From IMG/VR virus record IMGVR_UViG_3300037067_026422: a DNA stretch of 64,000 nucleotides. The stretch is one strand, 5' to 3'. Shown here piece by piece: positions 1-64,000 of the stretch. Positions within the stretch are counted from its first letter, which is position 1; each line of letters opens with the position of its first letter. The notes beneath the pieces were generated by a model. That model saw only the letters and a program-made list of their open reading frames with translations. It had not been told where the DNA came from and did no database searches. Source of the DNA: a virus. Lineage: Duplodnaviria; Caudoviricetes. A program made the position numbers and the translations under genes.

Positions 1-689
1 TATTCATCAGATATAATACTAAATTTATTTTTCAAATAAGGTAATGAGTATTTAGCTTTACCTAACAAACTTTTTTCATTCGACAAAATAATTGGAGCAG
101 GGTTCATCACATCATCAATTAGAATTAAACCCCCATCAGATATCACATCACTATCCACTACTGCCTGAGCCTCCCTTAATTGATGTAGTGCGGTTTGCTC
201 AATTGGGGTCATATCACCCGTATCTATATATAATAAATCTATTTTCTTACTATATTTTGATTCGAATGCTTCTATAAATGCTAATGAATCCTGTACATGA
301 TACATGATCTTATGTGACAAATGCCCAGTGACTATCTTAGATCTATTTATGTGAGCTTCCGATATATCCACGGTGTGTACTGACACATCCTGATCAATAA
401 ATTCATCTGCAGCCAATAAGGAAAATAAACCCGCCCCCCAATCCCAATCTTCACACCTTTCTGGATTCCAATATTTAGTATCGTCACTATTGCAACCTTC
501 TACCCCTCCATGAACAAAACTTCTTATAGTCCCTAGTTCAACAATAGTAGACCCCCCTATAGCTTTAAATAGTTCAAAAGCTTTTTTAAAAGTGTGGTAT
601 CTAAAAAGGGGCACTCTCCCAAAGAAACTTTTAAAGTCATAACAGGAAGATAGATTCTCATCCATAATATCTCTATACTTTTCAAGCAT
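1..689 (-). CDS. Class I SAM-dependent methyltransferase-like protein, truncated by window edge (not in ORF track)
   Basis: ATG at 689 overlapping the stop of 682..1662; frame open to the window edge; translation MLEKYRD...TIVELGT...VHTVDI...IDLLYIDTG...GGLILIDD carries typical Rossmann MTase motifs. Confidence 0.7.
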   Translation of the reverse strand, partial: MLEKYRDIMDENLSSCYDFKSFFGRVPLFRYHTFKKAFELFKAIGGSTIVELGTIRSFVHGGVEGCNSDDTKYWNPERCEDWDWGAGLFSLLAADEFIDQDVSVHTVDISEAHINRSKIVTGHLSHKIMYHVQDSLAFIEAFESKYSKKIDLLYIDTGDMTPIEQTALHQLREAQAVVDSDVISDGGLILIDDVMNPAPIILSNEKSLLGKAKYSLPYLKNKFSIISDE

Positions 690-1662
690 TTTTCGCTCCT
701 TCATTGATACCAAAAATTTTACTCCATTTAGCAAGCTCAGATATCTGATGGGCTTTACTTACAGCACCTAATCGAGCGCTTATTTCCCTCCGATTAAGAT
801 TAATGGCTTTATCCCGGAGATCCTCCCAAGAACTAAAGTACACAAAAACATCATTAAATTCCTCACAATACCACTCTGAATATCTTAGATTGCCTATCTG
901 AAAAGGAGGTGACCAAAAAAAGTTACTTTTGCGAGACAACTCTATTAAGAAATCTATTGTGGGGATTAAATAGGGGATTCCTAAGTTAATCCCCTCGAAT
1001 AGAGCTAAATTAGACCATGCATAGGGAATATGAATAACACCTTTAAATTCCTGTAAATCTAAAGGTCCACTATATCTACCGGTATAACAGGGGATACCAA
1101 TTGACGTACACTTTTGATGTAAATTCATGAAAATTGTGTCGTTATGGTATGGGGGGATAAAAAAACTGGATTTTTTATCTATTGATACAGGGATACTTGA
1201 CGTAAGTTCTTTTTGGGTGATACCTGATATAGGTTTTATAGTAAAATCACTTAAATTGACCCCCCTTTGTCTAGCATAGAGGTATTCAAAGGGGGTGTAT
1301 GAGATTATCTTAACTTTTTCACTGTTAATACTATTCCATAAAGAAAAGTACTCGGGATCAGGAAAACCATCTCTATTGGGATAATCAAACCTGTTACAAA
1401 TCCAGACAATTAACTTGCCTTGATAATTATTCTGCAAAAATATTCTTGATAGAGGGGCAGTGTCTGAAGTTATAATGGTATCAAAGGTATTAAAATAATC
1501 TTTATGCTTAGCCCATATTTCAGCAGCCCTATCATGCGTGATAAGATAATCCCAGTCAGCTTGCAAGACGCTTATCTCTAAGCCTAATAATTTAGCTACG
1601 TTAGCTATGTCCCCTATACACCCCTTATGGTAACTAACATGTAATATTTTCATCAAAAACAC
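682..1662 (-). CDS. Putative glycosyltransferase-like protein
   Basis: 326 aa ORF inside glycosylation island; GT-B-like features (HIPY..SNLALFE..GIP); no decisive motif. Confidence 0.45.
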   Translation of the reverse strand: MFLMKILHVSYHKGCIGDIANVAKLLGLEISVLQADWDYLITHDRAAEIWAKHKDYFNTFDTIITSDTAPLSRIFLQNNYQGKLIVWICNRFDYPNRDGFPDPEYFSLWNSINSEKVKIISYTPFEYLYARQRGVNLSDFTIKPISGITQKELTSSIPVSIDKKSSFFIPPYHNDTIFMNLHQKCTSIGIPCYTGRYSGPLDLQEFKGVIHIPYAWSNLALFEGINLGIPYLIPTIDFLIELSRKSNFFWSPPFQIGNLRYSEWYCEEFNDVFVYFSSWEDLRDKAINLNRREISARLGAVSKAHQISELAKWSKIFGINEGAKNA

Positions 1663-2591
1663 CTTAGTATATTTTTTATTCTGTTAATGTAGGTATGCTC
1701 TTCTTTAACCAATTTCATTAATTCTATAGTTTTATTAACTGACATCCCTGTTTTAGCTTTCTCATATAAGCTATAACCATTGTCAGCATATATAAGCTCA
1801 TTATTAAATATTCTGTTTACTGCACTTGAATTAGTTATTCCAGATTGTCCATAGCTTATATTCTTGAATATTCTACAGGGTATATATCCCATTTCTATTT
1901 GAGGATCACTACAAAATTGCGGGGCATATTTAGACTCTTTTATAAGTTCAATGTGTCGCTCATCTGATATAAAATTAGCGTGTCTTTTTAAAAAACCTAT
2001 GCTGGTATTGGGGGTATATCCCCCATAAGCATGCATCTCTATTCCATCCTTTTGACAACCCTCTGAGAATCCAACGATATGCCTTCTAATATCATTCCAA
2101 CCAGAATCCAACACTGAACCAACATAGTTAACTATGTTCTTTCGACTTAGGGTAGCCCATTCTAAACAAATTTCCTCAGGAAGAAGATCTGTTGCCCAGG
2201 GCTGATATATTTCTCTACCTCTAATAAAAGTATAATCGTTTATTCTTTCTAAATTAGGCAGCGCGTATACCGGATTGGTAAGGACTTGCATATATACAGC
2301 CTGATCTGTTACAGGCTTAAATTGCTCATGAGAGCAATTATGAAGGATATACAGGCTATCTTTTCTTATAGGGATTCCAGTACATTCATCTGTACCTGAT
2401 GTTAAAAATAAGGTGTTAGAAAAGTCAAAGTTAGATATATCGGTTTTATTATTTAACCAATAAGACTCATAACCCATATATTTAAACGTTTTATAGAAAG
2501 CCCCGTGTATATAAGAGTGGGTATGAGTATCCTTCGGGTACCCCCACACTACTACTTTTTTTATTCCTACTAATCTGCTGCTCGTAGACAT
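1653..2591 (-). CDS. Putative glycosyltransferase (GT-B/CgeB-like C-terminus)
   Basis: GYIPCRIFKNISYG and HTYINRI C-terminal motifs typical of this GT group; island context. Confidence 0.6.
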   Translation of the reverse strand: MSTSSRLVGIKKVVVWGYPKDTHTHSYIHGAFYKTFKYMGYESYWLNNKTDISNFDFSNTLFLTSGTDECTGIPIRKDSLYILHNCSHEQFKPVTDQAVYMQVLTNPVYALPNLERINDYTFIRGREIYQPWATDLLPEEICLEWATLSRKNIVNYVGSVLDSGWNDIRRHIVGFSEGCQKDGIEMHAYGGYTPNTSIGFLKRHANFISDERHIELIKESKYAPQFCSDPQIEMGYIPCRIFKNISYGQSGITNSSAVNRIFNNELIYADNGYSLYEKAKTGMSVNKTIELMKLVKEEHTYINRIKNILRCF

Positions 2592-2602
2592 AATGTAAAA
2601 TC

Positions 2603-3256
2603 CTATGATTCTATTCTGGCATAGATATCACCAAAATTTATATTTTTTATATTGGTTACAAGATAAGAATTGATATCGTCTTTTTTTAACCACTGATTAT
2701 TACTAAATAGCAAAGATTCCCCTTCACTATAATTAAAGGTATACTTACCTAATGAATCTATCTTATTAAGACACTTGAGGGCATTAGTGTGTAACTCAGG
2801 AGTATATTCATAAGATATACATGGGATAGGCTGTGACAGCCCAGATAGTACCTCTATTTCACTACCCTCTACATCTATTTTACAATAATCGGGTACTCCA
2901 TACTTTTCTATAAGACTATCTAATGTAACTGTCTCAATATCAGTGGGGTTCCCCCATATGTACCCTCTAAATCTATCCTTACCCGTCTCATTAATGAATT
3001 CTTCAGAAAAAGTACTAATGGTATTAGCATTAGCTATCCTGAATTTTCTAGTCTGACCATCAGAAGATACCGCATAAGGAACTATTACTACCCTATCAGT
3101 TTTAAATCTTCTATGTAACTCAATAAGGCAATCTATTTGAGGTTCAACACAAACAACCCTTACACCATATGTAAGGTAACTCATTGTTTTATTTCCTATA
3201 TTGGCCCCAATATCAAATACTAAATGTTTATCTTTAATTATTTCGTTTAACAGCAT
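2603..3256 (-). CDS. FkbM family methyltransferase
   Basis: VFDIGANIG, VEPQ, TLDSL, KIDVEGSE motifs. Confidence 0.9.
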   Translation of the reverse strand: MLLNEIIKDKHLVFDIGANIGNKTMSYLTYGVRVVCVEPQIDCLIELHRRFKTDRVVIVPYAVSSDGQTRKFRIANANTISTFSEEFINETGKDRFRGYIWGNPTDIETVTLDSLIEKYGVPDYCKIDVEGSEIEVLSGLSQPIPCISYEYTPELHTNALKCLNKIDSLGKYTFNYSEGESLLFSNNQWLKKDDINSYLVTNIKNINFGDIYARIES

Positions 3257-3267
3257 CCTTAAAACTC

Positions 3268-3975
3268 CTATATTTGATACAGTGTGTGATCTTTTACAAG
3301 TGCTCTTAATTTTATGTACTTTTTATATGGATTATTTTCTGCCCAGGTTACTCCCTTGGGGAAGCAATAGGATGGATCAAGTATAACTTTGGGGGGGTTA
3401 TCTATAAGATATCGATTAAGATGACTCTCATCATGCCATTTTGCTATATATCCAATATCCATATCATCTTGTATCCCTTTGTATATCGTCTCCGACATCC
3501 TCAAAAAGTTATTTGCACTTCCCCCATTAAAACCCCCTGCAAAGTACACTGTACCTTCATCTGGTTTAATGTATGCCTTAGATAGAGGATTTTTATCATA
3601 TGAAAATACGTGCCGGGGGGCATTCCAAAATCCAGGATGCCTTGTCCCTACTAAATCCCCAATAACTTCATTTCCTACATAATCCTCGAAAAGCATGTCT
3701 ATATCACAATAGTACAGATAATCCATACCAGAAAATATCTGACTATTTTTACAAAATATCTCATATCTTCTGAGAGTCATACCAGGCCAGGGGTAATGCT
3801 CCTGGTTAACTATTGTAACGTCATTTCTCTTCACTATATCTGGTAAATTCGTGAAAAGAAAAAATCTTATTTCATGCCCCTCTTTAGACAAAAAGTACTT
3901 TTTAGCTGAATCATACAAAGGATCTACGAATTCAAGGTATTTATTTGTAGCTATATTTATTAACCCTATTTTCAT
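3268..3975 (-). CDS. Family 6 glycosyltransferase (ABO blood-group transferase-like)
   Basis: IATNKY, WP..TL.RY, CDID, HPGF, AGGFNGG, WHDESHLNRY motifs. Confidence 0.9.
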   Translation of the reverse strand: MKIGLINIATNKYLEFVDPLYDSAKKYFLSKEGHEIRFFLFTNLPDIVKRNDVTIVNQEHYPWPGMTLRRYEIFCKNSQIFSGMDYLYYCDIDMLFEDYVGNEVIGDLVGTRHPGFWNAPRHVFSYDKNPLSKAYIKPDEGTVYFAGGFNGGSANNFLRMSETIYKGIQDDMDIGYIAKWHDESHLNRYLIDNPPKVILDPSYCFPKGVTWAENNPYKKYIKLRALVKDHTLYQI

Positions 3976-4628
3976 ATGTTAAACCTTTGTTTCTTTAACT
4001 CATCAGACATTGCATTATTTTTTGTATTATAAAAGGAATTTTTATGTATCCTGTGCCTAACCAAACCACTATCTATATTAAAGAATGTAAAACCCTGCTT
4101 AACCAATCTTATCCATAAGTCATAATCCTCAACGCCATCCCAAGAAGCATCCCAATAAATATCCCTACCACGTCTAACAATCATAGATGAAGAGTTTATT
4201 ATAGAATTAATGTCTCTGAAATGCTCCTCCAACAACTCCCCAACATGAAGCCATGGTCTGGCATCCGACCCTTCAAAATATTGACAGTGTGTTCCTATGA
4301 CGTCATACTTATCCTTATAGTTAATCTGAGCTGATAATTTGTTACTCAGCCATAAATCATCCACATCAAGCAAGCATATAATATCATGCTTTGCCTTTTT
4401 TAATAGAGCATTTAAAGTAACCGATTTCCCCTTCAGCTCAGAAAAATCATATACGCGCACTTTCTCAGAAGAATAATTAATAGCAGTCTTATATACCTCT
4501 GAATTCTTTTCATACCCATTTATACCTATTAGCAACTCCCAAGCATCCATATCCTGCTGCATTACCGTATTTAAGCTCTCGGGCAGATACTCAATACCAT
4601 TGTATATGGGCATCAGAATAGATACCAT
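3972..4628 (-). CDS. Glycosyltransferase family 2
   Basis: VSILMPIYN, LDVDD, EDYDLWIR. Confidence 0.9.
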   Translation of the reverse strand: MVSILMPIYNGIEYLPESLNTVMQQDMDAWELLIGINGYEKNSEVYKTAINYSSEKVRVYDFSELKGKSVTLNALLKKAKHDIICLLDVDDLWLSNKLSAQINYKDKYDVIGTHCQYFEGSDARPWLHVGELLEEHFRDINSIINSSSMIVRRGRDIYWDASWDGVEDYDLWIRLVKQGFTFFNIDSGLVRHRIHKNSFYNTKNNAMSDELKKQRFNI

Positions 4629-5288
4629 TTAATTTGCTCTTAATTCCTCAGTTGCTATTTCTACGTACTTTTTTTTATCTTTTCCAAGAGTCCTGAGCAT
4701 ACTATCTTCACGCTCAGTATGCTCATACACTAAAACTGGAACAAGCTTGAATTTAAACCCCGACATATAACACCTACACCAAAAATTCCAATCTTCATAA
4801 TGAGGTCCAGTTCTTACTTTATATCCCCCCACTTTTTTCCAAACTTCTTTCTTAAATAAGGAAGAAGAAAAAATTGGGTTTTCTTTAAGTAATACGTCCC
4901 TATTTATATTTCCTATATAAGGTTTCACCACTCTTCCAGAACACGTCATGAGCCCATAATAAATATCAAACTCAGGAGATAATACTTCCACCAATCCGGA
5001 TAGGCTTCTTGGAAAAAAGAAGTCATCTGAATCTAATGGTATTATAAGATCATTACAGGATACCGCTATACCCGTATTCCGGGCTGCACTTAAACCCCTA
5101 TTCTCCAGATGTCTAATTAATTGAATTTTGTTATTCCGTATCAATTCCATAGCCTCAGGTATAATAGGAATAGTCGAACAATCATCCACTACTATAATTT
5201 CTTTATCAACATTCTGAATTAAACAACTCTCAATAGCTCGGGGTAAATATTGAGAATCATTATAGGTGCATATTACTATTGATATCAT
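4629..5288 (-). CDS. Glycosyltransferase family 2
   Basis: ISIVICTYN, VVDDCS, NRGLSAARNTG, LDSDD, EDWNFW. Confidence 0.9.
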   Translation of the reverse strand: MISIVICTYNDSQYLPRAIESCLIQNVDKEIIVVDDCSTIPIIPEAMELIRNNKIQLIRHLENRGLSAARNTGIAVSCNDLIIPLDSDDFFFPRSLSGLVEVLSPEFDIYYGLMTCSGRVVKPYIGNINRDVLLKENPIFSSSLFKKEVWKKVGGYKVRTGPHYEDWNFWCRCYMSGFKFKLVPVLVYEHTEREDSMLRTLGKDKKKYVEIATEELRAN

Positions 5289-5290
5289 AT

Positions 5291-6100
5291 TTATTCTATC
5301 TCTATAGGAACATCAACGTGACATGATGCATTATTTATTATGTTGGGGTTATTTAATAGCTTTGTTAAAGATATCCGCTTACCTATCAAAAATTGTTCAT
5401 TTAGATATTGTGCGGATATCTGACCATGACGGTTGCCATTTACATTCTGAACTTTATTCGCGGGTATATTAACTATCTTAGATTTACTAAAACATGTCAT
5501 ATATGGCATGCATATAGGACTATTAGCTAAATTACCTTCTAATGTGTTTGGATTACGATAATCAATATATACCAGTTTTGATAGAATATCTTCTGTCCTA
5601 AATAAATGCCCATCCAAAGACATCGGATATGACCAATCGCCAGGACAGGCTTTTCTCCATTCCCATACTAATTCTTTGTTCAAAAACTCGGGAACAGTCA
5701 TAGGAACATTCATAGTATAGCAGTAATTTATTCCGGGATATAGTCTTAAAGATAAACAAGCAACACTTTGATCGGTTATTACTCTATAAGCTTCATGACA
5801 GGATAGCTTAAACTCTTCTTTAAATATCATATCATCAACAAAAAACATCGTGAGTGCATTTTTTAGGGGCACATTCTTCAATAAATCTTCTTTAAATTTA
5901 CCCTTATTTTCAAAAACATAATGAATATCCGGATGGTACGAAATAGCCTTTACATATCCAGCACCAAAAGACTCATTACTATATGTGTATAAGACATGTA
6001 TACTATTTATGTGGATACCTATAAAGAATTTCTTTATACTGCATAGAAATAAATCCAGCTGACATCCACGATCTTTACTGAAAACAACAATATTTATCAT
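5291..6100 (-). CDS. GT-A fold glycosyltransferase-like protein
   Basis: IVVFSKDR..QL start, FFVDD DxD-like motif, island context. Confidence 0.6.
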   Translation of the reverse strand: MINIVVFSKDRGCQLDLFLCSIKKFFIGIHINSIHVLYTYSNESFGAGYVKAISYHPDIHYVFENKGKFKEDLLKNVPLKNALTMFFVDDMIFKEEFKLSCHEAYRVITDQSVACLSLRLYPGINYCYTMNVPMTVPEFLNKELVWEWRKACPGDWSYPMSLDGHLFRTEDILSKLVYIDYRNPNTLEGNLANSPICMPYMTCFSKSKIVNIPANKVQNVNGNRHGQISAQYLNEQFLIGKRISLTKLLNNPNIINNASCHVDVPIEIE

Positions 6101-6841
6101 TTATAAAACCTCTCTATATACATAAGGAGTTTTTGCTGCAAAATAATCAGCAAACTGCATTTGCTCCCTAAGTCTTACTTTCCCATCATTATATGGAGTC
6201 TCCTGATTATAAGTATAGATTAACTCAGGCACATACCTAACCCTATCGGCCCCAGATAACTCAAGCATAGGGAACATAATCGCCAAATCCCATGCTACCC
6301 GAGCATATAACCCATCCGGACCTTTCAAATCCTCATCTTTTACATACTTCCAGACTTTATACTTAAAAGTCCTCAGATGAGAAGCCCTCCAACCCACTTT
6401 TCTTATACCCTTTTGCCAATCTGCAGCACTATATGGGGCATTATTTGTGTTGACAGCAGGATTTGGATAGGAAACCCAAGACCCATGCGTAATCAGAAGA
6501 TTAGGCTGTCTATCATAGTATCCTTTCACGATAGCTAAAGAATCAAGCCCGGAAAGCCAATCATCCCCATCAATAGTGACTATAATATCTTCATCCTGAC
6601 AAGGCTGCTCTTTTATCGATCGAATAATGTTCGCTGTAGCAAACTTCTGAGCACTATTCAATAATACTTTTATTCTACTATCCCCATTAGAAACCCTATA
6701 TGCTACATCATAGGAATTATCGTCTGAAGGATCAAGTACAACACACGCTGTCCAGTCCTTGTAGTCCTGATCCATAACAGATTTAAGACACTTCTCAATA
6801 TATTTATCTACTTTCCATCCTACGATAACAAGTCTAAGCAT
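6101..6841 (-). CDS. Glycosyltransferase family 2
   Basis: YIEKCLKSVMDQDY, IDGDDWL, SHLRTF motifs. Confidence 0.8.
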   Translation of the reverse strand: MLRLVIVGWKVDKYIEKCLKSVMDQDYKDWTACVVLDPSDDNSYDVAYRVSNGDSRIKVLLNSAQKFATANIIRSIKEQPCQDEDIIVTIDGDDWLSGLDSLAIVKGYYDRQPNLLITHGSWVSYPNPAVNTNNAPYSAADWQKGIRKVGWRASHLRTFKYKVWKYVKDEDLKGPDGLYARVAWDLAIMFPMLELSGADRVRYVPELIYTYNQETPYNDGKVRLREQMQFADYFAAKTPYVYREVL

Positions 6842-6859
6842 AGTCTTATAGGACCTTTC

Positions 6860-7387
6860 TCAAATATTGCCGCGCCATTGCCTTCGATAATTATGAAATA
6901 CATACAAATCTTTCATAAGATAGATACGATACCCGGCTTTCTTTACACGGGTATGGTAATCATTGTCCATACCTAAAAATTTGTCATCTGGCACACCACC
7001 AACTTTGTCCCAAACTTTTCTTCGGGTAAGAAAAAAGAAACCCGATAACATTCCTGGCAAATCTGTAACATCTTCTATTTCACCATAATTACTTTTTTGT
7101 ATATCAGTAGATAAAGCTACCTGCTTTGATATATCATCAGAATTTGCTTCTGGATGATCGTATCTTTGAGTAACATATGCTATTCTATTAGTACGGCAGG
7201 ATATTAGCCCCGCATTATGCCCTACTTTATTAATGGCATTAAGACATAAATCATACCAATTGATATTCAATAGTAAAATATCCCAATCAAGTATTAATCC
7301 CCAATCCTCAACTGTTTTAAACATTCTATTACAAGCCTTACCCAACTGCTTTCCGGGTTCCCAGGGTATTCTGACATCTATATACAT
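6860..7387 (-). CDS. GT2-like glycosyltransferase
   Basis: LDWD motif, SGFFFLTRRKVWDKVGG, D.DY..RV..AGY. Confidence 0.7.
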   Translation of the reverse strand: MYIDVRIPWEPGKQLGKACNRMFKTVEDWGLILDWDILLLNINWYDLCLNAINKVGHNAGLISCRTNRIAYVTQRYDHPEANSDDISKQVALSTDIQKSNYGEIEDVTDLPGMLSGFFFLTRRKVWDKVGGVPDDKFLGMDNDYHTRVKKAGYRIYLMKDLYVFHNYRRQWRGNI

Positions 7388-7392
7388 AAAGA

Positions 7393-7998
7393 TTAAACTT
7401 CCCGTCCCTTACCCGGTGTCTCACCCTGGTTTGGCTTATCTATCTCACAAACTACCTCATCAACCCAATTTATCTTATCTTCCCCATACATATCCACGAT
7501 ATCTTTTATATATGAATAATCTGAAGCATAAGGCGCTTTCCACTTTACTTTATTAGCCATTTCTACCGGTATAATAAAACAAGGAGTGCCTATATGCCCC
7601 CTTAGTACTTTATGCTCCTCCGGCAAAATTCCTGCTCGTATACTTTTCATCTTAAAGATATTTATCATACCCTCTTTTAAGTTATTACTTATTGTATGTA
7701 TAACTTCGTTATTAGGTAAAAAGTCATCATCATCTACCCCCCATACATAACCCTCATTGACCGAAGCTATTAAATAATTAAAATAAAGATCTGCAGTCTT
7801 CATGGATTCAGCATTTTTATTCATATATAGATAATCAGTAATACCGCTCTCTAATACATAGCTTCTTGTTTGATCGTTATCTATAGATACAATAAGCTTA
7901 TAATTATTATAGGTCTGATTCCTTATAGTCCCCAGCAGTCTTTTAAAACTTATAGGTCTATCCGAAGTTCTTATCATGATGTTAATAACCGGAAGCAT
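7393..7998 (-). CDS. GT2-like glycosyltransferase
   Basis: INIMIRTSDRP, VDDDD motif. Confidence 0.7.
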   Translation of the reverse strand: MLPVINIMIRTSDRPISFKRLLGTIRNQTYNNYKLIVSIDNDQTRSYVLESGITDYLYMNKNAESMKTADLYFNYLIASVNEGYVWGVDDDDFLPNNEVIHTISNNLKEGMINIFKMKSIRAGILPEEHKVLRGHIGTPCFIIPVEMANKVKWKAPYASDYSYIKDIVDMYGEDKINWVDEVVCEIDKPNQGETPGKGREV

Positions 7999-8010
7999 TT
8001 GTTTTTCCTA

Positions 8011-8772
8011 TCATATCAAAAAGTTGTTTATTGGTATCTTAACCATAGGACTACCACTACTATACCTCGTACCATTAGCTTTAATATATGCCCCTTTTTT
8101 ATCCTGATCCGTAGAAGAAGAAGTATGTATATCAAGTTTAAGATATGCTTCCATTCCTTTAATGTGCGGATGACCAATTTTTACTGGAGGGTATAAATTT
8201 GCTAATTGACATCTCCTTGTATAATCACAATGCCCATACCCATAAAATTTATAATCAGGATCAAATATTCCTACTTCATTTATACATCTTTTTGTCATTA
8301 CCATCAAAGCTCCACCCAAGTCTTTATAATATTCTATGGTAAGATCATTGGGATACTTTATTTCATTACATTTATTACTCTGAGCTAATCCATGTATAAA
8401 GTTCATGTGATCATAACCAGTAGCTTTTAGCGCCTCAAGATACTTTTCTACCCATCCATTCTTTATAGGAATAAGATCATCTTCTATAATGAATATAAAG
8501 TCACAGTTTTGTAAATAATTAAGTAGCCTATTTTTATTACGTACCACTCCCTGGTTAGTACCTATTATGACTTCTCCACAATGTTTAAGCATTTCTGCAA
8601 TATTATAGCTACCTATATTACCACCATCGATACTGCATACAGTGTTAACCCCATTAGTAGTCTCTCTTATTGCCCTTATTACTCTTAATGCCATATCTGG
8701 TCTATTGTAGGTACTTAATCCAACACCTATTTTAATCTTCATGCTGCACCTATATCCAAGATTTTCCCTCAC
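8011..8772 (-). CDS. Glycosyltransferase family 2 (start probably MKIKIG at 8742)
   Basis: STYNRP, NQGVVRNKN, IEDD, VGIFDPDY..YG..H.DY. Confidence 0.8.
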   Translation of the reverse strand: MRENLGYRCSMKIKIGVGLSTYNRPDMALRVIRAIRETTNGVNTVCSIDGGNIGSYNIAEMLKHCGEVIIGTNQGVVRNKNRLLNYLQNCDFIFIIEDDLIPIKNGWVEKYLEALKATGYDHMNFIHGLAQSNKCNEIKYPNDLTIEYYKDLGGALMVMTKRCINEVGIFDPDYKFYGYGHCDYTRRCQLANLYPPVKIGHPHIKGMEAYLKLDIHTSSSTDQDKKGAYIKANGTRYSSGSPMVKIPINNFLI

Positions 8773-10738
8773 AGTTGTCTGGTAAATTCGTGTTGTAAAA
8801 GGGGTCCCTGAACTTATTTAACTCCCATTTATCATTTATATATGATATCGCCTTCAAAAATTGTTCATCAGCTGCAGAATCCAATCCCCGGGTATAAGAT
8901 TCCCTATGGTATAGTCGAGCAAAAGGGGTGTATACTATAGATTTTTCCTTTTGTCGCAACTTAAGACACAAATCTATATCATTGAAAGCCTTTGGTAACT
9001 TTATATCAAACCCCTTAACCGCCTGGAAGTCACTCCGTCTAACTAGCATACAAGCACCAGTTACTGCCGTAATATCCTGTGTAAGGTGCGGTCGAGAGAA
9101 ATACCCGGGCACCCAGTCATATATATATTTATGACTATGCCCAGCCACCCCATTGACTCCTATAAATATCCCGGCATGCTGGATCTTATGATCCATATAC
9201 AATAACTTGGCTCCAACAGCAGCTACCTCAGGTCTTATGAAATGCTGAATCATGTTATGAAGCCACTCCGGATGCATTATCTCTATATCGTTATTCAAAA
9301 ACAATACAAATTCAGATTCACTAGTATAATTATTAACCGCATAATTATTGATGGCAGAAAAATTGAATTTCTTATTGTACTCTATAATCTTAATGCCCCT
9401 ATTAAAAGATAATTTTGAAAGATACTCAAAAGTCCCCTTTTCCTCACTCTTATTATTGACTAAAAGTAGCTCATAGTTCGGATAAGAGGTCATCTCAAAA
9501 GTTTTTAGCAGGTTATTAAGAACATGTATCTGATCCTTGAAGGGTATGATAATAGATACCCTCGGATAATTCAGGGGAATATATCGAACATCATAATGCC
9601 CGGGGAAATATCCAGCAGTCACTATAGCCTTCCTCCCAAGCCTCTTCAGATGCCCCTCCAGGGCACGAGCACCATTGAACCGGGCATCCGGCTTATTCAC
9701 TATGCTACTTGATGTAGAGGTAGGTGTAATACGCCAATGATACAGTATCCTGGGGATATGTCGAATGTTCTTGGTATGCTCTACAATCCTTAATGCCAAA
9801 TCGTAGTCCTGTGATCCATCAAATCCTTTTCTTATATCTCCTACTTCATTTACCAAACTTTTTCTGTATACTGAAAAATGACACATATACATAGAGGAAA
9901 GAAGAAGGCTATAATTAAAGTCAGGCTTATAAAAGGGCCCTACAAAAGACCCATCATCAAGCACCTTATCCTCATCAGTATAAATTAAATCAACACCCGA
10001 GTCAGCCCTATACTCCAAAGCCACATATAAAAGAGCATCTTTATCCAAAAGATCATCATGATCAAGGAATCCTACATATTTACCTGTAGCCATAGCCAAA
10101 GCTTCATTTGTAGCTTCGACTATCCCTTTATTAGCAGTGTTTATTCTAACCTTTATCTGGTTATATAAGATCGACTCAAGATAATTCTTGAGTTCCGGAT
10201 CATTAGATCCATCATCTACGATACACAATTCCCATATACCATAAGACTGATTAAGTACGCTTTCAACAGTCTTTTTCAGATATCCAAGATTAGTCTTATA
10301 GACAGGCATAATAATGCTTATCAAGGGAGGATCTTCAAATTCGTATAAAGTGCTGTTTTCCCCCTCCAAATAGAGGCACGGGCCTCCACTACACATTTTA
10401 ATACCAAAATGACCTGTACCCTTCCCTTTCTCAACTTCAAGAAGGATACTAATTATACAATCTGATTTGGGATGATAATTCATATCCAGGACTATAGGAC
10501 TATCCTGGATAATCTGCTCTGATTTTATAGTATATCTACGATGGGCTTTATCTAAATAAACCTCTGCAGTAATTTTTCCTGTCACTTCCCCAGAGGTATT
10601 GAAGAACAAACCTATGGAGTCTATTTTACCGGGTTTTACCGGGATATTGAAGGCGTAGCTACTTAAGGGTACATACCCTGAATCCTTGTCTACATTACTG
10701 TAGATTTGGTTGTCTCTTTTTGTTACTGTGTATGCCAT
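8750..10738 (-). CDS. Two-domain GT2 glycosyltransferase with N-terminal accessory domain
   Basis: Two GT2 modules (ISIIMPVY...LDHDD...QDYDL; VSIIIPFKD...LNNDIE...AVTGACML...NDIDLCL). Confidence 0.92.
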   Translation of the reverse strand: MAYTVTKRDNQIYSNVDKDSGYVPLSSYAFNIPVKPGKIDSIGLFFNTSGEVTGKITAEVYLDKAHRRYTIKSEQIIQDSPIVLDMNYHPKSDCIISILLEVEKGKGTGHFGIKMCSGGPCLYLEGENSTLYEFEDPPLISIIMPVYKTNLGYLKKTVESVLNQSYGIWELCIVDDGSNDPELKNYLESILYNQIKVRINTANKGIVEATNEALAMATGKYVGFLDHDDLLDKDALLYVALEYRADSGVDLIYTDEDKVLDDGSFVGPFYKPDFNYSLLLSSMYMCHFSVYRKSLVNEVGDIRKGFDGSQDYDLALRIVEHTKNIRHIPRILYHWRITPTSTSSSIVNKPDARFNGARALEGHLKRLGRKAIVTAGYFPGHYDVRYIPLNYPRVSIIIPFKDQIHVLNNLLKTFEMTSYPNYELLLVNNKSEEKGTFEYLSKLSFNRGIKIIEYNKKFNFSAINNYAVNNYTSESEFVLFLNNDIEIMHPEWLHNMIQHFIRPEVAAVGAKLLYMDHKIQHAGIFIGVNGVAGHSHKYIYDWVPGYFSRPHLTQDITAVTGACMLVRRSDFQAVKGFDIKLPKAFNDIDLCLKLRQKEKSIVYTPFARLYHRESYTRGLDSAADEQFLKAISYINDKWELNKFRDPFYNTNLPDNCEGKSWI

Positions 10739-11321
10739 TTTTTAGGTGATCCTCGAATAGGACTATGGTGTGATGAAGTACTTCCTGTTCATCCCCTACA
10801 GCAGGGATATTTATTATGGGCACTTTAATATATTCCTGTGTTTGCAGATAAGCCTTGAGTACCTCTCTCTGATTATCTATATCCAGAGAGGGATCCCGTT
10901 CTATGCATATCTCCACAGGAGTATCTACAAAGATATAAAGATCTGGCTGAAGAAACAATATCTCACTTAAATAGAGTTCTTTAATAAATCTGAAGCAATT
11001 AGGTGAAAATTTAAAAGCGTATGCCAGTCCAGACCATAAATAGCGTTCACAGACTACATTCTTTGCGGCTATGTAATTCTGGTGTCTTATACGGGACTCA
11101 AAAAAGATTCGTTCTCTGCGGTATTCATCGACGTACCCGGGAGAATTCAGTTGTTTAGCTTCTTCTATAGAAAAGGTGGGCTCTTTAGTCCAAATGAAAT
11201 CACCAAAGTGAGGATCCAACTTTAAAAGACCATCATCCTTACAGCTGTTAAGATACTCAGCAAACTTAACAGATAGGGTGCTTTTTCCCGCACGGTCGAT
11301 GCCTTCAAAGGCGATAAACAT
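10695..11321 (-). CDS. tmk: Thymidylate (dTMP) kinase
   Basis: FIAFEGIDRAGKST P-loop, KEP, ERY..SGLAY, PDLYIFVD. Confidence 0.9.
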   Translation of the reverse strand: MFIAFEGIDRAGKSTLSVKFAEYLNSCKDDGLLKLDPHFGDFIWTKEPTFSIEEAKQLNSPGYVDEYRRERIFFESRIRHQNYIAAKNVVCERYLWSGLAYAFKFSPNCFRFIKELYLSEILFLQPDLYIFVDTPVEICIERDPSLDIDNQREVLKAYLQTQEYIKVPIINIPAVGDEQEVLHHTIVLFEDHLKNGIHSNKKRQPNLQ

Positions 11322-11494
11322 AAAAAGTCCTTTTATCTTATATGATCTAAATTTTAATATACTTTAAGTAGTATCCTATTCGCCAGCTATAAAAAGAGGT
11401 GTCCGACCGGTGACGCGAACGCCAAGTCCTGCTTAATCTTCACTTACGTGACCGGAAACTTTTTTCATGGCAGACCTCTTTTTATTACTGACTA

Positions 11495-12364
11495 CTATTT
11501 ACACACACTATCGGACGTATCCCGAATATGCTCATCAATTCGATATCTTACGAACAATGTATCATATTCCTTCTTTTTCCGCAACACATTCGGAACATAT
11601 TCCTTGGTTTCCAAAGCAAGCTTTCCTTTATCACTCTTATAGTAGTAAGCCTGCCACGGTCCCCCATTATAGTCCGCCAAGGCCACCTCCCAGGATTGGT
11701 GCTGGGCATATAAGAAGTCAAAGAGCTTGACAGCAAATCTTGTACTTACCTGTATACTTGACGGAGATTTGTACAAAAGAGAATCAGTATATTCCACTCC
11801 AAAATGCCCCGCCATAATTCTCCCTGTAGAGGGCATGATCTGGTTGATCCCCAAGGCTCCAGCTTTACTTCTGGCATCCTTCTGAAACTTGGACTCTATA
11901 CACTGGGTCGCCAAGATAGTAAATGGCTCTATGTATGTATAACTTTCACATTCTTTAAGTATGACTTCTGCTATTAAATATGCTTCGTCAAGATTTACTC
12001 TGATCCTGCTGGTCTTCCACTGCTTTACTATCTGATCTCTCATGAACAGGGTCAACTGAGCCCGTCTTGATGACCAGTCTATAGTTGACAGAAGAAACTG
12101 ATTAGTTTCAGTGTGTCGCACAAACTGATCCTCTTGCACCTGACGTATACTGGTGATCTCTCTGTTGAAGTTCACTGACATGGTAATCAGGAGATAGGTC
12201 AGCCCTCCAGAAATGAGCATGAAAAAGAATGCCCATATCCGGCTTGCGGTCAGCCATTTACCTTTCTTTTTAGGTAAAACTTCCGCAGCATCATGTTCCT
12301 CATCCTGCATTGACTGCTCCTTTGAAAGGGATTCATAATTTCTCTCTCCGTAAGAATGTGCCAT
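11495..12364 (-). CDS. Membrane-anchored lytic transglycosylase (SLT domain)
   Basis: N-terminal TM; IESKF (catalytic Glu), GALGINQIMPST, ALADYNGG, ETKEYV. Confidence 0.9.
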   Translation of the reverse strand: MAHSYGERNYESLSKEQSMQDEEHDAAEVLPKKKGKWLTASRIWAFFFMLISGGLTYLLITMSVNFNREITSIRQVQEDQFVRHTETNQFLLSTIDWSSRRAQLTLFMRDQIVKQWKTSRIRVNLDEAYLIAEVILKECESYTYIEPFTILATQCIESKFQKDARSKAGALGINQIMPSTGRIMAGHFGVEYTDSLLYKSPSSIQVSTRFAVKLFDFLYAQHQSWEVALADYNGGPWQAYYYKSDKGKLALETKEYVPNVLRKKKEYDTLFVRYRIDEHIRDTSDSVCK

Positions 12365-12602
12365 TTTTCCAAAACTCTATATGTTTATTCTTAGGATCAA
12401 TCAATGCGGGACCACCATCTCTATGCAATCTTCCATGCCAATACCAAGCTTCATAACCGGTTCTCCGATGTATCTCAGCGGGACCCTTTTCACGATGTTT
12501 CTTACCATCATAAATATAAAGCTCAATATCTCCAGACAGAATATTTTTTCCGTTTGGAAGCTTAGGTACTTTTCCTATATTGAAATTCACAGGAATATTC
12601 AA
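12333..12602 (-). CDS. Hypothetical phage protein with LHR.DGPA repeats
   Basis: KHREKGPA / LHRDGGPA repeat units common in large viruses. Confidence 0.6.
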   Translation of the reverse strand: MNIPVNFNIGKVPKLPNGKNILSGDIELYIYDGKKHREKGPAEIHRRTGYEAWYWHGRLHRDGGPALIDPKNKHIEFWKNGTFLRREKL

Positions 12603-12612
12603 AAATCAGTCC

Positions 12613-13341
12613 TTACATTTTTAACTTATCTATAGGCTCAAATGTGTCAGTATTCTTCAATTCATATAAATAAGGCTTGCCATAGCCACTTTTTCTTGGA
12701 TCCATAGCTACCTGCTCCGAGGTATACCCCCAATTTACACACTGCCCAGCATGATAGCAAAAGATGTCCCTACAAAAAGCCACAGACCAGCCATCTTCTC
12801 TCATCATCTTAGAAACCAACCCATCATCTCCATATGCCCCTAAAGTCTGCCTATAAGTTCTTATTGGGAAGGCTTCTGTTCTGCACAATTTCAGGGTATT
12901 TCCTACAGCTAAACATCTAACTATATCTTTATCAACTTGATAGGGTTCTTGAAGGCACTGCGGAGGAAGCTGCGGAGCAAGTAATCCAAGATCAGGGTGG
13001 GCATCCATGATAGCTATCATCTGAGTCAACCAATCAGGCTCTATCTTAGGTGGGTATACATCATTATCGGTAACACAAAAGTATTTCTCGGTACTTTCAG
13101 TCATCATATAAAAAATACCCTTGTTATATAGACATCCGGTATTTCTGTTATCCAAATGTAAGGATTCAATTCTACCCGTATCCAAGAGTTTTACAAGTTC
13201 TTTCTGAGTCTCCTTATCACTACCATTGTCAAAGATATGCAACTTGAAGGTACCTGGATAGGTGCGTTCATGTAGCATATCGACAGTCTTTATTGTCATA
13301 TCAATTCTAAAAAAACTCGTGATATAGATGTTTATTGGCAT
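12613..13341 (-). CDS. Glycosyltransferase family 2
   Basis: IFDNGSD, N.G, TDNDV motifs. Confidence 0.8.
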   Translation of the reverse strand: MPINIYITSFFRIDMTIKTVDMLHERTYPGTFKLHIFDNGSDKETQKELVKLLDTGRIESLHLDNRNTGCLYNKGIFYMMTESTEKYFCVTDNDVYPPKIEPDWLTQMIAIMDAHPDLGLLAPQLPPQCLQEPYQVDKDIVRCLAVGNTLKLCRTEAFPIRTYRQTLGAYGDDGLVSKMMREDGWSVAFCRDIFCYHAGQCVNWGYTSEQVAMDPRKSGYGKPYLYELKNTDTFEPIDKLKM

Positions 13342-13560
13342 ACTGTTTCCTTCAGATATTAATAGATCATCATAATGTGTGTATGTCCCGCATACGTTGT
13401 ACTTTTCTGCTTAAATCCTATATCAAAAATCTGAACTAATTAAGCTACTGATATCTTAGATGTGATGATATACAAAGGGCTATATACAAATCAACTATTA
13501 TTTATAATCTATACTTTTAATAATTGTGCTGTGTCAATATAAGATGCTTCGCTGATCATC

Positions 13561-13881
13561 CTACACACCTATCTGTAAGCGAAATCTTGCTATCACTCCA
13601 GAAACGGGTTCATTTAGAAGCAAGGGCATCTTACCTATATCCTCATGAAACAGCACTCTCTTTAACTCTATGCAACTTGGAAGGATAGTATTTTTAGCTC
13701 TAATATCAAAATAAACCTCAGACATAGTCTTGAATTTTTTGCTTATATATCTTGTTACATCTAATAAAGCTTGTAATACATCTACCTCTTCACTGTGTAC
13801 GCTATTTCTTATTTGATCCCGAAGCATTCTGTGCAAAAGCGTAACCTGTCCTGTTGTGTATACTATTTCTTTGCTCTTCAT
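13561..13881 (-). CDS. Hypothetical protein (PLLLN...RL.IG C-terminal family)
   Basis: 106 aa ORF; C-terminus shared with 35084..35398. Confidence 0.6.
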   Translation of the reverse strand: MKSKEIVYTTGQVTLLHRMLRDQIRNSVHSEEVDVLQALLDVTRYISKKFKTMSEVYFDIRAKNTILPSCIELKRVLFHEDIGKMPLLLNEPVSGVIARFRLQIGV

Positions 13882-14567
13882 GGTACAATCTTTCTCACTT
13901 CCTTAGTCACAAAATCATAGAGTACATAAGACTTAGTCACAAAATCCAAACCTACCGACAGTATTCCATTTATATTGCCCATCTGAAACATATGATGATG
14001 ACCATATACATGGATAGAGGGTTTTAAAGCTTTAATCAAATCAGTAACTATCTGATTACCTATATCCTTACCTCCTTTGAAAAAAGGCTTTGGTGCTTCG
14101 TGGGTCAAAAGAATATCCGTTTCTGTCTTATAGCTGATAAGGTGCTGATATTCTTCTGCAGTAAAATGCCTTCTTCTATCACCACAAAGAGAAGCGGTTT
14201 TATTCAGATAGAATTTGGATGAATAGTTCCCACCAAGAACACATACATTATAAGATATACCTGAGCTCGTATACTGATTCATGCTACCGTTTTTAAGAAA
14301 CAGAGGATTATTTGTCTTTTTCAGCTCTTCAAGATAATTCCAGTTCTCGTGGTTTCCCTGAATGAAATGAAAGTTTGAAGGAAAGTCAGGATAAGTTTCA
14401 TCCTCAGCCCCAAGATCCCCAATCTGGAACCATCTCTTTACTTCAGGATGAGCTTTGATAATGTTGAACATTCCATCAAAATTACTATGTACATCTCCTA
14501 TGAATCCTATTATAGACATCTTATAGCTCTTTCCTGATTTTTTCACAGGTATCCACCATAGTATCAT
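13878..14567 (-). CDS. Calcineurin-like metallophosphoesterase (start probably MSIIGF at 14519)
   Basis: GDVH, GDLG, GNHE, LTHE, GHHH motifs. Confidence 0.9.
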   Translation of the reverse strand: MILWWIPVKKSGKSYKMSIIGFIGDVHSNFDGMFNIIKAHPEVKRWFQIGDLGAEDETYPDFPSNFHFIQGNHENWNYLEELKKTNNPLFLKNGSMNQYTSSGISYNVCVLGGNYSSKFYLNKTASLCGDRRRHFTAEEYQHLISYKTETDILLTHEAPKPFFKGGKDIGNQIVTDLIKALKPSIHVYGHHHMFQMGNINGILSVGLDFVTKSYVLYDFVTKEVRKIVP

Positions 14568-14979
14568 TATTTATGACTTTTTCTTCTATAAACTTTTTAA
14601 ATTGAGGTAGTCGCGCTTTTACCTTTTCAAAAAGCCCTACCACATCCAATATTACCTTTCCGCTTTTATTATCAATTGCCTCAGTCAATTTATTGATGGA
14701 TAGTATTCCAAGCTGCACAGCTCTCAAAGTGACTACCAAAGCAACTATATCTTTTCTGCAAACATACTTATACAACATCCATATCCGACTACCATATATT
14801 CCATAAGTATCAAGTGCTAATATAGTAGATAAAGATCCAAGAGCAGCATCTGGATCAATAGCTTCAGATCTCTCATAGAGCAGCTTGAGTACGGACAATC
14901 CCCCAGGATTACCTTCAGACATCTTAATGAAAATATCTAATAGAGAATCATTCAATGCAATACGTTCTTGATGTCGCAT
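14521..14979 (-). CDS. Conserved hypothetical phage protein
   Basis: MSEGNPG...LD..GIYGSRIWMLYK motif seen in phage hypotheticals. Confidence 0.6.
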   Translation of the reverse strand: MRHQERIALNDSLLDIFIKMSEGNPGGLSVLKLLYERSEAIDPDAALGSLSTILALDTYGIYGSRIWMLYKYVCRKDIVALVVTLRAVQLGILSINKLTEAIDNKSGKVILDVVGLFEKVKARLPQFKKFIEEKVINNDTMVDTCEKIRKEL

Positions 14980-14988
14980 ATTATATCC

Positions 14989-15489
14989 TTAAAGCTGTAA
15001 ATTGTGGCCACAGTTATAGCAGTACTTAAATCCTTCCTGTCTTAGCTTTTCATGGGCAGCATAACATTTAGCAGTCTTATCAAACTCCTCATCCAACTTT
15101 TCTTCTATTGCTTGTATTTCTTCATTATCTTTGATAGATTTGCTTATCAACTCTATTGATTCAGGCTTGCCCGGAGTCATGATAGCATCCAATAATGTAA
15201 TAGGTTCTTTGCTCCTGGCTTCTACCGCTTTTAATCTGACTTTCAGAATTTCTTCCCTATACTGTTCCTGATTGTATAGAAAAAACTGTACAGCAGTATT
15301 AAGGGCACTGGCTATTTCCATAGCTTCACAAGGAGTCATGTAAATAGAGATCTTCCTGCCTTCTACCTCGGTAAAATTAAGCTTTACTACATCACATGCC
15401 GGTTGCCCTTCTTCAGGAAACAACGTGATCGATAGTTGCTCATTAATTTCCATATCCATACGATCTTTAATAATTTCTGGTAATTCCAT
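14989..15489 (-). CDS. Hypothetical protein with C-terminal Zn-ribbon-like CxxC
   Basis: 166 aa ORF with RBS; KYCYNCG. Confidence 0.55.
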   Translation of the reverse strand: MELPEIIKDRMDMEINEQLSITLFPEEGQPACDVVKLNFTEVEGRKISIYMTPCEAMEIASALNTAVQFFLYNQEQYREEILKVRLKAVEARSKEPITLLDAIMTPGKPESIELISKSIKDNEEIQAIEEKLDEEFDKTAKCYAAHEKLRQEGFKYCYNCGHNLQL

Positions 15490-15498
15490 TTCATCCCC

Positions 15499-16302
15499 TT
15501 AATGAGTTAATGCACTTCCATCAAATAAATTACTCTTTGTTAAATCCACTGTAGTCAAAACAGGAACATCTATGACCCATTTCTCCACATAGTCACGATC
15601 CTTACTTATAACAGGCATCTCATAATCAACAACCCATTTTGACCGCAGAGTACCCTTAAAATCAATGTGAATCTTATAAATTGCAGATCCCCTTTTAAAA
15701 AATGTAGGGATATCGTTCCAATTAATTCCTTTCTCAAGCATCAGCATATCCTGCTTTTGACTCCCATTTTTACCCATAAGCTGCTTATGTGAGAAATGAA
15801 CCATAGCCACTTGTGAGACTGAATTTTTTTCACAATCTCGTTGCCTCCAATAGAAATAATTCGTGACCTCTTCTTTCGGAAGATTCCAGGCTCGAGCATC
15901 AAATATCGCCGGTCCCTTCTTTTTATACTGCTCCGGGAGCAGCTTAAGACATACCTGATTAAATGCCGCGGTACAGATAGATGCAGCTACACTCTCAATC
16001 TTGTTCGCCCGGTAATCAAACCATGCCTGAGTACTAATATCCTGATAATCACAAACCAGAATCGATATCTCATCACTTTGAGTATATCCGAACCGAGCCC
16101 CCTCAATTTCACTACAAAGTTTATACATGGTATAGTCCATGCATTGTTTTAGCAAAAAATCAAAAGGTCGTGCAAGTCCTTTAGTCCAAGAATGAAATGC
16201 TTTTCCATCAAGTCTCAAAAGTAAAGGGGATCTCCTGAGTAGCTGCCTGTAAGCCCTTTGCTCATAATCCTTCATTCTATCCCCAAGTGAATCTTGTTTC
16301 AT
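15499..16302 (-). CDS. tRNA(His) guanylyltransferase Thg1-like protein
   Basis: RMKDYE, RLDGKAFH, YTQSDEIS, FDAR, YFYWRQRD. Confidence 0.95.
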   Translation of the reverse strand: MKQDSLGDRMKDYEQRAYRQLLRRSPLLLRLDGKAFHSWTKGLARPFDFLLKQCMDYTMYKLCSEIEGARFGYTQSDEISILVCDYQDISTQAWFDYRANKIESVAASICTAAFNQVCLKLLPEQYKKKGPAIFDARAWNLPKEEVTNYFYWRQRDCEKNSVSQVAMVHFSHKQLMGKNGSQKQDMLMLEKGINWNDIPTFFKRGSAIYKIHIDFKGTLRSKWVVDYEMPVISKDRDYVEKWVIDVPVLTTVDLTKSNLFDGSALTH

Positions 16303-16937
16303 ATGTCAAATTCCTCTGTATTCTTGTAAGCACTTTTAGTGATACCATCATAAGCAAAGCGTATCTTAACAATTAGCATTCTTATCACCTTACCTATAAA
16401 GTCATCCAGCAATGACCACAATGCTGAAATGGGCCAGTACAATATCCAAAGTGATATCGTCCGCTTATGTTTGATGGCTTTAGGTATAGGATCTCTAAAA
16501 GAACTTCCAGTACATTTCCATTCTTCCATAAGATTTGTGGGTACTATGGTCTCAAGAGTTATATTCTCAAGGCCCTCTACCCGGAAACCTTTGGAAGTTC
16601 TTATCTCTTTTTGTTTCACAAGCCAATCGCTTCTCTTTACCTTATATGCAAGAGCTTCCTTATTCACGAATAGCCACCATTTTAAGAAAGACCATATAAA
16701 TCCTATCACGATGTACCCCAAAATAAAAAATAAGGTACGTGTAGGATGCTCTAAGAAGCCTTTAAATATATCTTTTTCTACTATGAATTGAATAAAAAGA
16801 AGATATACAAAGATATTAAATCCAGAGAGTACTATAAATTCTTTTGCTACCCAATAAAAGAGAAGGATGACCCATGCAAAAGTAAGAACAAAATACCAAG
16901 CTGTTCCAAGCGCAAAAAACGTAGATAGAACTTCCAT
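16299..16937 (-). CDS. Membrane protein
   Basis: Several hydrophobic segments; GFIWSFLKWW and WILYWP motifs. Confidence 0.65.
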   Translation of the reverse strand: MEVLSTFFALGTAWYFVLTFAWVILLFYWVAKEFIVLSGFNIFVYLLFIQFIVEKDIFKGFLEHPTRTLFFILGYIVIGFIWSFLKWWLFVNKEALAYKVKRSDWLVKQKEIRTSKGFRVEGLENITLETIVPTNLMEEWKCTGSSFRDPIPKAIKHKRTISLWILYWPISALWSLLDDFIGKVIRMLIVKIRFAYDGITKSAYKNTEEFDI

Positions 16938-16960
16938 AAATACCCCTTTCCTATAACTCT

Positions 16961-17233
16961 TTAAATAATTTCACATTCTTTTGCATTTTTTAATAATTTC
17001 ATAAAAGCCGCCTCATTGTCAAAGAAGGATAATAGTACGATATAGATAAGCGCCCCACCAACTACTAAAATAATACTAATAGTAACTATGGCCTCAACCT
17101 TACACAAAAAATCTAAGTTTAATTTTGTGACAAAGAAAAGAAGAGCAACTATCACAAGTATAGCTAAGATTATCCAAACACCTATCGGCATGCTATCCCC
17201 CTTTAATAACCTCTGACACATCAATATCCCCAT
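16961..17233 (-). CDS. Small membrane protein
   Basis: Two hydrophobic segments; likely start MPIG at 17191. Confidence 0.5.
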   Translation of the reverse strand: MGILMCQRLLKGDSMPIGVWIILAILVIVALLFFVTKLNLDFLCKVEAIVTISIILVVGGALIYIVLLSFFDNEAAFMKLLKNAKECEII

Positions 17234-17876
17234 CTGGATCCAGCTCTTTTGTATCCACCCCTTTCGATAATGAACTATATGCCTTAATGATATCCTTGAT
17301 CACCAGTATATCATACTCACTTAGGCACTCCTCATTGAATCTCGGGGCATTTCGGATAATAAATGAGGGATGGTACGTCGGCATCATACCTATATGCCCA
17401 AAAGCTATATTTGAAAAATTTAATATTTTGCCATGGTCCTTAAGCATCGATCCTGACTCAGGCATGAATACTGTTTTAGAGGCATTCCCGAGTGGTATGA
17501 TCATACCCAGCCCTCGCTTCTTAAGAGTATCTATATCCTGGTACAGATGCTGCAGACAAAAATCATATTCTTTTTGAGTAGGTACTCTATTATCATCAGG
17601 ATTGTCCCGTATTGTATTCGAAAAGGCTACCCCGATGTGCTTTTTCAGCTTCTGCCGAACATATAAGACTTGCTGGCGTAACCTTGATCCTGACTTCCCT
17701 ATAAAAGGTCTCCCTTGCTTTCGCTCATCCGATCCACCACCCTGACCTATGAACAACAGGGATACGTTTCCTTCAGGATCGGGATGAACTTCGGTCGGAA
17801 GAAAGCAGCACTTTTGATAAGCAGTACACATCTTGCAGATACACTTACACGGGATCAACTCATGGTCGATATGCAT
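17193..17876 (-). CDS. Uracil-DNA glycosylase superfamily (family 4-like)
   Basis: Cys cluster, IGQGGG.DE..GRPFIGKSG, NR.P..E..C, LGN, TYHPS. Confidence 0.85.
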   Translation of the reverse strand: MHIDHELIPCKCICKMCTAYQKCCFLPTEVHPDPEGNVSLLFIGQGGGSDERKQGRPFIGKSGSRLRQQVLYVRQKLKKHIGVAFSNTIRDNPDDNRVPTQKEYDFCLQHLYQDIDTLKKRGLGMIIPLGNASKTVFMPESGSMLKDHGKILNFSNIAFGHIGMMPTYHPSFIIRNAPRFNEECLSEYDILVIKDIIKAYSSLSKGVDTKELDPDGDIDVSEVIKGG

Positions 17877-19447
17877 TAAAGACCACCAGTCCTATTAGAA
17901 CCCTGACTGGGCCACATCTCAGGAGACTTTTCCTCACATATATCTTCACATTTATCTATATCCTGATACTTAAATGGATCTGCACCTCCAAAATTACATT
18001 CTCTTAATGCCTTTTTTGACTCCTCAAGGTTTCTTATGCTGCTGTCGATCGATTCATTGGTCACACTATTATTAATAAGCAAAGCCTTCTCAACAATTTC
18101 ACAAATATCCGCCTGGGTGTACTTTCTTTCAATGATCAATTTAATATGATTTTTACATATGTCGTTATAAGACATAAACTCTTCTATTATTTCACTATCA
18201 GCCCTCTTATTCTTGTCATACCTGCATTTCATGATATCATATACTTCTTCATGATTTTTTGGGGTACCTATACGGATCACTTCGTCAAATCTTCCCGGAC
18301 GATTGATAAGGGAATAATGTACCAGACTGGTATCATTCACTGAGGCTATAAGAATAATGTTTAACAAATTGTCGACGTCATCTATCTGCTCCAGGAACTC
18401 CCCCAGTGTCTGCTTCTTATCCTTCAGCTCACAAGAATCCAAATCCTCTACAATTCCAACACATGGCTGGATATACCGCAAAGTCTGAAAAGTATCCCTG
18501 ATAGTCGAGGAGGAAGAAAAACAGTTGGGTCCTAAGTATACCATGGGATATTCAGTAATAATAGTCTCCAAGCAATGTATGATAGTCGATTTACCCGTCC
18601 CAGGAATACCCACAAGCGCAAACCCACGTTTTTTCTTTCTCTTAAGTACTTTTCTTATCTCTGCCGACAGTTTATTAATGTCAAGCTGTCTTGGTCTCTC
18701 TACCACTTCCTGTCTCGGGCATGTTTTCAATCCCCCAGGAGATAGTAACAGAACATTATGTTCAATATCAAAATGCTTGATGAATTCCTTATATATAAGA
18801 CTCCTTAAAACATATATCTTTGATATATTGTCCATGGTAGAGTATATATCGGAAAAACGCACATAGACATCCCCCTCAATGTTTCTGTACATACGAATCA
18901 TCCACACAAACTTAGTCCCATTCAGATCAATGACAGTAATCAAAGTACTATCATCTTCCTTATATGTATCTGAAATACTTTGAAGGTTGTCATATTGATG
19001 ATATCCCACTATCTGAAAAGACTCTGTCTTAGGTCTCTGCAACAACCACTGTGTAACTTCTTCCCCTATCTGAAAAGGATAATTATCAATATTAACCTTG
19101 TCCCCCTTTAACCCCAATATCCCCCTCACCTTTTCGAAATTCTCGTTGCTGACAGTATTCTTACCAGCTTTTATCCTATAGAACTTGTTTATCTTAGCTA
19201 CAAAATTAGAAATGAGCACCCCAGCCGGGATGCCATACTTCATTAGCGTGAGTACTGTCTGATATCTCTTATCCTTCTGTCGGAACCTCTTTAAAAAATC
19301 AAGAGTACTATCCGCTATATCCAGGATAAAATCTACCCCGGCATACTCACTAATAAGATATGTAATGAGTTTTGTATTTTGACTGTACCCCTCCCGAGCA
19401 ATAGTCGGAGCATTCTCATTACTGACCGCATATTTTCTTTTACTCAT
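17876..19447 (-). CDS. AAA+ ATPase
   Basis: GIPGTGKS Walker A, IVEDLD Walker B, NRPGRFD. Confidence 0.9.
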   Translation of the reverse strand: MSKRKYAVSNENAPTIAREGYSQNTKLITYLISEYAGVDFILDIADSTLDFLKRFRQKDKRYQTVLTLMKYGIPAGVLISNFVAKINKFYRIKAGKNTVSNENFEKVRGILGLKGDKVNIDNYPFQIGEEVTQWLLQRPKTESFQIVGYHQYDNLQSISDTYKEDDSTLITVIDLNGTKFVWMIRMYRNIEGDVYVRFSDIYSTMDNISKIYVLRSLIYKEFIKHFDIEHNVLLLSPGGLKTCPRQEVVERPRQLDINKLSAEIRKVLKRKKKRGFALVGIPGTGKSTIIHCLETIITEYPMVYLGPNCFSSSSTIRDTFQTLRYIQPCVGIVEDLDSCELKDKKQTLGEFLEQIDDVDNLLNIILIASVNDTSLVHYSLINRPGRFDEVIRIGTPKNHEEVYDIMKCRYDKNKRADSEIIEEFMSYNDICKNHIKLIIERKYTQADICEIVEKALLINNSVTNESIDSSIRNLEESKKALRECNFGGADPFKYQDIDKCEDICEEKSPEMWPSQGSNRTGGL

Positions 19448-19552
19448 CTACCATAACCCCCCTGCCCATACTTCTTAGGGGTAGCTTTCTTCTGCTCAAC
19501 AGAATCTTTTACAAAATCCTTTTTAAGATCTTCCTTTGCCTTTTTCTTCATT

Positions 19553-20058
19553 TCATTCGAAAGCTTTTTCATACTCACTCCAAGTTAATGCTTCTTTACC
19601 CACTTTAAGGTCTTCAGTGATCCTGATCACCTTAAGACTATCTCTCCCAAATCCACTATGCACCTCATTAGCTACATCCAAGACAGCTTCCTTCTTAAGA
19701 TACCACCCCTCTTCACCCTTATCCTTAAAGTCCCCTCTACAAACATGGGTTCTCTGTATTTACTTAGGTTATACAATGGAGTCCCGTCACAGTCCCTGGA
19801 ATGACCTATCACCCACAATCGGGCATGCACCTTCTCACATGCCCCATCTCCATACCATTCATCATACTTTACTTCAACAAGAGTACCTATAGGGATGTCA
19901 TGCGTTTTTTCGAGGTTATTCTCCCGGATGGTTTTTCCATTTTCCTCAACGATGTCAGCAACATTAATGGCAATCGCACGTATTGGACTCAGAGGGGGAT
20001 TCTGGAGGTTCACAAGATACCCCCATAGTTTTTGGTAGCTTTGTACGTGATTTGTCAC
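19553..20058 (-). pseudogene. Hypothetical phage gene apparently split by a 1-nt frameshift near 19727
   Basis: ORF 19672..20058 continues in the -1 frame (KDKGEEGWY...GFGRDSLKV...KAFE*) to TGA at 19553. Confidence 0.45.
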
Positions 20059-20485
20059 TCTTCCGTATTTTATATGATCTGATGTATAACTTGATATCTA
20101 TGATAGTATACTCCAAACAAAATCTTATAGTCCCAAAAAGAATCCTGAAGATATTAAACTTCTTAGCCTCAGTGACTCGGAGATCCTCGTTATCATGAAG
20201 CTTCCACCCGATCGAGTCATAGTCGATCTTATACTTACTACCACTCCACTTAGTCTCTTCATCTATAAGAGATGTAATCCTGGGTGCCTGCCCATTGTAC
20301 AGAATCTTCGGTCGGAAATCCCCATCTCCATCCGCAAAAAATGAAGTCCATCGACTGGCACCTGCAGACCCCAACACTTGCCAGGTCGCCAGCATATCCT
20401 CCAGAGCAATAGACTGCGGGATCGATAGATTTCGTATCCTGATCACCGCAGTGAACTTTTTATGTCTGAGACTATCTTTTTTCAT
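19964..20485 (-). CDS. Hypothetical phage protein
   Basis: 173 aa; G..G.SR..FFADGDGDFRPK motif. Confidence 0.6.
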   Translation of the reverse strand: MKKDSLRHKKFTAVIRIRNLSIPQSIALEDMLATWQVLGSAGASRWTSFFADGDGDFRPKILYNGQAPRITSLIDEETKWSGSKYKIDYDSIGWKLHDNEDLRVTEAKKFNIFRILFGTIRFCLEYTIIDIKLYIRSYKIRKSDKSRTKLPKTMGVSCEPPESPSESNTCDCH

Positions 20486-20697
20486 TGGGATATATCATCT
20501 GGTGAACACGCTGGACAAACCAATATATTTTTCCACACTCTATCTGTACCACATATGCTGCAGGGTTCCTTTGGGGAGGCTATGTACAAAACTTTTTTCT
20601 CTAACCAGTCTACATAGTCTATATCTGGTTCATCTTGACAATTTATAGCTGGAATACCTTGTTCTTGAAAAAATAATTCTCGAAGAGTCTTATTCAC
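20482..20697 (-). CDS. Small hypothetical protein with CxxC...CxxC
   Basis: CSIC / CPAC; RBS upstream. Confidence 0.55.
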   Translation of the reverse strand: MNKTLRELFFQEQGIPAINCQDEPDIDYVDWLEKKVLYIASPKEPCSICGTDRVWKNILVCPACSPDDISQ

Positions 20698-20712
20698 TAT
20701 AAATCCACCTTT

Positions 20713-21243
20713 TCATTTTACAAAATTTGTTCCACCAAACAAAGCATAGCAGGTAAGAACCGATGTAGCTAAACCGGCTACAAATCCTAAGTATCCGAGA
20801 TTCTTTTCAAGCCAGCTGCGTTCAGCCTTCTTATTCAGTTCCTTAATCTCTTTCTGATATAAAACTTCCGCAGATTTCGCCTTATCATAATACTCTCTCA
20901 TTAAATATTTCGAGTATATAAGTTCTTTTTGCTGGCGCTCCCACCCTGCCTTGTAAAATACATACAGAGCCCCCTTCCGGTCACTAATCACAAGACCAGC
21001 AGGCAGTCTGGTAGTATCCTTATTGATCCCTATAAGCTTCCCGCCTTCTATAGGAATAGTCTGAAAGTCCTCATAGGTGGAATCAACAACTCTGGCAGTG
21101 TCATCAAGCTTAAACGGCTGTATACTATCCAGATCCAGATATCCTGGCATGAAACTATACCCCAGAGGAGGATCATTACTAACAATTTTTGGAGTACAGG
21201 AAGCCATGAACAACAGAAAAATTCCAGTTACAATATGTTTCAT
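20713..21243 (-). CDS. Lipoprotein with C-terminal TM (spanin-like architecture)
   Basis: Lipobox-like LFMASC at residue 16, coiled-coil, hydrophobic C-terminus. Confidence 0.55.
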   Translation of the reverse strand: MKHIVTGIFLLFMASCTPKIVSNDPPLGYSFMPGYLDLDSIQPFKLDDTARVVDSTYEDFQTIPIEGGKLIGINKDTTRLPAGLVISDRKGALYVFYKAGWERQQKELIYSKYLMREYYDKAKSAEVLYQKEIKELNKKAERSWLEKNLGYLGFVAGLATSVLTCYALFGGTNFVK

Positions 21244-21250
21244 AGTAACT

Positions 21251-21637
21251 TTACCCTACCATCGATGCAAGACGTTTGCGACGTTCAGTCTTATCTTCAA
21301 TTTTCTTTACTTCCTCTAACTGTTTAACAATTTCTTCATTTTTTGTTTTAGCTGCAGATACTTCTATGGCAGTCTCCATCTGAACTTCTTCTAATCGTTC
21401 CTTGAGCTTTCCCATCTCTTTTTCAAGATCCTTATCCCCAGATTGACTACCAGAAGAAATAACTTTCCCTTTAGATCCGGAGATGATTCGGAGTATAAGA
21501 AGTGCTGCAAAGGGTGCCAGGATCAACGCATATTTCCAGTTACTTTTTACGAAAGGAGTATTCCTGAAGATGATAAAAAATATTCCTACCACAGTGATAC
21601 CTATTAAACAAGGCCATTCCCATGACATGTATACCAC
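21251..21637 (-). CDS. Membrane protein with coiled-coil C-terminus
   Basis: Two N-terminal TM segments then a charged helical tail. Confidence 0.6.
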   Translation of the reverse strand: MVYMSWEWPCLIGITVVGIFFIIFRNTPFVKSNWKYALILAPFAALLILRIISGSKGKVISSGSQSGDKDLEKEMGKLKERLEEVQMETAIEVSAAKTKNEEIVKQLEEVKKIEDKTERRKRLASMVG

Positions 21638-21729
21638 CTTTTGAGAATTTTTTTGAAATAAATAAAAAAATGTTCCTTATTCACATAGAGAACATAATTC
21701 CTGGTAAAATTATTATAAACTAAAATTTT

Positions 21730-22860
21730 TTAGTTTTCTTCCATAATCCTCTTCAACCGATCCGACCCTACTACAGAATCAGGAAGAATATTAAAGGTAG
21801 GACGAACTCTTCGGTGTATCCCCAACCATAGCTTGTTAAAATTCTTCTTATAATAATAAATCAACTCTCCAGCCAACTTTCCATAACGATCCTGCGCCGT
21901 CAGAAAAAAAGTTTTATGATCAACTTCTGCTGGCAGAATTTTCATCAATTCTTCATAGGTATCTTTCACCTTATTAAAAGGGTCATGGTGGAGGTCATAG
22001 ATTTGATGATATAAAGTATTCGTCATCTCACGAAACTCCTCCGGGATCCCCATCAAAAAATCTTTAGGGATATCCATTGCTTCTAAATCCCAAGCACCCC
22101 AAAATGCCAAAGGAGTCATATGGGACAATATCCGATGAATCTTACAATATTCATCCCCTTTGACTTTTATTTTAAAACCATTATGAAACGTTACTACAAA
22201 ACCTTCTTCAGTACATGGAAGCTTTTTGCAGTACTCATAGAGCTCATCAAGATCCCGAAACTCCACTGCCTCAACCACCGTAGCTCCGATTCTCTCTCCT
22301 TCGATTTTCATAGAAGCATAGGGCATTTCATTTCCAGTAGTGTTCTCGATGATCCCAAGCAAAACCATATCTTCACGATCTCCGTAATCTACCACAATCT
22401 TATTTTCTGGATAGATGATTTCAAAAAGATAAGAGTATCCTGGCAATATTTCCTGGTGTTTTATATGCTCCCGAAACCACTTTGTAGCCCATGCTGCCTG
22501 TTCTGATTCAAAAGACCCTTTAGTGGCTACATGCCATTGATTTTTGTATTTGAATAATAACCCAAGCGAGCCATCAATCTTGGTAAGCGTCAAGAAAGGT
22601 TTTCTGGCAAGCTCATAAAGATTGATCTTGCCCACAAGCTCAGATGCATTATGAAATTTTTGAAAAGGACGGCAAAGTACCTCTCCAGTAACTTTATTAA
22701 AAATGATTCCCCGGGCAGCACGGGTGACTTCATCCCAAAGACCCTCGTATTGACACTCTCTGGAATAGCAAAACAAAACAAGATCTTCCCATTCCTTGTG
22801 GGTGACCTGGGGATGCTCATAAAATTCTTTCAACAAAGGTAATGTAGTCATTTTGTCCAA
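21730..22860 (-). CDS. T4 Rnl1-like RNA ligase
   Basis: ARGIIF, RPFQKFHN, KIDGSL (motif I), FEII, EGFVV, KVK. Confidence 0.9.
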   Translation of the reverse strand: MDKMTTLPLLKEFYEHPQVTHKEWEDLVLFCYSRECQYEGLWDEVTRAARGIIFNKVTGEVLCRPFQKFHNASELVGKINLYELARKPFLTLTKIDGSLGLLFKYKNQWHVATKGSFESEQAAWATKWFREHIKHQEILPGYSYLFEIIYPENKIVVDYGDREDMVLLGIIENTTGNEMPYASMKIEGERIGATVVEAVEFRDLDELYEYCKKLPCTEEGFVVTFHNGFKIKVKGDEYCKIHRILSHMTPLAFWGAWDLEAMDIPKDFLMGIPEEFREMTNTLYHQIYDLHHDPFNKVKDTYEELMKILPAEVDHKTFFLTAQDRYGKLAGELIYYYKKNFNKLWLGIHRRVRPTFNILPDSVVGSDRLKRIMEEN

Positions 22861-23435
22861 AACTCCGGATGATCAAAAAGTATTTTGGAGATTTCCGGGA
22901 ATTCATTAATCAAAAGAGGTATCTCCACCATTTTACCAAGATAAATCGAGCGGATCAAAATACCAAGAGTCCGTATTTTATTTTTTACCATAATATCCCA
23001 GTTCTTTTCAAAATAATCATACTCCTGATCAGTAAATATTTTATCCACAGCTATAACTTTGTTAGTCCCATCCAAATAAGTTACACTCTGGTTGATCCCT
23101 GTAGCTAATTTACAATCAGTAGTTCTGATTCCTTGGGTATCACTGATATGCAACTCCCGAATAATGTCTAGCACACCCCCCGGAGTCAAAGAAGACATCT
23201 CAGAAAAAGTTATTGCCTTATACTGCCTAAAGATTTCAAGATCAAAAGAACTAAACTCTTTTATACGAGAGCCATTCTTACCAAATATCAGGATAGCAGC
23301 ATGATAGTTGAACTCGTCTTTTTCAAAAGAAATATCCATACTATACCTTATTAGAATTATTTCTTTGATAAATATGATTACATGTCTTGCAGTATGATGA
23401 GGGGATATGTTCATCCTTTTTATTCCAGCTATCAA
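22848..23435 (-). CDS. Hypothetical protein (start probably MDISF at 23339)
   Basis: ORF with IPLLINE motif near C-terminus; 5' part overlaps 23341..23598. Confidence 0.5.
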   Translation of the reverse strand: MIAGIKRMNISPHHTARHVIIFIKEIILIRYSMDISFEKDEFNYHAAILIFGKNGSRIKEFSSFDLEIFRQYKAITFSEMSSLTPGGVLDIIRELHISDTQGIRTTDCKLATGINQSVTYLDGTNKVIAVDKIFTDQEYDYFEKNWDIMVKNKIRTLGILIRSIYLGKMVEIPLLINEFPEISKILFDHPEFWTK

Positions 23436-23598
23436 GAGGAATTTTGGTAGTCATAACTTTGCTATTTCCACATAATGCTGGACGTGCTGTATCTCCACTC
23501 TCCGAAAGATGATAGCGCCATACACCTTCAACACCCTCAACTATTTTTAAAGAATTAGGTTCAGCTTTTTTATAATTTAATTCTGCATGTCTACCCAT
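23341..23598 (-). CDS. Small hypothetical protein
   Basis: 85 aa; YH...ALCG...W...CKTC. Confidence 0.55.
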   Translation of the reverse strand: MGRHAELNYKKAEPNSLKIVEGVEGVWRYHLSESGDTARPALCGNSKVMTTKIPLDSWNKKDEHIPSSYCKTCNHIYQRNNSNKV

Positions 23599-23602
23599 TA
23601 TA

Positions 23603-23881
23603 CTATCTCTTCTTCTTTTTCTTCATGCATACTCCAAAACTTCCTCTGCCCCTGACCCACTTTATCCATTTCTGGACTGCCGGATGAACACGGAGCTTAT
23701 CCATAGTATTATACAGATCCCGAAGCTCATTATTCGAAAAAAGCTGGTGGATCTGATCCCCGCAATCAATGCATACAATTTCAGCATTTTTACCCCCCTT
23801 TGCTGCTGGCACCAGATGATGCTTTTCCATATAGGATTTATGTGGGACATTTCTTCCACATAATGAGCACCTATCACCCAT
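23603..23881 (-). CDS. HNH nuclease-like small protein
   Basis: CSLCGR, HHLVP..KGG, CIDC..QIH.LFSN.EL. Confidence 0.8.
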   Translation of the reverse strand: MGDRCSLCGRNVPHKSYMEKHHLVPAAKGGKNAEIVCIDCGDQIHQLFSNNELRDLYNTMDKLRVHPAVQKWIKWVRGRGSFGVCMKKKKKR

Positions 23882-23939
23882 ATCAGTATTCTTTACTATT
23901 ATACTTTTTTAGAACCAATATTTTAAGCACTATCGCAAA

Positions 23940-24476
23940 TTATTCAGAGAAAAGAAATTTCTTCAAGTTTTCAGAATGCTTAAATACAAAAGGGTCTGCA
24001 TAGAACATCTCTGTTTGTATGCTCCTATAAAGGTATAGATTTACCTTAAGAGTATAGAAATTCTCTGTATAGCGGATATTTTTCAAAATGACCTTTTTTA
24101 GCTCTGCTGATTTACTCTTATTCAAGGCAATCAAAGTGTCCCTCGTCCAACTGATTGTATGCTCATCTCGAAGCCTCTTAAAAATACTGATGAACAACAA
24201 CTTTTCAGATTTTGATATGACATCCTCAGGGCTATACATATTGGAGAATAAATACAGGAACCATCTGTATGTCCCGCATATAAGATCAGGGGGAATATAA
24301 TCAGGAGTATTATCATCCAGACTACAATGTAGTTTGGTTTTTGATAACTCTATAAGCATTATAATTTTATCCTGCTTAGTCACTACCACAACCTTTAGGT
24401 TTATATATACCCTTTTCCCGTACCACTTTATCATAGTAATAAACAGGAGGAACTCCCTGAACTTCCATACCATCAT
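23940..24476 (-). CDS. Hypothetical protein (true start probably internal, ~24359)
   Basis: ORF fills gap; 5' end overlaps radical SAM gene. Confidence 0.45.
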   Translation of the reverse strand: MMVWKFREFLLFITMIKWYGKRVYINLKVVVVTKQDKIIMLIELSKTKLHCSLDDNTPDYIPPDLICGTYRWFLYLFSNMYSPEDVISKSEKLLFISIFKRLRDEHTISWTRDTLIALNKSKSAELKKVILKNIRYTENFYTLKVNLYLYRSIQTEMFYADPFVFKHSENLKKFLFSE

Positions 24477-25257
24477 CTTTGGCGATTACCCTGTAATCTG
24501 GATTGTATTCATTTTTGGCGATGTCCCCAACAATCTTCATATCCTCAAAACAAGCTAAGATTTTTCCGCCGAGAGTATGTCCCCCTATTAGTATAGTCTT
24601 ATATCCCTTACAACAAGTACAAAGATCCCCAAATTTCTTATACTCGAAATCTACAAAATTCCAATCCTCGATATCATAGGTACGTGCTTCTGTATTATCT
24701 TTACCCCGGTCATACCCCTTGAAATCCTGTACTTTAAAATCTATCCCACGAACCTTCCATATCCGTTTATGATCTCTTACAATTTTTCGTTCTCCAGGGA
24801 AGAGCAGCTCTTTCACATATACGTTGATACCATTTTCATGCAGATATAAGACATTATCCTCATACTTTTTCACGAGTTCAGGGATATGCCCTATCATTCT
24901 ACGGTGAAAAGTAAAACCTACCCGATGTATTCTATCTTTATATGGTAGAATCCGGGCATAATTCTCACGCTTTTGAAGACCATTAGTCAAAAAATCAAAA
25001 TGTTCAAGTGAGGTAGATCTTATCACAGTACAGATAGTATTAATATTGGTATCCATGAATGGTTCGCCACCATGGAAATGCATCCTGATATCCTCTGCAT
25101 CACCCAAATGAGTAATACGAAAAATATTATATTGATCTATCGTGAAAGATTGATGCTTGGTATAGTTGGAAATAAAACGCTCATAATGAAAACAATAACT
25201 GCATCGAAGATTACACTCAAAAGGGATAGGATAGGCTATATAGTATTTCATGATCAT
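24376..25257 (-). CDS. Radical SAM protein
   Basis: CNLRCSYC (CxxxCxxC), FHGGEP, TNG; Cys-containing C-terminus. Confidence 0.88.
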   Translation of the reverse strand: MIMKYYIAYPIPFECNLRCSYCFHYERFISNYTKHQSFTIDQYNIFRITHLGDAEDIRMHFHGGEPFMDTNINTICTVIRSTSLEHFDFLTNGLQKRENYARILPYKDRIHRVGFTFHRRMIGHIPELVKKYEDNVLYLHENGINVYVKELLFPGERKIVRDHKRIWKVRGIDFKVQDFKGYDRGKDNTEARTYDIEDWNFVDFEYKKFGDLCTCCKGYKTILIGGHTLGGKILACFEDMKIVGDIAKNEYNPDYRVIAKDDGMEVQGVPPVYYYDKVVREKGIYKPKGCGSD

Positions 25258-25298
25258 TTATTTCCATATTTTTTCTTATATAAGAAAAATTCCTGCCT

Positions 25299-26591
25299 CT
25301 AATCCATTTCAAAACTGGTTATATCCAGGTCATCTTTCCAGGGTAACAACTGCGCTCTATTTTTTTGACGTTTCAGTACCCTTAATGATCTGAGACAAGT
25401 CTGTCGTATGCCTTCAGTGGTAGTCTTAAGATTTTCACCTATCTCCGATAACGTTTTAATTCTACCATCATCAAGTCCATACCTCATTAATATCGCTTGT
25501 CGCTCTTTTACACGAAGGGTACTCAGCAGTATATTTATCTTATCACGCAAAGCTTCAAAAGACAACCTATCTAATGTATTCTCAACGGATATGTCTTCAA
25601 TAAGATCACTCAAGGTAGAATCACTCTCAAGAGTTGTTTCCATGTCCAAATATACCATGTTTATAGAACACTCATAAGCTTTCAGGACTTTATCTACTGA
25701 TATACCTATTCCAGAAGCTATCTCTTCGATTGATGGATTTCTACCATGTGTACTGCGGTAAGAATTTATATAATGATCCATATGATGCATAATCCCAGCA
25801 ATATTAGTAGGAATTCTGATCGTTCTTGATCTTTCATTTAGTGCCCGGGTAATAGACTGCTTCACCCACCATGTAGCATATGTACTGAATTTATATCCTT
25901 TTTTATAATCAAAGTTTTCAGCAGCTTTTATAAGCCCACGATTACCTTCCTGAATAAGATCTGCTATTTCCATTCCATTGTTTTGATAACGTTTGGATAT
26001 GGTAACAACTAATCTAATATTAGCTTCTATGAGTTTGGATCTGGCAGTATTGTACAAATTTTCAGAATCATATAAAAAATCAAGCCCTTCAACATTTCCA
26101 ACTCGGATAAGCCCCTTTTTATGTATACTCAGAATATCGCTTACCCAGCTATTGTTAAAGTGTATCAATCGACAAAGACCCACGTAATTATCTTCAGCAT
26201 CTCTTATGAAAGATGCAAATTTTTCACTCTTCTTTTTAGGGAGCTGCTTACGTAAAGAAATAAGCTTGTCTTGCTCGGAGATTATTAAATGAATACGGTC
26301 TATGAATTCTTTTTGCTGCTGGCCTACCTCAGAAGATGTCCCATCTACCCGAACAATATCCCTAAAACTAATCTTACCCTCATTTATTTTTTCAAGAATA
26401 TTTGTAAAGATATTAAAGGTAAGTGGATCTCTAAAAGCCTTATCCAACATCTCCAGCTGAGCATAGCGCATTAAAATCGCTTGCTGAGCCTCCTCTCCCT
26501 TATTTATAAGGGAATACTTTTTAAGGCCATTTAAGTATATCTGGGTAGAATTATTACTGTCTATTTTTAGGCTCTTATGGTATAAATTCAT
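25299..26591 (-). CDS. RpoD-like (group 1/2) sigma-70 factor
   Basis: [41 protein letters not shown], region 4 TLSEIG. Confidence 0.92.
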
Positions 26592-26621
26592 AGCTCACTA
26601 TAAATCTACATTTTACACCAT

Positions 26622-27260
26622 TTACCCACAAGAAGCAATATTAAAATCATTTAAAGAAATAAGATAATTTTCTTTATTCCCTGTTCTGATGTATCTAATA
26701 ATAGACTCAGTACCTACCACTACAGCTAACAGGGCTATATTTCGAGCAAGAGGATACTCACAAACATCAAGACCTGTAGATTTACTTGGAACCCGATATC
26801 GTTCATTCCAGGTTACTTCTGCACAATCCTGTGCCAAACCAATATGCAGACAATCAATTTTATTGTCTCGACAGTAATCAGTCACGATTTTTCGGCTTTC
26901 AGAATTATCAAACCCATCTACTACAATAGTTCCGGGTTTTAACAGCTTCTTTACATTGGCTGCAGTAAGCTCCTGGGAGATTGAATCAATAGATATCTTC
27001 ATGGCAAAAAACAGATAATTTTTAAGTGCTGCGGTTTTGAGTTGACCCACATCCCGACTGGTCCATATCTGATTGTTCCGATTATGATCAGCCACACGAT
27101 CCATGTCAATCACCGTGAGCTTCTGAAAACCCTGCCTGACCAGATTATTGGCAAGATTTGAACCTATAGCTCCGACACCACACAACGTAATGGGTTGTGC
27201 TGCAAGTTTTTTCAGAAGATCCACCCCACGGTAGACCTCTTCATGTACAAAAGTTTTCAT
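26622..27260 (-). CDS. ThiF/E1-like adenylyltransferase
   Basis: CGVGAIGS, IDMDRV..HN..NQ, VDGFDN, C-terminal DVCEYP (candidate catalytic Cys). Confidence 0.9.
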   Translation of the reverse strand: MKTFVHEEVYRGVDLLKKLAAQPITLCGVGAIGSNLANNLVRQGFQKLTVIDMDRVADHNRNNQIWTSRDVGQLKTAALKNYLFFAMKISIDSISQELTAANVKKLLKPGTIVVDGFDNSESRKIVTDYCRDNKIDCLHIGLAQDCAEVTWNERYRVPSKSTGLDVCEYPLARNIALLAVVVGTESIIRYIRTGNKENYLISLNDFNIASCG

Positions 27261-27460
27261 AGATTCTCTTCAATCATTTTTTTTGTCTGTTCTTGCTCTG
27301 AATAAAGCATAAGAGAACACAAGTTAAAATCTTCTTTTTGTCTGTTCATTGAAGCATCAAACCAGCTACACTGACCTACATGATAACCTATCGTATCTAA
27401 GGTCATTTTAGGTCCTCCAGATTTCAATTGTACAACATCACCTTGCTTTAAATCTGACAT
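27257..27460 (-). CDS. YodC/DUF2158-like small protein
   Basis: GDVVQLKSGGPKMT..C.WF signature; ATG at 27460. Confidence 0.8.
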   Translation of the reverse strand: MSDLKQGDVVQLKSGGPKMTLDTIGYHVGQCSWFDASMNRQKEDFNLCSLMLYSEQEQTKKMIEENL

Positions 27461-27595
27461 AAAACCTTTTCCTTCAAAGTTATACAAGCTTAACTTCATA
27501 TGGTTGATAACGGGCACCGTAGAGTCCCGTAAGAAATCGAGTCAATATATTCCTATCTCCCCAATATACTATTTTATAATGAGAGATGTAAAATT

Positions 27596-27970
27596 TTACT
27601 GCTTATCCCAAGATATTCTTACCCAGTAATATGTCGGTTGCTCTTCAGTAGTTTCTTCTCTTACGGGAGTATGACTCGTTATTTCGGTAGTATATCCATT
27701 ACTCTCTACCGCTTTAGCAACAACCATTGCCTGGCAGAGAGCATACTCATCCGAGTCCTCACAAGAATAAAGTACCCTATTCTCTTTGTTAAGGATAGCT
27801 TTTTTAATATTTTCTTCTATGCCCTTTAAAGTTACTGACAAGCGTTTTTCTAACCTTTCCTTATATCCTTCCATGTATTCTTTATGGGCCCTTTCCCTTT
27901 TAGCACTCTCGATGTCTTGTTCGTTTTGAGCTAATTTTGCAAGAACATTCGCTTCTTTAGCTGATAGCAT
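27596..27970 (-). CDS. Hypothetical protein
   Basis: MLSAKEA start after GGAGG RBS; upstream part of the ORF-track call is a terminator. Confidence 0.65.
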   Translation of the reverse strand: MLSAKEANVLAKLAQNEQDIESAKRERAHKEYMEGYKERLEKRLSVTLKGIEENIKKAILNKENRVLYSCEDSDEYALCQAMVVAKAVESNGYTTEITSHTPVREETTEEQPTYYWVRISWDKQ

Positions 27971-27982
27971 AAAAACCTCCAC

Positions 27983-28019
27983 ATAATAAAAGAGGGACCC
28001 CTTTACCCGGAGGCCCCTC
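27983..28019 (-). terminator. Rho-independent terminator closing the 28444 gene + tRNA-mimic transcript
   Basis: Minus strand GAGGGGCCTC-loop-GGGGTCCCTC followed by TTTTATTAT. Confidence 0.7.
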
Positions 28020-28065
28020 AAGTAAATTATCTTTGCAGAGGCATACGCCCCTACTGTGATAGTTT

Positions 28066-28229
28066 AATGATCAAGAATCAATAACCATCGCCACTTATAA
28101 TAATTCTCCCCCTCTACCGACTGAGGTACAGACCCTCTTAATCCTTTTGTGGTAAGGACTTAGAGGGTCTGAGCGGAATTGAACCGCTGACCGGAGTTTG
28201 CTATGGCTCCCTATCAATTTTTGATCATT
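28066..28229 (-). ncRNA. Circularly permuted tRNA-like RNA B (YrlA Y RNA-like)
   Basis: Minus strand order: CTCC-GGTC-T arm AGCGG TTCAATT CCGCT-acceptor CAGACCC...GGGTCTG closed by a hairpin-TA-D arm CCTC AGTCGGTA GAGG-GGAG; outer stem AATGATCAA/TTGATCATT. Confidence 0.75.
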
Positions 28230-28306
28230 CTCATGTTTTGAGTCTGGGACAATCAAAACACTAACACAAAATTTTAAACTGGTACGCAAAAAGATAAAAA
28301 TAAGAT

Positions 28307-28419
28307 CTTTTGTTTATACTCTAAATGCTCTCCCAATCTGAGCTACAATCCCCATATATTTTATAGGGGGGAAAGGAGGGAATCGAACCCCCGACCTTTA
28401 GTTATTAGCATAACAAAAG
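28307..28419 (-). ncRNA. Circularly permuted tRNA-like RNA A (YrlA Y RNA-like)
   Basis: Minus strand: CTAAA-GGTC-GGGGG TTCGATT CCCTC-CTTTCCCC...GGGGATTG-TA-GCTC AGATTGGGA GAGC-A-TTTAG; outer stem CTTTTGTT/AACAAAAG. Confidence 0.75.
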
Positions 28420-28443
28420 CTTTTTAAAGTAATAACTCAGGAC

Positions 28444-29214
28444 TTACTTTACTGTAAACCCTTCGTTAATATAATTGAAAAATGTTTGTCCAACTTTAAC
28501 TGCTTCAACTTCCTGTGCATTTGCTCTCGCTCGAGCAATCTTTACTCCTGCAATCAAACGATCGATACGATTAAGAATCTGACTCTTCTGCTTTGGTGAT
28601 AATGCTCCGCATGCAAAAGTTGAGGTCCAGGTACCGACTGGCTCATCACTCTGAACAATTTCTGTCTGAGCCTGAAATTTATCTGTAGCCTCAGCCTTTG
28701 TAATTACAATGGGGGTTTTCTTTGTCCGCACACGTTCAATTGGAGCTGACTTCCAAATCCCTACCTTTGTGGGATCAAGAGTCCAGACTTTTGCCGGATC
28801 AAGTGTCGGAATTTCCCCATAAACCTTTCGGATGCGCTCCAACACGGATTCCATCTGCACCAGGAATGTTACGGGGGCATTCTCAAGAATGGTCTGTGTG
28901 GTACCATCCGGAAGCTCCACTATAATGTCAGCTCTGGCATTTTGATTCGCCCGTTCCTTCTGGATCTCAATATCCATAAACCGAACAATATGCTCCTGTG
29001 CATAATCAAGCTTATCCTGAACAGTCGTGACCATCGGGGTAAATTCTTCATCGGGGCGGTCCTTATCCTCTTCACGAAAAGGACTATAGCTTTTTCTAGA
29101 TTCCAGAAAATGAGCTGAACGTTGATTAAATGTTTTTGAAGTCTCTTCAAGAATCTTAGCAAAAACATCCTTGGCTTCTTTTTCCACGGCTAAAAGCTCA
29201 TGAAGTAATCCCAT
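28444..29214 (-). CDS. Conserved uncharacterised helical protein directly upstream of the permuted tRNA-like RNAs
   Basis: 256 aa; LHELLAVE, ARADI, IPTLDP, RTKK, EATDKF.AQ, GTW, ARARAN motifs of a widespread bacterial/phage family. Confidence 0.75.
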   Translation of the reverse strand: MGLLHELLAVEKEAKDVFAKILEETSKTFNQRSAHFLESRKSYSPFREEDKDRPDEEFTPMVTTVQDKLDYAQEHIVRFMDIEIQKERANQNARADIIVELPDGTTQTILENAPVTFLVQMESVLERIRKVYGEIPTLDPAKVWTLDPTKVGIWKSAPIERVRTKKTPIVITKAEATDKFQAQTEIVQSDEPVGTWTSTFACGALSPKQKSQILNRIDRLIAGVKIARARANAQEVEAVKVGQTFFNYINEGFTVK

Positions 29215-29223
29215 AAAACCCCC

Positions 29224-29657
29224 CTATATATAAGATGATATCCAATAGATATCTATTAATATATATAGGGCAACAAAGTATAGGCAAATATAAAATATTT
29301 TATTTTTATCACTTCCACTTCTATCATGCCCTACTTTAAGGATGACTTGATTTATACTATAAATTCCTGCTACCCCTACAGCTCCTGCTACTGCTATGCC
29401 TCCTGCTCCTGCTACAGCTACTGCTACTATCATAACCTATTCTAATAATGGCTTGATTCATATTATTTACTACAGCTCCCACTCTCACTCCTACTTTTGC
29501 TACAGCCCCAGCTCCTGCTCCAGCTACTGCTTCGGCTACCGATCCTGCTACCACTACTACTAACCCTACGGCTACAACCTCTACTCCAACTCCTGCTATA
29601 GCTACCACTCCCGCCACAGCTACTATTATAACTTACTCTAAGTATGGCTTGATTCAT
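29224..29657 (-). repeat. Tandem array of three MNQAIL-leader Ser/Arg-rich micro-ORFs (29463..29657, 29357..29461, degenerate 29224..29355)
   Basis: Shared start ATGAATCAAGCCAT.../ATAAATCAAGTCAT; units joined stop-1 nt-start; bodies of AGN/NGN codons. Confidence 0.7.
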
Positions 29658-29685
29658 ATAGAAATTATGTCTCTTTTTAAATTAT

Positions 29686-29943
29686 CTATACATTTGGCAA
29701 AAATTCAACTATCTCTGTATCCGTATCAATCACACAAGTACAATCTTTTATGGCAGGATCACTTATTAGTCCTATTGTAATAATATCATGTCTCAGTCTC
29801 TCTAATTTAGAACTTATGTCCTCTACAGGAATAACAATTCTATTCATGTCTACATCTTCACAAATAGATCCATTTAAAGCCTTAAGCACCTCATTATAAT
29901 CACGAATGAGTTTTTTTCTCAAAACATTGAAATCTACTTCCAT
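29686..29943 (-). CDS. Hypothetical protein
   Basis: 85 aa ORF translationally coupled to 29943..30269. Confidence 0.55.
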   Translation of the reverse strand: MEVDFNVLRKKLIRDYNEVLKALNGSICEDVDMNRIVIPVEDISSKLERLRHDIITIGLISDPAIKDCTCVIDTDTEIVEFLPNV

Positions 29944-30269
29944 TATTTATCCGTTTTTCCAGGCAACTTTTTATTCATATTAACTATCTCTACTGATATT
30001 GACTTTACTTTCTTACCTCGTATCATTACAGGTATTTTCTTTTTAAGTTCACTCATTTCTATAAGAACAGTCTGACGACCAATATATATAGCTTTCTCGG
30101 TATCAAACTCAATAATAACACGCAAAAGCTTTCTAACCTCTGGCTTTCGTTTCTTTTGAGATTCCATTACATAATCATGCAATTCATGAAATTCCGAGGC
30201 AGAAAAATATGGTGTACCCGGAGCTATCAATCTTTTTACTAATTCTTTAAATCGATTATCCATGATCAA
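29943..30269 (-). CDS. Hypothetical protein
   Basis: 108 aa basic ORF with RBS. Confidence 0.55.
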   Translation of the reverse strand: MIMDNRFKELVKRLIAPGTPYFSASEFHELHDYVMESQKKRKPEVRKLLRVIIEFDTEKAIYIGRQTVLIEMSELKKKIPVMIRGKKVKSISVEIVNMNKKLPGKTDK

Positions 30270-30281
30270 TCCTTAATAAGA

Positions 30282-30372
30282 GGGGAGCCGATAGGACGCT
30301 CCAACTCTGTGCTCTATCAAAAATAGAACGCATGGGCACTGCTTCCGCTACATGCACGCCTACCAGCTTCCC
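30282..30372 (-). ncRNA. Putative structured RNA element
   Basis: GC-rich intergenic island; outer stem GGGAAGCTGGTAGG/CCTATCGGCTCCCC, inner GCATG/CATGC and GTTCTAT/ATAGAGC. Confidence 0.4.
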
Positions 30373-30438
30373 ATTATCTAAAAAATTTTGCTGTTTTAGA
30401 AGTATAAAAAAGTTTTCTATCAAACTCTTTACTTAAAA

Positions 30439-37896: not shown

Positions 37897-38877
37897 TTAG
37901 AACTGACGTTTACCTGAAACATGAAAAGGATCCTTAAGCTCTACCGGAACCTGTGCCGGTCGATCAGCTATTCTTTTCAACTTTGGAAGGTTACCTGTAA
38001 CTTTTAACTCGTCAAACTGTTTTGCAATACCAGGCCATTCAGCTTTAAGACTATCAATACCTTTACTGGCACAAACCCCAAGAGCTTTACGATCTGAAGC
38101 TGATTTAGGGTTTATTTTACCAGCATCAACAACCAGCTTAACATAAGCACGCTCATCATCTCCGACACCTGAAAAATTTGATTCACAAGCAGAGCAATAC
38201 CCTTTCCAAAGTATCTCACCACAAATAGGACAGGTGTCTATGATTCTATCATTGATATTGAGTTCGGTGATCTTATAAACTGTCGCAAAGGTATTTTCTT
38301 CATAGGGTACGATCGTTGGATTGGTACGCTTTCGAGCTGCTTTGAGTAACTCCAAAGAATACGCAATATCAACTATCTCTTTTCCTGGAATATGCTTACC
38401 GGGTTTTAATACTATAAATGCTTGACTTCTACTTCTACGATTAAGCTCCTGCTCCATATTCTCATCCCGGTTTGTATTCCACATAGTCAAAAGCTCAGTA
38501 TCTGTCATTTGACCTATGGGTTTGTTTGCCTGGATAAACTCAATGATAGCAGAACTTGAAGTATCCGAAGATACACCATTATCCGGTTTTACAACTTTTG
38601 GGGTTTCTTCCCCGAAAGGATCTTCACCTTTGAGGTACATAGAGGCTGCTTTGATGCAGAACTTCCCTTTACCTTCAAAATTCTTGGTAAGGATTTCAAC
38701 GATATCTTCCTGGCTAATCACTCGAGAATTCAAGTATTTCAGACCGGCACCATCTTCATCGATACCAAATGCAGAAAGAGCTTCTTTGAGCTTAGGTACT
38801 TCAGAATCTTGGAGTTTGAGGGATTCTGCAGCTTTTTGAAAACGTGCGGATACAAAGGATAGATTGGTGGTAGACAT
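37897..38877 (-). CDS. Hypothetical protein with Zn ribbon
   Basis: 326 aa; CPICG...C..C; GGAG RBS. Confidence 0.65.
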   Translation of the reverse strand: MSTTNLSFVSARFQKAAESLKLQDSEVPKLKEALSAFGIDEDGAGLKYLNSRVISQEDIVEILTKNFEGKGKFCIKAASMYLKGEDPFGEETPKVVKPDNGVSSDTSSSAIIEFIQANKPIGQMTDTELLTMWNTNRDENMEQELNRRSRSQAFIVLKPGKHIPGKEIVDIAYSLELLKAARKRTNPTIVPYEENTFATVYKITELNINDRIIDTCPICGEILWKGYCSACESNFSGVGDDERAYVKLVVDAGKINPKSASDRKALGVCASKGIDSLKAEWPGIAKQFDELKVTGNLPKLKRIADRPAQVPVELKDPFHVSGKRQF

Positions 38878-39063
38878 AAAGTTTCTCCTATACTTGCCAA
38901 CGTATTACAGTCAGCGAATTTTTAGAGCTTCTCGATAACAGCGGCTCTTTCCTGTACATGCCTTCAAACCTGCATGTTCGGTCTCTTAGGAAGTCTTATA
39001 GAGATCCTATAAGACTTCCACTATTTCAAACATAAATTATAAGAATAAAAAAGTCAATACTAT

Positions 39064-39456
39064 TTAGTTTATTATTTCAATAATGTCTTTGAGGAGTTTA
39101 ACCTTCAAGGGTGTCATTGTAACTGAACTGTCAACCTTTATGATACTATTAAGGGAAATATCTACTTCTTCCTCAAGAACTTCAACCAATTCTTCCATAC
39201 ATTCCTTTTTAGACTCTTCATTCTCAAAAAGGATATTCCCGGCACCATCTGAAAGAACCTTTCCTGCACTATCTTTCTTACACAATCTCTCAATTATTGC
39301 TCTTCTTGTCCTCTGAACTATTTTTCTCTGTCCACTGATTTCATCCACTGAACTGGAAACTTCAAGGCATTGCTTGGCTGACATCGGAAGAGTCAATAGA
39401 CTCAAAAAAGCATCCAAGAAATTGTCATCCAAAATCATCTTGTTTTTAATCTTCAT
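39064..39456 (-). CDS. Hypothetical protein of the type that follows tail fibre genes
   Basis: 130 aa helical ORF downstream of 39499..41214. Confidence 0.55.
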   Translation of the reverse strand: MKIKNKMILDDNFLDAFLSLLTLPMSAKQCLEVSSSVDEISGQRKIVQRTRRAIIERLCKKDSAGKVLSDGAGNILFENEESKKECMEELVEVLEEEVDISLNSIIKVDSSVTMTPLKVKLLKDIIEIIN

Positions 39457-39498
39457 ATAGATCTCCTGATATAATTTGATATGATATTATTTACTTAC

Positions 39499-41214
39499 TT
39501 AGTCTATGTATATGCTATTATTACAAACACGTACTCTTTTTGAAGAACTTGTATATCCATCATAAAGCCAAATGTCTGTAAACCCATAGCTAGAAGACCC
39601 TAATGATGTATTATTGTTACCCCCTGGCTTCCATACATAGTCACCAATTGTAATAGAGGTAACATCTGTCCCATCATGGGCGGACAACTTTATAGTAGGA
39701 TGACCACAAATTACCACGCTATCTGTGATTAACCCAAATTTTGATCCCTGAAAATAATCCGAAGTTACCCTGTCTGAAAATATCCCCCTGACTGCTGTGA
39801 TATCCCCTGAAAGAGTTATATCTGTAGCTGTTATACCTTGAGCGGTTATCATAGTAGCCTGTGCAAAATCGATACCATCTTTATTAAATTCATATGAGGT
39901 ACCATTAATGGAAAATCCCACCGAACAATAAGCTAAAATATTACCCGGATTAACATCATGAATAAACAAGTTTGCTTTACCAAAAGTCAATACACCCTCA
40001 GCGCCTGGATCAAAAGGAGACTCCGCTGTAAGTACAAATGACTCATTATCGGTAGCAGAAATAAGCGTGAGTGTGTCCTTTGTCAGCATAGCCCCATAAC
40101 ACCCTATGATTACCTTACCGGTATTCTCTGTAAGGGTCACATCCCCACCAGTAGTTAAAGCCCCTAATGAAAGTGCTACTCCAGGTGGAACAATCATTTC
40201 TGTATCCCCAAATAAATATGGCTGACCATTTACAGTAAACGATATATAGCAACTGGATCCATCCTCATATAAAGTAACTTTTACTCTGCTACTACCTACA
40301 TCAGTACCATAATAAATAGTACCCTCGTTAGTAGTGCTCTGTGCTGATATACCCAGATAAAGACCACCCGCACCTATATACACTTCAGGTGTAAGTATAT
40401 CCATCTCACTACTTCCAAGCAAATAATGACTTGTTCCAGAATCAAACCCAAAAGAAGGACTCACGCCGTCATCATATAAAATGATTTTTGCATCTTTAAA
40501 CTTTATTACTGCTTCAGTATCCGGAATGATTAGGGGTTCTACAGCAGGATCTGTGGTTAAAATCAAGGGATAATTATTGCTATTATCAACCCTAAGGGTC
40601 TGACCATCAAAGGTAGCTGCATTTTCTAAGAAAGAATATTTAGAACCATTTACTGTTATGTCCGTAGTACGAGTAACAGTATCGTCAAATAGGACCATAC
40701 TAACGGTTCCTATTTCAAGAATTCCCTCACTAGCTAATGTATATACATTGAACGGGCCATTAGTAGCGGGGATGTTAATCGCAGTCTCTGAAATCTCAAA
40801 TCCTGCAGTACCTATAGTAATAGTGTTGGCATCCCCATCAAGAATAATATCACCAAGAGTCAAACTTGGTACACTTAGATCAAATACACCGTCATCGATC
40901 CCAGCACGACCGATTAATCTGATCATGTTCTTGGCGACATTGAGTTCAGATCCCGCTTCACCAGGAACAAGACTTATAGTGGAAATTGCATTATAAGGAT
41001 CAAAAAGAGTCTTATAGATCCTGGCAATATAGTCCGCTGTACGCTCATCAGCTATCCGATCCGTACGCCCCCACTCATCATCATCATCCGACTGAGGAAC
41101 ATTAAGGATAAATCCAGGAAGCATCTCATCGCCAATACCGTAATAAATGCTTTTTGGACCCTTAGAAAAGGTACTATATACCGAACTATAAGACAGAAAA
41201 TCTTGGTCAGCCAT
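39499..41214 (-). CDS. Tail fibre/structural protein
   Basis: 571 aa acidic, Gly/Thr-rich beta-type sequence; P...N..SLGSSS..F..IW C-terminal motif. Confidence 0.55.
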   Translation of the reverse strand: MADQDFLSYSSVYSTFSKGPKSIYYGIGDEMLPGFILNVPQSDDDDEWGRTDRIADERTADYIARIYKTLFDPYNAISTISLVPGEAGSELNVAKNMIRLIGRAGIDDGVFDLSVPSLTLGDIILDGDANTITIGTAGFEISETAINIPATNGPFNVYTLASEGILEIGTVSMVLFDDTVTRTTDITVNGSKYSFLENAATFDGQTLRVDNSNNYPLILTTDPAVEPLIIPDTEAVIKFKDAKIILYDDGVSPSFGFDSGTSHYLLGSSEMDILTPEVYIGAGGLYLGISAQSTTNEGTIYYGTDVGSSRVKVTLYEDGSSCYISFTVNGQPYLFGDTEMIVPPGVALSLGALTTGGDVTLTENTGKVIIGCYGAMLTKDTLTLISATDNESFVLTAESPFDPGAEGVLTFGKANLFIHDVNPGNILAYCSVGFSINGTSYEFNKDGIDFAQATMITAQGITATDITLSGDITAVRGIFSDRVTSDYFQGSKFGLITDSVVICGHPTIKLSAHDGTDVTSITIGDYVWKPGGNNNTSLGSSSYGFTDIWLYDGYTSSSKRVRVCNNSIYID

Positions 41215-41326
41215 GACGGACTCCTTATTTTTTCATAATAACCATACCATCAATAATACAATCGTATTAAGAGAATATTATGAAAATTCAGGAGTTCCCT
41301 TCATGTAACATACCAAGACAAATAGA

Positions 41327-42232
41327 TTAATCAATAGGTTTAACTTTCAATTTGAAGGTCACATAACACTTAAATTTCTCAGGGTGACGAAGATATTCAA
41401 GATAATGCTCCATAGGTACCTCTTGATCTTCATCCTTACCAAGGACCCGAAGTATCTCTTTATCCCCCTGCTTTTCAAGTACCAGCTCACCTTTATGTGC
41501 GTACTCAATTGGACTATCAGCTGTAGGTTCAGTATTTACAGGAGTGTCATCCATCTTACCAGATCCTCCGGATCCCCCTGCCGCATCAGGATCAATATTA
41601 TCCAGATCATAATTTTTCTGGATAGACTTAAGAACAGTCGGAACATCCTTAGCCGGGGTCTCATGCTCAAGTATGAAATCTACCGTATCCTTGATGACAT
41701 CCGGATCATCCGTTTTCTCCGAAATATGACTCCAATGTAGATCATTGAACTTAGATTCCCCTACCGGTTTGGAAAGTTCTATCTTCGCCTCTTCTGGAAT
41801 CCTACCCATACCCTCCGATAAAGCTGCCAAACGCTTCAACCTATGCGGGGTCACTCCAAGTATCTCTGCAATTTCTTTATCCTTGTGACCTTTCCCATTG
41901 AGCTTTAAATAAGCCCGGTTAAGATCCATGGGACTTAAATTTCTACGGTAGACATTCTCAGCAAGAGATATAAGATACCCTTCTTCATCATCCGCATCTA
42001 TGATGATATACTCAGTATCTGGTAGTTCATAATCCTTACCGTGTAACTTCTCCAGGGCCTTTCTACGACGCTGTCCAGATATGATCTCGAACACCCCATC
42101 TTTCTCCCTCAGCACTATTTTGCTTATGAGGTGATGCTTTTTGATTGACCCAGACAAGGGATCTATCCCGTCATCATCCTCAACAACTGTACGGGCATTA
42201 CACGTCGATACTACCAAATCCTGTAGCTTCAT
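41327..42232 (-). CDS. ParB/Srx-like N-terminal domain protein
   Basis: L..SIK, EIISGQRRRKA, SLAEN..R.NLSP.D, HTH-like EIAEILG. Confidence 0.85.
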   Translation of the reverse strand: MKLQDLVVSTCNARTVVEDDDGIDPLSGSIKKHHLISKIVLREKDGVFEIISGQRRRKALEKLHGKDYELPDTEYIIIDADDEEGYLISLAENVYRRNLSPMDLNRAYLKLNGKGHKDKEIAEILGVTPHRLKRLAALSEGMGRIPEEAKIELSKPVGESKFNDLHWSHISEKTDDPDVIKDTVDFILEHETPAKDVPTVLKSIQKNYDLDNIDPDAAGGSGGSGKMDDTPVNTEPTADSPIEYAHKGELVLEKQGDKEILRVLGKDEDQEVPMEHYLEYLRHPEKFKCYVTFKLKVKPID

Positions 42233-42245
42233 ATAAATTTCCTTT

Positions 42246-44204
42246 TTAAAAAAGAGTCTCTGATTCTATAATCACATCCTGTTTTTTTATTTCCTGATTT
42301 ATAGGCTCTTCCTTCTTATATCCCCCTATAAGTTTCAGGAATTCATCTTCATTTATTATCTTGACCCCCAACTTCCTGGCTTTTTGATTTTTTGAGCTGC
42401 CTGAGTCCTTGTCATTTGTCAAAAGGTACGTAAGGCCTTCAGAAACAGTATCCTTGGCGACCCCTCCAAGATCTACTACTACAGCCTGAAATTCTTTTCT
42501 ACCCATAGAGGATAAAGATCCTGTTACACAAAAGGACATCCCCGTCAAGACACCCTTTTTCTTTTCCTTGATTTTTATTACCTTCAAAAGGTCATCCGCC
42601 ATGCTTCTAACTTCAGCTATACCCTCACAAACATTATGAGCAGAAATTGCCGCGAACCCGGAAATTTTTCCCAAGTCAGAGGGCACTACACAAACGATCT
42701 CATCCCATGATCCGAATCTCTCCACCAGAATCCCGGCAGTAGCCTTAGAGCACGTAGGTATTCCCAGTGCAGTCAGAAAATGTTCCAAAAACAGTTCGGA
42801 GGTACTTTTCATAGTTTCAAAGAAAGCTTTAACAGTCTTCTCCCCTATACCTTCTACTGCAATAAAATCATCTGCAGTAAGCTTATACAAATCAGATACA
42901 GATCGTACCTTACCAAGATCCCATAACCGCCCTACAAACTTTTCCGAGAAGCCCTTCATACCCAATGTCTGTATCCAATAAACAATACGATTAATATCCC
43001 GCTCTTTACAGACAGCATTCCGACACCAGATATTTACCCCATCATCTTCCACAGGACCCCCGCACGACGGGCATACTTTAGGTTTCTCAATGGGCCCCCC
43101 CTCCATGAGTACTTCCGTCACCTGGGGAATAATGTCACCTTTCTTCTCTATGGCTACCTCGGAACCTATCCCAATACCCATCTCCACCATATAAGAAAAA
43201 TTATGAACGGAAGCCTTCTTGATAGTACTCCCCATAAGTTCCACTGGTTCCAGGATTACTACTGGAGTGATCTTACCTGTACGTCCCACCTGCAGCAATA
43301 AATTTAATACTGTTGTACATACTTTTTCAGAGTCGAACTTTAAAGCTACCTGACCCTCTGGACGATTTCTCTGTACTCCGAGTTTCTCCTGAAGATCTAT
43401 ATCATTAAGTTTCAATACCAAACCATCTATCTCATACGGATACTGATCTCTGTGTTCATCCCTGATAGACTTATAAATAGTTATGATTTCCTCTACAGTA
43501 GTGCATACAAAGGTTTGTACAGTAGAAAAGCCAAGCTTTTTAAGGGTGGCGATCTTATCAGTCTCTTTTTTTACTTTAGCATTAATATCATAGGTGATAA
43601 TCCTGATATGCGAGCTATTTTTACCGTCATATCTACGACTGATACCACTGGCGGCATTCCGGGCATTTTTGTAGTGACCCCCACTTTCTGCCTGCAAAAT
43701 CTTGAAGGATTTTTTGAGGAGTACTCCTTCACCACGTACCACGACATTATTAGAGATAGGAATCTTAACCGGGAGTTGCTTAAACAATAAGGTATTCTCA
43801 TAAATATTTTCTCCGATATACCCGTCTCCTCGAGTTACACCACTCTCAAGCACCCCATTGACATACCCTACCTCAAGAGAAAATCCATCAATCTTATGCT
43901 GCAGAACAAATTCAGGATCTTTTATCCCCAATTCATCTATAATCTTTTTAACCCACTCCCGAATAGCCCCCTCTGAGGATACTTTGTTTTGGGAACCCAT
44001 AGCGATGACATGCTTTTTCTTAGGCCATGAGCTTACTACTCCATGCCCTACCTTGCTCCATCTCGGATGATTAGGAGGAAGAAGCTTATATACTCTCTCC
44101 TTAAAAGCATCATACTCCGTATCACCCATAAGCTGTTGCTCATTATAATAAGCATCATCAAGCTCATCAAGCCTCTTCAGCAATACCTCTAGCTTTTCAC
44201 TCAT
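42246..44204 (-). CDS. ligA: NAD-dependent DNA ligase
   Basis: YY..D.EYD, KIDG, TRGDG..GE, RGE, RNAASG, DGLVLK, QVGRTG, Zn finger, BRCT. Confidence 0.97.
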   Translation of the reverse strand: MSEKLEVLLKRLDELDDAYYNEQQLMGDTEYDAFKERVYKLLPPNHPRWSKVGHGVVSSWPKKKHVIAMGSQNKVSSEGAIREWVKKIIDELGIKDPEFVLQHKIDGFSLEVGYVNGVLESGVTRGDGYIGENIYENTLLFKQLPVKIPISNNVVVRGEGVLLKKSFKILQAESGGHYKNARNAASGISRRYDGKNSSHIRIITYDINAKVKKETDKIATLKKLGFSTVQTFVCTTVEEIITIYKSIRDEHRDQYPYEIDGLVLKLNDIDLQEKLGVQRNRPEGQVALKFDSEKVCTTVLNLLLQVGRTGKITPVVILEPVELMGSTIKKASVHNFSYMVEMGIGIGSEVAIEKKGDIIPQVTEVLMEGGPIEKPKVCPSCGGPVEDDGVNIWCRNAVCKERDINRIVYWIQTLGMKGFSEKFVGRLWDLGKVRSVSDLYKLTADDFIAVEGIGEKTVKAFFETMKSTSELFLEHFLTALGIPTCSKATAGILVERFGSWDEIVCVVPSDLGKISGFAAISAHNVCEGIAEVRSMADDLLKVIKIKEKKKGVLTGMSFCVTGSLSSMGRKEFQAVVVDLGGVAKDTVSEGLTYLLTNDKDSGSSKNQKARKLGVKIINEDEFLKLIGGYKKEEPINQEIKKQDVIIESETLF

Positions 44205-44234
44205 ATGCTACCTTTCTTTTGACTCACTATCTGG

Positions 44235-44750
44235 TCAAATTTTTTCAGTACAGCTGATTTCCACTAATATATTGCTCATGTCATTACTCAATATATACAA
44301 CCCCTTCTTTAACATATTTTTTACCACACAATGACAGGGTAAAACCACTGTCCAGAACTTAGCGGCTTTCTCAGTTTCAATGACAGCCTGCTTCTGTTCT
44401 TCTGTAAGATCTTTTAAGGAAACCGGTGCAATCATCACAAAATCATCAGTATTCGAGATACGATGCTTTTCAATCTTCATTATCTTTCTGCCTGTACCAT
44501 AGCACTGATTGCAGTTTGACTTTCCATGCTGTGTAGATTCACTTAAAGGGATATGACGAGCACTAATGATATAAGTCTTACTATCATGAGTTTTTACAAT
44601 ATCCGAATAGGTGAACTGATCGTCCCCCGCGCACTTCCGACTGCTCATGACTTCCTTATAAATAAGTTTTACCATCGTCTGCGGAAAAATATCCTCAACA
44701 TGAAGTACTTCTCTTTTAGCTTCAACAACATTAGCAGATAACATCTTCAC
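44235..44750 (-). CDS. Hypothetical protein with CxxC.GTG motif
   Basis: CNQCYGTG ... PCHC. Confidence 0.6.
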   Translation of the reverse strand: MKMLSANVVEAKREVLHVEDIFPQTMVKLIYKEVMSSRKCAGDDQFTYSDIVKTHDSKTYIISARHIPLSESTQHGKSNCNQCYGTGRKIMKIEKHRISNTDDFVMIAPVSLKDLTEEQKQAVIETEKAAKFWTVVLPCHCVVKNMLKKGLYILSNDMSNILVEISCTEKI

Positions 44751-45940
44751 AGATCCCTTTCTTTTTCTTCCACTGTATTAGAACCATCTGAGAAAAATAA
44801 ATTTAGATATATACCAATAGCTTTCTCAATTTGTGATCTTTTCAAAGCATCGAAATCTTTTGCCACCAGACCCACATGCATCGCCAAATCCCATGGACTC
44901 TTTATGCTATCAAGGCACTCACTTACTTGATGGTATATTGCCTTCTTTACCGCAGAAGTAAGTCCTTTTCCCCGGCTTATTTCAAGAGCATCCGTCTCTG
45001 CACAAAAATCCTTCTGAGCTTCTATCTGCTTTTTTTCCAACCTGGAAAAAATCTCAGGGATCTCCTCATTCAACCGGTTCAGCATTACTGGTAGAATATC
45101 TTTTATACTTGAAGGCTGCAAACCCGTGTAATCAGATTTGAAAAAAGATTCCCCACCATAGCTCGCCACACAGCTGGTCTTACTCAGCTTATTATATAAA
45201 AGTACATCTATGGACAATGGGCATGCACCTAATTCTGAAGCAGTAACAGAAAAACCCATACAAACCGGACCATTAAAAGTGTACTCCTTTTCAAATAAAA
45301 ATCGGGCATGAAGTATCAGATCATCCTTCTCATCCCCATAAGCACACTCAAGCTTAAAAGGCTCTGTTACCGAATCCTTGATTATCTGAATCAATTCATG
45401 TAGAGGAATAATTAGTTTAGAAACTGGAGTTATAGCCCTTATTATTGTACAACCCTTTGACTCTCTTATCTTTATAATATTTTGAGCTTTTTTTATATCA
45501 TCGGCAAGTCCTGCCTGCCAGGTTTTTACAATATTGGTTTTGAGAGTCGGTCGACATGAAGCAAAAAAAGCATATGGGATGCTGATTATTTTACAAAGTT
45601 GTTTGATAGCATGTACCACCTTAGCATCTTTTGGCTTCTGGGGGTCCAATTTAAAATAAAGCCTGTTTTCATAGTAATTCTTATCATTGAACTCAAGGAA
45701 AGAATCCTCCTCCGAAATGTTATATGAAACACTTCTTAAATCAATCAATAAATCTCGACAATTTTCATGCCACATCTTAAGTCGTCCGGATAGCTCAGAG
45801 ATATCCTTCGAATCTCCAACTTTTGTTTCTTGTTCCCGCCCTTCTAAAGGATCAGAAGGTTCATCTGAGGTTATTTTTTTCAGAACCTCTTTTTCGAGGG
45901 TATCCTCACACAAAAGAATATCATCTATGTCTATTTCCAT
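44747..45940 (-). CDS. DUF932-like hypothetical protein
   Basis: A..QLC..I.IP..F, IRAI, GFSV..SE.G...L.ID..LY...C pattern. Confidence 0.5.
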   Translation of the reverse strand: MEIDIDDILLCEDTLEKEVLKKITSDEPSDPLEGREQETKVGDSKDISELSGRLKMWHENCRDLLIDLRSVSYNISEEDSFLEFNDKNYYENRLYFKLDPQKPKDAKVVHAIKQLCKIISIPYAFFASCRPTLKTNIVKTWQAGLADDIKKAQNIIKIRESKGCTIIRAITPVSKLIIPLHELIQIIKDSVTEPFKLECAYGDEKDDLILHARFLFEKEYTFNGPVCMGFSVTASELGACPLSIDVLLYNKLSKTSCVASYGGESFFKSDYTGLQPSSIKDILPVMLNRLNEEIPEIFSRLEKKQIEAQKDFCAETDALEISRGKGLTSAVKKAIYHQVSECLDSIKSPWDLAMHVGLVAKDFDALKRSQIEKAIGIYLNLFFSDGSNTVEEKERDL

Positions 45941-45942
45941 AA

Positions 45943-46149
45943 TTACTGCTGCTTCCTGTATGCATCTCGTATTTTCTTATTGGTATGTAATAGCTTAGTC
46001 TTAAGAAACATGAATCTACAAAGAGTATCTTTATAGCACATATCCCCCAAAGCTGTATCATCTCCACCTCTATACTTGGATAGTCTATCTTTAATGGTAA
46101 TAATCTCATCAACAAAAGACTTATACTTTTCTATCTCAGGGTCTTCCAT
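45943..46149 (-). CDS. Small hypothetical protein
   Basis: 68 aa ORF coupled to neighbours. Confidence 0.5.
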   Translation of the reverse strand: MEDPEIEKYKSFVDEIITIKDRLSKYRGGDDTALGDMCYKDTLCRFMFLKTKLLHTNKKIRDAYRKQQ

Positions 46150-46742
46150 AAAATAAATCTCTTTTGTAGGCGTTGCTTAATAAGTTTGACCAGATTATCG
46201 GATACCCCCAATACCTTTGCTATATAAGCTGATTTAAATCCTTCCTGCTTATACTCCAAATAAATCATCATCTGTTTAAAGCTATTTTCAGACTCTGTCC
46301 TTTTAAGATATTCCTTGAACTCCTTAAGGCACTGTTCAAAAAGTTCATCAGGACTACATTCACCTGTATCAGGAATAAATCCTGTACGGTCAAATTTGTA
46401 TGGCCCAGTAAAATCAGTAGTATGCTCCCAAATATCCTCAAATTCAGAGACGCCATGCCGGATCTGCTTAGCCACAGAAACAAACTCATGCTGGATAGAC
46501 ACATTTTTTTTAGCCATGGCAGGAAGTACCCAACAGAGAAGCGTAGCTATATATGTATCAAAGTTACCTTTCTTCTTGTCATACCCTTCCAGAGCTTTAG
46601 TTTGTATGAGCTTCACATAGAATTCCTGGATGTGCTCATCCACCATATCTTTATCAAATATACCTGTTTTATACTTGAAAAATCTTATAAGTTGCTCCTC
46701 ATTCTTGACTGCAAATTCTTTAACGTTTCGAACTTCTACCAT
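46131..46742 (-). CDS. Phage sigma factor-like protein
   Basis: D..QEFYVKL...YD..KG.F.TY region 2; EG...YIAKVLGVS...V region 4 HTH. Confidence 0.65.
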   Translation of the reverse strand: MVEVRNVKEFAVKNEEQLIRFFKYKTGIFDKDMVDEHIQEFYVKLIQTKALEGYDKKKGNFDTYIATLLCWVLPAMAKKNVSIQHEFVSVAKQIRHGVSEFEDIWEHTTDFTGPYKFDRTGFIPDTGECSPDELFEQCLKEFKEYLKRTESENSFKQMMIYLEYKQEGFKSAYIAKVLGVSDNLVKLIKQRLQKRFILWKTLR

Positions 46743-46765
46743 AGCTACCTCACAAATAATGCGTT

Positions 46766-49700
46766 TTATATTCGGTACATGATGCAGAGTATTAAAAATG
46801 CGTCTATTGATATATTGTCTGTTGATTTGTAAAAAATCTCTCCATCCCTACTCAGTATGCATAACTTTTGCTTGGGCCCTATAAACAGGTTGTCACCCCC
46901 AGTTCTAATTATCTCTAAAATATGTCGTAATTGACGAGCTGATACCGGATCAATGTCCATAGGATAATTGAAATAGCCTTCAGCATCAATTCTATCCATT
47001 ATCTTTGCATCCTTAAACAGCGTATCAGCTATATTACTTGCTGTTTTATTCAGTACTGCATGAGCATCACTTTTAATATCCACCCCATCGACAAGCATAC
47101 TCTTAACAGTAATATCTTTATAATAGTTATCCGCACTACTTAAGGTAGTACTGACAGGTTCTACTATCGCAGGATCAGAAGTTGCAGGATCAGAAGATGT
47201 TTCAACGACTGGTTCAGTTTTATGAGCTACTTCAAAATTACCAGTACCTTCTTTTTTTATCTTTTCCTTATATTCTTCCCAATAGTTATGGTCAACATCA
47301 AAAGTATCACCATACTCAGCATCCACATCAAAAGGAACTTCCCACTTGAGCTTGTCCGTAAGATCTCTCAGTTTCATAATCCGACATAGCTCCGGTATTA
47401 CAAAATCAAGCTTATCTTCTTTTACCTCAAAAAGAATTTCATCATGTATCGGGAGAAGAATCTTGATATCCTCCTGAAGATTGTTTTCACAGATCCATTT
47501 ATAAACTCTCCATAAAGCAATCTTTATTACATCAGCCCCCGTATTTTTACTGATGATACCTGCTGAATCAAACCTGTGTAGATCAGAATGAACGGATAAT
47601 GTAAAGGTATCTTCAGTTTTATCTATAATAGTTTTCTTTTTTAATTTATAGTGATAGTATATCTCGGATGGAAGCTCACACCCATATTTCTTCATCATCA
47701 AGAGCATACCCGGCAAGGTTACTTTTTTACCCGTATTAAGCTTACAAAAGTATGCACAATCATTAACATTCTTTCTGTCATATACTGAATAGAGTTTATT
47801 TTGAAATTCCTTTCTCAAAAATTCCGGTAGGATCATCTTGTTAATAGTACTTCTTCTTTTCCACTCTGTAGAAGGTAATCCCAACACCTCCTCTACTTTT
47901 TTAAGATCTTGCCATTCAAGTTTATAGGTATCTTCAGAAACCTTCCTTACAATAGAAGGCAGCCCAATTGACCAGCCTATAAGTTGTGTATCTCTTAACA
48001 ATGCTACAGAAACACCTCCACTCGCGTAGGGAAAACTTATACTTATGTGATGATCGAGAATGAGCTCGGAAACACCCCCACTCGCGTAGGGAAAACTATT
48101 ACAATCATCTGTATCAAAGTATCCCTTTATAAAAGCTGTCCTCATACTAATAGGAGATCTAAAAATCATTTCCGGTATACGCTTAGGTCTTGAGTCAGCA
48201 GGTTGATAACCTAATTCTATAAATAGATCAACCAAACCTTTTGAATTTATCTCCGGAAGATATTTTTTTAATCTTTCATCTTCCAGATTTAATTTCAGGG
48301 ACAATCTGGGGTTAGTTCTTATATCATCTCCTACTACATACCCCATCAAATAGGCTATAAAATCCCATTGCTCTTTAGAGTCTATGACAAAACTTTTTCC
48401 ATTATGAACTGATGCCTTATATTCATATCTTGGTGGATAGCTTCCAAATTCTTTAGCCAAAGGAATAGACACGCATATATCGGTATTTTCATCAAGGTCC
48501 TTAAAATGCCGAAATTCATACCCTTTTTCACCTACAACCAAAACTTCGTGTCGTGTATCACACCTTAAAAGCATACCATTAGATAGTTCTATTGTTGCTA
48601 ATTGACACTTCCCCCTATTAAGAACATCAAAGCTAGCCCATGTGGTACCCGTCCATATTTTTAGATGCTCTCCTTTATCCTTAAACTCCTTAATAGTTCC
48701 TATTGATATATAACCATACTTATCCGTTAAGCACCGCTCTTCCTTAACAAGGCAACCCTGTACGGCTGAATTTATTGCGCATCTATCTCCCTTCGCCTGT
48801 ATCCCTTTATCAGGAGAATTGTAGAATTCCCCAAGAGAACGTCGTCGACCAAACGCAGTCTTACTATACCCACGCTTCTTGGCAGCTTTCCATTCACGCT
48901 GGATCCAGCTACTCAAACCCTTATATTCCTTAAAGAAATTAATAATCATCTTTTTGGCTGTCTCATAGGGTATCTTTGCTTGTGCAGCAAATCCTCCTGC
49001 TCCTCCCCCATATAAAGTTAGGAAATTCAAGGTCTTACCGATCCCGCGTTCTCTCTTGGTAATCTCACTTTTACCCGTGATAATCTTACCTGTGATAGTA
49101 TGCAGATCGCCTGTACCGTGAAGAAACTCATGCAACCATTTAGGCTCTTTAGAAACATTGGCAGCTACCCTCAATTCTTCTCCACTATAGTCTATGGACA
49201 ACATCTTATATCCAGGGTGCGCTATCATTGCTTTACGGAGGTTAATAGAGTGCGGGTCTTCTTTATTATAGGTAGGGACATTCTGACAGTTGACACCACA
49301 GTAACCATCTATTTTCACACCATAACCACCCGAACCGCTAAAACGACCCGTATCCGCCTGAACCTGATTTAGTTTGAATTTAACCTCATCATTTTCATCA
49401 GCATTGATTAACCAGTTGTGCAAATAGGTGCTTTGAACTTTGACATAACCACGATAGGTCAAAACCATATTCATTAGGGGATTTTTAGTCTCCACCATCT
49501 CAAGCACTTCACCATTAGTCTGATACCCCCCAGCTTTTGTCCTTTCAGCTTTTTTAGGATATGGTAATTTAAGCTCATCAAATAAGATCACCCCAAGCTG
49601 CTGTGCAGAGTTTATATCAAATTCATGCCCTACGATGGTATATATCTCTTTTAACAGCTTCTGCATCCTACGCTCTACTTCAATATTCACTTCCTCAAGA

Positions 49701-50497
49701 TATCTCTTATCAATCCTTACATAGTTTCTTTCCATTTCCATCGTAACGAACAAGCAACGCTTTTCAATCTTATATATCGCCCATGGACCATCCCTGCCCG
49801 TCGGATCCTGTTGGTCTATTTTTTCCTTTAAATAAAAGTATAGTGCCAGCGTATTCATCCCATCACCACCACCATAATAAACAGCCTTCTGCGGTGGGAT
49901 CATTTCAAAAGCCACGACAGACTTTTTACGCCCTTTCACACCCATATCATCAATTTCAAGCTGAGGTCGATTGAGGAGAGCCCCTGACAGATATTTTAAA
50001 CCTTTCTCTCTCCTGGAAGCATCTTCTACTGCTGCCATGAGAAAAGTATCCTCATACATTTCTTCACGATCTATGAAGATGCCATGATTCCTTAAAATCT
50101 GACCATCATATTTGAAGTTGTGAAAAACTAATACACAGCTAGCCACAAGCCTGGCAGTTTCCCGAAGCATAAAACTTAATGAAACATTGTATTCCTGAGC
50201 ATCCTCATGAGAGATAGGGATATATACCCCTTCATCTGGATCATGAGCCATGCATATCCCCACGATCCGTATAACAGGCTTACCCTCGGAATCAAGTCTC
50301 GTATTGAGACCTGTAGTCTCAAAATCGTATGAGCATATCCCCTTTTTTATACAGAGATCAATAAAAGCTTCAATATCTGTCTGCTTTTTAAGCAGTATGA
50401 ACTTCTTTGTTTTCATCCATGGACGAAGCTCTATAAGCTCTTTGACACTACTTTCTGTAAAATCATCTAAAAGTTTTGAGGCTATATCAATGGACAT
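46766..50497 (-). CDS. polA: Family A DNA polymerase (3'-5' exonuclease + polymerase) with intein
   Basis: DFETTGL, HNFKYD, TGRFS, QNVP, IDYSGEELR, K.LNF..LYG, NSAVQG|TGAD, IHDE. Confidence 0.95.
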   Translation of the reverse strand: MSIDIASKLLDDFTESSVKELIELRPWMKTKKFILLKKQTDIEAFIDLCIKKGICSYDFETTGLNTRLDSEGKPVIRIVGICMAHDPDEGVYIPISHEDAQEYNVSLSFMLRETARLVASCVLVFHNFKYDGQILRNHGIFIDREEMYEDTFLMAAVEDASRREKGLKYLSGALLNRPQLEIDDMGVKGRKKSVVAFEMIPPQKAVYYGGGDGMNTLALYFYLKEKIDQQDPTGRDGPWAIYKIEKRCLFVTMEMERNYVRIDKRYLEEVNIEVERRMQKLLKEIYTIVGHEFDINSAQQLGVILFDELKLPYPKKAERTKAGGYQTNGEVLEMVETKNPLMNMVLTYRGYVKVQSTYLHNWLINADENDEVKFKLNQVQADTGRFSGSGGYGVKIDGYCGVNCQNVPTYNKEDPHSINLRKAMIAHPGYKMLSIDYSGEELRVAANVSKEPKWLHEFLHGTGDLHTITGKIITGKSEITKRERGIGKTLNFLTLYGGGAGGFAAQAKIPYETAKKMIINFFKEYKGLSSWIQREWKAAKKRGYSKTAFGRRRSLGEFYNSPDKGIQAKGDRCAINSAVQGCLVKEERCLTDKYGYISIGTIKEFKDKGEHLKIWTGTTWASFDVLNRGKCQLATIELSNGMLLRCDTRHEVLVVGEKGYEFRHFKDLDENTDICVSIPLAKEFGSYPPRYEYKASVHNGKSFVIDSKEQWDFIAYLMGYVVGDDIRTNPRLSLKLNLEDERLKKYLPEINSKGLVDLFIELGYQPADSRPKRIPEMIFRSPISMRTAFIKGYFDTDDCNSFPYASGGVSELILDHHISISFPYASGGVSVALLRDTQLIGWSIGLPSIVRKVSEDTYKLEWQDLKKVEEVLGLPSTEWKRRSTINKMILPEFLRKEFQNKLYSVYDRKNVNDCAYFCKLNTGKKVTLPGMLLMMKKYGCELPSEIYYHYKLKKKTIIDKTEDTFTLSVHSDLHRFDSAGIISKNTGADVIKIALWRVYKWICENNLQEDIKILLPIHDEILFEVKEDKLDFVIPELCRIMKLRDLTDKLKWEVPFDVDAEYGDTFDVDHNYWEEYKEKIKKEGTGNFEVAHKTEPVVETSSDPATSDPAIVEPVSTTLSSADNYYKDITVKSMLVDGVDIKSDAHAVLNKTASNIADTLFKDAKIMDRIDAEGYFNYPMDIDPVSARQLRHILEIIRTGGDNLFIGPKQKLCILSRDGEIFYKSTDNISIDAFLILCIMYRI
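47543..48754 (-). mobile_element. Intein (404 aa) with degenerate LAGLIDADG endonuclease in DNA polymerase
   Basis: VQG|CLVKEE...TRHEV...GIISKN|TGAD; LAGLIDADG remnants GYVVGDD and GYFDTDD. Confidence 0.9.
48009..48096 (-). CRISPR. Type I-E-like mini-array (repeat-spacer-repeat) inside the intein coding sequence
   Basis: Two 28-nt repeats GTTTTCCCTACGCGAGTGG(G/A)GGTGTTTC (48069-48096, 48009-48036; 1 mismatch) separated by 32-nt spacer CGAGCTCATTCTCGATCATCACATAAGTATAA. Confidence 0.8.
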
Positions 50498-51050
50498 GGC
50501 TACCTCTTATTTTCTCGAAAACTCTAAGCATACCATCCTTGAGCTTTACATATTGTACTTTAAATTTGTCATCTGGTATAACATACTTTAGCATCATATA
50601 GGCATAAACGAACTTAGCATATACATTTAAATCAATATCATCCCTTGCTGCCAAGATAGCCATTCGTAATCTTTCAAGGGACATTTTTCGTTCATCTACT
50701 TTTGGTTCTACTCTTACCTGTAACTTCCGTACATGTTCTTCAGTAGCTTCAGGCAATTTAGAAAGATCCAAAGAATAATCCTTAACTATCCTGCTTATCG
50801 CCTCACCAAACCCGATACCCTCCTTCTTCCTCACATAGGAGATAGCATCCCACTTTTCCTTGCATACCCAACAATATGCTGTATCTGTAGCTTTATAGTA
50901 TCGAGAGCTCTTTTTCCTATCTGCACCATGAAAAGGACAAGAAAACTGCTCCTCTTCCTGAGAGTTGGTTATTCTACCATCCAGTCTAAGCATCTCCCCC
51001 AAGGAAACCTGCTCTTTTATTAGACCTTTTACACTCTCGATATCTTTCAT
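50487..51050 (-). CDS. CHC2 zinc-finger protein (primase Zn-binding domain)
   Basis: CPFH...CWVC..WD.I.Y...EG..F.EA; no TOPRIM domain. Confidence 0.8.
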   Translation of the reverse strand: MKDIESVKGLIKEQVSLGEMLRLDGRITNSQEEEQFSCPFHGADRKKSSRYYKATDTAYCWVCKEKWDAISYVRKKEGIGFGEAISRIVKDYSLDLSKLPEATEEHVRKLQVRVEPKVDERKMSLERLRMAILAARDDIDLNVYAKFVYAYMMLKYVIPDDKFKVQYVKLKDGMLRVFEKIRGSHVH

Positions 51051-52582
51051 ACTAACGAGCTCATATCTATAAGATTATCGTTATTCTCAATGGCATGAGA
51101 AAAGTTCCAAATGAATCCTGTTTCATAATCTATACAGGCATCAAAAGGTTTGAATAGCTTATTCCTTCTATTCTTAAGGCAACATAACTTTAAGCGATTG
51201 TTGTCACCCTCTTCATCAAATTTATAAGTTGAAGCTACCAAATCAGCGCTACGTTCCACTTCATGGTTATTACTCAAAGCCGTAAGATCATACAACCCCT
51301 CATTTTTCTTAGCTTCACGATACCCGTCACGATTAGCCTGGTGAGGAGATAGTATTCTCATCCCTTTACCATTATTAAAAGTGAGGCATAATCTCTTAAG
51401 ACTCTTGACTACATTATTTGTAGTTTCATTGTGATCTCTGGAACGCTCCCCCTCATCCGCTCCCATAAGACTGATGTAATCTATGACCCCAAATTCCAGA
51501 TCTCTACCCGACATTTGTAAGTCTTGCTGATACTGCCTGAACTTTAAATCTATCTCGGATAATGTCGTAATGGTCTTTTCAGGCTGCCATATAAAAAATC
51601 TACCATATCCAGAGCTTTCAGTAGAAGAATCAAAATCTTCACAAACTCTGAAAAAGTATTCCTTTTCATCTTTTGACAGTCTTCCATATCTGACATTGTT
51701 ATAGGTGACTTTACCTACAAGATGAGCAAACTTAGGCCACAAGATTCTAAACTTTGGATTACAGGAGTGAAGTACATACATTTTATCACGCAGTTCACTG
51801 AATGTCATTTCAAGAGTGACAAAAGCTGTATTCCAACCCCCATATAAAGCCCGATAAGCCATGTTCAGTGAAAAGGTAGTTTTACAATGTCCCGTAAAGG
51901 CTGTAATGATCATCAGCTCACCTGATTTAAGCCCCCCTGTGGCATCATCAATCTCTTTAAGCCAGGTCTGGATCCCGATCGAATCCGTAGGACTCGATTC
52001 AGTCTTAGTGTACTTATCCCTAACTTCCTTAGAGTCCTCTTCACTTACTATCTGGCTCTCGGTTTTTATTCCTGTCAGATTCTGATGAATATTTCGAGTC
52101 TCTCGAGCAAAGTAGCTAATTGAATCCGAAATCCCCTTAAGCTTTGTCTTATGCTTGCCTTTCTGTACCTCCATACCTATGGAAGCTATCTTCTGGGCAT
52201 TATTGAGGACTTTCTCAAGTTCTAATACCTGTTGCTGCTCATTATAATCCTTGAGGATGGTCCTAAAATCCATACCTACATATGGCTGCTGAATTCGAAT
52301 CTTATCCAGGATCACCAGAACCGATTCACTACCCTCAATAGTTTGAAAATGATTTTTTACAAACTCATAAGATGGAACTGAAAATTCTTCAGCATCACAC
52401 TTCTTTACATAATCAAAGATAAAATAATAAAGACTTTTATAAGCTTTTTCTTCCGGGGGATACGGGATTATTTGCTGCAAAGCCCGGAAGTTCTTCATAC
52501 AATCCTTTTGGGAGATTGTTTCTATCCCGGCTTCTGTTTTTATATAAATAATGGATCTGAATATAATGTCTATCTCAATCAT
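51047..52582 (-). CDS. dnaB: DnaB-like replicative helicase
   Basis: ID..TGGL..GEL, AFTGHCKT, TLEM, VIDY, HQANR, E.SAD, KNR. Confidence 0.85.
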   Translation of the reverse strand: MIEIDIIFRSIIYIKTEAGIETISQKDCMKNFRALQQIIPYPPEEKAYKSLYYFIFDYVKKCDAEEFSVPSYEFVKNHFQTIEGSESVLVILDKIRIQQPYVGMDFRTILKDYNEQQQVLELEKVLNNAQKIASIGMEVQKGKHKTKLKGISDSISYFARETRNIHQNLTGIKTESQIVSEEDSKEVRDKYTKTESSPTDSIGIQTWLKEIDDATGGLKSGELMIITAFTGHCKTTFSLNMAYRALYGGWNTAFVTLEMTFSELRDKMYVLHSCNPKFRILWPKFAHLVGKVTYNNVRYGRLSKDEKEYFFRVCEDFDSSTESSGYGRFFIWQPEKTITTLSEIDLKFRQYQQDLQMSGRDLEFGVIDYISLMGADEGERSRDHNETTNNVVKSLKRLCLTFNNGKGMRILSPHQANRDGYREAKKNEGLYDLTALSNNHEVERSADLVASTYKFDEEGDNNRLKLCCLKNRRNKLFKPFDACIDYETGFIWNFSHAIENNDNLIDMSSLV

Positions 52583-52593
52583 GGATTATCCTC

Positions 52594-53274
52594 TTATATA
52601 TTTGCTAGGCTATCATTTATTCCACTCTCAGTTTTTTTCATTCCTTCTTTTCTTGAAACATACCCCTTTAAATAGTCAAGATTATTCAAGCTTATCTTTT
52701 TGTATGAGTCAAAATAATATTTCAAATCTGGACTATACTCCCGAGTAGCTTCTATTGTGGTAAAATCACGAACATATACCCATGTAGGCTTAGATAGCCT
52801 GTTACGATTTTTTATCACCTCAGCAACACAATCTTTAAGACTTGTATATCGAGCAGTAGTAGTAAGAAGCAAGGCCAGCATATCATACTGATTCAGGTGA
52901 GACGTAGTAAGCCAATCTCCCGTAGTATCCTTGGGTACATTATACTTTTCTACAATAGTACCCCCCTCAAGGATAATGTAATTTTTATACATAAATCCTT
53001 TTAGAAAATAGCACTTTACAAGATAAAGAAAAATTTCTTCTGATCCATGAAAGATATAATCTTTATCTCCATAAAGATTGTGGACAGCTTCTGAATCTAT
53101 TGGATTTGCATCCCCTACAGGGGATAACATCCCATATTTCTTGCCTATGCAGAAATTAATCTGACAGAAACATGGCTCAGTATATGGATATAATGCACGA
53201 TGCCCGGATTCGACAACCTCTTTGAATCCGGTAGCAATATACCCAGTTCCATTACAGTACTTACAAGTTTCCAT
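52594..53274 (-). CDS. Putative helicase loader (DnaC/DnaI-like, degenerate ATPase)
   Basis: CKYC.G.G...PC.C Zn module, VI.NR....KPTW; adjacent to DnaB. Confidence 0.5.
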   Translation of the reverse strand: METCKYCNGTGYIATGFKEVVESGHRALYPYTEPCFCQINFCIGKKYGMLSPVGDANPIDSEAVHNLYGDKDYIFHGSEEIFLYLVKCYFLKGFMYKNYIILEGGTIVEKYNVPKDTTGDWLTTSHLNQYDMLALLLTTTARYTSLKDCVAEVIKNRNRLSKPTWVYVRDFTTIEATREYSPDLKYYFDSYKKISLNNLDYLKGYVSRKEGMKKTESGINDSLANI

Positions 53275-53286
53275 AAACTATCTGCT

Positions 53287-56200
53287 CTATTTGAAAACAG
53301 AACTATATAGGGCATCAACCGTGCCCTCATCATCCTTAAACAGTATATTATCTTTAAAATCTATTGCACCCTCAGCTATATCACCTATGACATTACCTAT
53401 AAGATCCTTTTTAGAATCCAGTATCTGAAGCACATGTTCATCTATGGTTTTTTTATTTATCATATGAAGCAGTAATATGTGCTCACGAACGCTACCTATG
53501 CGCTGGGCCCGCCCTATAGACTGATAAAGGTCCCCATAAGACCATGGCGTGTCGTAATAGAGTATTACGCCAGCAGCTTGAAGATTGATCGCTGCTGATC
53601 CTGCCTGAGTAATAAAAATAACCTTGCAATCCTGATTCATGTCCTGAAATAATTTCTTGGAGTTATTACGGGCTATCGAATCATCATCTCCCGTGATCCT
53701 GACATGCTTTATCTCAAGCTCATCAAGAGTGTGTGCAAGTCGTTTGATACCCGATTTGAATCTGGTAAACACTATCGTTTTCTCCTCCGATAGCTCTTGC
53801 TCAAAAAGTCTCCGAAACTCTGTTTCTTTTGAACTCTCTCCCTCTTCCCCCAACCACCCTGGACCATTAGAAACAAGCTGACAATAGGATAATGCAGCAA
53901 TTTTATTTTTTAGAAGTCCGTCTTTTGTAAGGGATTCTTCATATCTAAGCTTAAGTAGCTCAAAAGTTTTACTCTCTTTTTCAGTCAACTCAGCCCTGCC
54001 ACTACAATACTCTTCAAACTTAAAGTACTTTTCTTTGATCAGTTTACGATAAAGCTCACCACTCAAAGCTTTCCTATATAATTGCTCCTGATCTTCAGAC
54101 ATTTCAAGTATAAGCTTTCTGGAGATAAGCTGTGGCAGTTCTGATGCAACATCACGAGTTTTACGCATCAAGAAGAAAGGGTCTATAAGATCCTTAAATT
54201 GTGCAAGATTCTTATATCCTACAGTTTTATTGAAATAACGCTTTCTTCCCTTTTGCCACAGAGTCATCTTCTTTCTTATAACGTATTCCCTATTAAATCC
54301 TATCTTTCCCGGGAATAATCCTGGCACTATTACTTTATATATATTATAAGGTTCCTCAAGCCGGTTCTTTATAATCGTAGCAGACATCCCATAAACGAAG
54401 GTGGCTTTTGAGGATATTTCATTAGCTCCGAACCATGTCTTAGTTGTACTGTTTTTGATCTCCTGTACTTCATCAAAGGCAACCTGAAACAACGTACCAC
54501 GATTTTCAGCCAAAAATATATAATCATCCTGCACGACATGATAGTTACAGATAAGAACATGGGCTTTTATATGATTATACTGCGCTTTCCGTGCTTCAAT
54601 CCCACGAAGAGTCTTATACTTCTTTCCAGACACTTTAAGCTCTTCGATAGAGCCATACTGATCTACGCCTTTTACCTTACCATATTGGTTGGTGAGGACG
54701 TGAACAGTAACTCCCTCACAGAATCTCTCAAACTCCTCTTTCCACTGCTCCATAGCCGATTTTGCAGTCACTACAAGAAGTTTCAGATTTGGAGTAGACA
54801 TAAGACGATAAGCATATGCAGTTATCATCTGAAGCGTATTATGATTAACGAAACCATTACCTATAAAATGATTCTCCACCGGGACATTAAAATCAGCAAA
54901 AACAGCTTTTACTGGTTCTATAGATACTATTTTATCAAAATAAAAGTTTTGATCTTGAATAAACTTTAATGTTGAATAATTCGAGACTATTTCTTTTAGA
55001 TTATATCTATCTATCTCTTGTATAAAAGAATCCAGCAATTCATAAGTCAGTCCTTTTTTCTTATAGATGACTTCTTCTAGCATTCTTTTTAAATGGTATC
55101 CAACCATACCTTTCCAACCAGACCCTTTAACTGAAAAACCTTTATGTTCTGGAAGAGTCTTTAAATGGGAGATTATATCATTTATTGCCTGTTTTACTAA
55201 AGGTTTCCCTATAGATATTATATCCAGATTAGAGTTTCTTTTTTTATTTATTACTTGGCTAAGAAATTCATTTTTCCTATTCGATATAAACCCTATAGTC
55301 TTCTGAAATTCCACAGCATCCCTACCGCAAAAATAAAGAAGAAAGTAAGGTCTCCGTTCATTTCCTACGCTTACCATTTTTTTCTTTAATCTTGATGTAA
55401 CCCCAAAGTTTAATAACAATAGTTGTGTTTGCTTTAGAAGTATCTGAGATTTTGAAGAGCAGCTAATTATGCCATTTGAAACCTCTACACTACCATTCCC
55501 CTCATAATATGCTCTTAAAAAAGCCCTAATAACAGATCTTGGGGAAGACAATATAGAATCTGGTACTTTTTGATCCCCAGACCTTGCCTCAAGGTTAATA
55601 CCTAATAACTCAAAGATCTTTACTATCTCCAAGCTATTTATAGTTATTTCTTCGTTGTAATTTAAAGTATTTTCGGATTGAACATAACCAAAAATACTTG
55701 ATAATAATTCCCGTATCTTTTTATGAATAGGAGGATCGAACTGAGTAATGACTATAGTATACTCACGTGAGCCGTGCCCCTCAGAGACATAGAAGCCTAG
55801 TAATTCCGCCAGATTCTCATCAAGATATGATGGGATCTTATACCCTTTAGAACGAGTACTGTTTTTTTCATACGTGATATTAACGTACTTGTCCGAGAAC
55901 AAACCACCTCTATAAATACAGGCGTAATCCCCTACACTCAAAGTATCAAGTCGCTTATATTCAAAAGAGTCAACAGTGGGAACATAAAGGGGATGATGCC
56001 CCAATCCTATTAGTTCATAACCTTTTTGAGTGGTTATTTTTAAGCCATCTTTTTCACCACAATAGTATATAGCCCCAGGTCTCTGAGGACCATTCATAGT
56101 TAAGATATCTAAAGCATGCAAAAAAGAATATAACTGATCTTCCTTAACATCAAGGGGTAACAAATCCTTAAGTTTTTTTAATCCATTAGTGGTCGGGATA

Positions 56201-56412
56201 TAAGATTCTACATCGATGCACTTTCCCAAACCTACACCATCTCCAAGAATCATTCGAGAAAGAGAAAGAAGATGTACAACCCCAATGGTCTGATACCCAC
56301 GAAGTTGCGTAGAGGGGTTTAGATATTTGCAGGGCTTAAGACTTGCTTTTTTGGACTGACGGAGCTTTTTGAGAAAAGCATAATTAGACGGTTTGCTGCT
56401 AACGCCAGCCAT
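53287..56412 (-). CDS. SNF2-family helicase with intein
   Basis: LRGYQ, GDGVGLGK|T, FDEVQ, SAT, IVFTRF, AINLQ, QSIGRAQRIG. Confidence 0.93.
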   Translation of the reverse strand: MAGVSSKPSNYAFLKKLRQSKKASLKPCKYLNPSTQLRGYQTIGVVHLLSLSRMILGDGVGLGKCIDVESYIPTTNGLKKLKDLLPLDVKEDQLYSFLHALDILTMNGPQRPGAIYYCGEKDGLKITTQKGYELIGLGHHPLYVPTVDSFEYKRLDTLSVGDYACIYRGGLFSDKYVNITYEKNSTRSKGYKIPSYLDENLAELLGFYVSEGHGSREYTIVITQFDPPIHKKIRELLSSIFGYVQSENTLNYNEEITINSLEIVKIFELLGINLEARSGDQKVPDSILSSPRSVIRAFLRAYYEGNGSVEVSNGIISCSSKSQILLKQTQLLLLNFGVTSRLKKKMVSVGNERRPYFLLYFCGRDAVEFQKTIGFISNRKNEFLSQVINKKRNSNLDIISIGKPLVKQAINDIISHLKTLPEHKGFSVKGSGWKGMVGYHLKRMLEEVIYKKKGLTYELLDSFIQEIDRYNLKEIVSNYSTLKFIQDQNFYFDKIVSIEPVKAVFADFNVPVENHFIGNGFVNHNTLQMITAYAYRLMSTPNLKLLVVTAKSAMEQWKEEFERFCEGVTVHVLTNQYGKVKGVDQYGSIEELKVSGKKYKTLRGIEARKAQYNHIKAHVLICNYHVVQDDYIFLAENRGTLFQVAFDEVQEIKNSTTKTWFGANEISSKATFVYGMSATIIKNRLEEPYNIYKVIVPGLFPGKIGFNREYVIRKKMTLWQKGRKRYFNKTVGYKNLAQFKDLIDPFFLMRKTRDVASELPQLISRKLILEMSEDQEQLYRKALSGELYRKLIKEKYFKFEEYCSGRAELTEKESKTFELLKLRYEESLTKDGLLKNKIAALSYCQLVSNGPGWLGEEGESSKETEFRRLFEQELSEEKTIVFTRFKSGIKRLAHTLDELEIKHVRITGDDDSIARNNSKKLFQDMNQDCKVIFITQAGSAAINLQAAGVILYYDTPWSYGDLYQSIGRAQRIGSVREHILLLHMINKKTIDEHVLQILDSKKDLIGNVIGDIAEGAIDFKDNILFKDDEGTVDALYSSVFK
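54838..56220 (-). mobile_element. Intein (461 aa) with LAGLIDADG endonuclease in the SNF2 P-loop
   Basis: GLGK|CIDVES...HHPL...GFVNHN|TLQ; LLGFYVSEG and LRAYYEGNG motifs. Confidence 0.93.
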
Positions 56413-56616
56413 CAGGTATCCCCCTGTTCGGATTTCCAGAAACTAACCTTCATCAGGTCATAAGACTAATCAATAAAATAAAAGCTAATCCAAAAATGAC
56501 AGGCTATGCGTTAGGAGATTTTTTCAAATTAAAAAAATTTGAAGTTATATTCGTAACCCCTTATCCACCCTAAAAATAAGTACGGGTGCTTCTTTCCTAT
56601 CTCCCTGTCGAAGTTT

Positions 56617-56656
56617 AACTATCAATAAAACTATATACAAAAAAAAGTACTGTCAA
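56617..56656 (-). promoter_or_regulatory. Putative sigma70 promoter upstream of the replication module
   Basis: TTGACA followed 15-17 nt later by TATAGT/TAGTTT in the intergenic region. Confidence 0.45.
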
Positions 56657-56677
56657 CGACTTTATCTAAAATACTTT

Positions 56678-57865
56678 TTAAGGTGTCCCAAGCTGCTGAA
56701 ATTGCTTCATTGCTTGAGCCATTTCATCATATTTTTTAGCTTTAGTTCGGGATTGGGTAGCTAGAGCTTTAAACTCTGCTACATCCGTCTTCGGGTTACC
56801 CCCAATACCTTTCACAGTAGTCCCCGTGGATATAGCATCCTTATTGGTCGAATCTTCCCTATACTGGGCTATAACACTCCGAGTCATCCTCTGAATATCA
56901 AATGAAAATTTTTTGACTGGTTCAGCCATAAGACTTCCTTTTGGTTGATCTATAATGTCACCTTCATTTCTTTCGGTCTTATTTTCATCCACGGGCTCAA
57001 AAATACCCCTATCCGGAGCATTTTTGGACTTCTCTTCAAGAGGATGCTCTTGCTGTGTAGCCTGCTGCATCTTTTGAAGTGCCGGGCCTACAACTTTATT
57101 AAAAACATCCTGACCCCCCTGGTAATATCCTCCCTGAACATCATCCTCTTTAGGCTGACTTCCATCCGGCATCCGCAAACCCCCCACATTACCCTGCCCA
57201 ACCCAAATTCGATACTGATCGAACATTTGAACAAAATCTTTATACTGTTCAGCATTACCCTGTGGCATAAAACCTTTATTTATAGCCAAACGAGCTATAT
57301 TAGCTGGAGGCTCCGCATTTACATAAACTGAATCACTGGAAGTATCCAGGTTAATGATCTGTCTTGATCCATCCATCTTATATATCGCAAGATCTGCCTC
57401 AATCTGTCGAGCAGGTATAAGATTATCTGGATATACTCTCTCAGTCCCTGCAGATTTTCTACCATCATTGGTGAGACCACACTCATATGCCACTACTTTT
57501 TCCTCACCGCGTGAGTATTGATTAGTGACTATAATTAACTTTTTCCATTGAAAATAATCCGCATGAAAAGCCCCAGTATTGCCCCCCTGAAGCTTCTTTA
57601 TGAGAGATTCTTTCTCACCCCGAGTATCCTCTGATTCAGAATTCAAAATACTTGCTACCCCATCAAAATTGATACTCATCTCTTTTGGTGCCAAATAATA
57701 ATAATATCTACGGGTATAGGGTAAAATCTGCTTTTGAGTTTCTGCCGGAACTTGTTCTTTACTTTGTGTATCAGTATCCACTGGTGGTGCCTGCTCAGGA
57801 ATAGAAGTTTCCTTACCTGCCGTGAACATCCTTAACACATGATTCAAAATCTTCTTATCGACCAT
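56678..57865 (-). CDS. Hypothetical (probable virion) protein
   Basis: 395 aa ORF in structural block. Confidence 0.6.
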   Translation of the reverse strand: MVDKKILNHVLRMFTAGKETSIPEQAPPVDTDTQSKEQVPAETQKQILPYTRRYYYYLAPKEMSINFDGVASILNSESEDTRGEKESLIKKLQGGNTGAFHADYFQWKKLIIVTNQYSRGEEKVVAYECGLTNDGRKSAGTERVYPDNLIPARQIEADLAIYKMDGSRQIINLDTSSDSVYVNAEPPANIARLAINKGFMPQGNAEQYKDFVQMFDQYRIWVGQGNVGGLRMPDGSQPKEDDVQGGYYQGGQDVFNKVVGPALQKMQQATQQEHPLEEKSKNAPDRGIFEPVDENKTERNEGDIIDQPKGSLMAEPVKKFSFDIQRMTRSVIAQYREDSTNKDAISTGTTVKGIGGNPKTDVAEFKALATQSRTKAKKYDEMAQAMKQFQQLGTP

Positions 57866-57868
57866 ATC

Positions 57869-60800
57869 TTAACCTCTTATAATGGGTCTACCCACCAGTT
57901 CAAAGATATCAACTACATCCCTATCAAAAAATGGGTTCAGTATATTCTTTTCATAATCTACAGTTTCACCCGCAACAACCATTAAGTATACTTTTCCCAT
58001 AAGATCGGGGTTATTTTCCATATATCCCTTCCCAGATCTTATGAATAAATAAAATTGATAAACTTTCTTATGCATAGGATCAGCCAAAATAGATACATCA
58101 TTATAAGCAACATAAGGCCTACCTTCACCCACCTTATATATTGCATTACCACTGATAGTCAATTTAAAGTTATTTCTACCTCTTTTTGCTGTGGTATCCG
58201 ATCCTAAAATAAAGTCATTAGTTAAAGCATTCAGGGGATCCTGAAGTTTTCTCTTGGGGGAGGTCATTATGAGATCTCCATTATCAGACCCTGATGTCAA
58301 AGGATTAGAATAGCACTTGTAATCTGTAATATCCCCTGATGACACTACGCTCAAAGCCGGTAACCTATCTACCACATTTGATATAACAGAATCAGCAACA
58401 TCCAATCGTATTATCTGGTACACAGCAGAAGATATACTATCCTCAGCATAATTTTCAGCAAGCGTAAGTCCCGTGTCTGATTCTACACTAAGTATCCTGT
58501 AACTTCTTGCAGATCCTCCTATCGCTATATAATCACCAGACGCTACATAAGCTACCCACTCTGTACTATTACCAACTACTGCCGGGGTACCCGAGACAAA
58601 AGAAACGGTACCAATAGCATAGGTGTAGTTTACTATTCCCCCCGATCCCAGCGTAGTAATAACTCCTGGACCCTCTTCAACAACTTTTCCATAAATTGCA
58701 TCACCAGTAGTATTGAGCATACCTTGATATGGGACAGTTTTATAGTAGAAATTATAAGGAGCTTCAGTATTAGTCACATAGCTATGTACCAACACCGGCA
58801 CTCTTATCGTCGGATAACTTGAAGAAACTGACACATACATAACCGTAGGCAGCATATCTTCAGTGTAGCTATCCCCACTAATAATTGGGAGGCTTCTATT
58901 TATAGCAGGATCAGAAACAAAAACTGCCTGTGTTTCTGTATTAGCCCCTGTAGCATAGTACCCAAAGGAGCCTACAACACCTGATGCCATAGATGTAGCC
59001 AATTTTATTATGGGCTTATCTCCAGTATCAATCTTATATATACCAGGACTATCATATGTAGCGATTACCTCTATAAGTTCATATGTGTCTATTATCCCTC
59101 TACCCTGTTTGGATAATTCGAAAAACTTAACCGAATCCGCTACAGAGTAAGAATCACCCGAGTTCTGAAGGAATTTGCTACCTGTATATAAGACTATTAC
59201 TAACGCTTTATTTGAGTATCCAGAAGCTGTTATGATATAATCAGTAACAGCATAAGGAGAAGTTGTCACCAATCTTTCCACAGTAAAAATTACGGGCACC
59301 AATTCCTCTGATACTGACTGGTATACAGCTTTTACTCCAAGTATATAATGCTGTCCAAATTTACTATTAGCATCAAGAGAAATAGTTATTGTATCCGAAC
59401 CGCTGGTAGTTCTGTATAAGACTAATTCATGTCCAAAATTTGATAACTCAGTATAGTTACCCCCACAGTATCTTAAGAAATCTATATCACTGATATAAGT
59501 AGGGTCCCCTGGATTACCTGGAAAACCCGACTCACCAGATGAAGCCCCAAAATTAAGAAGCTCACCAGAAATATTATGCTTTAACAAAGCATCATTATCC
59601 CGTGTAGCAATTGTAACCGTATCATTTTTTGTTATACCAAGAAATTCTTTAGGGATGTCTTTAAAACCATTTGAAGATGAGTAATATTTATAAGTAAATT
59701 CCATAAAGAGCCTATTAGACGTACCTGTTATAGGATAGAGGCCCTCATTTGCTATAGTTATACTGACCCCATCAGTGGTAACCCCAGTTACCAAACCCTG
59801 ATCTGAATAAAAATAAATTTTATTTGAATCCGGAAATTCACCATCCGGCAGAGTAACCTTTGAGGCTATCGTGAAACTACCCGCAACCCAGACTGCTCCT
59901 CCATTGGTTATCTCAACAATATTATGGTCATGAACTATCTCAGCATTACAAAAAGCTCTCCTCTTAAAAGTTGAGGAAGCAACATCCGATCCCACTCCGA
60001 TATCCGGGATATTATCCCCCCCAGGACTATTTACACGCTCAATTTTTATAAGGGTATTACCCCCAGAGCAGGCATTGGTTATTGAACCATTCTCATCAGC
60101 ACCTTTTTTCAGAGTAGTAGTAAGATCCCCCGCTAATAATTTACTGATAGTTTCATCTACCAAACATTTAAGGTCGGAAGAGGTAATAATCTTATGCCTT
60201 AAATCCACGATATCATCTTTGTAAATTATATCTGATACTTTGTTATCCGGGCGATCAGATCGATATCCTTCAATCATCATCTCTTTAGTAACTTTTGTCT
60301 CATTTATTCTGGTAGCACTAAATTCCATACTGGACAAAATCCTGCGAGACACTATGCACATCGGAATGGCATACACATAACCATCTACAGTGTTAAGGTA
60401 TTCTTTATTGCTCTCCGACCCATCTCCTGCAATATATAGCCCAGGATCAGAAGACCCAAATTTTTCAAAAGTCTGAAAAGTAGCTTCTCCAGTAGTTCTT
60501 CCACCTATAGGAGATATATTTATAAGATCAAAAATTTCTTTGGTGACATCAATAAGAGAAGAAGAAACTCTCACATGGCGTATACGGTACTGTATCTGGA
60601 CTCTTTTAGTAGTTTCACACCCTACCACATTCCATTCTATTTCATTATCAGAATACGGGTAGGTCAAAACATTACCATATGGATAGATATCATCATCAGT
60701 ACCCACTAATTTCCGCCAGACTTCCAGAAATACAAAATTATACAATTGTCCAGAGGGGGCATCAAGTCTTATAACATTATTGCTATCACTACTTTCTGTA

Positions 60801-61132
60801 CCCTGAACAAGAATAGGCCACCCATTTACTACAGCTATATTGTTATTCAAGGATACCAATTTAAAAGTATTTGCATCATAACTCTCTGAGCATATTATGC
60901 AGCCGGTTCTTGCATCTGTTTCAAGAGTACTCTGTAAGATTTCATTTGGGTACAGCCACCCTGAAGGCAAAGAAACTTTGGCGAGGTTTTGAACTTTTTC
61001 ATTACCTATCTGATTTATAAGATTCCATTCCGAGGTCAAAGGAGGGTGCTTATATTGAAAGACTACATTATCAATATTCCTATCAGCAACACTGAGAACT
61101 CTATTTTGTTCACTCCCAAAGTTATCTGCCAT
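57869..61132 (-). CDS. Baseplate/tail structural protein
   Basis: VVFQ...PPL.SEWNL, VFLEVW, ETTKRVQIQYR, VDGYVYAIP, RPD, DIVDLRH; tail-fibre-like GTVSF..G...V.G.ST.W. Confidence 0.7.
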   Translation of the reverse strand: MADNFGSEQNRVLSVADRNIDNVVFQYKHPPLTSEWNLINQIGNEKVQNLAKVSLPSGWLYPNEILQSTLETDARTGCIICSESYDANTFKLVSLNNNIAVVNGWPILVQGTESSDSNNVIRLDAPSGQLYNFVFLEVWRKLVGTDDDIYPYGNVLTYPYSDNEIEWNVVGCETTKRVQIQYRIRHVRVSSSLIDVTKEIFDLINISPIGGRTTGEATFQTFEKFGSSDPGLYIAGDGSESNKEYLNTVDGYVYAIPMCIVSRRILSSMEFSATRINETKVTKEMMIEGYRSDRPDNKVSDIIYKDDIVDLRHKIITSSDLKCLVDETISKLLAGDLTTTLKKGADENGSITNACSGGNTLIKIERVNSPGGDNIPDIGVGSDVASSTFKRRAFCNAEIVHDHNIVEITNGGAVWVAGSFTIASKVTLPDGEFPDSNKIYFYSDQGLVTGVTTDGVSITIANEGLYPITGTSNRLFMEFTYKYYSSSNGFKDIPKEFLGITKNDTVTIATRDNDALLKHNISGELLNFGASSGESGFPGNPGDPTYISDIDFLRYCGGNYTELSNFGHELVLYRTTSGSDTITISLDANSKFGQHYILGVKAVYQSVSEELVPVIFTVERLVTTSPYAVTDYIITASGYSNKALVIVLYTGSKFLQNSGDSYSVADSVKFFELSKQGRGIIDTYELIEVIATYDSPGIYKIDTGDKPIIKLATSMASGVVGSFGYYATGANTETQAVFVSDPAINRSLPIISGDSYTEDMLPTVMYVSVSSSYPTIRVPVLVHSYVTNTEAPYNFYYKTVPYQGMLNTTGDAIYGKVVEEGPGVITTLGSGGIVNYTYAIGTVSFVSGTPAVVGNSTEWVAYVASGDYIAIGGSARSYRILSVESDTGLTLAENYAEDSISSAVYQIIRLDVADSVISNVVDRLPALSVVSSGDITDYKCYSNPLTSGSDNGDLIMTSPKRKLQDPLNALTNDFILGSDTTAKRGRNNFKLTISGNAIYKVGEGRPYVAYNDVSILADPMHKKVYQFYLFIRSGKGYMENNPDLMGKVYLMVVAGETVDYEKNILNPFFDRDVVDIFELVGRPIIRG

Positions 61133-61137
61133 GACTT

Positions 61138-62106
61138 TTATCCTACTTTATTTTTACTAATGAAATTATGTCGCATCATATCGAGAGGATATATAATTTC
61201 CTGCTCGAATCTTGGGATCTTAAGAGCAAACAGGACAAGATTCCTGTAATCCAACTTCAAATCCTCAAACATATCTTTATTTATAAACCAACTTGATGGA
61301 TATGAAGTATTCTTTTTAAAAACTTCATCTATATATACAAAATTAGACAGCATCAACAAAACATTTGATACTACTGATTTTATCTTTTCAAAACTCTGAA
61401 TGACATTAGGAATAAGTACAGTATTAACTACCTTCTTCTCCTCATCGCATACATCAAACAGAGTCATATTTAACTTATGTGTAAGTCTATCAATAGACTT
61501 TAATATCATACTTATATAAAATTCAAGCTTATCCCAATCCTCATCCTCTTCAACACCATTTCTTAGGTTTATTATAACCTGCTGGGTTTGCTTTGCCCCC
61601 CACATAGTATTAATCAATCGACCGTGAGTTAAAGACAAGACATCTTCACGACATACCTTCAAAGTCTCATTTATATCATGTAATGCCTGTGCAAATTCCT
61701 TTAGTTTAATAAGAAACCTATCTGGGGCAAAGACTTCTTCCAGATCAAACTTAACCGGATGATTATGTGGAATCTCCATGGATTGATTTATAATCTTTAC
61801 TGAAGAATCAAGCCCACTCTTTAATTTATTGATGATAGTGTTGGATATCTTTGAATCAGCACTGATGTAATATTCCATAGGCTTTGATGGATTAGTTTCT
61901 ATGCTGTTCAATACTAAATCTTTTACCAGATGTGCTATTTTTTCAAAACCTGCCCCTAATTTACTACAATCAAATAACTCACACCCATCTACAGAAATAT
62001 TTGATTTTTTACCATTGGAAGTAAGATCAAAAGACCTATTGCCCACTTTGAACTGGGCAATAATGATATTATTAGAAACCTTAATATTAGTCAGCAAATG
62101 CTTCAT
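61138..62106 (-). CDS. Hypothetical protein
   Basis: 322 aa ORF. Confidence 0.6.
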   Translation of the reverse strand: MKHLLTNIKVSNNIIIAQFKVGNRSFDLTSNGKKSNISVDGCELFDCSKLGAGFEKIAHLVKDLVLNSIETNPSKPMEYYISADSKISNTIINKLKSGLDSSVKIINQSMEIPHNHPVKFDLEEVFAPDRFLIKLKEFAQALHDINETLKVCREDVLSLTHGRLINTMWGAKQTQQVIINLRNGVEEDEDWDKLEFYISMILKSIDRLTHKLNMTLFDVCDEEKKVVNTVLIPNVIQSFEKIKSVVSNVLLMLSNFVYIDEVFKKNTSYPSSWFINKDMFEDLKLDYRNLVLFALKIPRFEQEIIYPLDMMRHNFISKNKVG

Positions 62107-62108
62107 AT

Positions 62109-62696
62109 TTATGATGTAATCCTGAATATCACCGTGACACTCATTGTCGAGGTCTTATTCACTACAGGAAATGTACGCCAGTTAATCATCGTACCAGAAT
62201 TTACTTCAGAAGTAGCGTCCCCACCGAACAAACCCATCTCCACAATCGGACCTACTGCTTCACCCTCACCTAAAGTCACAGCATAATCTACAATGTTCGT
62301 ATAGGCACTTGTAGGCTCTCCAGTCTCAGGGTGTACGAAGGTGGACAAATCAATAGCCTTACGATAGAACTCATTCTCCAGATATATCTGGGAGGTTGTA
62401 GGAGCTGGTGGATCAAATAAATCCCATTCCCCACTCCCACTACCAATTGCCAGGTAAGATATTCCTCGCTGTGGCTCTGTGTTGTTCTTGAGAAGACGTG
62501 CAATGAGTATCGAAGCAGTATTAACTATGATATTTGTATGATGGTAACTATATACCAGCTTACCTTCCTGAGCCATATCATATGCCTTGAGGATTAACTC
62601 ACCCTTTAATCCCGGGACATCCTCCTTCTCATGCATCACAGAATTAAACTTAAACATATTCAAGACTCTTTTGGTTTTTTCTTTGAAAAAGCTCAT
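62109..62696 (-). CDS. Tail/baseplate protein (tail-collar-like)
   Basis: NIIVN, YLAIGSG, L.NE..RK, EA.G.I.EMGLF, F.V.NK. Confidence 0.7.
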   Translation of the reverse strand: MSFFKEKTKRVLNMFKFNSVMHEKEDVPGLKGELILKAYDMAQEGKLVYSYHHTNIIVNTASILIARLLKNNTEPQRGISYLAIGSGSGEWDLFDPPAPTTSQIYLENEFYRKAIDLSTFVHPETGEPTSAYTNIVDYAVTLGEGEAVGPIVEMGLFGGDATSEVNSGTMINWRTFPVVNKTSTMSVTVIFRITS

Positions 62697-62765
62697 GGTA
62701 AATCCTTCTGGTGTTTTACACTTTACCCCATAAAAAGCAAAATATATTGATAGATTATTAAAATC

Positions 62766-63998
62766 TTAGAATATAGGAACAAGCTGTTGTATTTCTGTTA
62801 TCTGAACTAAATCATCGTGTCTAAGCTCACGTATTAACATCTTATTAATCTTATAACTGGAATCGTTTAAGTGATATTCAGGTCGTTCTACCACAGGATT
62901 AGACAATCTTCTAATATCATCATGCTCATTAGCAGTCAATAATATAAGACCTTTAGGATAAGACCCTGCCGGGGCACTCAAAGATACCAACTCTACAGAA
63001 GTAATAAGGGTACCTGAGAATCTTATTTCCCGAAGGGATGCTGAGCTAACTTCCCAGAATGTCATAAGGATATTATCCCCTATATCATCACCAGTTAAGA
63101 TAGGATCTTCCTCTATTATCCCAGAAGGGGTCAAATTAACAATCATCATGTCCTGATCAAAGTTCCTCCACTGTACCCGATACTCTGCTTCACTATAAGA
63201 GATATATGCCCCGGTATCTCCAGAAGGAATCGTATAGACATCATAGGCATCTACTGTTCTTGGATTCGGATATTCAACAGGACCTGTGATTCCAAGATTA
63301 AGAGCTCCTACTGGTCCTGTTACCCCTACCATACCAGTAAAGCCATAGGTTCTTCCTTCAGCATCTATTATGTTGGATGTATTTACTATCCCAGTTACAC
63401 CTTTCGAACGATTAGTGATGTATGTCTTACCATCTATGATAGAAGGCTCTATATCATAGTAAGAAACTGAAGGGTGACCTATCCAAGGATTATCAGGATT
63501 TCGAGGATATGGATCAGGATCCGGATCAGGAAAAGTTATTGTATACCCTTCAGGATAGTGAGCTATTTGATCTGCAGATAAACCATAATTAAATCCTATT
63601 TTATTATTCAGCACCAGTAATCTATTTACCTTATCCAGGTATACATCTACTGCATAAGTTTTACTTCTGGTAAGTATATAGTCATATTCACCCGATGTAC
63701 CACTATAAGGTTTGCTTAATCTCCCCGTCTCAAAGTCAATTATTTCTATAAGAGTCCCATTAACATCTTTATAAACTGTCTCCCAATGTCCCGTACCTAT
63801 CGGACCTACCCACTCCCTAAAGGGAACATTTTTAAGAGTTAATAGATCTCCAATATTAAGCGATCTGAAATTAACCGTCTTACTCTTTATAATTACAGAA
63901 CCTTTAATTACATTCACCTGACCATATCTCAACTCTGTTGGCACCTGATTTATAAAATCAAGATAATCATTCGTACGAAGCTCCCGATCCGGGTAATA
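62766..63998 (-). CDS. Structural protein, C-terminal part (frame is open to the window edge)
   Basis: No stop upstream of 63944 in frame (YYPDRELRTNDYLDFINQV...); G.TG collagen-like and PDPDPDP segments. Confidence 0.6.
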   Translation of the reverse strand, partial: YYPDRELRTNDYLDFINQVPTELRYGQVNVIKGSVIIKSKTVNFRSLNIGDLLTLKNVPFREWVGPIGTGHWETVYKDVNGTLIEIIDFETGRLSKPYSGTSGEYDYILTRSKTYAVDVYLDKVNRLLVLNNKIGFNYGLSADQIAHYPEGYTITFPDPDPDPYPRNPDNPWIGHPSVSYYDIEPSIIDGKTYITNRSKGVTGIVNTSNIIDAEGRTYGFTGMVGVTGPVGALNLGITGPVEYPNPRTVDAYDVYTIPSGDTGAYISYSEAEYRVQWRNFDQDMMIVNLTPSGIIEEDPILTGDDIGDNILMTFWEVSSASLREIRFSGTLITSVELVSLSAPAGSYPKGLILLTANEHDDIRRLSNPVVERPEYHLNDSSYKINKMLIRELRHDDLVQITEIQQLVPIF

Positions 63999-64000
63999 CT

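Follow-up and report, generated by a model that had tools for sequence, protein, structure and literature searches.

Huge phages carrying both orphan and complete CRISPR loci, in the form of ordinary intergenic arrays, were reportedly described by Al-Shayeb et al. in 2020; to our knowledge, none of these loci has been described inside an intein or other coding sequence. Decay of the endonuclease with retention of the splicing residues is a known part of the intein homing cycle. The use of mini-arrays, Racr decoys, and Cracr arrays by phages is established (PMC11656645, PMC10651486, bioRxiv 10.1101/2024.10.29.618823). The virus-borne mini-arrays known from the archaeal viruses SPV1 and SPV2 and from phages and prophages are transcribed from intergenic regions as units of their own, and their spacers mostly match related viruses (PMC11656645). 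Racrs (Camara-Wilpert et al. 2023) are solitary, small, noncoding RNAs with their own promoter, and those of type I-E have been validated experimentally (PMC10651486). The I-E-type repeats of Cracr arrays load host Cascade and compete with host crRNAs, and such arrays may include poorly processed degenerate repeats; in the characterized I-E Cracr the spacer-like parts are 21 to 24 nt, one partly matching the host casA promoter (bioRxiv 10.1101/2024.10.29.618823). SRUFinder, the main pipeline used for their discovery, masks confident ORFs, and intragenic matches are treated as probable false positives (PMC10651486); elements like the one reported here are therefore excluded by design. The phage-borne CRISPR repeats described to date (mini-arrays, Racr, and Cracr) are all intergenic. 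The in-frame type I-E unit presented below shows that coding sequence can also host them, and surveys may therefore undercount such elements. An intein is a site without prior description for a phage CRISPR element, and current search tools do not look there.

The window analyzed here is a 64-kb stretch (64,000 nt) of a contig of about 239 kb from an uncultivated giant phage in groundwater, and the features given with coordinates below all lie on its minus strand. The gene of interest is polA (46766 to 50497), which encodes a family A DNA polymerase of 1,243 amino acids (Pfam DNA_pol_A; E value, 9e−82) with one intein, in a neighborhood (SNF2, DnaB, primase, and PolA) that is syntenic with relatives. 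The intein spans residues 582 to 985 (404 amino acids; 47543 to 48754), starts with Cys, ends with Asn followed by a +1 Thr nucleophile, and carries the TxxH splicing block (48536 to 48562). The AlphaFold2 (AF2) model of the intein had a pLDDT of 89.9 overall and of 97 to 98 in a domain with the Hint fold, and its best Foldseek matches in the PDB (E values, 4e−12 to 7e−07) were 7QSS (TliVMA), 1DQ3 (PI-PfuI), and 1VDE (PI-SceI). No relative of the intein DNA was identified among GenBank phages, nor of the intein protein in IMG/VR.

Alignment with 11 close homologues identified a decayed LAGLIDADG endonuclease core (48104 to 48352). Motif 1 (48323 to 48352) has lost one residue and ends in DD, motif 2 (48104 to 48133) ends in DD rather than DG, and 29 residues are deleted at about 48236 to 48268, whereas all 11 homologues retain GDGG, the 29 residues, and DTDGC. 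Pfam LAGLIDADG_3 was undetected in the phage PolA and listed for 11/11 of these homologues. With both motifs altered, the deletion, and the replacement of a hairpin described below, the endonuclease domain is dead, and on the alignments and the structural model the splicing domain looks intact. This combination is consistent with the suggestion in the initial annotation that the endonuclease region of the intein is a safe harbor. A Hint domain with an inserted LAGLIDADG endonuclease, the latter decayed and the splicing residues kept, is the arrangement of inteins turning into mini-inteins (7QSS, 1DQ3, and 1VDE); unlike in those, the DNA-binding hairpin has here been swapped for foreign CRISPR DNA, and no description of such a replacement in an intein was found in the literature.

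The unit itself was first recognized as two 28-nt repeats with one mismatch, flanking a 32-nt spacer at a 60-nt period, and both the coordinates and shuffled sequences bear this out. The upstream repeat (48069 to 48096) has a perfect stem and a GNRA-type tetraloop; the spacer (48037 to 48068) is unique, 32 nt long, and begins with a pyrimidine; and the downstream repeat (48009 to 48036) differs by one G-to-A change at repeat position 20. The repeats are thus 27/28 identical and start exactly 60 nt apart, the whole unit covering 48009 to 48096, and shuffled 64-kb windows yielded no match at ≤3 mismatches (mean, 0.00). Read in the polA frame, the unit encodes SFPYASGGVS, 10 further residues, and SFPYASGGVS again, beginning just past the second, degenerate LAGLIDADG motif, as had been noted, at a gap of two codons. 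Type I-E repeats are 28 to 29 nt long, with a G+C-rich stem of 6 to 7 bp, a tetraloop, and a 3′ handle of 7 to 8 nt. The upstream copy adopts this fold (7-bp stem and 4-nt loop; −10.2 kcal/mol; z score, −2.66); the downstream copy reached only −5.5 kcal/mol, with one C-A mismatch in the stem arising from the G-to-A change. This change is synonymous; the seven native repeat variants recovered all have G at position 20.

A search of genomes and metagenomes with a degenerate 23-nt core of the repeat identified six genome and six metagenome loci, 10 of which were arrays with periods of 59 to 63 nt, mostly 61 nt. On one metagenome contig (L010), a 28-mer identical to the upstream intein repeat (28/28) is present in four copies in an array of 61-nt period, directly 3′ of genes for Cas1e (E value, 1e−97) and Cas2e (E value, 2e−28). 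A metagenome-assembled genome (MAG) locus (L003) carries a 27/28 version as 10 perfect copies and a degenerate end copy, after genes for Cas6e, Cas7e, Cas5e, Cas1e, and Cas2e, and a further array (L001) comes after those for Cas1e and Cas2e. Stem pair 9-18 has undergone a compensatory change among the native repeat variants. Native spacings were mostly 61 nt, with rare values of 59, 60, 62, and 63 nt (60 nt in 1/18 and 1/22 spacings), and the 60-nt intein unit, atypical yet inside the natural range, is therefore the rare frame-preserving form. The native repeats are codirectional with their cas genes, and the equivalent orientation in the phage is the polA sense strand, so that the polA mRNA carries the unit in crRNA sense. 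The type I-E assignment, the usual 61-nt unit length, and the shared transcript strand had all been put forward in the initial annotation, and each agrees with these arrays. Neither the exact 24-nt repeat core (searched in IMG/VR and GTDB genomes) nor the degenerate core (in IMG/VR) gave a match, and no other viral contig in IMG/VR carried this repeat subfamily. Rfam CRISPR-DR families were not detected at E values up to 10 across 47500 to 48600, a result of little weight given that these short models are weak. At the level of its sequence, the native arrays identify the block as a true CRISPR repeat-spacer-repeat unit of type I-E that came from bacteria, and it is almost certainly CRISPR-derived, real, and in frame. 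Recurrence of a 10-residue peptide 20 residues apart could also arise from an internal duplication of a protein segment unrelated to CRISPR. This origin is extremely improbable: the DNA that recurs is found letter for letter in CRISPR repeats next to type I-E cas genes, the stretch separating the two copies shows no duplication, and not a single copy is present in any homologous intein.

Misassembly had been named as a possible source of the unit. In Logan, a contig of 15,341 nt from the source run crosses the block with no differences, in agreement with the window sequence. A landfill run, belonging to a different study and year, yielded a 158-nt contig (47949 to 48106), again with no differences, which joins the whole unit to 60 nt of intein flank; in landfill run X2, the contig ends 10 nt past the upstream junction, and no contig lies over 48141 to 48664. 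An assembly chimera of phage reads with a host CRISPR array would fit the excess contig depth in the block's bin in three runs and a 31-nt contig in run X3 (48067 to 48097; four differences), which together show that similar repeats from other DNA are present in these samples. Set against the contigs from two studies and habitats, and a 1,243-codon frame that stays open although 13 codons have been exchanged for 31, a chimera is very improbable. The two samples with the unit are identical across polA and are therefore uninformative on constraint.

The unit sits in a 31-codon block (residues 800 to 830; 48008 to 48100) that takes the place of a short beta-hairpin kept at this site by all 91 homologous inteins compared. 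None of the 91 carries the block, and in the 11 closest homologues the hairpin comprises 13 conserved residues. The hairpin that was replaced is the DNA-binding hairpin after the second LAGLIDADG motif. The substitution adds a net 54 nt and keeps the frame. Had homologues carried the same peptide with a drifted repeat, the CRISPR interpretation would have suffered, and this was not the case. No other protein in a library of 5.8 billion clusters contains the block. Judged from these alignments, the block is lineage specific, an insertion or replacement relative to all homologous inteins compared, and since no relative has the unit, conservation provides no evidence. Its ten-residue segments are the least confident part of the AF2 model (pLDDT, 46 to 58; below 50 at model residues 223 to 233 and 242 to 245), and it is probably translated as a disordered 31-residue loop that is removed from the polymerase along with the intein. 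Decaying intein endonucleases appear to admit foreign DNA into an essential gene without harm to the protein.

Both repeats are full length, and the block junctions fall within 0 to 4 nt of the repeat ends, a precision that calls for a mechanism even if the unit is a relic. A serious rival to any functional interpretation is that repair or recombination in a pseudogenized endonuclease captured part of a type I-E array, or of the mini-array of another mobile element, which survived by keeping the frame, with no RNA function. The decay of the endonuclease domain through other indels, the lack of a promoter of its own, the stem mismatch in the downstream repeat, the failure to find a spacer target in the collections searched, and the confinement of the unit to one lineage are all in keeping with such a neutral history; in addition, the unit is open in two of the three sense frames, and survival in frame is therefore undemanding. 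Random capture, however, leaves unexplained both the junctions at the repeat ends and the presence of exactly one whole unit; the upstream repeat is still a 28/28 match to a native array, the phage has further CRISPR-repeat cassettes with their own terminator, and an essential mRNA should be under selection to lose a Cas6e site if the host has a matching system. Neutral capture is considered quite possible, at somewhat short of an even chance. Even as a relic, the unit would still testify that DNA was physically exchanged by a phage genome and a type I-E array.

The repeat boundaries could instead reflect adaptation in place, an origin that would fit a functional or a neutral present state alike. 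A single repeat would have entered first, as 29 nt replacing about 35 nt (net −6, in frame), after which host Cas1e-Cas2e would have integrated a spacer and duplicated the repeat, with only the rare 60-nt outcome in frame. Both the exact boundaries and the perfect tandem register would be accounted for; native 60-nt units do occur, and a viable product would therefore be possible though rare; and the spacer opens with a pyrimidine, like those acquired natively. Off-target integration by type I-E Cas1-Cas2 at repeat-like sites has reportedly been observed (Nivala et al. 2018). Variants with a single repeat or another spacer were not seen in the contig layout and no such joint was reported, though contigs drop rare variants; nothing leader-like precedes the unit, the flanks being unlike the leaders of L001, L003, and L010; and import of an exact solitary repeat itself lacks explanation. 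On balance, this two-step origin is unlikely. Recombination via a phage-matching spacer was dropped as a model, since the replaced segment is not retained beside the unit and a recognizable PAM is missing from the flanks at the appropriate distance. A mature crRNA that had been reverse transcribed was likewise set aside as the source, as its ends would fall within the repeats rather than at the repeat ends.

The initial annotation had proposed a guide against a competitor or with a regulatory role, and a target for the spacer was sought. No credible protospacer was identified in the window, the polA neighborhoods of three relatives, IMG/VR (where every sixth base was left free), GenBank phages (best E value, 3), or plasmids (E value of 3 or worse). 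The spacer also gave no match among 301 native spacers and their loci, nor, at ≤3 mismatches over its first 22 nt, in G001 and G002, two MAGs with a type I-E system and a near-identical repeat (the true host may differ). In the converse direction, the 301 native spacers had no match to the window beyond 11 to 19 nt. The pyrimidine start of the spacer recurs in the native ones listed for L003 and L010. A candidate target in a T4-like capsid scaffolding gene (L028) was rejected: it comprised an exact 20-mer (20/32), of which ∼0.2 would be expected by chance, the other 12 nt were mismatched, and the peptide specified by the spacer occurred in 0/120 homologues and no IMG/VR contig; the match was treated as chance. 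Between 47700 and 48800, the sense strand showed no sigma-70-like promoter, and no terminator was identified downstream of the unit; the unit lies inside an ORF rather than forming an intergenic transcription unit of its own. No RNA run was listed as containing the stretch.

Some RNA-level role with host type I-E proteins has a chance approaching even. The leading account, which is held at only slightly under even probability, is that the CRISPR unit in the dead endonuclease is processed from the polA mRNA and occupies host Cascade. The unit would be transcribed solely within that mRNA, in crRNA sense. In a host with matching Cas6e and Cascade, Cas6e would bind the hairpin of the upstream repeat and, with less success, the mismatched one downstream, and cleavage at the 3′ base of the stem would release a crRNA-like RNA of ∼60 nt (8-nt handle, 31- to 32-nt guide, and 21-nt hairpin) that could occupy Cascade. 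It might then serve the phage as a mini-array without cas genes, directed against some competitor, or as a plain repeat decoy titrating Cas proteins, as Racr RNAs do, at the cost of those polA transcripts that are cut. The full-length repeats with junctions close to their ends, the still perfect upstream repeat, the pyrimidine spacer start shared with native units, and the further CRISPR-like repeat cassettes in the window argue for this account. Against it, Cas6e cleavage would destroy an essential mRNA, no promoter, terminator, or protospacer was found in the regions and collections searched, and the downstream C-A mismatch falls at a stem position invariant in native repeats. The domain has also gathered the 29-residue deletion and other lesions, and the unit may therefore simply add to these tolerated lesions. 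Were the RNA to be processed, a single natural stretch would code for a peptide that is discarded as well as for a guide RNA and would directly link a phage replication gene with the host CRISPR machinery at the molecular level. A more elaborate proposal is that the intein hides a working crRNA or decoy gene, its dual-coded loop discarded by splicing and its Cas6e-cut guide commandeering or jamming Cascade, perhaps built in place by host Cas1-Cas2 at a phage-borne repeat. This proposal is doubtful; if true, polymerase expression would be tied to the host CRISPR state, and with in-place spacer integration, CRISPR adaptation into a viral coding sequence would here be traced for the first time.

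Compared with the described systems, the intein unit resembles virus-borne mini-arrays in lying in a virus, with one spacer between two repeats, a repeat identical to that of a cellular array, and no cas genes seen nearby (no Cas family was among the top 25 PADLOC or Pfam families of 70 ORFs of the window, which covers 64 kb of ∼239 kb). It differs in lying in frame inside an essential gene without its own promoter and in having no target in the polA regions of three relatives or the viral collections searched. Like a Racr, it reproduces a host CRISPR repeat in a phage and could bind and divert Cas6 and Cas7, but two repeats 60 nt apart with a full-length spacer inside a coding mRNA do not form a solitary unit. 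It shares I-E-type repeats with the Cracr arrays. Its spacer, at the full 32 nt, is not shortened as in the characterized I-E Cracr, and no match of the kind that Cracrs have to a cas or toxin promoter was seen in G001 and G002 at ≤3 mismatches over 22 nt (the true host may differ). With huge-phage CRISPR loci it shares a genome of >200 kb, an environmental metagenome source, and CRISPR repeats without cas genes nearby.

Elsewhere in the window, a solitary I-E-like repeat (35512 to 35539) matches the intein repeat at 22/28 positions and fits the Racr family better than the intein unit does. It is followed by a segment of exactly 32 nt (35480 to 35511), for which no match was found, and the cassette ends with a strong intrinsic terminator (35440 to 35479). 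The presence of at least one further such cassette in the same phage favors a role in hijacking host Cascade or as a decoy. Type I-C-like repeats were not identified in G001 or G002; in the window, two repeats of type I-C appearance flank a tRNA-Asn.

A search of the window allowing up to three mismatches identified two copies of a 28-nt repeat on the minus strand, the upstream copy at 48069 to 48096 and the downstream copy, with one mismatch to it, at 48009 to 48036. There were no others, and the same search found no repeat match in 100 shuffled windows. The copies are spaced exactly 60 nt apart and enclose a unique 32-nt spacer (48037 to 48068), as described in the initial annotation. The unit lies within polA (46766 to 50497, minus strand), which encodes a family A DNA polymerase of 1243 residues, and reading of this ORF gave the same in-frame translation that had been proposed for the unit. 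Polymerase motifs break off at "...SAVQG" and restart at "TGADVIK..."; residues 582 to 985 (404 residues) were identified as an intein because of an N-terminal Cys and a C-terminal Asn preceding Thr. The unit starts two codons past the second LAGLIDADG motif.

A word-indexed search with residues 700 to 900 recovered 11 polymerases that carry this intein at the identical position (45 to 52% identity over these residues), and exhaustive searching with HMMER yielded 272 relatives of the intein. Behind their second LAGLIDADG motif, the 11 close homologues have 13 near-invariant residues (KKR-x-NRY-x-x-HT-x-N), with -x-x-LLRD next. Across 91 homologous inteins, with identities as low as 24%, the site is always a short hairpin ending in a conserved His-containing strand. 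At this hairpin site the window has 31 codons (48008 to 48100), comprising one extra codon and the repeat-spacer-repeat unit. Alignment of the DNA flanks with the relatives runs up to the Cys codon and resumes at the Ile/Val-Ala codons beyond the block. Counting the pyrimidine after each repeat as a 29th repeat base, ∼35 nt were exchanged for 89 nt (net gain, 54 nt), with junctions 0 to 4 nt from the repeat ends. By this alignment the block is an insertion or replacement absent from all 91 inteins, and the encoded peptide was absent from 5.8 billion protein clusters, apart from the window's own protein.

A chimeric assembly of phage and CRISPR array DNA is very improbable, as it would need the loss of 13 conserved codons with a 1243-codon frame kept open, and identical contigs from two separate runs cover the block. 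A Logan contig of 15,341 nt from the source run (groundwater, 2022) spans 47507 to 50600 with 0 differences. The same phage was present at ∼2.5-fold depth in a 2018 landfill metagenome from another study, with every piece identical to the window; a 158-nt contig (47949 to 48106) covers both repeats and the spacer, flanked by 60 nt of intein sequence at one end and 10 nt at the other. Excess contig depth over the block was seen in three runs. Depth summed over 48010 to 48140 was about twice as high as in the flanks for the source and landfill runs, and a third run yielded a 31-nt contig with four differences at 48067 to 48097. Based on this extra depth and the divergent contig, similar CRISPR repeats from other DNA, possibly that of the host, probably occur in the same samples.

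Folding of the upstream repeat gives a 7-bp stem and a four-base loop (−10.2 kcal/mol; z, −2.7). The exact 24-nt repeat core had no match in IMG/VR or GTDB genomes. A degenerate 23-nt core, designed to span both intein copies and a diverged third copy at 35512 to 35539, matched six genome and six metagenome loci, 10 of which are arrays (4 to 115 repeats; period mostly 61 nt, range 59 to 63 nt). The identical 28-mer occurs four times in metagenome contig Ga0123335_1125047 (L010), and a version matching at 27 of 28 positions forms ten perfect copies and a degenerate end copy in a MAG contig (L003). The remaining arrays were from Verrucomicrobia, Planctomycetia, and Kiritimatiellae MAGs and four further metagenome contigs, and their variants include a compensatory change at one stem pair. 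Genes immediately upstream of the arrays are of type I-E by NCBIfam, all far over the curated cutoffs: Cas1e and Cas2e in L010 and in a Bacillota MAG (L001), and Cas6e, Cas7e, Cas5e, Cas1e, and Cas2e in L003. The assignment of the repeat to type I-E, already made in the initial annotation, thus holds. Native arrays run in the same direction as the cas genes, with the repeat oriented as on the window's minus strand; therefore, the polA mRNA bears the repeats in the crRNA sense. With the repeat taken as 28 nt, native spacers measure 33 nt, and all 11 listed for L003 and L010 begin with a pyrimidine, as does that of the intein unit. Units of 60 nt were rare in native arrays (1 of 18 and 1 of 22 spacings), in agreement with the earlier statement that 61 nt is usual; the 60-nt length and the lack of a leader are atypical for type I-E. 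In L001 (1766 to 3269) and metagenome contig L011, which share the same sequence, cas1e-cas2e are followed by only two repeats, 1,448 nt apart rather than separated by the usual 33-nt spacer. Small ORFs in this stretch had no NCBIfam match; it may be an array broken by insertion or a kilobase-sized "spacer."

The endonuclease surrounding the block is dead or dying. Several features retained in 11 of 11 close homologues are gone from the window: motif 1 is one residue short and ends in DD rather than DGG, a stretch of 29 residues with a conserved strand is missing, the CRISPR block stands in place of the DNA-binding hairpin, and motif 2 ends in DD rather than DG, confirming the degeneracy noted initially. 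Pfam LAGLIDADG_3 was not detected in the window's polymerase, though listed for all 11 homologues. The splicing blocks are conserved in the alignment with these homologues. An AlphaFold model built from 92 sequences (mean pLDDT, 89.9) resembles endonuclease-bearing inteins of the PDB, with the Hint domain at 97 to 98 and the block lowest at 46 to 58. The intein presumably still splices, with the 31 residues forming a floppy loop discarded with it. A SNF2-family helicase (1041 amino acids; 53287 to 56412, minus strand) has its own intein, in which LAGLIDADG_3 scores 67.7 bits, still over the Pfam threshold; its orthologues in two phage relatives, L013 (594 amino acids) and L017 (590 amino acids), lack an intein.

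Random capture of array DNA leaves the junctions at the repeat ends unexplained. We hypothesize a two-step origin, in which a solitary repeat took the place of ∼35 nt (net loss of 6 nt, in frame), after which host Cas1e-Cas2e would have added a spacer with repeat duplication (+60 nt), selection sparing only the rare 60-nt product. This would explain both the junctions and the unusual unit length, and would fit a present-day unit with or without function. No direct evidence for this route was found, and the contig layout without polymorphism and the flanks without leader-like sequence speak against it.

Features expected of a working mini-array were only partly present. Full-length repeats, a perfect upstream repeat, near-native spacer length, and sense orientation are in line with one. 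No sense-strand promoter or terminator was identified near the unit (47700 to 48800), and therefore RNA could be obtained only from the polA mRNA, which Cas6e cleavage of the repeats would destroy. The downstream repeat carries a C-A stem mismatch two pairs from the cleavage site; all seven native variants recovered have G at this position. The search for spacer targets in viral, plasmid, and host-type sequences, suggested at the outset, gave no credible target in the window, the relatives' polA loci, IMG/VR, GenBank phages, plasmids, or two type I-E-bearing MAGs (G001 and G002). A 20-of-32 match in a T4-like capsid scaffolding gene was compatible with chance and failed follow-up. The missing signals, the mismatch, and the spacer without a target favor a neutral relic, a reading that holds somewhat over a third of our confidence.

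Phage-borne repeats have been described as mini-arrays against related viruses (PMC11656645), as Racr decoys (PMC10651486), and as Cracr regulators silencing cas promoters (bioRxiv 10.1101/2024.10.29.618823). The full-length spacer of the intein unit speaks against the Cracr pattern, and its paired repeats against a classic Racr. However, a decoy role requires only one good hairpin, and that of the upstream repeat is perfect. A crRNA-like RNA could be cut out of the polA mRNA and, once freed, would occupy host type I-E proteins, which we consider the likeliest reading, though only slightly short of an even prospect.

No paper pairing CRISPR arrays with inteins in the sense of an in-frame unit was found in the literature. 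The standard solitary-repeat pipeline masks confident ORFs and treats intragenic matches as the false-positive set (PMC10651486), so elements such as this one are invisible to it. Phage-borne, cas-less CRISPR elements are already known as a kind; what is new is the unprecedented, dual-coded location.

Further CRISPR-like repeats were found in an intergenic cassette at 35.4 to 35.9 kb (minus strand) with a tRNA, repeats, and a terminator. Two putative type I-C-like repeats, both ending ATTGRAAC (35807 to 35840 and ∼35635 to 35662), flank a tRNA-Asn (GTT; 35708 to 35782) identified by ARAGORN, and this group stands upstream of a solitary I-E-like repeat (35512 to 35539). The latter matches the intein repeat at 22 of 28 positions and is nearer the GCTTTC...GGATGT subfamily of Planctomycetia and Kiritimatiellae arrays. 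It is followed by exactly 32 nt, for which no target was found, and a strong terminator with an 18-bp hairpin (35440 to 35539 for repeat, 32 nt, and terminator together), a layout that would suit a crRNA with the terminator as its 3′ hairpin. The phage seems to hold several CRISPR-repeat RNAs, which increases the prior probability of the intein unit being something other than debris.

The phage contig holding the window is 238,919 bp by the protein index, and the gene order of the window is shared with relatives from other metagenomes, including a 210-kb contig. Of 71 window ORFs, 69 are on the minus strand; the PADLOC and Pfam families ranking highest over 70 ORFs included no Cas family. Two relatives carry a TnpB/IS605 OrfB-type gene (401 amino acids, Cas12f1-like TNB domain) at differing positions near the replication module (L013, 4158 to 5363; L015, 13163 to 14368), with no equivalent among the window's top Pfam families. 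Six window ORFs match glycosyltransferase family 2, and others encode a Thg1-like tRNA-His guanylyltransferase, an RNA ligase, a ThiF/E1-like protein, an NAD-dependent DNA ligase, and a sigma-70-type factor. Such a large set of auxiliary genes is typical of huge phages.
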